Shown here one piece after another: positions 1-25,637 of a stretch of 25,637 bases of DNA (position 1 is its first letter; the number at the start of each line of letters is the position of its first letter). The position numbers and the translations under genes are program-made. The notes below the pieces were generated by a model, which searched no databases, was not told the origin of the DNA, and worked only from the letters and a program-made list of their open reading frames with translations. Origin of the DNA: a virus (taxonomy: Duplodnaviria > Caudoviricetes); IMG/VR virus record IMGVR_UViG_3300049000_000065, positions 1-25,637 of that record, one strand, 5' to 3'.

Positions 1-80
1 CGGCTGGCGGTCTTCCCATCGAGACCCTTTTTGCGACCCGCCCGCCGGGCGAAAGCCCCGCGGGCCCTTGCGGCGGCCTG

Positions 81-110
81 CCCGGTGTCAACCTTTGGGT
101 TGACACCGGG
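81..110. promoter_or_regulatory. Perfect 13-bp inverted repeat upstream of the late operon (operator or leader hairpin)
   Basis: CCCGGTGTCAACC-tttg-GGTTGACACCGGG; carries TTGACA on both strands; ends 20 nt before the ATG at 131. Confidence 0.5.
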
Positions 111-130
111 GGGCCAGGCGGGGGTGGCGC

Positions 131-418
131 ATGATCCCCCGCTGGATGAGGCAATCCCGCAAGGCCCAGACCGCCCTGCTCACGATGGGCACGGTGCTGC
201 TCACCGTGCTGGCCGCCAAGCTGGGGCTGTCGCCCGACGAGCGTGATCGGCTGGTCACCGCCGCCCTCACCCTGGGTGGCGTCTGGATCGGCGGGATCGC
301 GCTGGAGGACGCCGGCCGCCACCTGGGCCGGCCCGACTTCGGGGAGTGCGACGACGCCACCCCGGCCGCGATGAACGGGATGAAGTTGGTCCTGCCCAAA
401 GACCCCACGCACAACTGA
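131..418 (+). CDS. Small two-TM membrane protein, holin-like
   Basis: SRK-type N-terminal motif, two hydrophobic segments (ALLTMGTVLLTVLAA; LVTAALTLGGVWIGGIAL) followed by ED; first gene of the late cluster. Confidence 0.55.
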   Translation: MIPRWMRQSRKAQTALLTMGTVLLTVLAAKLGLSPDERDRLVTAALTLGGVWIGGIALEDAGRHLGRPDFGECDDATPAAMNGMKLVLPKDPTHN

Positions 419-454
419 CCACTGACCGCCGGCCCGGCCGGCAAGGAGCGCACG

Positions 455-718
455 ATGCCGACGACCGACCGAGCCAAGGGGGCGCAACTGTTCAACGCCT
501 GGCAGGACGGCGAGGACGCCAAGGCCTCGGCCGACCAGGCGGTGATCGACGCCCAGGCGGCGCTGGCCAAGGCGCAGACGAATCAGACCAACGCCACCGC
601 CTCCCGCGACCACGCCTTCAGCGACTTCGACGCCTGGGAGTCGCAGTTTCGGCCCGCCCCGTCCCCGGCGCCGAGGGTCGAGCCGGCCACGCTCCCCGGC
701 ACCGCGCCGACGCAGTGA
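455..718 (+). CDS. Hypothetical protein (short helical region, Pro-rich tail)
   Basis: AAGGAG RBS before the ATG; codon usage matches neighbours. Confidence 0.65.
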   Translation: MPTTDRAKGAQLFNAWQDGEDAKASADQAVIDAQAALAKAQTNQTNATASRDHAFSDFDAWESQFRPAPSPAPRVEPATLPGTAPTQ

Positions 719-764
719 GACGGCTCGGCGGCGGTGTGTGTCCCTGCTGGCGTGAGAAGAGGAC

Positions 765-1319
765 TTGAACGTGCTGGCGATCAGTGAAGGCGTGCAAATT
801 CCGCTGGCCGTCTTCCAGCTCATCTTCAGCGGTGCCGTGTCCTTCATGCTCTGGAAGCTGGCGTCGTGGCAGCGCGAGCGGGATCGGAAGGAGGACACCA
901 CCACCAAGGCGATCGAGGCCATGCAGTCGAAGCTGAACGCCTCCGCCGAGCAGCTCCACCAGACCGCCACCCGGCTGGTGGACGAGCGGTTCCGGGCGAT
1001 GAGCCACGAGCTCAACGGCCACGTTCAGGGGTTCGTCTCGACCCTCGACGAGATGAAGGCGAAGGTCAAGGAGGGTGAGGAAGACTACCGCAGCCTGGGC
1101 GACCGGGACCAGCGGATCGAGCTCAACCTCGCCGGGCAGATCGACAAGATCAAGGACTTCATTCGAGAGTACACCGCCTCGCGTGAAGACATGCGGCGGC
1201 ACGAGGAAAAGCTGGAGGCGAAGGTCAATAAGGTGGAGGGCCGGATCGGAGAGTTGGGTGAGAAGGTGGCGGTGCTGAGTCACGCGATGGGCGTACCCAA
1301 GGGACGGAGCAACGGCTGA
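765..1319 (+). CDS. Membrane-anchored coiled-coil protein (positional equivalent of Mu gp25)
   Basis: N-terminal TM (PLAVFQLIFSGAVSFMLW) then long coiled coil; TTG start after AGGA, exact start uncertain; TGATG coupling to next gene. Confidence 0.6.
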   Translation: MNVLAISEGVQIPLAVFQLIFSGAVSFMLWKLASWQRERDRKEDTTTKAIEAMQSKLNASAEQLHQTATRLVDERFRAMSHELNGHVQGFVSTLDEMKAKVKEGEEDYRSLGDRDQRIELNLAGQIDKIKDFIREYTASREDMRRHEEKLEAKVNKVEGRIGELGEKVAVLSHAMGVPKGRSNG

Positions 1320-1696
1320 TGTCCGATGAAGACGTGGATTTCGGAGGGGCGGATCGGCAGCGCGACCGGCGGTTGCGGCGGCGGATGCTCTCGACGCTGC
1401 ACCTGGCCCGCATCGGCCCCGGCGGCGGCCTGGGCGGACGTGTGCTGAGGGACCTGGTGGACGGGGCGATGCCCTCCACCCAGCAGACCACCGACGACGA
1501 CCACGCCCTGGGTCTGGTCCGGGACCTGGTGGCCAAGGGGCTGGCGACCGAGACCGACCAGCGGACCCACAAGCGCCAGCGGTTCAGCCTCGACCACCTG
1601 TTCTTCCGCGTCACGGCCAAGGGATCGTCACTGTGGAACGAGACGATCCCGCCGGACCCGGACGTCGAGGACCAGCGGATCGCCAAGGGCGAGTAG
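1319..1696 (+). CDS. Mu gp26-like small protein (possible winged helix)
   Basis: Directly upstream of the gp27-like gene; LRRRML...DLVAKGL...VTAKG pattern. Confidence 0.55.
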   Translation: MSDEDVDFGGADRQRDRRLRRRMLSTLHLARIGPGGGLGGRVLRDLVDGAMPSTQQTTDDDHALGLVRDLVAKGLATETDQRTHKRQRFSLDHLFFRVTAKGSSLWNETIPPDPDVEDQRIAKGE

Positions 1697-1704
1697 GGAC
1701 GAAC

Positions 1705-2247
1705 ATGCCCCGGCACTTCAAGGTCCACGAACTGCTCACGTCGGCCGAACTGGCCGACCTGGAGGCGTTCGCGGGCGAGCCAGGGCGGACGGTGGCCGAG
1801 CTGGAGGAGTGGCTGCTGGCCCACGGCTTCCGCGTGAGCCGCGGGGCGGTGTGGGGCTGGAAGCGCCACTTCGACGAGCGGGCGATGGTCGAGCGGATGA
1901 ACGGCAGCGGGGCGCTGGCCAAGGAGTTCATGGCCGGCGTCCGCGAGGGCGGCGGCCTGGCCATCCCCGATGCCGCCGTGGCCCAGATGGCCCAGATGAT
2001 CTTCGAGTCCGCCGCCCGCATGTCGGCCGGCGGGGAGATCGAGGCCGACGACCTGACCAAGATGAGCCTCGCCCTGCAACGGCTCACCCTGGCCAAGAGC
2101 CGGATCGAATCGACGCGGGCGGAGTTCGAGCAACGCCAGCGGGCGGCAATCGAGCAGGCCGAGAAGACGGCCGCCGGCGGCGGGACTGGGGCGAGCGTGG
2201 TGGCGACGATCAAGCAGGCGCTGGGCATCACCGAGCCGGCGGCCTGA
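1705..2247 (+). CDS. terS: Terminase small subunit, Mu gp27/DUF3486-like
   Basis: MPRHFKVHEL...TVAELEEWLLAHGFRVSRGAVWGW HTH and C-terminal IKQALGI typical of DUF3486; precedes TerL; start moved to ATG 1705. Confidence 0.8.
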   Translation: MPRHFKVHELLTSAELADLEAFAGEPGRTVAELEEWLLAHGFRVSRGAVWGWKRHFDERAMVERMNGSGALAKEFMAGVREGGGLAIPDAAVAQMAQMIFESAARMSAGGEIEADDLTKMSLALQRLTLAKSRIESTRAEFEQRQRAAIEQAEKTAAGGGTGASVVATIKQALGITEPAA

Positions 2248-2264
2248 CGAAGTGTGAACGACGA

Positions 2265-3620
2265 ATGAACGAGGCGGCCTTCCAACTTCTGTGCCCCTTC
2301 CAGGTGCGCTGGCTGCGAGAGCCGGCGTCGGTGGCCATCGCCGAGAAGAGCCGCCGCATCGGCTGGACGTGGACGCACGCGCTGGGCGTGGTCCTCGACC
2401 GGGTCGAGGGCCGGAGCAATTACTACCACTCCAGCGCCGACGACACCGCCTCCATCGAGTTCGTGGACTACTGCGCCGAGTGGGCGCGGATGCTCAACGC
2501 CGTCGCCGAGGTGCGCGACGAGACGGAAGTGATCGAGGACCGGGAGATTCACACGAAGGTGATGACCTTCGCCTCCGGCCGCAAGATCGTTGCCGGGTCC
2601 AGCAACCCCACCTTCCTGCGCTCCAAGGGCGGGGCGGTGGGCCTCGACGAGTTCGCGTTCCACCGCAACGGCCGGGAGCTGGTCAAGGCCGCCCACGCCA
2701 CCGCCCTCTTCTGGGGCCACCCGCTGCGCATCTGGTCCACCCACAACGGCGAGGGGAGCTATTTCAACGGCCTGCTCAAGTCGGCCCGCCAGGGCGACCT
2801 CAAGGCGGCCGTCCACCGGGTGACCATTGAGGACGCGGTGGAGCAGGGGATCGTCGAGCGGATCGTGATGCGGAAGCGGCGGCTGGCGGACGTGCCGGCC
2901 CCCGACGCCACCGCCCGCCGCGAGTGGCTGGACGAGCTGAGGGCGACCTGCCCCGACGAGGACACCTGGAACGAAGAGTACCTCTGCCGGCCCAGCAGCG
3001 GGCAGAACGCCCTGCTCAGCTACGAGCTGATCCAGGGGTGCGAGGCGGCCAACCTCCGCCTCCTGTCCACGGCCGACCTGGAGGGGGAGTGCTACGCCGG
3101 TTTCGACGTCGGCCGCCACCGCGACCTGTCGGCCCTCTGGGTGCTGCAGCGCGTCGGGGACGTCTACTGGACGCGCGTCCTGCGGACCTTCGAGCGCGTC
3201 ACCTTCACCGCCCAGGAGGACGCGATCAACCTGCTCATGGCCAACCGGGCGGTGAAGCGGCTGTGCATCGACGCCACCGGCATGGGCGAGATGCTGGCCG
3301 AGCGGGCGACCCAGCGCTGGGGCCGCTACCGCGCCGAGGGTGTCAAGTTCTCGGCCCCGGTCAAGAGCGAGCTGGCCATGCCGCTGTTGCGGCTCTTCCA
3401 GGACCGACTCGTGCGCGTGCCGGCCGACCCGGCCGTTCGGGAGGACCTGCACAAGGTGCGGAAGATCGTGACGGCGGCGAACAATCTCCGCCTCGACGCC
3501 GACCGCGACGGCGACGGCCACGCGGATCGCTTCTGGGCGTTGGCCCTGGCCTACCACGCGGCCGACGCGATCAAGCTGCCCCTCCCCCCGTCGCGGGCGC
3601 TCAAGCCCGTGGGCTGGTGA
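2265..3620 (+). CDS. terL: Terminase large subunit, Mu gp28-like
   Basis: Walker A EKSRRIGWT, Walker B VGLDEFAFH, STHNG motif, nuclease motifs GFDVGRHRD, IDATGMG, GHADRFWALAL; start moved to ATG 2265. Confidence 0.95.
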   Translation: MNEAAFQLLCPFQVRWLREPASVAIAEKSRRIGWTWTHALGVVLDRVEGRSNYYHSSADDTASIEFVDYCAEWARMLNAVAEVRDETEVIEDREIHTKVMTFASGRKIVAGSSNPTFLRSKGGAVGLDEFAFHRNGRELVKAAHATALFWGHPLRIWSTHNGEGSYFNGLLKSARQGDLKAAVHRVTIEDAVEQGIVERIVMRKRRLADVPAPDATARREWLDELRATCPDEDTWNEEYLCRPSSGQNALLSYELIQGCEAANLRLLSTADLEGECYAGFDVGRHRDLSALWVLQRVGDVYWTRVLRTFERVTFTAQEDAINLLMANRAVKRLCIDATGMGEMLAERATQRWGRYRAEGVKFSAPVKSELAMPLLRLFQDRLVRVPADPAVREDLHKVRKIVTAANNLRLDADRDGDGHADRFWALALAYHAADAIKLPLPPSRALKPVGW

Positions 3621-3633
3621 GGGGGAAGAGGAG

Positions 3634-3654
3634 AGTTGTTAGTTGCTAGTTGCT
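3634..3654 (+). repeat. Heptamer tandem repeat (AGTTGYT x3)
   Basis: agttgtt agttgct agttgct. Confidence 0.8.
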
Positions 3655-3680
3655 AGTGGAGGCAGAGACAGCGCAACGCC

Positions 3681-3835
3681 GGCGGTAAACCGTCAGAGCC
3701 GCCTTATAGGGCACCCGGCCCCGTGGCATGGAGGGGCCGGCACCCGAGCCATACCGGGTGGAATCCACGGCCGAATGCGGGTCACTCCGGCCCGCGATCG
3801 TCGCTCCGGCCGGGCCCGACATCGACGGGAGCGAC
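3681..3835 (+). ncRNA. Candidate structured RNA between terL and the next gene
   Basis: Five consecutive stems: 3681-86/3698-3703, 3715-22/3733-40, 3741-46/3755-60, 3777-83/3789-95, 3800-07/3828-35; no credible ORF; strand assumed. Confidence 0.4.
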
Positions 3836-3849
3836 TTGTTGGGGTGGAT

Positions 3850-3877
3850 AGTTGTTGGTTGCTGGTTGTTGGTTGCT
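3850..3877 (+). repeat. Heptamer tandem repeat (RGTTGYT x4)
   Basis: agttgtt ggttgct ggttgtt ggttgct, followed by AGTGAAAGGCA. Confidence 0.8.
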
Positions 3878-3896
3878 AGTGAAAGGCACTGAAACC

Positions 3897-4385
3897 ATGA
3901 AGAATCTCAAGGTCAAAATGGGGACGCCCTACAAGGTCGAGAAGCGGGGCAAGAAGTTCGTGGTGTCCAACGGAGAGAAGGTGACGGCGCTGGCCAGGAA
4001 CCACTCCAGCGCCAGTGCGTTGGCCCAGAAGATGAACTTCGCCTACACGGCCGGGGCACACGACGCCGCGGCCTTGATAGAGGCGGAGCTCAAGAAGCGG
4101 GACGCCGCCGCCCGCAAGGCCGCCGCCACCAAGGCGGCCAAGGCGAGGCAGGCGGGGGCCGAGCGGCCGAAGACTTTGGCGGACGAGCCGCCGGTCTGGG
4201 TGCCCCCCGCCGAGGCACCGGCCGCCCCCGCCGAGGCGCCGGCCGCCCCCGTCGAGAGCGCCTCCGATGGATTCGACCGACTGCCCATGGTGGCCGATCC
4301 GGTCACCACGGAAGCGGAGCAACGGGCGGTCGATCTCGACGACGCGGCCCGTGAGGCGGGTGAGAAGAACGACGACGAGGCGTAA
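3897..4385 (+). CDS. Hypothetical phage protein: basic N-terminal domain, Ala/Pro linker, acidic tail
   Basis: GAAAGG RBS; PYKVEKRGKKFVV motif; 21-bp AEAPAAP duplication at 4209-4250; start could be 3897 or 3918. Confidence 0.7.
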   Translation: MKNLKVKMGTPYKVEKRGKKFVVSNGEKVTALARNHSSASALAQKMNFAYTAGAHDAAALIEAELKKRDAAARKAAATKAAKARQAGAERPKTLADEPPVWVPPAEAPAAPAEAPAAPVESASDGFDRLPMVADPVTTEAEQRAVDLDDAAREAGEKNDDEA

Positions 4386-4398
4386 GGCGCGAGGCGCG

Positions 4399-5961
4399 AT
4401 GATCCTGACGCAAGCCATCCCGGCCGTGTGGGTCTACACCACCGCGACGAGTTTCAACTCGCTGCGGTCGGCCGGGTACGCCGCGTTTCTGTCTGACGAC
4501 CAGAAGGCACGGCTGGAGCGCATCCGCCAGAGCCGCCTGCTCTACCAGGGCAAGCACCGCTCTTACTTCCTCGACGAGCAGCGCAGCCAGTTCGACTTCC
4601 CGGTGGTGAGGGCGGGCGACCGGAAGCTGCAGATGTACCTGACGCTCAACGTGCTCAAGCTCATCAGCAAGAAGAGCGCCGACCTGCTGTTCGGCCAGGA
4701 GCCGCTGCTGCGCGTCGATCAGGAGATCCAACAGGCCAAGCTCTCGGCCCTGGCCGAGCGGACCAACCTCCACAAGCGGCTCTACAACGCGGCGGTCGAA
4801 GGGTCGGCCGAGGGGGAGACGTTCCTGGAGTGCTGCGTGGTGGGCGGCCAGGTCTACGTGCGGCGGGTGCCCAACGATCAGATCTTCGGCGACGGCCCGC
4901 TGGGCCCCGACGACCAGTACGCCCGCTACGTCGGCTACCAGTTGCAGAACGTGGGCACCGCCCAGGCCCCGCTCATGCTGCTGCTGGAGACGGTCTGGCT
5001 GGCCGGGTCGATCGAGCGGCACGTCTGGCAGCTCGACGGCGAGGGCCGCAAGCTGGCCGAGGTGGCGCTGGACCAGTGGCCGACCGCCGCCGCCGAGGGG
5101 TTGGCGCCGCTGGTCAGGACCGGGATCAGCCGCAACACGATCACCTGGGTCCCGAACGAGACGGAGCTCGACATCCCGGTGAGCGACTACGACGGGCTGG
5201 TGGAGTTGCAGGACGAGCTCAACGCCAAGCAGACCCAGATCGGCCGGGTGCTGGCCAAGCACTCGGACCCCAAGCTGGGCCTGCCCGAGTCGTTCTTCGA
5301 CCCGGCCGGCAACGTGCGATCGGACCACGACGCCTTCCCGTTCAGGACGAAGGACGAGCTGCCCACCTACATCACCTGGAACGCGGAGCTCGCCCACGCG
5401 ATCGGGGACCGGCAGTTCACGCTCAACAGCCTGCTCATCACCGCCGAGACCTCGCCGGTGTTGCTGGGACTGAAGGAGGGGGCCGCGCCCGACGCCTACA
5501 AGAAGGTGCGGCTGGAGGCGCAGAACAGCCTCACCAAGGCCCAGCGGAAGGCGGCCAACTGGAAGCCGGGGGTGAAGCGGCTGCTGGACGTGGCCCAGGA
5601 CCTGGAGCAGACGCTGCCCGGGGTGCGCTACGACCGGGTGCCGGTGGCCGTGGAGATGCGCGACGGCATCCCGGCCGACGACGAGGACCAGGCCAACACC
5701 GTGGCCATCTACCGCTCCGCCGGCGTCATGTCCGTGGAGCGGGCGGTGGAGCTGCAACTGATCGACAAGACCGCCGTCGCCAAGGAGGTGCAGCAGATCA
5801 AGGACGAGGCGGCCGACAAGACGCCCCCGATCTTCTTCGGCGGCGGCATGGGCGGGACCGAGCCGGGCGAGACGCCGCCGGCCCAGAGCGGCGCGGCCGG
5901 CGCGGCGGGCGACCGCCCGGCCCCGGCGGCGAACGACCAACGTGAGGGGGTGGCGGCATGA
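4399..5961 (+). CDS. Portal protein, SPP1 gp6/A118-like
   Basis: About 520 aa after TerL; LNVLKLISKKSADLLFGQEP, WVPN...SDYDGL..LQDELN, YITWNA, MSVERAVELQ..EVQQIKDE resemble SPP1-type portals. Confidence 0.85.
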   Translation: MILTQAIPAVWVYTTATSFNSLRSAGYAAFLSDDQKARLERIRQSRLLYQGKHRSYFLDEQRSQFDFPVVRAGDRKLQMYLTLNVLKLISKKSADLLFGQEPLLRVDQEIQQAKLSALAERTNLHKRLYNAAVEGSAEGETFLECCVVGGQVYVRRVPNDQIFGDGPLGPDDQYARYVGYQLQNVGTAQAPLMLLLETVWLAGSIERHVWQLDGEGRKLAEVALDQWPTAAAEGLAPLVRTGISRNTITWVPNETELDIPVSDYDGLVELQDELNAKQTQIGRVLAKHSDPKLGLPESFFDPAGNVRSDHDAFPFRTKDELPTYITWNAELAHAIGDRQFTLNSLLITAETSPVLLGLKEGAAPDAYKKVRLEAQNSLTKAQRKAANWKPGVKRLLDVAQDLEQTLPGVRYDRVPVAVEMRDGIPADDEDQANTVAIYRSAGVMSVERAVELQLIDKTAVAKEVQQIKDEAADKTPPIFFGGGMGGTEPGETPPAQSGAAGAAGDRPAPAANDQREGVAA

Positions 5962-6161
5962 ACGACCTCATTTGCGTGATCTGCGGCGGCCCATTTATCG
6001 CGGGCGATTGGAGCCAATGGGAGGTCCAAAAGAAGATCGTCGCCGCGCACGAGACGTGCGTTGCCGAACTCCTTCACGGATTGGCGCGTGAGGTGTGGAC
6101 GGGGCAGAGCGAACTCTTCATCCCGCCCGGTGCGAGAATCAGGAAGGGGGTGGCGGAGTGA
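5958..6161 (+). CDS. Small hypothetical protein, possible CxxC...HxxC zinc binder
   Basis: ATGA and GTGA overlaps with both neighbours; CVICGG...HETC. Confidence 0.6.
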   Translation: MNDLICVICGGPFIAGDWSQWEVQKKIVAAHETCVAELLHGLAREVWTGQSELFIPPGARIRKGVAE

Positions 6162-7189
6162 CCACGACCCCCGAGCTCTTCGACTCCGGCCTCCCCCGGC
6201 GGCAGACCGACGTGCTGGCCGACCTGTTCACCACCGCCGGGGAGCGGCTCAAGCGGATGGTCTTGCACCCCACCGGCCGCACCCAGGGGGCGCGGGAGTT
6301 CCGCGCCGGCCGGGCGGCGCAGCTCAACGCCCAGGTGGATCGCGTGCTGGCCGACCTCGGCCGCCACACGGCCGCCTGGGTCGGGCAGGCGGTGCCGGCG
6401 GCTTTCACCGCCGGCATCCAGCGGGCCGACCAGCAGGCGCGGGACGCCGGCGTGCGCGTGGAGGGGCGGGGGCCGGTCGGCTCGTTCGCCCTGATTGATC
6501 GACGGGCCGTCGAGGTCTTCGCCCACGACATCACGGCCGACCTGAACCGGGCGGCCGAGTCGATGGCCGACCGGGCGGTCAGGCTGTTGCGGGACACCGC
6601 CCAGCGCGGGTTGAGCGAGCAGGACATCAACACGATCCTGGCCGGCGGGGTGATCCAGGGGCAGCCGGTCCAAGCGATCCGCGAGCTGCGCGAGTCATTG
6701 CGGGCGGTCCACGGGAACCGGGTGCGGATCCTCGACAAGAACGGCGACCCGATGGAATTCCGGGTCGGCTACTACGCCCAGCTCGTCGCCCGCACGCGCA
6801 CGCGGGAGGCGACGGTCCACGCCCGCCACTCCCGGCTGAAGGACCTTGGGCTGGACCTGGTGGCGATCGTCGGCCGGATCAGCCGCAACTTCTGCAGCGC
6901 GTTCCTCGGCCAGGTCTTCAGCCTGTCGGGCAAGCACGGCAAGTATCCCGCCTACTCCTCCCTGCCCGGCGGCGGCCCGCCCTTCCACCCGCAGTGCTCC
7001 AAGAGCACGCGGCCGTTCGTGGAGGAGCTGGCGGGGGAGAAGCAGAAGGAGGACGCGGAGGGGAACGACGACGCCCAGCAACTGCTGAACACCGAGCCGG
7101 CCGACGCCCAGCGCCGCTACCGCGATCTGCAGCTCTACCAGCAGGTGAGGCAGGACTACGCCACGACCGAAAAACGGCTCTTCGGGTGA
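6158..7189 (+). CDS. Minor head protein (phage minor capsid protein 2 / SPP1 gp7-MuF superfamily)
   Basis: After portal; DKNG...YYAQLVARTRTREA, FCSAFLGQVFSLSG...YP and PPFHPQC motifs; GTG start overlapping upstream TGA. Confidence 0.8.
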   Translation: MTTTPELFDSGLPRRQTDVLADLFTTAGERLKRMVLHPTGRTQGAREFRAGRAAQLNAQVDRVLADLGRHTAAWVGQAVPAAFTAGIQRADQQARDAGVRVEGRGPVGSFALIDRRAVEVFAHDITADLNRAAESMADRAVRLLRDTAQRGLSEQDINTILAGGVIQGQPVQAIRELRESLRAVHGNRVRILDKNGDPMEFRVGYYAQLVARTRTREATVHARHSRLKDLGLDLVAIVGRISRNFCSAFLGQVFSLSGKHGKYPAYSSLPGGGPPFHPQCSKSTRPFVEELAGEKQKEDAEGNDDAQQLLNTEPADAQRRYRDLQLYQQVRQDYATTEKRLFG

Positions 7190-7220
7190 GTTTCAAAGGC
7201 CGCTCGAAAGGGCTTCGACG

Positions 7221-7853
7221 ATGGTTTGGAACCCGTTCAAACGCCGGCCGGTGGCCGGAGAAGGCAACACGATGGCGGAAGCCAATGCGACCACGCCGCC
7301 GGCCGGCGGCATCGACTACGAGAAGCTGGGGGCGGCCGTCGCCGCCGGCCTCGCTCCCGCGCTGCAGTCGGCCAACAAGCCGCTGCTCGACGCCCTGGCC
7401 AGGCTCCAGCCGGCCGCCCCGGCCGAGCAGGGCGCGGCGGCGAAGGGCGGCAAGGGTGAGGCGGCCGACAAGCCGCTGTCGATGGACGACGTGCGGAAGG
7501 CGATCACCGACGCCCTCTCGTCCACCCAGCAGCAGCAGGCCAAGACCCAGGCCCGGGCGAGCTACGCGGCCGAGAAGCTCAAGGACCTGCCCAAGGTCTA
7601 CCAGGACCAGCTCCCCGACACCGACGACGCCAACGCCCTGGCCCAGGCCGAGCAGCGCATCCGCGCCGCCTACCAGGCCGACTTCAAGTTGGCCGGCGGC
7701 AAGACGGCGGACGTGGGCGGGCAGGCCGCCGGCGGCAAGCCCCCGACGAACGCCGTGGACCTGTCCAAGGTGTCGCCGGTGCAGGCGATCGAGATGGGGC
7801 TGAAGGCGGCCAAGCCGGCCCAGGGCGCGGCGGCCACCACGGCCGGCGCCTGA
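7221..7853 (+). CDS. Probable capsid scaffolding protein
   Basis: Ala/Gln-rich helical protein directly before the MCP; C-terminal VDLSKVSPVQAIEMGLK; alternative start at 7272. Confidence 0.65.
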   Translation: MVWNPFKRRPVAGEGNTMAEANATTPPAGGIDYEKLGAAVAAGLAPALQSANKPLLDALARLQPAAPAEQGAAAKGGKGEAADKPLSMDDVRKAITDALSSTQQQQAKTQARASYAAEKLKDLPKVYQDQLPDTDDANALAQAEQRIRAAYQADFKLAGGKTADVGGQAAGGKPPTNAVDLSKVSPVQAIEMGLKAAKPAQGAAATTAGA

Positions 7854-7931
7854 TCGGCCCCGGCCCGCGACACGGAACGTCAACCCCCGGCGGCATGACC
7901 GACCGGCTGCAAGAGAAAGGATGCTCAGCAG

Positions 7932-8846
7932 ATGGCCATTTCACTCATTGACTACGCGGTGCAGTCGGAGATGCCGATGCGCCGGGGGCTGGTCCAGAGG
8001 ATCACCAACGAGTCGATCTTCCTCCGCCGGCTCAAGTTCATCACCATCGACGGTTACGTCTACCAGTACAACCGCGAGGAGACGCTCGGCGGGGTCGCCT
8101 TCCGCGGCCTGAACGAGGACTACACCGACGACACGGTCGGCGTCATCAACCCCCAGGTGGAGAGCCTCTCCATCTTCGGCGGGCCGGTGAAGACCGACCG
8201 CTCCATCGCCAACCTGCCCAGCGGGGCGGCCGTCCGCGCCAGCCGCATCGCCAGCAAGGTGCGCAAGGCGGGCCTGTTCTACGACAAGTACTGCATCGAC
8301 GGCGACCCGGCCACGAACCCCAAGCAGTTCTACGGACTCAACGCCCGGCTCACCGGTGCGCAAATCATCTCCGCTGGTACCAACGGGGCCACCCTCACCC
8401 TGGCGATGGTGGACGACGCCATCGATAAGGTCGTCGGCACCCAGGCCCAGAAGATCCTCGTCTGCAACAAGGCGATCCGCCGGAAGATCACCGCCCTGGT
8501 CGTCGGCTCGGCCGGCGGGGCGGCGGTCCTGGACGTGGGCAAGCAGTTGACCGAATACAACGGCGTGCCCATCGAGGTCATTGACGAGGACGGCGACGAG
8601 GCGGCGATCCTGGGCTTCGACGAGACGCAGGGCAGCAGCGCCGTCACCACCAGCCTGTACGTCATCCGCCCCGGCTCGGACGCCGACGGCGAGTTCGTGC
8701 AGGGCCTGGTCAACACCAAGCTGGTCGAGCACGAGGACCAGGGCGTGCGCGGCACCCAGTACATCGACCTGATCGAGGCCGGCATGGGCCTGGCCATGTT
8801 CCACCCCCGCTCGGCCGCCCGCGTGAAGGGGATCACCAACACCTGA
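7932..8846 (+). CDS. Major capsid protein (HK97 fold, BPP-1-like type)
   Basis: 304 aa; YQYNREETLGGVAFRGLNE, IDGD...PKQFYGLNARL, YNGVPI, GLAMFHPRSAARVKGIT. Confidence 0.9.
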   Translation: MAISLIDYAVQSEMPMRRGLVQRITNESIFLRRLKFITIDGYVYQYNREETLGGVAFRGLNEDYTDDTVGVINPQVESLSIFGGPVKTDRSIANLPSGAAVRASRIASKVRKAGLFYDKYCIDGDPATNPKQFYGLNARLTGAQIISAGTNGATLTLAMVDDAIDKVVGTQAQKILVCNKAIRRKITALVVGSAGGAAVLDVGKQLTEYNGVPIEVIDEDGDEAAILGFDETQGSSAVTTSLYVIRPGSDADGEFVQGLVNTKLVEHEDQGVRGTQYIDLIEAGMGLAMFHPRSAARVKGITNT

Positions 8847-8849
8847 TTC

Positions 8850-8905
8850 GAGGGTTGAGGGTGGAGGGTTGCCAGACGACCCACAACCCACGACCCGCAA
8901 CTCTC
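8850..8905. repeat. Two heptamer arrays in inverted orientation, forming an imperfect hairpin after the capsid gene
   Basis: gagggtt gagggtg gagggtt ... cgaccca caaccca cgacccg caactct. Confidence 0.7.
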
Positions 8906-8922
8906 CAAAGAGAAAGGCAACT

Positions 8923-9327
8923 ATGGACCCGCAGATCATGGGGCCGGTCGATTCGCAGCTCGCTCTCCAAGCGGCGGTGACGAAGACGGCCAGCTTCAAC
9001 AGCGCGGCGCTGGATATGGGCAGCGGCTGGGCCCCCGGCGGCGGCGGCGTGCCGATGCAGGCCATCGTCAATTACAGCGCCGGCGACTTCACGACCGGGG
9101 ACGAGAGCTACACCTTCAAGGTGCAGGACTCCCCCGACAACTCGGCGTGGACCGACCGCAGCCCGGCCGTCGTCGCGCCGGTGACCGTTGCCGCCCCCTC
9201 GGGCGTCATCAGCGTCGGGGCGTTCATCCAGCAGCGCTACGTCCGGCTGGTGGCGACCCTCGGCGGCACCACGCCGTCGATCACCTACTCGGCCAACCTC
9301 CAGCCCTTCGTCAATAACGTTGGGTAA
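8923..9327 (+). CDS. Capsid cement/decoration protein, Bbp16-like
   Basis: After MCP; D..L....AVT.TA..S..LD.G, FKVQDS.DNS.W and RYVRL motifs; GAAAGG RBS. Confidence 0.7.
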   Translation: MDPQIMGPVDSQLALQAAVTKTASFNSAALDMGSGWAPGGGGVPMQAIVNYSAGDFTTGDESYTFKVQDSPDNSAWTDRSPAVVAPVTVAAPSGVISVGAFIQQRYVRLVATLGGTTPSITYSANLQPFVNNVG

Positions 9328-9386
9328 GGCGGCGGAACGACTCGTGACCTTTGGCCCGCCGGCGGCGGGCAGATCGGAGAGCCATC

Positions 9387-9830
9387 GTGGCGAAGGACAA
9401 AGACAAAGAGCCGGCGAAGGACGAGCCCAGGGCCGAGGCGGCCGTGCCCGCGCCCGCCCGGTCGGGGCCGCGCTACCAGGTGCGGACGCCGGCCAGCGGG
9501 TTCCGGGGCGAGCGCCACGGCATCCGGTTCGTGGACGGCGTCGGCGAGACCGACGACGCCGACGCCGTGGCCGCGTGCCTCGCCTGCGGCTACGTCGTGG
9601 TGGATCGGGAGAAGGACAAGACCTTCGGCCCCTCGCCCCGGTTCACGCTCAAGGCGGCCGAGGCCAACTTCGGCGGGTCGGTCCTGGGCGTGCGCTTCAC
9701 GGAGGGGCTGGCGAAGACCGACGACCCGGCCGTCGCCCGCGCCTTCCGCGATCTGGGGTACGCGGTGAGAGACGCCGACGAGGGCGGCAAGGGGAAGCGA
9801 ATGTCTTGGCCACTGGCCACCGGCCACTGA
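9387..9830 (+). CDS. Hypothetical head-associated protein with a duplicated ~45-aa domain
   Basis: F.G...G(I/V)RF.(D/E)G...TDD..........GY.V occurs twice; GGAG RBS and GTG start. Confidence 0.7.
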   Translation: MAKDKDKEPAKDEPRAEAAVPAPARSGPRYQVRTPASGFRGERHGIRFVDGVGETDDADAVAACLACGYVVVDREKDKTFGPSPRFTLKAAEANFGGSVLGVRFTEGLAKTDDPAVARAFRDLGYAVRDADEGGKGKRMSWPLATGH

Positions 9831-9842
9831 CCACTAGCCACT
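9807..9842 (+). repeat. Heptamer tandem repeat (YRRCCAC x5)
   Basis: tggccac tggccac cggccac tgaccac tagccac. Confidence 0.8.
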
Positions 9843-9857
9843 GTCCAGGGAGCGAGC

Positions 9858-10754
9858 ATGAGCAGCAGTCGGTACACGGCCAGCCAGCAGGACGCGATCC
9901 GGCGCGACAACCGCGCCATGGAGGCGGCCGCCGTCTCGATGGTCACGGAGCTCGACGACCTGTTCGCGCTCGTCGCCGCCGGCTCGATCGGGATCACGGC
10001 GGCGGCGTCCGACGTGGACAGCCTCGCCCTCGGCGGCGGGGCGTTCACGGCCAACCCCAACACCACCAGCGGCCTGACCTTCGGCTACTCGGCTGGCCGC
10101 TTCCACAACGGCAAGAGCCTGGTGTCGGTGGGGGCGGGCACCGTCGCCCTCTCGGCCAGCGCCACCAATTACGTGGAGGTGGATCGGGCCGGCACCGTCA
10201 GTGCTAACACCAGCGCCTTCACCGCCGGCCGCCTGCCGCTGTGGGTGATCGTCACCGGCGTGGGGGCGATCAGCAGCGTCATGATCAGCAAGCCGCTGAT
10301 GACGCTGATCGGCCTGGCGGGAGTCACCGGCGACATGCTCAGCAGCGCGGGGGCGACCAAGTCGGTGGAGGTCGCCCTGGGCGACCTGGCGGCGACGACG
10401 GCCGTGAGCCTGATCTGCCCTGCCTTCGGGGCGACCTTGGCCCGCGTGTCGTTCGTCAGCAAGACGGCAGTGACGGCGGATGACACCAACTATTGGACGT
10501 GGTCCCTCAAGAATAAGGGGGCGGCCGGGACGGGCACCACGGACCTGCTGGACACCACCGCCACCAACACGACCAAAGCCACCGGCGGCACGGCCACCGT
10601 CGCCTACGTCCGGCGGCTGCTGGCCCTCACCGGCACCGGGGCCAACCTGGCGACGGCCGCCGAGGACGTGCTGGAGCTCACGGTCACCAAGACGGCCAGC
10701 GCCACCACGATGGCCCAATGCACGGTGCGGCTCGACTTCACGTTCACGGCGTAA
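9858..10754 (+). CDS. Virion structural protein, fibre/decoration-like
   Basis: Thr/Ala/Gly-rich; TTSGLTFGY..G...GTVALSASATNYVEV...GTVSANT..FTAG.LPL..(I)VTG motif recalled from phage tail proteins. Confidence 0.6.
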   Translation: MSSSRYTASQQDAIRRDNRAMEAAAVSMVTELDDLFALVAAGSIGITAAASDVDSLALGGGAFTANPNTTSGLTFGYSAGRFHNGKSLVSVGAGTVALSASATNYVEVDRAGTVSANTSAFTAGRLPLWVIVTGVGAISSVMISKPLMTLIGLAGVTGDMLSSAGATKSVEVALGDLAATTAVSLICPAFGATLARVSFVSKTAVTADDTNYWTWSLKNKGAAGTGTTDLLDTTATNTTKATGGTATVAYVRRLLALTGTGANLATAAEDVLELTVTKTASATTMAQCTVRLDFTFTA

Positions 10755-10755
10755 G

Positions 10756-10776
10756 AGTTGCGAGTTGCGAGTTGCG
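10756..10776 (+). repeat. Heptamer tandem repeat (AGTTGCG x3)
   Basis: agttgcg x3 followed by AGTGAAAGGCA. Confidence 0.85.
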
Positions 10777-10795
10777 AGTGAAAGGCAGGATCGAC

Positions 10796-11950
10796 ATGCG
10801 GCGGTGGAAGAAACTCGACCTGGTGTTCTACGGGGCCATCCTGCTGGCGGCGGTCCTCTGCGGGCTGATCGCCTGGATGCTGCCCGAGGCGGCGCGGGGG
10901 GACGTGCCGGCGACCCAGCCGGCCACGCAGCCGGCGGCGACCCAGCAGCGCGTGCCGGTGGCGGTCTACAGCCAGCCGGCCGGGTCGCTGGCCAAGTGGG
11001 CGGGGCGCGGGGTGACCGTGGCCCTGCGCTACGAGCCCGAGGCGAGGGGGGACGGGACGCCCACCGTGAGCGTGGCCCAGTGGGTCGCCGCCGCCAAGGC
11101 CGCCGGACTGCACTACGTCCTACAGGCCGACGCCGTGGGCGACTGGGCCGACCCCGACCTGCTGGGGGCCTTGTGCCCGTGGGACGAGCCCGACCAGGAC
11201 AACGCCCACCGCGTCCCGCCGGCCCGCATCGCGGCCGACGCCGACCGGGCCTTCCGCTCCGGGGCGCGGCTCTACTTCGTGAGCCTGGACGCGCTGCAGT
11301 TAGAGCTCTGGCAGGAATCGTGGGACGCCCACCCCGGCGCCGTCGGCCCGGCCTTCTACGACTACGCCGGGCTGGCCAAGGCGCTGGCCCCCTGGGGCAC
11401 CCGGGTGGTGGTCCTGGGGGACATGTACCCCGACAACCAGGGGCGCGGCGGGGCGGCCGCCGCACTCAAGGCCAACGAGCAGCGAACGCTGGCCACCCTC
11501 TTCCCCGCCTGCCGGCGCGGCTCATTCGTCGAGTGCTCCGACCAGAAGCTGCAGGGGTTGGGCAACCGCCAGGGCGGGGCCCGTTCCCCCGGCGCCGACG
11601 AGTTCGCCGCCCAGGTGCGGGCCGTGGCGGCGGCGGGCGCGTCCCTGGTCTGCCTCTTCCCGCAGTGCGTGGCCCCCGGCGACTTCGCCTACGACGCCAC
11701 CCCCGACGCCGTCGCCGCCGCGATCCCCCCGCTGGCCGCCCCCGCCTCGGCGCTGGCGGCCCTGGCCCCGGCGGCGTTGCCGATCCCCCCACCGACCACC
11801 GGGCCGACGCCGCCCCCGACGCCGCCCCCGACAACGGGGCCGACGACGCAGCCCGCCCCGTCCGCCGACACCCAGGGGCAGATCCTCGACACGCTCCGGC
11901 GGATCGAGTCGCTCCTCCGCCAACAGCAGCAGCAGACCGGGACCCACTGA
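10796..11950 (+). CDS. Exported or membrane-anchored protein with a glycoside-hydrolase-like domain
   Basis: Basic N-terminus plus hydrophobic helix, PATQPATQPAATQ linker, WDEPD, DMYP and FVE motifs, Pro/Thr linker, short C-terminal helix. Confidence 0.55.
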   Translation: MRRWKKLDLVFYGAILLAAVLCGLIAWMLPEAARGDVPATQPATQPAATQQRVPVAVYSQPAGSLAKWAGRGVTVALRYEPEARGDGTPTVSVAQWVAAAKAAGLHYVLQADAVGDWADPDLLGALCPWDEPDQDNAHRVPPARIAADADRAFRSGARLYFVSLDALQLELWQESWDAHPGAVGPAFYDYAGLAKALAPWGTRVVVLGDMYPDNQGRGGAAAALKANEQRTLATLFPACRRGSFVECSDQKLQGLGNRQGGARSPGADEFAAQVRAVAAAGASLVCLFPQCVAPGDFAYDATPDAVAAAIPPLAAPASALAALAPAALPIPPPTTGPTPPPTPPPTTGPTTQPAPSADTQGQILDTLRRIESLLRQQQQQTGTH

Positions 11951-13026
11951 TGCCCTCGCCCGCGTACCAGCAATACGTCCCCCGCGCCGGCAACCTCGAC
12001 CCGGTCGGCGACGGCCAGCCCGCGCCGCGGGCGAGGCTGCCGCTGATGGGCGCGAGCGGCACGAGCCACGCCTCGGGCCTCGTGCCCGACCCCGGCGCGT
12101 CGGCCGGCTCGACCCGCTACCTGCGTGAGGACGCGACGTGGGCGGCCCCGGCCGGCGGGGGCGCGGTCACCTCCGTCGCCGGCCGCACCGGAGCGGTCAC
12201 GCTCGGCGAGGCCGACGTGGCGGGGCTGGTGGCGGACCTGGCCGCCGTCCGCTCCGTCGCCGTCGCCAGTGACCTGGCCGGCGCCGGCGTCGTCCCGGCC
12301 TACGCCGGGCAGATAGGGACCAAGCGGTCCGACGGCTCCGTGTGGGTCGCCAACAGCACCACGGCCGGCGACTGGTCGCCGGCCCGCGTCGGCTTCGCCG
12401 CCACCGCCGCGACTCTCGCCCCCACCACCACCGTCCACCTCAACGGCCAGACCCTCGACGCCGACGGCGGGGCGCTGGTCAACGCCACGCTCCTCCAGTG
12501 CGTCGGGGCCGCCCGGACCTTCGCGGACGCCTCGGACCGCGCTACCGCCACCCCCGCCAACGCCGGCCAGCTGGGGGTGCAGATCGACGACGGCTCGGCG
12601 TGGCGGGCCAACAGCACCACCGCCGGCGACTGGTCGCAGTCGTTCACCTTCGGCGCGGTCGCCGTCTCGGTCCTCACCGCCTCCGGCCCGATCAGCGGCG
12701 GGAACTACCTCCGGCTGGGTCCCTTCGACGCCCTGATGCCGGACCCCTCCTGGGCCGGGCGGGCGATGGAGTTCGGGTACTGGGACGCCGGTGACTACGG
12801 CCTGATGCAGTGCTACGACAGGTCGGGGGCGGGCTACAAGAACTTCAAGATCGACGCCGCCACGCTGTTCTTGAACACCAGCAGCGGCGGCCCGGTGAAC
12901 GTCGGCGGCACCCTCGACGCCCCCGGCTACAGCGTGGGCGGCGTGGGCGGGTGGAGCGGCACCTACGTCACCGGCGACGGCCGCACCGCCACCGTCGCCG
13001 GCGGCCTCATTACCAGCGTCGTCTGA
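11950..13026 (+). CDS. Fibre-like protein (tail or head fibre)
   Basis: GLVPDPGA...RYLREDATWAAP and VTSVAGRTGAVTL fibre motifs; internal PA.AGQ.G....DGS.W.ANSTTAGDWS duplication; TGATG coupling. Confidence 0.75.
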   Translation: MPSPAYQQYVPRAGNLDPVGDGQPAPRARLPLMGASGTSHASGLVPDPGASAGSTRYLREDATWAAPAGGGAVTSVAGRTGAVTLGEADVAGLVADLAAVRSVAVASDLAGAGVVPAYAGQIGTKRSDGSVWVANSTTAGDWSPARVGFAATAATLAPTTTVHLNGQTLDADGGALVNATLLQCVGAARTFADASDRATATPANAGQLGVQIDDGSAWRANSTTAGDWSQSFTFGAVAVSVLTASGPISGGNYLRLGPFDALMPDPSWAGRAMEFGYWDAGDYGLMQCYDRSGAGYKNFKIDAATLFLNTSSGGPVNVGGTLDAPGYSVGGVGGWSGTYVTGDGRTATVAGGLITSVV

Positions 13027-13039
13027 GCGAGAGGAACCG

Positions 13040-13345
13040 ATGCCCCTGCCCGCGAGCAACCCCACGACGACCCCCGCCCAGCCGGCCAGGACTTACGGGC
13101 ACTGGTGGCTCAAGGGGCTCCAGTTGTCGGCCCCCGCGCCGCTCCGGCCCGCCGCCGCGCTGGTGACGCTCCAGAAATACGCCGACGACGGGACGCTCAG
13201 CCCCCTGCCCGGCGACACCCTCACCCTGCCCCTGGCCGACATCCTCAGTCCGGCGATGCAGTCCAAATACCCGCAACTCGCCGCCGCCGTGGGGGCGGTC
13301 CTCACCGCCGTGCTGGCGATCGGCACCGATCTGGGAAAGCTCTGA
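13040..13345 (+). CDS. Hypothetical protein, possibly fibre-associated
   Basis: GAGG RBS; directly follows the fibre gene. Confidence 0.6.
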   Translation: MPLPASNPTTTPAQPARTYGHWWLKGLQLSAPAPLRPAAALVTLQKYADDGTLSPLPGDTLTLPLADILSPAMQSKYPQLAAAVGAVLTAVLAIGTDLGKL

Positions 13346-13349
13346 CCTC

Positions 13350-14234
13350 ATGGCCGTCATCTTCTCCATCCTCGCCCTCCCCGGCCCGCACGGCTCGCTG
13401 CAGGAGGCGCGGCTCTACGCGCCGGCCGGGGCGACGGTGGCGGACCTGGCCCTGGCCGAGTCGCCGGCCCAGGCGTTCGGCGGCTCGCTGCCCCTCGACC
13501 CGCCGCCGCCCGACGACGCGGCCGACCCCTACCAGGTCGAGGTGCGGCAGGTGACGAGCCATTCGCCCGGCACCTTCGACGCCTCGACGACCATCACCCT
13601 CTCGCGCGGGGTGTACGGCTGGCTGTGGGGGGGCGAGTGGCTCGACTCGGCCCCCGACGCCTCGGGGGTGGAGGCGGCCGGCGTCTCCTACCTGACCGTG
13701 GCCGAGGCCAACGCCCTGGCGGCCAGGCTGCCCGCCCTGACCTGGTGGGCGGCCGCGACCGACGACCAGAAGGCGGCGGCGCTGGCCCAGGCAACGATCG
13801 ACGTGGACTCGGTCCTGCGCTACCAGGGGCGGCGCTACGCGGCCGACCAGGTGTTGGAGTTCCCGCGGGTGGCCTACGAGTCGTCGCGGGCGATGGCGAC
13901 GTGGTGGCCGGGCGGGCAGGCCGGCGGGGCGATGGGTCCGGTGGTGATGGGGAATGCCAACCTGTCGCCGGACACGCCGGTGATCTGGGACTGGGACGCG
14001 GCGACCAAGACGGCGGTGGTGCCGGCCCCGGTGCTGCGGGCGGTGGTGTGGCAGGCCGACGCGGTGCTCAACCCCACCCGCCAGCGGCGGCTGGCCGACC
14101 AGGCCGAGGGGCTGGCGAGCCAGTCGGTCGGAAGCCTGAGCGAGAGCTACCGGCCCGGGACCGCCAGCATCCTCTGCCGCCAGGCCGAGTCGATCCTGAG
14201 CAATTACCGCCTGCGCTCGGGGAGGATTTTATGA
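13350..14234 (+). CDS. Head-tail adaptor (DnaT-like annotated phage family) with N-terminal extension
   Basis: SYLTVAEANA...W.AATDDQKAAAL.QAT..VD...YQGRR....QVLEFPR...SQSVGSLSESY motif set. Confidence 0.75.
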   Translation: MAVIFSILALPGPHGSLQEARLYAPAGATVADLALAESPAQAFGGSLPLDPPPPDDAADPYQVEVRQVTSHSPGTFDASTTITLSRGVYGWLWGGEWLDSAPDASGVEAAGVSYLTVAEANALAARLPALTWWAAATDDQKAAALAQATIDVDSVLRYQGRRYAADQVLEFPRVAYESSRAMATWWPGGQAGGAMGPVVMGNANLSPDTPVIWDWDAATKTAVVPAPVLRAVVWQADAVLNPTRQRRLADQAEGLASQSVGSLSESYRPGTASILCRQAESILSNYRLRSGRIL

Positions 14235-14581
14235 GGCCGATCGTGCTGACCAACGCCACTCTGCTGAGGATCGACATGCCCGGCGTGGCGACGACCGCCG
14301 GCGACGTGCCCTACACGACCGGGGCCGCCCTGGCCGTGCGGTGCGCGTTGGACGAGCCGACCAGCAGCCAGCGGTACGTGCTGGCGTCGGCGATCGCGGA
14401 GGCGACGGCCGTGGTGTACGTCCCGATGGCCGACGTGCCGGAGGGGGCGCTGGTGCGCGGGTGCCGGGTGGTGGTGCGGCTGGATACGTTCGCCGACTCG
14501 ACGACGCTCCGGCTGGTGTACGTCAAGGCGAGGCGGAAGGGATCGTTGGGGGTGTACGAAGCGTTCGGGCGGACGGCCTGA
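14231..14581 (+). CDS. Probable head-closure protein
   Basis: About 116 aa, beta-rich, ATGA-coupled to the adaptor, GGAGG RBS; call is positional. Confidence 0.55.
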   Translation: MRPIVLTNATLLRIDMPGVATTAGDVPYTTGAALAVRCALDEPTSSQRYVLASAIAEATAVVYVPMADVPEGALVRGCRVVVRLDTFADSTTLRLVYVKARRKGSLGVYEAFGRTA

Positions 14582-14591
14582 GAGGCGACTT

Positions 14592-14792
14592 ATGAAGCAC
14601 TACTTTGCCGTGGACGTGGAGTGACTGGACGAGGGCGTCTGGAAGTCGTTCGGGGATTACAAGGGTGTGGCCCGGTCCTTGGAGGAGGCGATCCGCAAGG
14701 CGGTGTCGAAAGCACAGGTGGACGGCACCGACGTCGAGCGTGAGTACCGGGCGACGAAGGCGGAGCAGATCGGGCCGGTCGAGTTCACCTAA
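14592..14792 (+). pseudogene. Small 66-codon gene interrupted by an in-frame TGA (14622-14624)
   Basis: AGAGG RBS; MKHYFAVDVE*LDEGVWKSFGDYKGVARSLEEAIRKAVSKAQVDGTDVEREYRATKAEQIGPVEFT-TAA fills the gap between neck genes. Confidence 0.6.
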
Positions 14793-14831
14793 ACGCCCCG
14801 CCAGGCAGGCTGCGTGACACGGAGAGACGCG

Positions 14832-15203
14832 ATGAGCGGCAGGACGGGCTTCGATGCCTCCCAATTCGTCAAGGGCTTAAACGACGCCCGGCGGCGGCAG
14901 ATCGAGGCCGCCCGTAACGCGCTGGACCTCTTCGGCGAGCATGTGGTCGGCGATGCCCAGCAGCTCACCCCCGTGCTCACCGGCTTCCTCGCCGGCAGCG
15001 GGACGACGACGCCGGCGGTGATCGACGGGGAGCAGATCACCAAGGAGATCGGCTTCAACGCAGACTACGCGGCGGCGGTCCACGAGCGGCTCTCGGCCCA
15101 CCACGACCAGGGCCAGGCCAAATACCTGGAGACGGCCCTGCAGCGCAACTCGGCCAAGCTCGGCCCCTTCGTGGCGTCGAGGGTGGACGCGGTCAGGGAG
15201 TGA
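14832..15203 (+). CDS. Neck/tail-completion protein, HK97 gp10-like
   Basis: AQQLTPVLTGFLAGSG, IGFNADYAAAVHE, GQAKYLETAL motifs. Confidence 0.85.
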   Translation: MSGRTGFDASQFVKGLNDARRRQIEAARNALDLFGEHVVGDAQQLTPVLTGFLAGSGTTTPAVIDGEQITKEIGFNADYAAAVHERLSAHHDQGQAKYLETALQRNSAKLGPFVASRVDAVRE

Positions 15204-15217
15204 GGCGGTGAGCGGCG

Positions 15218-15658
15218 ATGGCGTCGATCGACTTTGACGGATTTCTCGACGCCCTGGCCGCCTACCTGGCCGGCCGCGCCTCGCTCCGTTACGGGGCGGC
15301 GGCCGGGACGCCGGCGGCGATCTGGCGCTACCAGGCGGTGGAGGACAACGCCACCGACCCGTACAGCGTGTTGCTGCCCTACGCCTCGGGCTCGCCGCTG
15401 GAGTGGGTGCCGGTGGCGGTCCTGCCGCTGCAGGTGAAGACCACCGGCACGGGCCGGGCGCTGGTGGCCCGGCAGATCCAGGCGGTCCACGGGGCGCTGC
15501 TGGCGGCGGACGGCCGGCCGCTCCGCTCGGCCGCGATCTCCCCCGCCTGGCGGCTGCTGGGCGTGGACTTGCGACCGCCGGCGGAAGTGGAAGTCGATGA
15601 CCGCAACCGCCCAGTGTGGGCGTTCAACGCGGATCTCAAATTCCTCGCCACCGCCTGA
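15218..15658 (+). CDS. Probable tail terminator protein
   Basis: Between gp10-like and tube genes; LQVKT.G and DDRNRPVWAFN motifs resemble minor capsid/terminator families. Confidence 0.6.
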   Translation: MASIDFDGFLDALAAYLAGRASLRYGAAAGTPAAIWRYQAVEDNATDPYSVLLPYASGSPLEWVPVAVLPLQVKTTGTGRALVARQIQAVHGALLAADGRPLRSAAISPAWRLLGVDLRPPAEVEVDDRNRPVWAFNADLKFLATA

Positions 15659-15685
15659 GGGCGGCGGCATTGAAAGGGACTGACG

Positions 15686-16177
15686 ATGGGCGACCTCTCC
15701 CGCACGCGCTTGACGGACTGGGACGTCACCTGGGGCACCTACTCCCTCGGGTACGTGGACAAGGTCACCCCCGATCTCAAGATCAAGACGATGCCGCTCA
15801 AGGTCGGGACGCTGGGCGACATCGAGGTCGGCCACCGGATCATCGGCCTCGAAGGCTCGATCAAGGTGGAGGTGCGGGAGATCGACTTCGTCATGCAGCG
15901 CTCGCTCACCCCCTGGGGCGGGACCAGCGGCACGGTGGTCAACCTGATGCCGACGCTCCCGGCCGACCTCTACGACTACGCCAAGGCGCTGCTCCTCCAC
16001 CCCCACGACAAGGGGAGTGACGTGAGCGAGGACGTCCACCTGCTCAAGACGGTGCCGAAGATCATCCCCGCCACCGAGCGCGACGGGATGAAGTATGACG
16101 TCTGGACGATCGAGTTCCAGGTCTTCTTCGACCGCGCCCAGTTGCCCCAGTTGGTGTACGGCACGATCGGGGTTTGA
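15686..16177 (+). CDS. Major tail tube protein (siphovirus-type)
   Basis: 163 aa beta-rich; V.WG...LGY, LLLHP, IEFQVFFD; precedes chaperone and tape measure; no sheath gene present. Confidence 0.7.
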   Translation: MGDLSRTRLTDWDVTWGTYSLGYVDKVTPDLKIKTMPLKVGTLGDIEVGHRIIGLEGSIKVEVREIDFVMQRSLTPWGGTSGTVVNLMPTLPADLYDYAKALLLHPHDKGSDVSEDVHLLKTVPKIIPATERDGMKYDVWTIEFQVFFDRAQLPQLVYGTIGV

Positions 16178-16228
16178 GGCCCCTTCGACGCCGCCTTGAT
16201 CGACCATTAAACCCCCAACGAAAGACGC

Positions 16229-16600
16229 ATGGACTTCAACTTGGACGAGGCGGCGGAACGGGCGGAGCGGCAGGCACTGCCGTGGGACTTCGCGCTGGTG
16301 GTGGACAACAAGCGGCACGAGACCCGGCCCCTGACCGTGGCCGAGGTGGCGTTTGCCAAGCGGGTGGAGAATGAGGGCGACGATCGCTTCTTTGCGTTCG
16401 TCTCGGACCTCTTCGTCGCCCCCCAGCCCCACGTGGTCAACTGGGGGCGGGACAAGGCGACGGCCGCGCTGGTGGCGGTCCTGGCCTACTTCCAGGCGAG
16501 GGTGCAAAAAAAAACCCTTGCCCTCGCCGAGGCGGTGGCCATGGCGGTGGTGCGGGAGGCGACGGGGAGTTCGACGTTTGGGAACTCGTCGTCGCGATGA
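16229..16600 (+). CDS. Tail assembly chaperone (gpG-like)
   Basis: Between tube and tape measure; RPLTVAE motif; contains an A9 slippery run at 16506-16514. Confidence 0.8.
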   Translation: MDFNLDEAAERAERQALPWDFALVVDNKRHETRPLTVAEVAFAKRVENEGDDRFFAFVSDLFVAPQPHVVNWGRDKATAALVAVLAYFQARVQKKTLALAEAVAMAVVREATGSSTFGNSSSR

Positions 16601-16821
16601 TCGCGGTCACCCGCGGCGCGGTGACCCCGCGGGAGGTCCTGCTGATGCGGGCGGACGTGGCGGTCGAGTTGTGCGCGGCCCATGCCCGGCTGGCGCGGCG
16701 GGCCGAGGCCGGCGGCGACGACGACGGGCAGACGCGCGTGCGGGGGGACGGGTCGATGGTGACCGCGATCCGCTCCATGGAAGGGTTACGCGGGTTCCTG
16801 GGCAGTAGAGGCAAGCCATGA
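16229..16821 (+). CDS. Frameshifted tail chaperone (gpGT-like), -1 shift at A AAA AAA (16507-16513)
   Basis: The -1 frame is open from the run (KNPCPRRGGG...EFDVWELVVAMIAVTRG...) to TGA 16821, overlapping the tape measure ATG. Confidence 0.8.
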
Positions 16822-18299
16822 GCTTCAGCGCCGGCGCCATCACGGGATCGATCGGGCTGGACATCAGCGAATACTCGCACTCCATGCTGGAGGCGACGAG
16901 CATCGCCCATATCTTCCCCTCCACCGTGACCAGCTTCCTGGCCTCGCCCCTGCTCGGCCTGGTGGACATCGCCAAGCGGGCGGGGGAGGCCATCGTGGGG
17001 GCGTTCACCTCGGTCGGCCGCGCGGCCGACAACGCCGGCGAGGCGGCCGAGCGGGCGGGCGTGTCGGTCGAGTTCCTCACCAGCGTCGGGGCCGCCGCCA
17101 AGGACTCGGGCAGCAGCGTTCAGGGGCTGGGGGACGCCCTGAAGTTTTTGAACAACAACGCCGCCGACGCCGCTTCGGGCAACGAGCAGACGGCCAAGAA
17201 CTTCACCGACCTGGGCGTGAGCGTCACCAGCGCCGGGGGGAAGCTCAAGGGCACCGAGGCCCTGTTCTTCGAGTTGGCCGACGCGATCGCCAAGCTCCCC
17301 ACCGCCGCCCAGAAGACGCAGGCCGCCATGAACCTGCTGGGGCGCGGGGGGGTGGACATGATCCCGACGCTGAACAAGGGGTCCGCCTCGATCAAGGAGT
17401 TCGCCGCCCAGATCACCGAGTTGGGCGGCGCCATCGGCACCGACCTGGCGGCGGCCGGCGACAAGTTCGGCGCGCTGGAGACCTTCGTGGGCGCGGCCTG
17501 GGACGGGATCAAGAAGTCGGTCGCCCAGCCGATCCTCCAGTACGTCGCCGACCACTTCGAGGAGATTTTAGTCATGGTGAAGGGGGTGGCCGGACAGGTC
17601 CGCCAAGCGGCGGGTGGCGTGGGCACGTCGATCGTCGCGGCGATCCCCGACCTCCTCAAATTCGCCGGCGCGGTCGCGTCCGGCGTGGTCAAGGCGCTGC
17701 AGGCGCTGGCCACCGTCGCCGCCTTCGTCGCCCGCCACCTCGACGCCCTTAAGGCCGTGCTGGGCGCGGCGGGGCTGGTATTGGCGGCGGAACTGGGAAT
17801 GAAAGCCATCGGCGGCCTGGCCGGCGCCTTCGCCACCCTCATCCCACAACTTGCCGCCGCCACCGCCGCGCAGACGGCTTTCAACGCGGCGCGGGCGGGG
17901 CTCCTCACGGCGGGGATCGGCGCGGCGGTCGGGGGGATCGCCGGCGACGGCGGGATGGGCTCGCTCGCCGGCGGGGCCGGGGGCGGCATCTTGGGTCGGC
18001 TGATCGGGGGGCTGATCGGCTCGATCTTCGGCCCCCTCGGCACGCTCATCGGGCAGTGGGTCGGCGCGTTGGGCGGGGCCGTGGCCGGCGGGAAGGTCGG
18101 CACCGCCCTGGGCGGCGGCGGGTCGGGCGGGGGCACCCGCATCGAGCAGGTGAACGTCACGGTGCCCCCGGTGGACACGAACGAGGCCTCCAGCCAGATC
18201 GCAGCCAAGATACGCCCCGGTCTCCAGGAGGGGATCAAGAAGCAAAAGAAACAACTGCACGCGGCCCGCTCGGCCGAGCTGGTGTTGCGGTCCCTGTAG
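16818..18299 (+). CDS. Tail tape measure protein
   Basis: AGAITGSIGLD start, AERAGVSVEFL, F.DLGVSV, AMNLLGRGG.DMIP.LN.G, Gly/Ala-rich hydrophobic C-terminal half. Confidence 0.92.
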   Translation: MSFSAGAITGSIGLDISEYSHSMLEATSIAHIFPSTVTSFLASPLLGLVDIAKRAGEAIVGAFTSVGRAADNAGEAAERAGVSVEFLTSVGAAAKDSGSSVQGLGDALKFLNNNAADAASGNEQTAKNFTDLGVSVTSAGGKLKGTEALFFELADAIAKLPTAAQKTQAAMNLLGRGGVDMIPTLNKGSASIKEFAAQITELGGAIGTDLAAAGDKFGALETFVGAAWDGIKKSVAQPILQYVADHFEEILVMVKGVAGQVRQAAGGVGTSIVAAIPDLLKFAGAVASGVVKALQALATVAAFVARHLDALKAVLGAAGLVLAAELGMKAIGGLAGAFATLIPQLAAATAAQTAFNAARAGLLTAGIGAAVGGIAGDGGMGSLAGGAGGGILGRLIGGLIGSIFGPLGTLIGQWVGALGGAVAGGKVGTALGGGGSGGGTRIEQVNVTVPPVDTNEASSQIAAKIRPGLQEGIKKQKKQLHAARSAELVLRSL

Positions 18300-18326
18300 T
18301 CGCGGTCGTAGTCGCCGGTCGATCCC

Positions 18327-19541
18327 ATGGCCACCTTCGACAACATCTTCCAGGCCACGGTCGGCGGCGACACCTTCCAGTTGTCCGATTACACCGTGCG
18401 TGTCGAGCCGATCCTCAAGGACCCCTACGGGCGGGTCGGCAGCACGGTGGAGATCAGCGGGGAGGGGTGGGTCGAGGCCAGCTCGCCTTTGGGCTTCACG
18501 GCCGCCCTGGGCAGCGCCTACGCGGGGATGCGGAGGGACGGTCGGAACTTCGCAATCCGCGGACTCGGCGGGCAGATCGAGGTCGAGCTCCTCGCCGCCG
18601 CTTGCGTCGAGGGGGGGCCTTGGATCGGGTTCGAGGTATTGCAGCAGAAGGGGGGCAGCCAGCTCGTCAAGGAGTTCCGCTTCAAGGTCCATGCCAAGAC
18701 CTATGAGGACTGGGGGACGGCTGGCCAGTACAAGGTGCGCACGGCCGAGCGGCCCAACGGCCTGCGCACGGTGACGGTCAGTGGGGAGAACAACGGCCCG
18801 GGGGTGGGCGCTTCGTTCCTGGCCACCATCCAGCCGAAGTTCCGCGCCCTCTATCCACAGAAGTTGTGGGTGATGACGCACGAATACGAGACCAACGCGC
18901 TACAGGACCACCTGGAGTGGTCGATGCAGTTCGTGGAGCTGCTCGACCCGCTGCCGGTGTCGGCGGGGGGCACGGCGGTGGACGGGGAGGCCACCACCCG
19001 CATCGAGCGCGACGAGCAGATGCGGCTGGTGACGGACGTGACCTTCGATCTGTTGGTGGTGGGCGACACCGACGACCTGCTCAAGGCGCTGCGTGCCGGC
19101 ATCCAGGGGGTGATCCTGAAGGAAGGGTCGGAGGTGACGTTCCACAAGGAGCAGCGGCTGCGGGCGCATTTCAGCATGCTCCAGGGGGGTGACGGGAACG
19201 CGCTGATGAACTGGGAGCAGACGCTGGAGGCGGAGGGGGAGGATCCGCCGCTGATCGGGATCGAGTATCCGGGGAGCGACCCGATCATCCTCTTCGGCCC
19301 GAGCCCGGCCCACCACTACGTGCAGCGCGGGCGGGCCATCGGGGCGGGGCAGTTCGTCAAGCCGCCGCCGCCGATCTGGGGGCAGGACATCAGCGAGCCC
19401 CGCAAGACGGGGTTCACGCCGCTCAACGAGGTCGAGCGGGAGACGGTGTGGGAGTACCACTACCTGTTCAAGAACTCGCAGACGGTGACAGCGGCGATCC
19501 TGGCCCAGCTGGCCCGGCCGGCCGCCCCTTCCTTTTACTAG
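18327..19541 (+). CDS. Tail protein (distal tail/tip, positional)
   Basis: 404 aa beta-rich ORF directly after the tape measure. Confidence 0.55.
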   Translation: MATFDNIFQATVGGDTFQLSDYTVRVEPILKDPYGRVGSTVEISGEGWVEASSPLGFTAALGSAYAGMRRDGRNFAIRGLGGQIEVELLAAACVEGGPWIGFEVLQQKGGSQLVKEFRFKVHAKTYEDWGTAGQYKVRTAERPNGLRTVTVSGENNGPGVGASFLATIQPKFRALYPQKLWVMTHEYETNALQDHLEWSMQFVELLDPLPVSAGGTAVDGEATTRIERDEQMRLVTDVTFDLLVVGDTDDLLKALRAGIQGVILKEGSEVTFHKEQRLRAHFSMLQGGDGNALMNWEQTLEAEGEDPPLIGIEYPGSDPIILFGPSPAHHYVQRGRAIGAGQFVKPPPPIWGQDISEPRKTGFTPLNEVERETVWEYHYLFKNSQTVTAAILAQLARPAAPSFY

Positions 19542-19558
19542 CAACCGGCAACCGATTC

Positions 19559-22072
19559 ATGGCCCAGCGCTACTTCAACATCATCACCTTCCACCCCGGC
19601 GGCGGCGGCACGGGGCTGGTGTTGACGCTGGACAACGACTGGGTGATGACGCCGGGCGTCGAGCCGAACGTGAACACGGCGGTGTGCAGCTACAAGGAGT
19701 TCGACAAGCTGCCAAAGGACCTTTTCGATTTGAGCGGGGACGTGTGCTTCTGGTTCCACGGCGACCCCACCGGGGTGGACGGGGAGGGGGTCGCCAACCG
19801 GCCGGACGTGCGGATCAACAAGGTGAGCCTGGTGAGCGTGGACGTGAGCAAGTGGGGGCGGATCGACGAGCCGCCCTTCAACGTGCGGATCACGGAGTAC
19901 CGGCTCTACCTGGCCGACCGGCGGCAGGCGTTCGTCTGGCCGAGGGGCGGGTTCCTGCAACTGGGGGACCTCAACGCCGAGCCGTTCAACGCCTTCGGGA
20001 CGCAGGACCGCAACGGGCAGCCGAACCGCAGTGTGAAGTGGATGGTGGAGCGGTGCCTGGAGGCGATGGGGGAGGACGTGACCAATGATGTGGTGGTGCC
20101 GGCGGCGCTGAGCGACGTGCCCCGGCCGATGAACGTGCAGTGGCGCGGGAACCACGCCCCCACCGAGCTGGCCAAGTTGCTGGAGCATAACGGGTACGTG
20201 CTGATCGTGCGGACGGACGGGCACTTCCGGCTGGAGCAGATCGGGGACGGGAACGTGCCGGAGATCAACACCGACCAGGCGTTGCCGCCGTTGCCGGTGC
20301 CCAACGTGGACCGGCGGGGGAAGATCGTGGTCATCACCAGCCACCCCAACGCGGTGGTGGTAACTCAAACCTTCAAGCTCAACACCGAGTCGGGCAGCGA
20401 CTTTGACTTCGTGGTGCAGGACGACGACGACGTCTGGAAGCCGCTGGCGGCGGTGAGCTTCTTCCAGGCGCTGGACCCGGTCGAGGCGGTGAAGACCAAC
20501 TTCTTCGGGGTGCCGGAGAAGTATCGGGCGCGGGTGGCCACGCAGACCTACCGCTGCATCCGGCTGGACCCGGGGACGTTCGGGCCGACGCCGATGTTGC
20601 GGTGGCGGGTGGAGAAGCCGGCTGGGAAGGTGGGGGGACTGCAGCCGATCCAGGTGCGGGCCATTCTGCCGGTGCTGCAGCAGGATGGGAGTTGGGTCAA
20701 CAGCACCGACCTGGTGACTGCCCACCCGGCGCACCTGCTGGCCGAGGGCGCGGTGCTGACGACGAGTGAGCGCCTCGGCAAGATCGACGGGGGGTCTACG
20801 ATCGACCAGCCCGACGCCGACTTCGCGGAGCTGGAGGATGATGAGTTGGAGATCCGGGTCAGTTACGAGGCGATGTTCCAGGCGAAGGCCGACCCGGCCG
20901 ACCAGGGGGGAGAGCAGGCGTGGCGGTTCGAGTATTTCACGGTGGGGTTCCAGCAGGACTTCGGGGGCATCCGCAAGCTCAGTGACGACGAGCTCAATAA
21001 CGCCCTGGCCGGCCCCGACCCGATCATCGTGCCGCGGCCGGAGCTCAAGCTGCTGCGGATCGACGGGAAGGATGTGAACCGCACGGACCTGGAGGGTGCG
21101 GCGCGGGACCTCGCCCCGCGCTGGCTGCGCAACAGCGGGACGCCGACGAGCCTGACCCTGGCCAAGGGGTTCCAGTTCGGCAACTGCTCGGGCAAGGTGG
21201 CGGAGGTCCGCTACACGCAGGGGCCGCCCAACGGCACGGGCGGGCCGCTGACCACGTTCAAGATCAACACCTGGTGGCTGCCGCACGGGCAGTACCTGAG
21301 CCAGAGCAAGAAGGAGTCGGGCAAGGAGGGCGGGGCGTCGGCCGGGAACGAGGCCCACCCCCAGCAGGCGCAGACGGAAGGAAGGCGGACGGCGCTGGGG
21401 GAGTCGGGCAGCACCCAGCCGGCCGTGCCGGTGCTGCCGGCCCAGCCGCCCCCGCCGCCCAAGCAGGTGGCGCTCGTGCAGGTGGTCGGCCCCGCCTACG
21501 GGGGGCCCGGCGGCGGCGCGGGGAACAACAACGGCGGCAAGTATCAGGTGCGGATCGAGAGCGGCCCGACGACGGCGATGAGCGCCGGCAACTTGGCCAT
21601 GCCCGAGGGGCTGCAGGCCGGGACGCTGGCGCTGGGCCTCAACGCGGCCGAGGACGGGTTCAAGTCCAACCTCCTGACGGACGGCTACTACCTGGGCTGG
21701 CTGGCCGGCCCCTCGACCGACAACCCGCCGGTGCCGACGGTGGTCCTCAACGCCGTCGAGCCGGCCTGCTTCCACGTGAGCGTCGAGAAGGACAACGAAG
21801 GGGAGGGCGGCAGCCAGGGCGGGGCGGGGGACGCCGACGACAGCGGCACCACGACCGCCACCTACACCTACACGGTGCGGACGCTGGACCAGTCGGCGAA
21901 GCTGGGGGAGAAGGTCGCCCCGAAGATGCAGCGCAGCCCCGGCCACAAGACGCCGGGCACGTGGGGCATCGCCTGCATCAGCGCCGGGAAGCTGGTGTTG
22001 ATCTGGGTGGACGAGGTGGAGACGACCGACGCCTGCGACGACTCCAGCGGGTCGGGGGGAGGCACGCCATGA
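19559..22072 (+). CDS. Large tail tip/hub-like protein
   Basis: About 837 aa; hub-like segment (VERCLEAMG...P.NVQWRG..APTELAKLLE..GY.L); start moved to ATG 19559. Confidence 0.6.
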   Translation: MAQRYFNIITFHPGGGGTGLVLTLDNDWVMTPGVEPNVNTAVCSYKEFDKLPKDLFDLSGDVCFWFHGDPTGVDGEGVANRPDVRINKVSLVSVDVSKWGRIDEPPFNVRITEYRLYLADRRQAFVWPRGGFLQLGDLNAEPFNAFGTQDRNGQPNRSVKWMVERCLEAMGEDVTNDVVVPAALSDVPRPMNVQWRGNHAPTELAKLLEHNGYVLIVRTDGHFRLEQIGDGNVPEINTDQALPPLPVPNVDRRGKIVVITSHPNAVVVTQTFKLNTESGSDFDFVVQDDDDVWKPLAAVSFFQALDPVEAVKTNFFGVPEKYRARVATQTYRCIRLDPGTFGPTPMLRWRVEKPAGKVGGLQPIQVRAILPVLQQDGSWVNSTDLVTAHPAHLLAEGAVLTTSERLGKIDGGSTIDQPDADFAELEDDELEIRVSYEAMFQAKADPADQGGEQAWRFEYFTVGFQQDFGGIRKLSDDELNNALAGPDPIIVPRPELKLLRIDGKDVNRTDLEGAARDLAPRWLRNSGTPTSLTLAKGFQFGNCSGKVAEVRYTQGPPNGTGGPLTTFKINTWWLPHGQYLSQSKKESGKEGGASAGNEAHPQQAQTEGRRTALGESGSTQPAVPVLPAQPPPPPKQVALVQVVGPAYGGPGGGAGNNNGGKYQVRIESGPTTAMSAGNLAMPEGLQAGTLALGLNAAEDGFKSNLLTDGYYLGWLAGPSTDNPPVPTVVLNAVEPACFHVSVEKDNEGEGGSQGGAGDADDSGTTTATYTYTVRTLDQSAKLGEKVAPKMQRSPGHKTPGTWGIACISAGKLVLIWVDEVETTDACDDSSGSGGGTP

Positions 22073-22680
22073 GCGGAGGCTACGCGCAGCTGAAGGGGGG
22101 GAAGCGGACGCTCCACGGCGGCAAGTGCATCCTGGTCGGCAAGGGCGACCCGTGCTGTTGCGGCCCCGGCGACTGCCCCGACTGCGGCGGAGGGACGGTC
22201 CCCCTGCATTTCACCTGCACCCTCGCGGCGGTTTCGCTGGCCCAAGGCTGCTCCGACGGCGGCGGGCCGATCAACTCCATCTGGATCGACCAGGCCACCC
22301 TCGCCGGCACCTTCACCCTGACCCGCCGCGATGCACTCGGCGACCCGCTGGGGGCGCTCGACGGCAAGTGCGTCTGGTTCTACGGCGAGACCCCCGGCGT
22401 CACCGTATCCGCCCAATCCTACGCCAACGTGGTCTGCAACAACCCGGACACGAAGACCGGCGACTTCGGCTTCTACGTCGAGCTTTCCCGCGAGGGGACG
22501 CAGTTCGTCCTGCGCGTGTGGCTCGGCAACGCGGACCTGCTCGTCCATGAGTTGTTCTTCAATGAGAGCAACCCGACCGACGACTGCGACACAAGCGCGA
22601 ACTTCGTGGGCGGCCCGCCGGCCACCTACGTCTTCCCCAAGGGGGGCGGCGGCACCGCCACGGTCACCCCGGCGGCCTGA
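22069..22680 (+). CDS. Cys-rich putative tail-tip/receptor-binding protein (CCC motif)
   Basis: GGAGG RBS and ATGA overlap; 203 aa with 11 Cys, including KC...PCCCGPGDCPDC. Confidence 0.7.
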   Translation: MSGGYAQLKGGKRTLHGGKCILVGKGDPCCCGPGDCPDCGGGTVPLHFTCTLAAVSLAQGCSDGGGPINSIWIDQATLAGTFTLTRRDALGDPLGALDGKCVWFYGETPGVTVSAQSYANVVCNNPDTKTGDFGFYVELSREGTQFVLRVWLGNADLLVHELFFNESNPTDDCDTSANFVGGPPATYVFPKGGGGTATVTPAA

Positions 22681-22694
22681 AAGGAGGCAGCGGC

Positions 22695-23207
22695 GTGGGC
22701 ACCTTCGGAGCGAACATCACCCTCTGCCACACCTGCGCCAACGCCTGCCCGCCCCCCCGCCGCGGCGGCTGCCCTTGCCGGGCCGACGCCTCCGGCCGGG
22801 ACATCATCGAGCTGGCCAGCGCGGGCCAATGCCCCGCCGGCCTCTTCGGCAGCGCCGCCTCCGGCCCGCCCGCCGTCGCGCCGCTGAAGTCCGTGAACTG
22901 GGCCGACCTCGGCCGGGCGATGTGGGCCGAGCTGCACGGCCGGGCGCTGTCGCCGGTCGGGCTGTGCGCGTCGTGGCTGGCGGAGTGGACGAGCCGCATC
23001 CCGTGCGGCGACTGCCGGCGTCACTGGCGGGCTCTGCTGGTCGAGCTGCCGCCGGTGTTCGGGGAGGGTGCCTTTGGGTGGTCGGTGGCCGCTCACAACG
23101 CGGTCAACCGGAGGCTGGGGAAGGTGGAGAGGAGCGAAGCGGACGCGAGGGGAAAATGGTCTGTCGAGGGGGCGCCGAAGGTCGTTCGAGAGGCCGTCGA
23201 AGGCTGA
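22695..23207 (+). CDS. Erv1/Alr-family FAD-linked sulfhydryl oxidase with a Cys-rich N-terminal domain
   Basis: AAGGAGG RBS and GTG; LGRAMWAELH, IPCGDCRRHW, FGWSVAAHNAVNRRLGK and terminal W match the Erv/Alr signature. Confidence 0.85.
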   Translation: MGTFGANITLCHTCANACPPPRRGGCPCRADASGRDIIELASAGQCPAGLFGSAASGPPAVAPLKSVNWADLGRAMWAELHGRALSPVGLCASWLAEWTSRIPCGDCRRHWRALLVELPPVFGEGAFGWSVAAHNAVNRRLGKVERSEADARGKWSVEGAPKVVREAVEG

Positions 23208-23247
23208 CTGATCGAGCGGCGACATTTCAGGCCGGACGTTGAGCCTT

Positions 23248-23274
23248 AAAAAAGGCCGGTCCAATGGACCGGCC
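23248..23274 (-). terminator. Intrinsic terminator on the minus strand just inside the prophage end
   Basis: Perfect GGCCGGTCC/GGACCGGCC stem preceded on + by A6, i.e. a U6 tail on the minus strand. Confidence 0.7.
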
Positions 23275-23296
23275 GATTCCGCGCGCATAGGGTTCG

Positions 23297-23341
23297 TGCA
23301 AAGTAGCTGTCCAGAAATGCAATCTTCGGTGTCCAACTACA
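23297..23341 (-). repeat. Candidate prophage right end with two transposase-binding repeats
   Basis: Read inward: TGTAGT-TGGACAccgaagatTGCAtttc-TGGACAgctacttTGCA; TGGACA copies 22 bp apart. Confidence 0.6.
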
Positions 23342-23721
23342 GCGAGAAGCCGCCGAATCCCGAACACACGGACTGGGACATCCTGCTGAACAAGCTGCTG
23401 GGGATCGGCCTGCCGCCGGTGGCGTTGTTGATTCTGCTGTGGGCGCACTACAACTCGCGCGGGGTGTACCGGCTGGCCGGCCACACGCTGTCGGTCCCCG
23501 GCCACCCGGCGGTGGACCTCGGCCAGATCACGCGCATCGACGACCACCTGTGGGACAAGAAGGGGATCGCGTACCTGTACTACCGGGGGAACGGCGGGGA
23601 GCGGAAGATTCGACTGGATGATTTCATCTATGACCGCGAGCCGACCGACGAGATTTATCGGCGGGTCGAGGCCCATGTGAACGGCGTGGCGGACGAGGAG
23701 GCGGAGGAAGAAGCGGCGTGA
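23342..23721 (+). pseudogene. 3' remnant of a host membrane-protein gene interrupted by the prophage
   Basis: Host-like codon usage starts abruptly near 23342; HTDWDI-TM-...WDKKGIA.L.Y...LDDFIYDREPTDEI resembles a conserved planctomycete protein as I recall it; no convincing RBS/start upstream. Confidence 0.6.
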
Positions 23722-23726
23722 GGGAT

Positions 23727-23755
23727 AGTGGCATAGGCGTCTCGCCCATGCCACT
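23727..23755. repeat. REP-like palindrome
   Basis: AGTGGCATAGGCG-tct-CGCCCATGCCACT, 12 of 13 pairs. Confidence 0.55.
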
Positions 23756-23766
23756 TCCTACAGACC

Positions 23767-23808
23767 CACCCCGCGCCGGCCGACGAGGCTGGCGCGGGGT
23801 GTTTTTTT
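23767..23808 (+). terminator. Intrinsic terminator of the host gene
   Basis: 15-bp stem CACCCCGCGCCGGCC/GGCTGGCGCGGGGTG (one G-U), 5-nt loop, T7 tail. Confidence 0.9.
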
Positions 23809-25532
23809 CTACGACGGCAAAGCTGACTGGCGGGGGGTGAGCCTCTGATGTAGGGTCATAGGCTCCCACACGGAGGTATGACAATGGCCAGGAAGGCCTC
23901 CCGCCCCGATCCCACGGCCGAGCAGACGCTACGGCCGGTACTGGAAGCGTGCCCGCACTGCGGCGGGCCGTTGCGTTTCGATTACGACAACTGGCGGACT
24001 GTTTCCACTCTGGGCCCAGTGCTGCGGTTGCGGTTGAAGGTCGCCCGCTGCCACGGTCGGACGTGTACCCGCTTCCACAAGCCCTACCGGCCCGAGGCGG
24101 AGGGGCGGCTGGCGTTGCCGCAGCACGAGTTCGGCCTGGACGTGATCGCGCTGGTCGGGGCACTACGCTACCGCCAACACCGCAGCGTGCCGGAGGTCCA
24201 CCGGGAGTTAGCCTCCCGGGGCCTGGTCGTCTGCGAGCGCACCGTGACCAACCTGCTGGACCGCTACGACGAGTTGGTGGCGGCGCGAATGGGCGACGGC
24301 GAGCGGCTGCGCGGGTTGCTGGCGAAGCAAGGCCGGGTGGTCCTCGCCATCGACGGGCTGCAGCCGGACGTGGGCCACGAGGTGCTGTGGGTGCTGCGCG
24401 ACTGCCTCAGCGGCGAGGTGCTGCTGGCCCGGAGCCTTCTGTCGAGCACCGAGGCGGACTTGGCGGCGTTGATCGAGGAGGTCAAGGCGGGGTTGGACCG
24501 GGGGCCGGGGGAGGGACCTGTCCCGGTCGCCGCCGCGGTCTCCGACGGCCAGCACTCGGTCCGCAACGCGGTGGCCAGGGCCCTGCCGGGGGTGCCGCAC
24601 CAACTCTGCCACTTCCACTACCTGCGGGAGGCGGCCCGCCCGCTGTACGAGATGGACCGTCACGCCAAGAAGGAACTCAAGAAGCAGGTGCGCGACGTCC
24701 GCCCCATCGAGCGGGCGGTGGAGGCGCGGGCGGCCGCGGGCGACGCCCAGGCCGCCGCGGTGCTGGGCTACTGCTCTGCGGTGCGGTCGGCGGTCACCGA
24801 CGACGGCCGCCCGCCGCTGGAGGCCAGTGGCCTGAAGTTGCACGAGCGGCTCGCCGCCGTCGCCGCCAGCCTTGCCTCCGTCGAGCAAAAGGGGGCCTGC
24901 CCAAGGAACTGACGAAGTTGAAGGGGGTCATCGACAAGGGGCTGGAGCGGACGGCCGACCTGTGGCCGGACGTACGGGCGGGCTTCGACTTCGTCCACCG
25001 CGCCGCCCGCGTCCTGAAGAACGAGCCCGGAGGCGGGACGCCCTTGGAGGGGGAGGCGGTGCGGCGGCAGTACCAGGCGCTGCTGGACGACGCCCGCCGC
25101 GTCGCGGGCCGGGCGGCGGAGGGGGGTGACCTGCGCCAGGGGCTGGAGCACTTCCTGAAAGTCACCGCCAGTTACGAGCCGGGCCTCTTCCATTGCTACG
25201 ACACCGCCGGCCTGCCGCGGACCAACAACGCCTTGGAGCAGTTATTCGGCTCGACCCGCCACCACGAGCGCCGCTGCACCGGCCGCAAGGCCGCCAGCCC
25301 TGGGTTGGTCCTCCGCGGCTCGGTCCGAATCGCCGCCGGGCTGGCCACGCGTGGCCAGTGCTTCAGCGGCGAGGAGTTAGCCCCGACCGACCTACAGGCG
25401 TGGCGCGAGGTGAGAGCCGGGCTCGAAAGACGACGCCAGCAACGCGTGTCCCGCTGCCGATTCCGCCGCGACCCCGCTGCCTACCTTCACCAACTCGAGG
25501 CGGCCTTACTCAAGCCAACTTTGCCGTCGTAG
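23809..25532 (+). mobile_element. Complete insertion sequence (~1.72 kb), family not firmly assigned (ISNCY/IS256-like DDE)
   Basis: Terminal IRs CTACGACGGCAAAGCTGACT vs CTACGACGGCAAAGTTGGCT (18/20); transposase stop TAG lies at the end of the right IR. Confidence 0.9.
23884..25532 (+). CDS. DDE transposase in two frames joined by a -1 frameshift at A AAG GGG (24888-24894)
   Basis: OrfA: CPHC...C....C zinc finger, HTH, AIDGLQP, AVSDGQ, QLCHFH; OrfB: PRTNNALE; GGAGG RBS favours ATG 23884. Confidence 0.88.
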
Positions 25533-25589
25533 TAAAAAACCGTCCGCGGAGCCCGAGACGCACGTCTCGGAAACACTCCGCAGCCGGTG
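25533..25589 (-). terminator. Possible minus-strand terminator or long hairpin right of the IS
   Basis: A6 followed by nested pairs ACCG/CGGT, GCGGAG/CTCCGC, CCGAGACG/CGTCTCGG. Confidence 0.45.
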
Positions 25590-25637
25590 AACCGAACACT
25601 GACACTGGGAACCAATGAGCGGTAGGAAATTCGCCCT

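Follow-up and report, generated by a model that had tools for sequence, protein, structure and literature searches.

An Erv/Alr-family protein follows a cysteine-rich tail gene in a tailed-phage record and shares its position with unrelated cysteine proteins

Introduction

The poxvirus-type cytoplasmic disulfide pathway pairs an oxidase with a thioredoxin-like relay. A shuttle disulfide outside the enzyme core is a feature of the cellular Erv oxidases and of mimivirus R596. The Erv oxidases of giant viruses set a precedent for virus-encoded disulfide enzymes (PMC3509050), and a virion role is described for those of nucleocytoplasmic large DNA viruses (NCLDVs) (PMC3509050, PMC10598087). The protein gp39 of a siphovirus tail tube is cross-linked by disulfides that join the rings of the tube, with no phage oxidase known; tail-tube proteins assemble without disulfides, and spontaneous oxidation is allowed for by the authors (PMC13576161). 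The tail-tip cysteines of lambda gpL can bind a [4Fe-4S] cluster (PMC10721106).

Here we describe an Erv/Alr gene in the tail module of a tailed phage, found in a 25,637-nucleotide stretch of viral DNA (the window, meaning the whole stretch analyzed). The original prediction knew of no characterized Erv protein in a tailed phage, and literature searches likewise returned no described phage example.

Results

Gene order at the end of the tail module

The window comes from a linear virus record that is 45% complete and ends in transposase-like DNA; the prophage status given to it earlier is presumptive. The features discussed below are as follows.

16818..18299, + strand: tape measure protein, 493 aa, 0 Cys, marking the tail module (PHROG matches down to E 5e-22)
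18327..19541, + strand: 404-aa protein following the tape measure, 1 Cys, presumed hub or distal-tail protein from its position
19559..22072, + strand: P0003, 837-aa putative tail-tip protein, from its position after the tape-measure gene
21734-22048, + strand: C-terminal "adaptor" domain of P0003, about 100 aa, ending ...TTDAC826 (homology)
22069..22680, + strand: P0002, CCC-type Cys-rich protein, 203 aa, 11 Cys (sequence); likely substrate
22681..22687, + strand: Shine-Dalgarno-like AAGGAGG of the Erv gene, 7 nt upstream of its GTG (sequence)
22695..23207, + strand: P0001, Erv/Alr gene, GTG start, 170 aa
22713..22859, + strand: N-terminal Cys module of P0001, CxxC...C...CxC...GRDI...CP-x-x-x-F (alignment A10)
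22896..23168, + strand: helical domain of the Erv/Alr family, predicted to bind FAD, with C104-G-D-C107 at 23004-23015 (PF04777, PDB sequence matches, model)
23254..23274, - strand: terminator-like hairpin just 3' of the Erv gene, with its T-run on the minus strand (consensus match only)

The 404-aa protein has no PHROG or NCBIfam match, and its sole Pfam match lies far below the cut-off. P0003 has no Pfam, PHROG or NCBIfam match, nor one to a gpL-type family; the name "tail-tip gene" is backed by its position after the tape-measure gene, but no Pfam or PHROG match stands behind it. Across the class of G001, 43 of 301 genomes encode proteins homologous to its adaptor domain. This adaptor family has one conserved terminal Cys, and a CCC gene is present in 22 of 24 cases with that Cys and in 0 of 6 without it.

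The next gene had been described as coding for a 203-aa, 11-Cys CCC protein coupled to the gene upstream, and its size, its Cys count and the overlap of its ATG with the TGA of P0003 (ATGA), which gives translational coupling, all proved correct. The CCC motif comprises residues 29-31 (22153-22161). P0002 yielded no homologue in the homologue search and no Pfam, PHROG or NCBIfam match; its N-terminal 85 residues align weakly with a profile of 22 CCC proteins (11.6 bits, with 1 of 1000 shuffles scoring equally high). Cysteine accounts for 5.3-5.4% of P0001 and P0002, whereas the 24 upstream ORFs together have 38 Cys in 6625 residues (0.57%; binomial p of 8e-7 and 4e-8 for P0001 and P0002, respectively). 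The tube-position protein of the window contains 0 Cys, the cysteines being found in tip-position proteins. Neither P0001 nor P0002 contains a hydrophobic stretch (maximum 19-residue hydropathy of 1.06 and 1.17, respectively), which fits cytoplasmic proteins.

The Erv gene resembles the virion genes in its GC3 (0.91). As proposed, it may be the last gene of the virion operon, but a + strand ORF (23317-23721) starts 109 nt past it, and among + strand terminator-like hairpins the strongest (23767-23801) lies beyond that ORF. Among the 28 window ORFs, from a record that is 45% complete, Pfam revealed no thioredoxin- or glutaredoxin-like relay partner.

P0001 belongs to the Erv/Alr family

Profile and predicted fold both confirm that P0001 is a member of the Erv/Alr family. 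It scores 31.5 bits against Pfam Evr1_Alr (PF04777; cut-off 27.6, E 2.3e-7), and 32.6 bits in a six-frame search. The family signature reported earlier is intact and in the right order, comprising G73-x3-W77-x2-L-H81, P103-C104-x2-C107-x2-H110-W111 and W129-x4-H134-N135-x-V137-N138-x2-L-G-K143, together with W155. The best PDB sequence match is 2hj3 (E 7e-5), and C104-G-D-C107 aligns with the CxxC of 2hj3, 3gwl and 3o55. The alignments further place W77, H81, W129, H134, N135, V137, N138 and K143, which we take to be FAD-site residues, at positions where solved Ervs have the same residues.

The predicted model contains helices at residues 69-85, 92-100, 105-117, 123-141 and 148-155, with pLDDT values of 94-98 in the core; the third helix begins at 105, placing the CxxC at its start. 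Foldseek matched the model with a probability of 1.00 to Erv2, ALR, AtErv1 and pB119L, and the first 20 matches listed were all Erv structures, in line with the expected Erv fold.

The six extra N-terminal cysteines of P0001 are present (11, 14, 18, 26, 28 and 46), in addition to Cys91, which the earlier count had missed. In alignment A10 the module consists of four near-invariant Cys and an optional pair; it is modeled at low confidence (pLDDT 42-59). The same module is found elsewhere fused to DUF6171 in place of Erv: aligned with the N-terminus of a DUF6171-type protein at locus L171, it has 28 identities in 57 residues (49%). Such modules are retained where the C-terminal domain differs, and we predict that the module of P0001 serves for docking, as a shuttle or as a metal site. 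Of the 150 best library matches examined, 110 do not have four or more N-terminal Cys.

Erv genes recur beside Cys-dense genes

Among these 150 matches, 127 contain CxxC, 16 contain CxC and 132 contain W..HNx[VI]N. One branch (support 96/87) separates the rows that we labeled phage-type from those that we labeled giant-virus-type. Across 21 phage-type rows, the second Cys, W, H-N, V-N and LGK do not vary; since these rows were fetched by a pattern containing W, HN, VN and LGK, only H21 and the Cys count as independent conservation.

A Cys-dense frame (5 or more Cys per 150 aa) lies directly upstream in 20 of the 24 phage-type Erv loci, compared with 17 of 56 giant-virus-type loci; of 18 control stretches lying another 3 kb upstream, 1 has such a frame. 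All seven Erv loci scanned for capsid or tape-measure genes contain one. The expected co-occurrence with Cys-rich tail genes is thus borne out from the side of the Erv gene, but CCC genes often occur without Erv.

Three alternative proteins occupy the slot after the CCC gene

In place of Erv, CCC genes are often followed by a "GLGD-CxC" or a DUF6171-like protein, and 70 of the 73 testable virus loci with another small Cys protein in this slot have a CCC-like motif upstream. Erv is found in none of 80 virus loci with an alternative slot protein and in none of 50 whole virus records of this kind, 22 of which are at least 90% complete; it is therefore not required for the CCC gene or the tail tip. 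Conversely, none of the 15 Erv records (the window's and 14 others) contains a GLGD-CxC or DUF6171-like protein. In these records Erv and the other two slot proteins exclude each other, and the existence of CCC loci without Erv makes Erv one of three alternatives rather than the defining partner. That Erv is not an obligatory partner of the CCC gene is new here.

Neither alternative slot domain detectably resembles Erv (hhalign probability 0.7% and 1.2%), and no redox function is known for either. If P0001 oxidizes the tail tip, these two unrelated small Cys proteins, which occupy the same place in related phages, would likely do a similar job, and the domain swaps suggest that Erv belongs to a set of three thiol-handling domains able to replace one another in the slot. 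DUF6171-like genes also occur in non-phage contexts; of 22 preceded by a frame, only 10 have one there with at least 3% Cys.

Discussion

The original prediction as a whole is partly supported. Our preferred reading, which we consider on balance probable, is that P0001 acts as a thiol oxidase of the phage, introducing disulfides into P0002 and linking P0002 to the terminal Cys of P0003. Cross-linking of the tail tip inside the bacterium is likely because a relative of disulfide oxidases directly follows a Cys-packed tail gene. As in the Erv family, electrons would pass from the substrate dithiol to C104-C107, then to FAD, and finally to O2 or another acceptor. The domain swaps suggest that the N-terminal Cys module may dock on the CCC protein or relay to it. 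Disulfides would then form within P0002 and join it to the terminal Cys of P0003, with oxidation taking place during tail assembly in the host cytoplasm. Several findings count against this reading: CCC genes that lack any Erv, alternative slot domains with neither Erv likeness nor a known redox function, the occurrence of DUF6171-like genes outside phage contexts, the 4 of 24 Erv loci without a Cys-dense frame upstream, the many relatives short of N-terminal Cys, and no relay partner among the 28 window ORFs of this 45% complete record. The [4Fe-4S] cluster of lambda gpL and the disulfide-free assembly of tail-tube proteins weigh in the same direction.

The main rival is metal or Fe-S ligation. 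The Cys clusters would be metal ligands, the CCC motif and the adaptor terminal Cys would form an inter-subunit site, and the slot proteins would be metal-binding chaperones or caps, with Erv contributing on the side to the protection of thiols or the handling of clusters. The core of the N-terminal module (CxxC...C...C) and the DUF6171 pattern (CxxC...CxxCxC...C) are metal-site-like, and the slot often lacks a recognizable oxidase. Lambda gpL and RcGTA gp13 bear Fe-S clusters in the tail tip (PMC10721106). P0003, however, matches no gpL-type family, the 11-35 variably spaced Cys of CCC proteins suggest disulfide-rich proteins rather than fixed metal sites, and the Erv active site is kept intact across relatives. 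We consider this rival unlikely.

Less probable again is that the slot protein belongs to the tail-tip structure, with Erv packaged and acting outside the cytoplasm, either oxidizing or reshuffling tip Cys after lysis or taking part in thiol exchange with envelope proteins of the host during adsorption. The gene is embedded among the virion genes and translationally close to the CCC gene, long tail-region or glycosyltransferase-like proteins carry a fused Erv domain in some cases, and the persistence of the N-terminal modules would be expected of a virion-docking part. Planctomycete envelopes are also cysteine-rich. However, air oxidation after lysis could work without an enzyme (PMC13576161).

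It is very improbable that the Erv domain survives as a relic without catalysis, or as a passenger unlinked to the CCC protein: its Pfam match is just 3.9 bits above the cut-off and spans profile positions 30-92 of 93, stops interrupt some copies (L111/L132, L131) and 4 of the 24 loci lack the Cys-dense neighbor, but the intact motifs and confident core of P0001, the enrichment of such neighbors and the exclusion between Erv and the other slot genes all argue against it.

Extending the thiol-oxidase reading, we tentatively propose a three-gene cassette for tail-tip oxidation, in which a terminal-Cys adaptor, a CCC protein disulfide-locked on it and a dedicated maturase might act together. The maturase slot would hold Erv, GLGD-CxC or a DUF6171-like protein behind shared docking modules, the last two possibly being undescribed disulfide catalysts or relays unrelated to Erv. 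The tailed phages that bear the cassette apparently have planctomycetes and verrucomicrobia as hosts. A working Erv in tailed phages would, if true, mean phage-driven disulfide formation in the bacterial cytoplasm and reopen the question of where the Erv family arose. For two families without assigned function, the slot swap provides a functional lead, and the 170-aa candidate enzyme and its 203-aa candidate substrate lend themselves to phage-free study in E. coli.

Among known systems, the cellular Erv1/ALR/Erv2 proteins (PDB: 2hj3, 1oqc, 1jra) are the best sequence and fold matches of P0001. The additional group of Cys that P0001 bears on a flexible arm is reminiscent of the shuttle disulfide in PMC3509050 but could be a metal site. 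In contrast to these proteins, P0001 has no targeting signal, its N-terminal module also exists without Erv, and the alignments show that it lacks the Cys following the helix-4 Trp in 2hj3 and ALR. With ASFV pB119L (PDB: 3gwl) it shares a helical Erv core, an FAD-proximal CxxC and a viral origin (Foldseek TM 0.77 by target, RMSD 2.4 Å over 98 columns), yet identity is about 24%, and P0001 comes from a tailed bacteriophage and carries the extra six-Cys module. DUF6171 (PF19668/phrog_13558) occupies the same slot after CCC genes and, at L158 and L171, can bear the same N-terminal module, but it is an unrelated fold family of no assigned function that is absent from the 15 Erv records, the window's included. 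Lambda gpL resembles P0003 in having conserved Cys in the C-terminal part of a tail-tip protein; it has a four-Cys C-terminal domain, whereas P0003 has one conserved terminal Cys, no family match and an Erv gene following. Finally, gp39, with its disulfides in a siphophage tail, provides a parallel for the tail disulfides proposed here, with the difference that the cysteines of the window reside in tip-position proteins.

An Erv-family gene in a tailed phage

The window is the entirety of a linear virus record (25,637 bases), its completeness estimated at 45%. Pfam and PHROG searches identified head and packaging genes (a Mu-gp27-like small terminase, large terminase, portal, minor and major head) as well as adaptor, neck and tape-measure genes. 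On the 3' side of the tape-measure gene lie a 404-aa gene and then, in order:

19559-22072 (+), P0003, 837-aa putative tail-tip protein; its C-terminal "adaptor" domain ends in Cys826
22069-22680 (+), P0002, 203-aa protein with 11 Cys and CCC at residues 29-31; its start overlaps P0003 by ATGA
22695-23207 (+), P0001, 170-aa Erv/Alr-family protein with 9 Cys; begins 14 nt past P0002 and is preceded by AAGGAGG

The 24 upstream ORFs together contain 38 Cys in 6625 residues, against 11 in P0002 and 9 in P0001. That P0003 is the tail tip, P0001 the last gene of the operon and the window a prophage is what we infer.

Every Erv/Alr motif named in the original prediction is found in the P0001 sequence, and the family assignment is confirmed by Pfam Evr1_Alr (31.5 bits, cut-off 27.6); searches of PHROG and NCBIfam families returned no match. 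A PDB sequence search with E up to 10 gave 14 matches, 13 of them Erv proteins. The structure model, built on a 57-sequence alignment, has an Erv-like core with pLDDT 94-98 and an uncertain N-terminal region of 60 residues. The anticipated Erv fold is borne out in this predicted model, which Foldseek matched with probability 1.00 to Erv2, ALR, AtErv1, Erv1 and pB119L (best E 5e-4). Compared with the definition of Erv oxidases in PMC3509050, P0001 has the fold and the active-site cysteines, and its cofactor binding is predicted from sequence. We conclude that 22695-23207 is genuinely an Erv-family gene and that a tailed phage carries it.

Other regions of the window also drew our attention. A 134-aa ORF (23317-23721) with a hydrophobic stretch separates the Erv gene from a strong terminator-like hairpin at 23767-23801. 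It has no Pfam or PHROG family match and may be a host gene or an accessory gene. The interval from the head genes to the head-tail adaptor (9858-13345) holds four genes without an assigned family (298, about 396, about 351 and 101 aa), the second with 7 Cys and a Pro/Thr-rich tail, which perhaps encode head decoration or fibres. A transposase-like element (23878-25532) is spread over two frames that overlap, one of 344 aa and, following an A-run and G-run near 24887-24898, a second of about 206 aa; a programmed frameshift is possible. Its weak IS66, IS256 and ISH6 matches all fall far below the cut-off.

Most phage-type Erv genes follow Cys-dense genes

Leaving aside 3 of 27 phage-type Erv loci missed by the motif pattern, 20 of the remaining 24, which are related by descent, have a same-strand frame just upstream with 5 or more Cys per 150 aa, compared with 1 of 18 control stretches 3 kb further upstream and 17 of 56 giant-virus-type Erv loci. 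The four loci that lack such a frame are L032, L042, L113 and L115; L042 has a 62-Cys gene downstream of Erv instead, and in L113 Erv is fused to a 1502-aa frame. Most proteins upstream of phage Erv carry an N-terminal Cys cluster, and the gene preceding the Cys-dense protein encodes a Cys close to its C-terminal end in most loci.

The last 100 aa of P0003 form a domain that 43 genomes share, out of 301 from the class to which G001 belongs; we take this class to be Phycisphaerae. Among 30 loci drawn from 48 matches, many in closely related genomes, a CCC-type gene came next in 22 of 24 whose adaptor carries Cys among its final 10 residues and was absent next door in 6 of 6 without one. The match of P0002 to the CCC profile is weak (11.6 bits, a score that 1 of 1000 shuffles reached) and falls chiefly within its first 35 residues. 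We infer that a covalent or metal link joins Cys826 of P0003 to the CCC of P0002.

At L162:14635-17355, L166:777-3260 and L167:14289-16900, a cassette of four genes resembling those of a tail tip stands amid housekeeping genes: a hub-position gene, an adaptor with the ending TTAC[ST], a CCC protein and a GLGD-CxC protein. Head or tube genes are absent nearby in all three genomes, read at 18-19 kb. The same trio occurs in about 17 related genomes; the cassette is possibly a domesticated phage tail-tip module.

A swappable slot

The reciprocal comparison opposes Erv as an obligatory partner of the CCC gene, an Erv match occurring in just 3 of the 43 adaptor genomes. In place of Erv, the position after the CCC gene is taken by a small protein whose domain is either of the "G-L-G-D...CxC..RR..N" type or DUF6171/phrog_13558-like. 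A viral contig scan with a GLGD-type query, which favoured GLGD loci, found 138 relatives; by pattern, the best 80 comprise 51 GLGD, 23 DUF6171-like and 6 unclassed proteins, and the 58 weaker matches may include Erv fusions. In 70 of 73 loci the 1.5 kb upstream of the slot protein contain a CCC-like motif, versus 8 of 67 control stretches. L198 and L164 were confirmed as tailed-phage loci by tape-measure or capsid matches; five other tape-measure-position proteins had no PHROG match at 1e-5.

Erv was found at none of the best 80 slot loci, nor in the 50 of their whole records that were searched (22 at least 90% complete) by a profile that had recovered previously unseen Ervs among the 301 genomes, the 50-record run itself having no positive control. 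Conversely, neither phrog_13558 nor GLGD (2 of 2 GLGD controls detected) appeared in 15 Erv records, 2 of them near complete. The result added here is that the Erv gene occupies a swappable slot.

N-terminal Cys modules are common to all slot-protein types, regardless of the last domain. At least 9 aligned relatives have the P0001-type module ahead of Erv, and L158 and L171 have it ahead of DUF6171; the L171 protein, adjoining an upstream CCC gene with 17 Cys, is identical at 28 of 57 positions to P0001 residues 7-60. A second module, "C..W...GG.C...YGG.PS...C..C", stands before Erv, GLGD or DUF6171. GLGD and Erv proved unrelated when compared; GLGD alternates CxC and CxxC ahead of a conserved segment, as phage Ervs do, which we take to hint at a redox dithiol.

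Distribution of phage-type Erv

A profile of 21 phage-type Erv domains matched 10,810 clusters with E 0.001 as the threshold and 3,296 with 1e-10; the matches are unsorted and include eukaryotic and giant-virus Ervs. Among the best 150, CxxC occurs in 127, CxC in 16 and neither in 7, and 40 have at least four N-terminal Cys; 16 extend more than 150 aa past the domain. CxC replaces CxxC in the phage Ervs of L003, L005, L006, L035, L045, L064 and L070. Erv is joined to long regions that by eye resemble glycosyltransferases, and to Cys modules, at L115:7758-9380, L118:5756-8917 and L045:6182-7540. At L111:1383-1913 an in-frame stop codon separates the Cys module from Erv, and the Erv of L131 is degenerate, interrupted by a stop of its own.

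A genome motif scan gave 11 Erv loci, titled Verrucomicrobia or Chthoniobacteraceae (5) and Tepidisphaerales (3); the other 3 are giant-virus-type contigs in other assemblies. The window's putative host group is deduced from these loci and the adaptor homologues. Few host genomes have the gene: Pfam detected it in 1 of 401, and the phage profile in 9 of 301. In an unrooted tree of 52 rows (88 before near-copies were removed), all 21 phage-type rows, labelled like the giant-virus rows by context and look, lie on one side of a branch with support 96/87; transfer direction cannot be inferred because the domain is short, the root is lacking and the labels are our own.

Function and relation to known systems

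We lean towards P0001 being a working flavin oxidase. Electrons would leave the CCC-protein thiols, pass to C104-C107 of P0001 and from there to FAD and then oxygen, with the N-terminal Cys module docking or relaying. An unlikely alternative is that the Cys clusters are metal or Fe-S ligands, by analogy with lambda gpL (PMC10721106). Genes of the DUF6171-like type are found outside phage surroundings as well, in keeping with a general role in metal binding; those of L173, L177, L178 and L183-L185 adjoin genes that by eye resemble sugar hydrolases or regulators, with no phage context. Somewhat less probable still is a virion-borne P0001 acting after lysis or at adsorption, and we give little credence to the Erv domain being a relic.

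Searches of the open literature, main texts only, found no paper on a phage Erv; database annotations may exist. PMC10598087 notes that bacterial homologues are absent, and the tailed-phage Erv gene is, as far as the literature was searched, so far unpublished.
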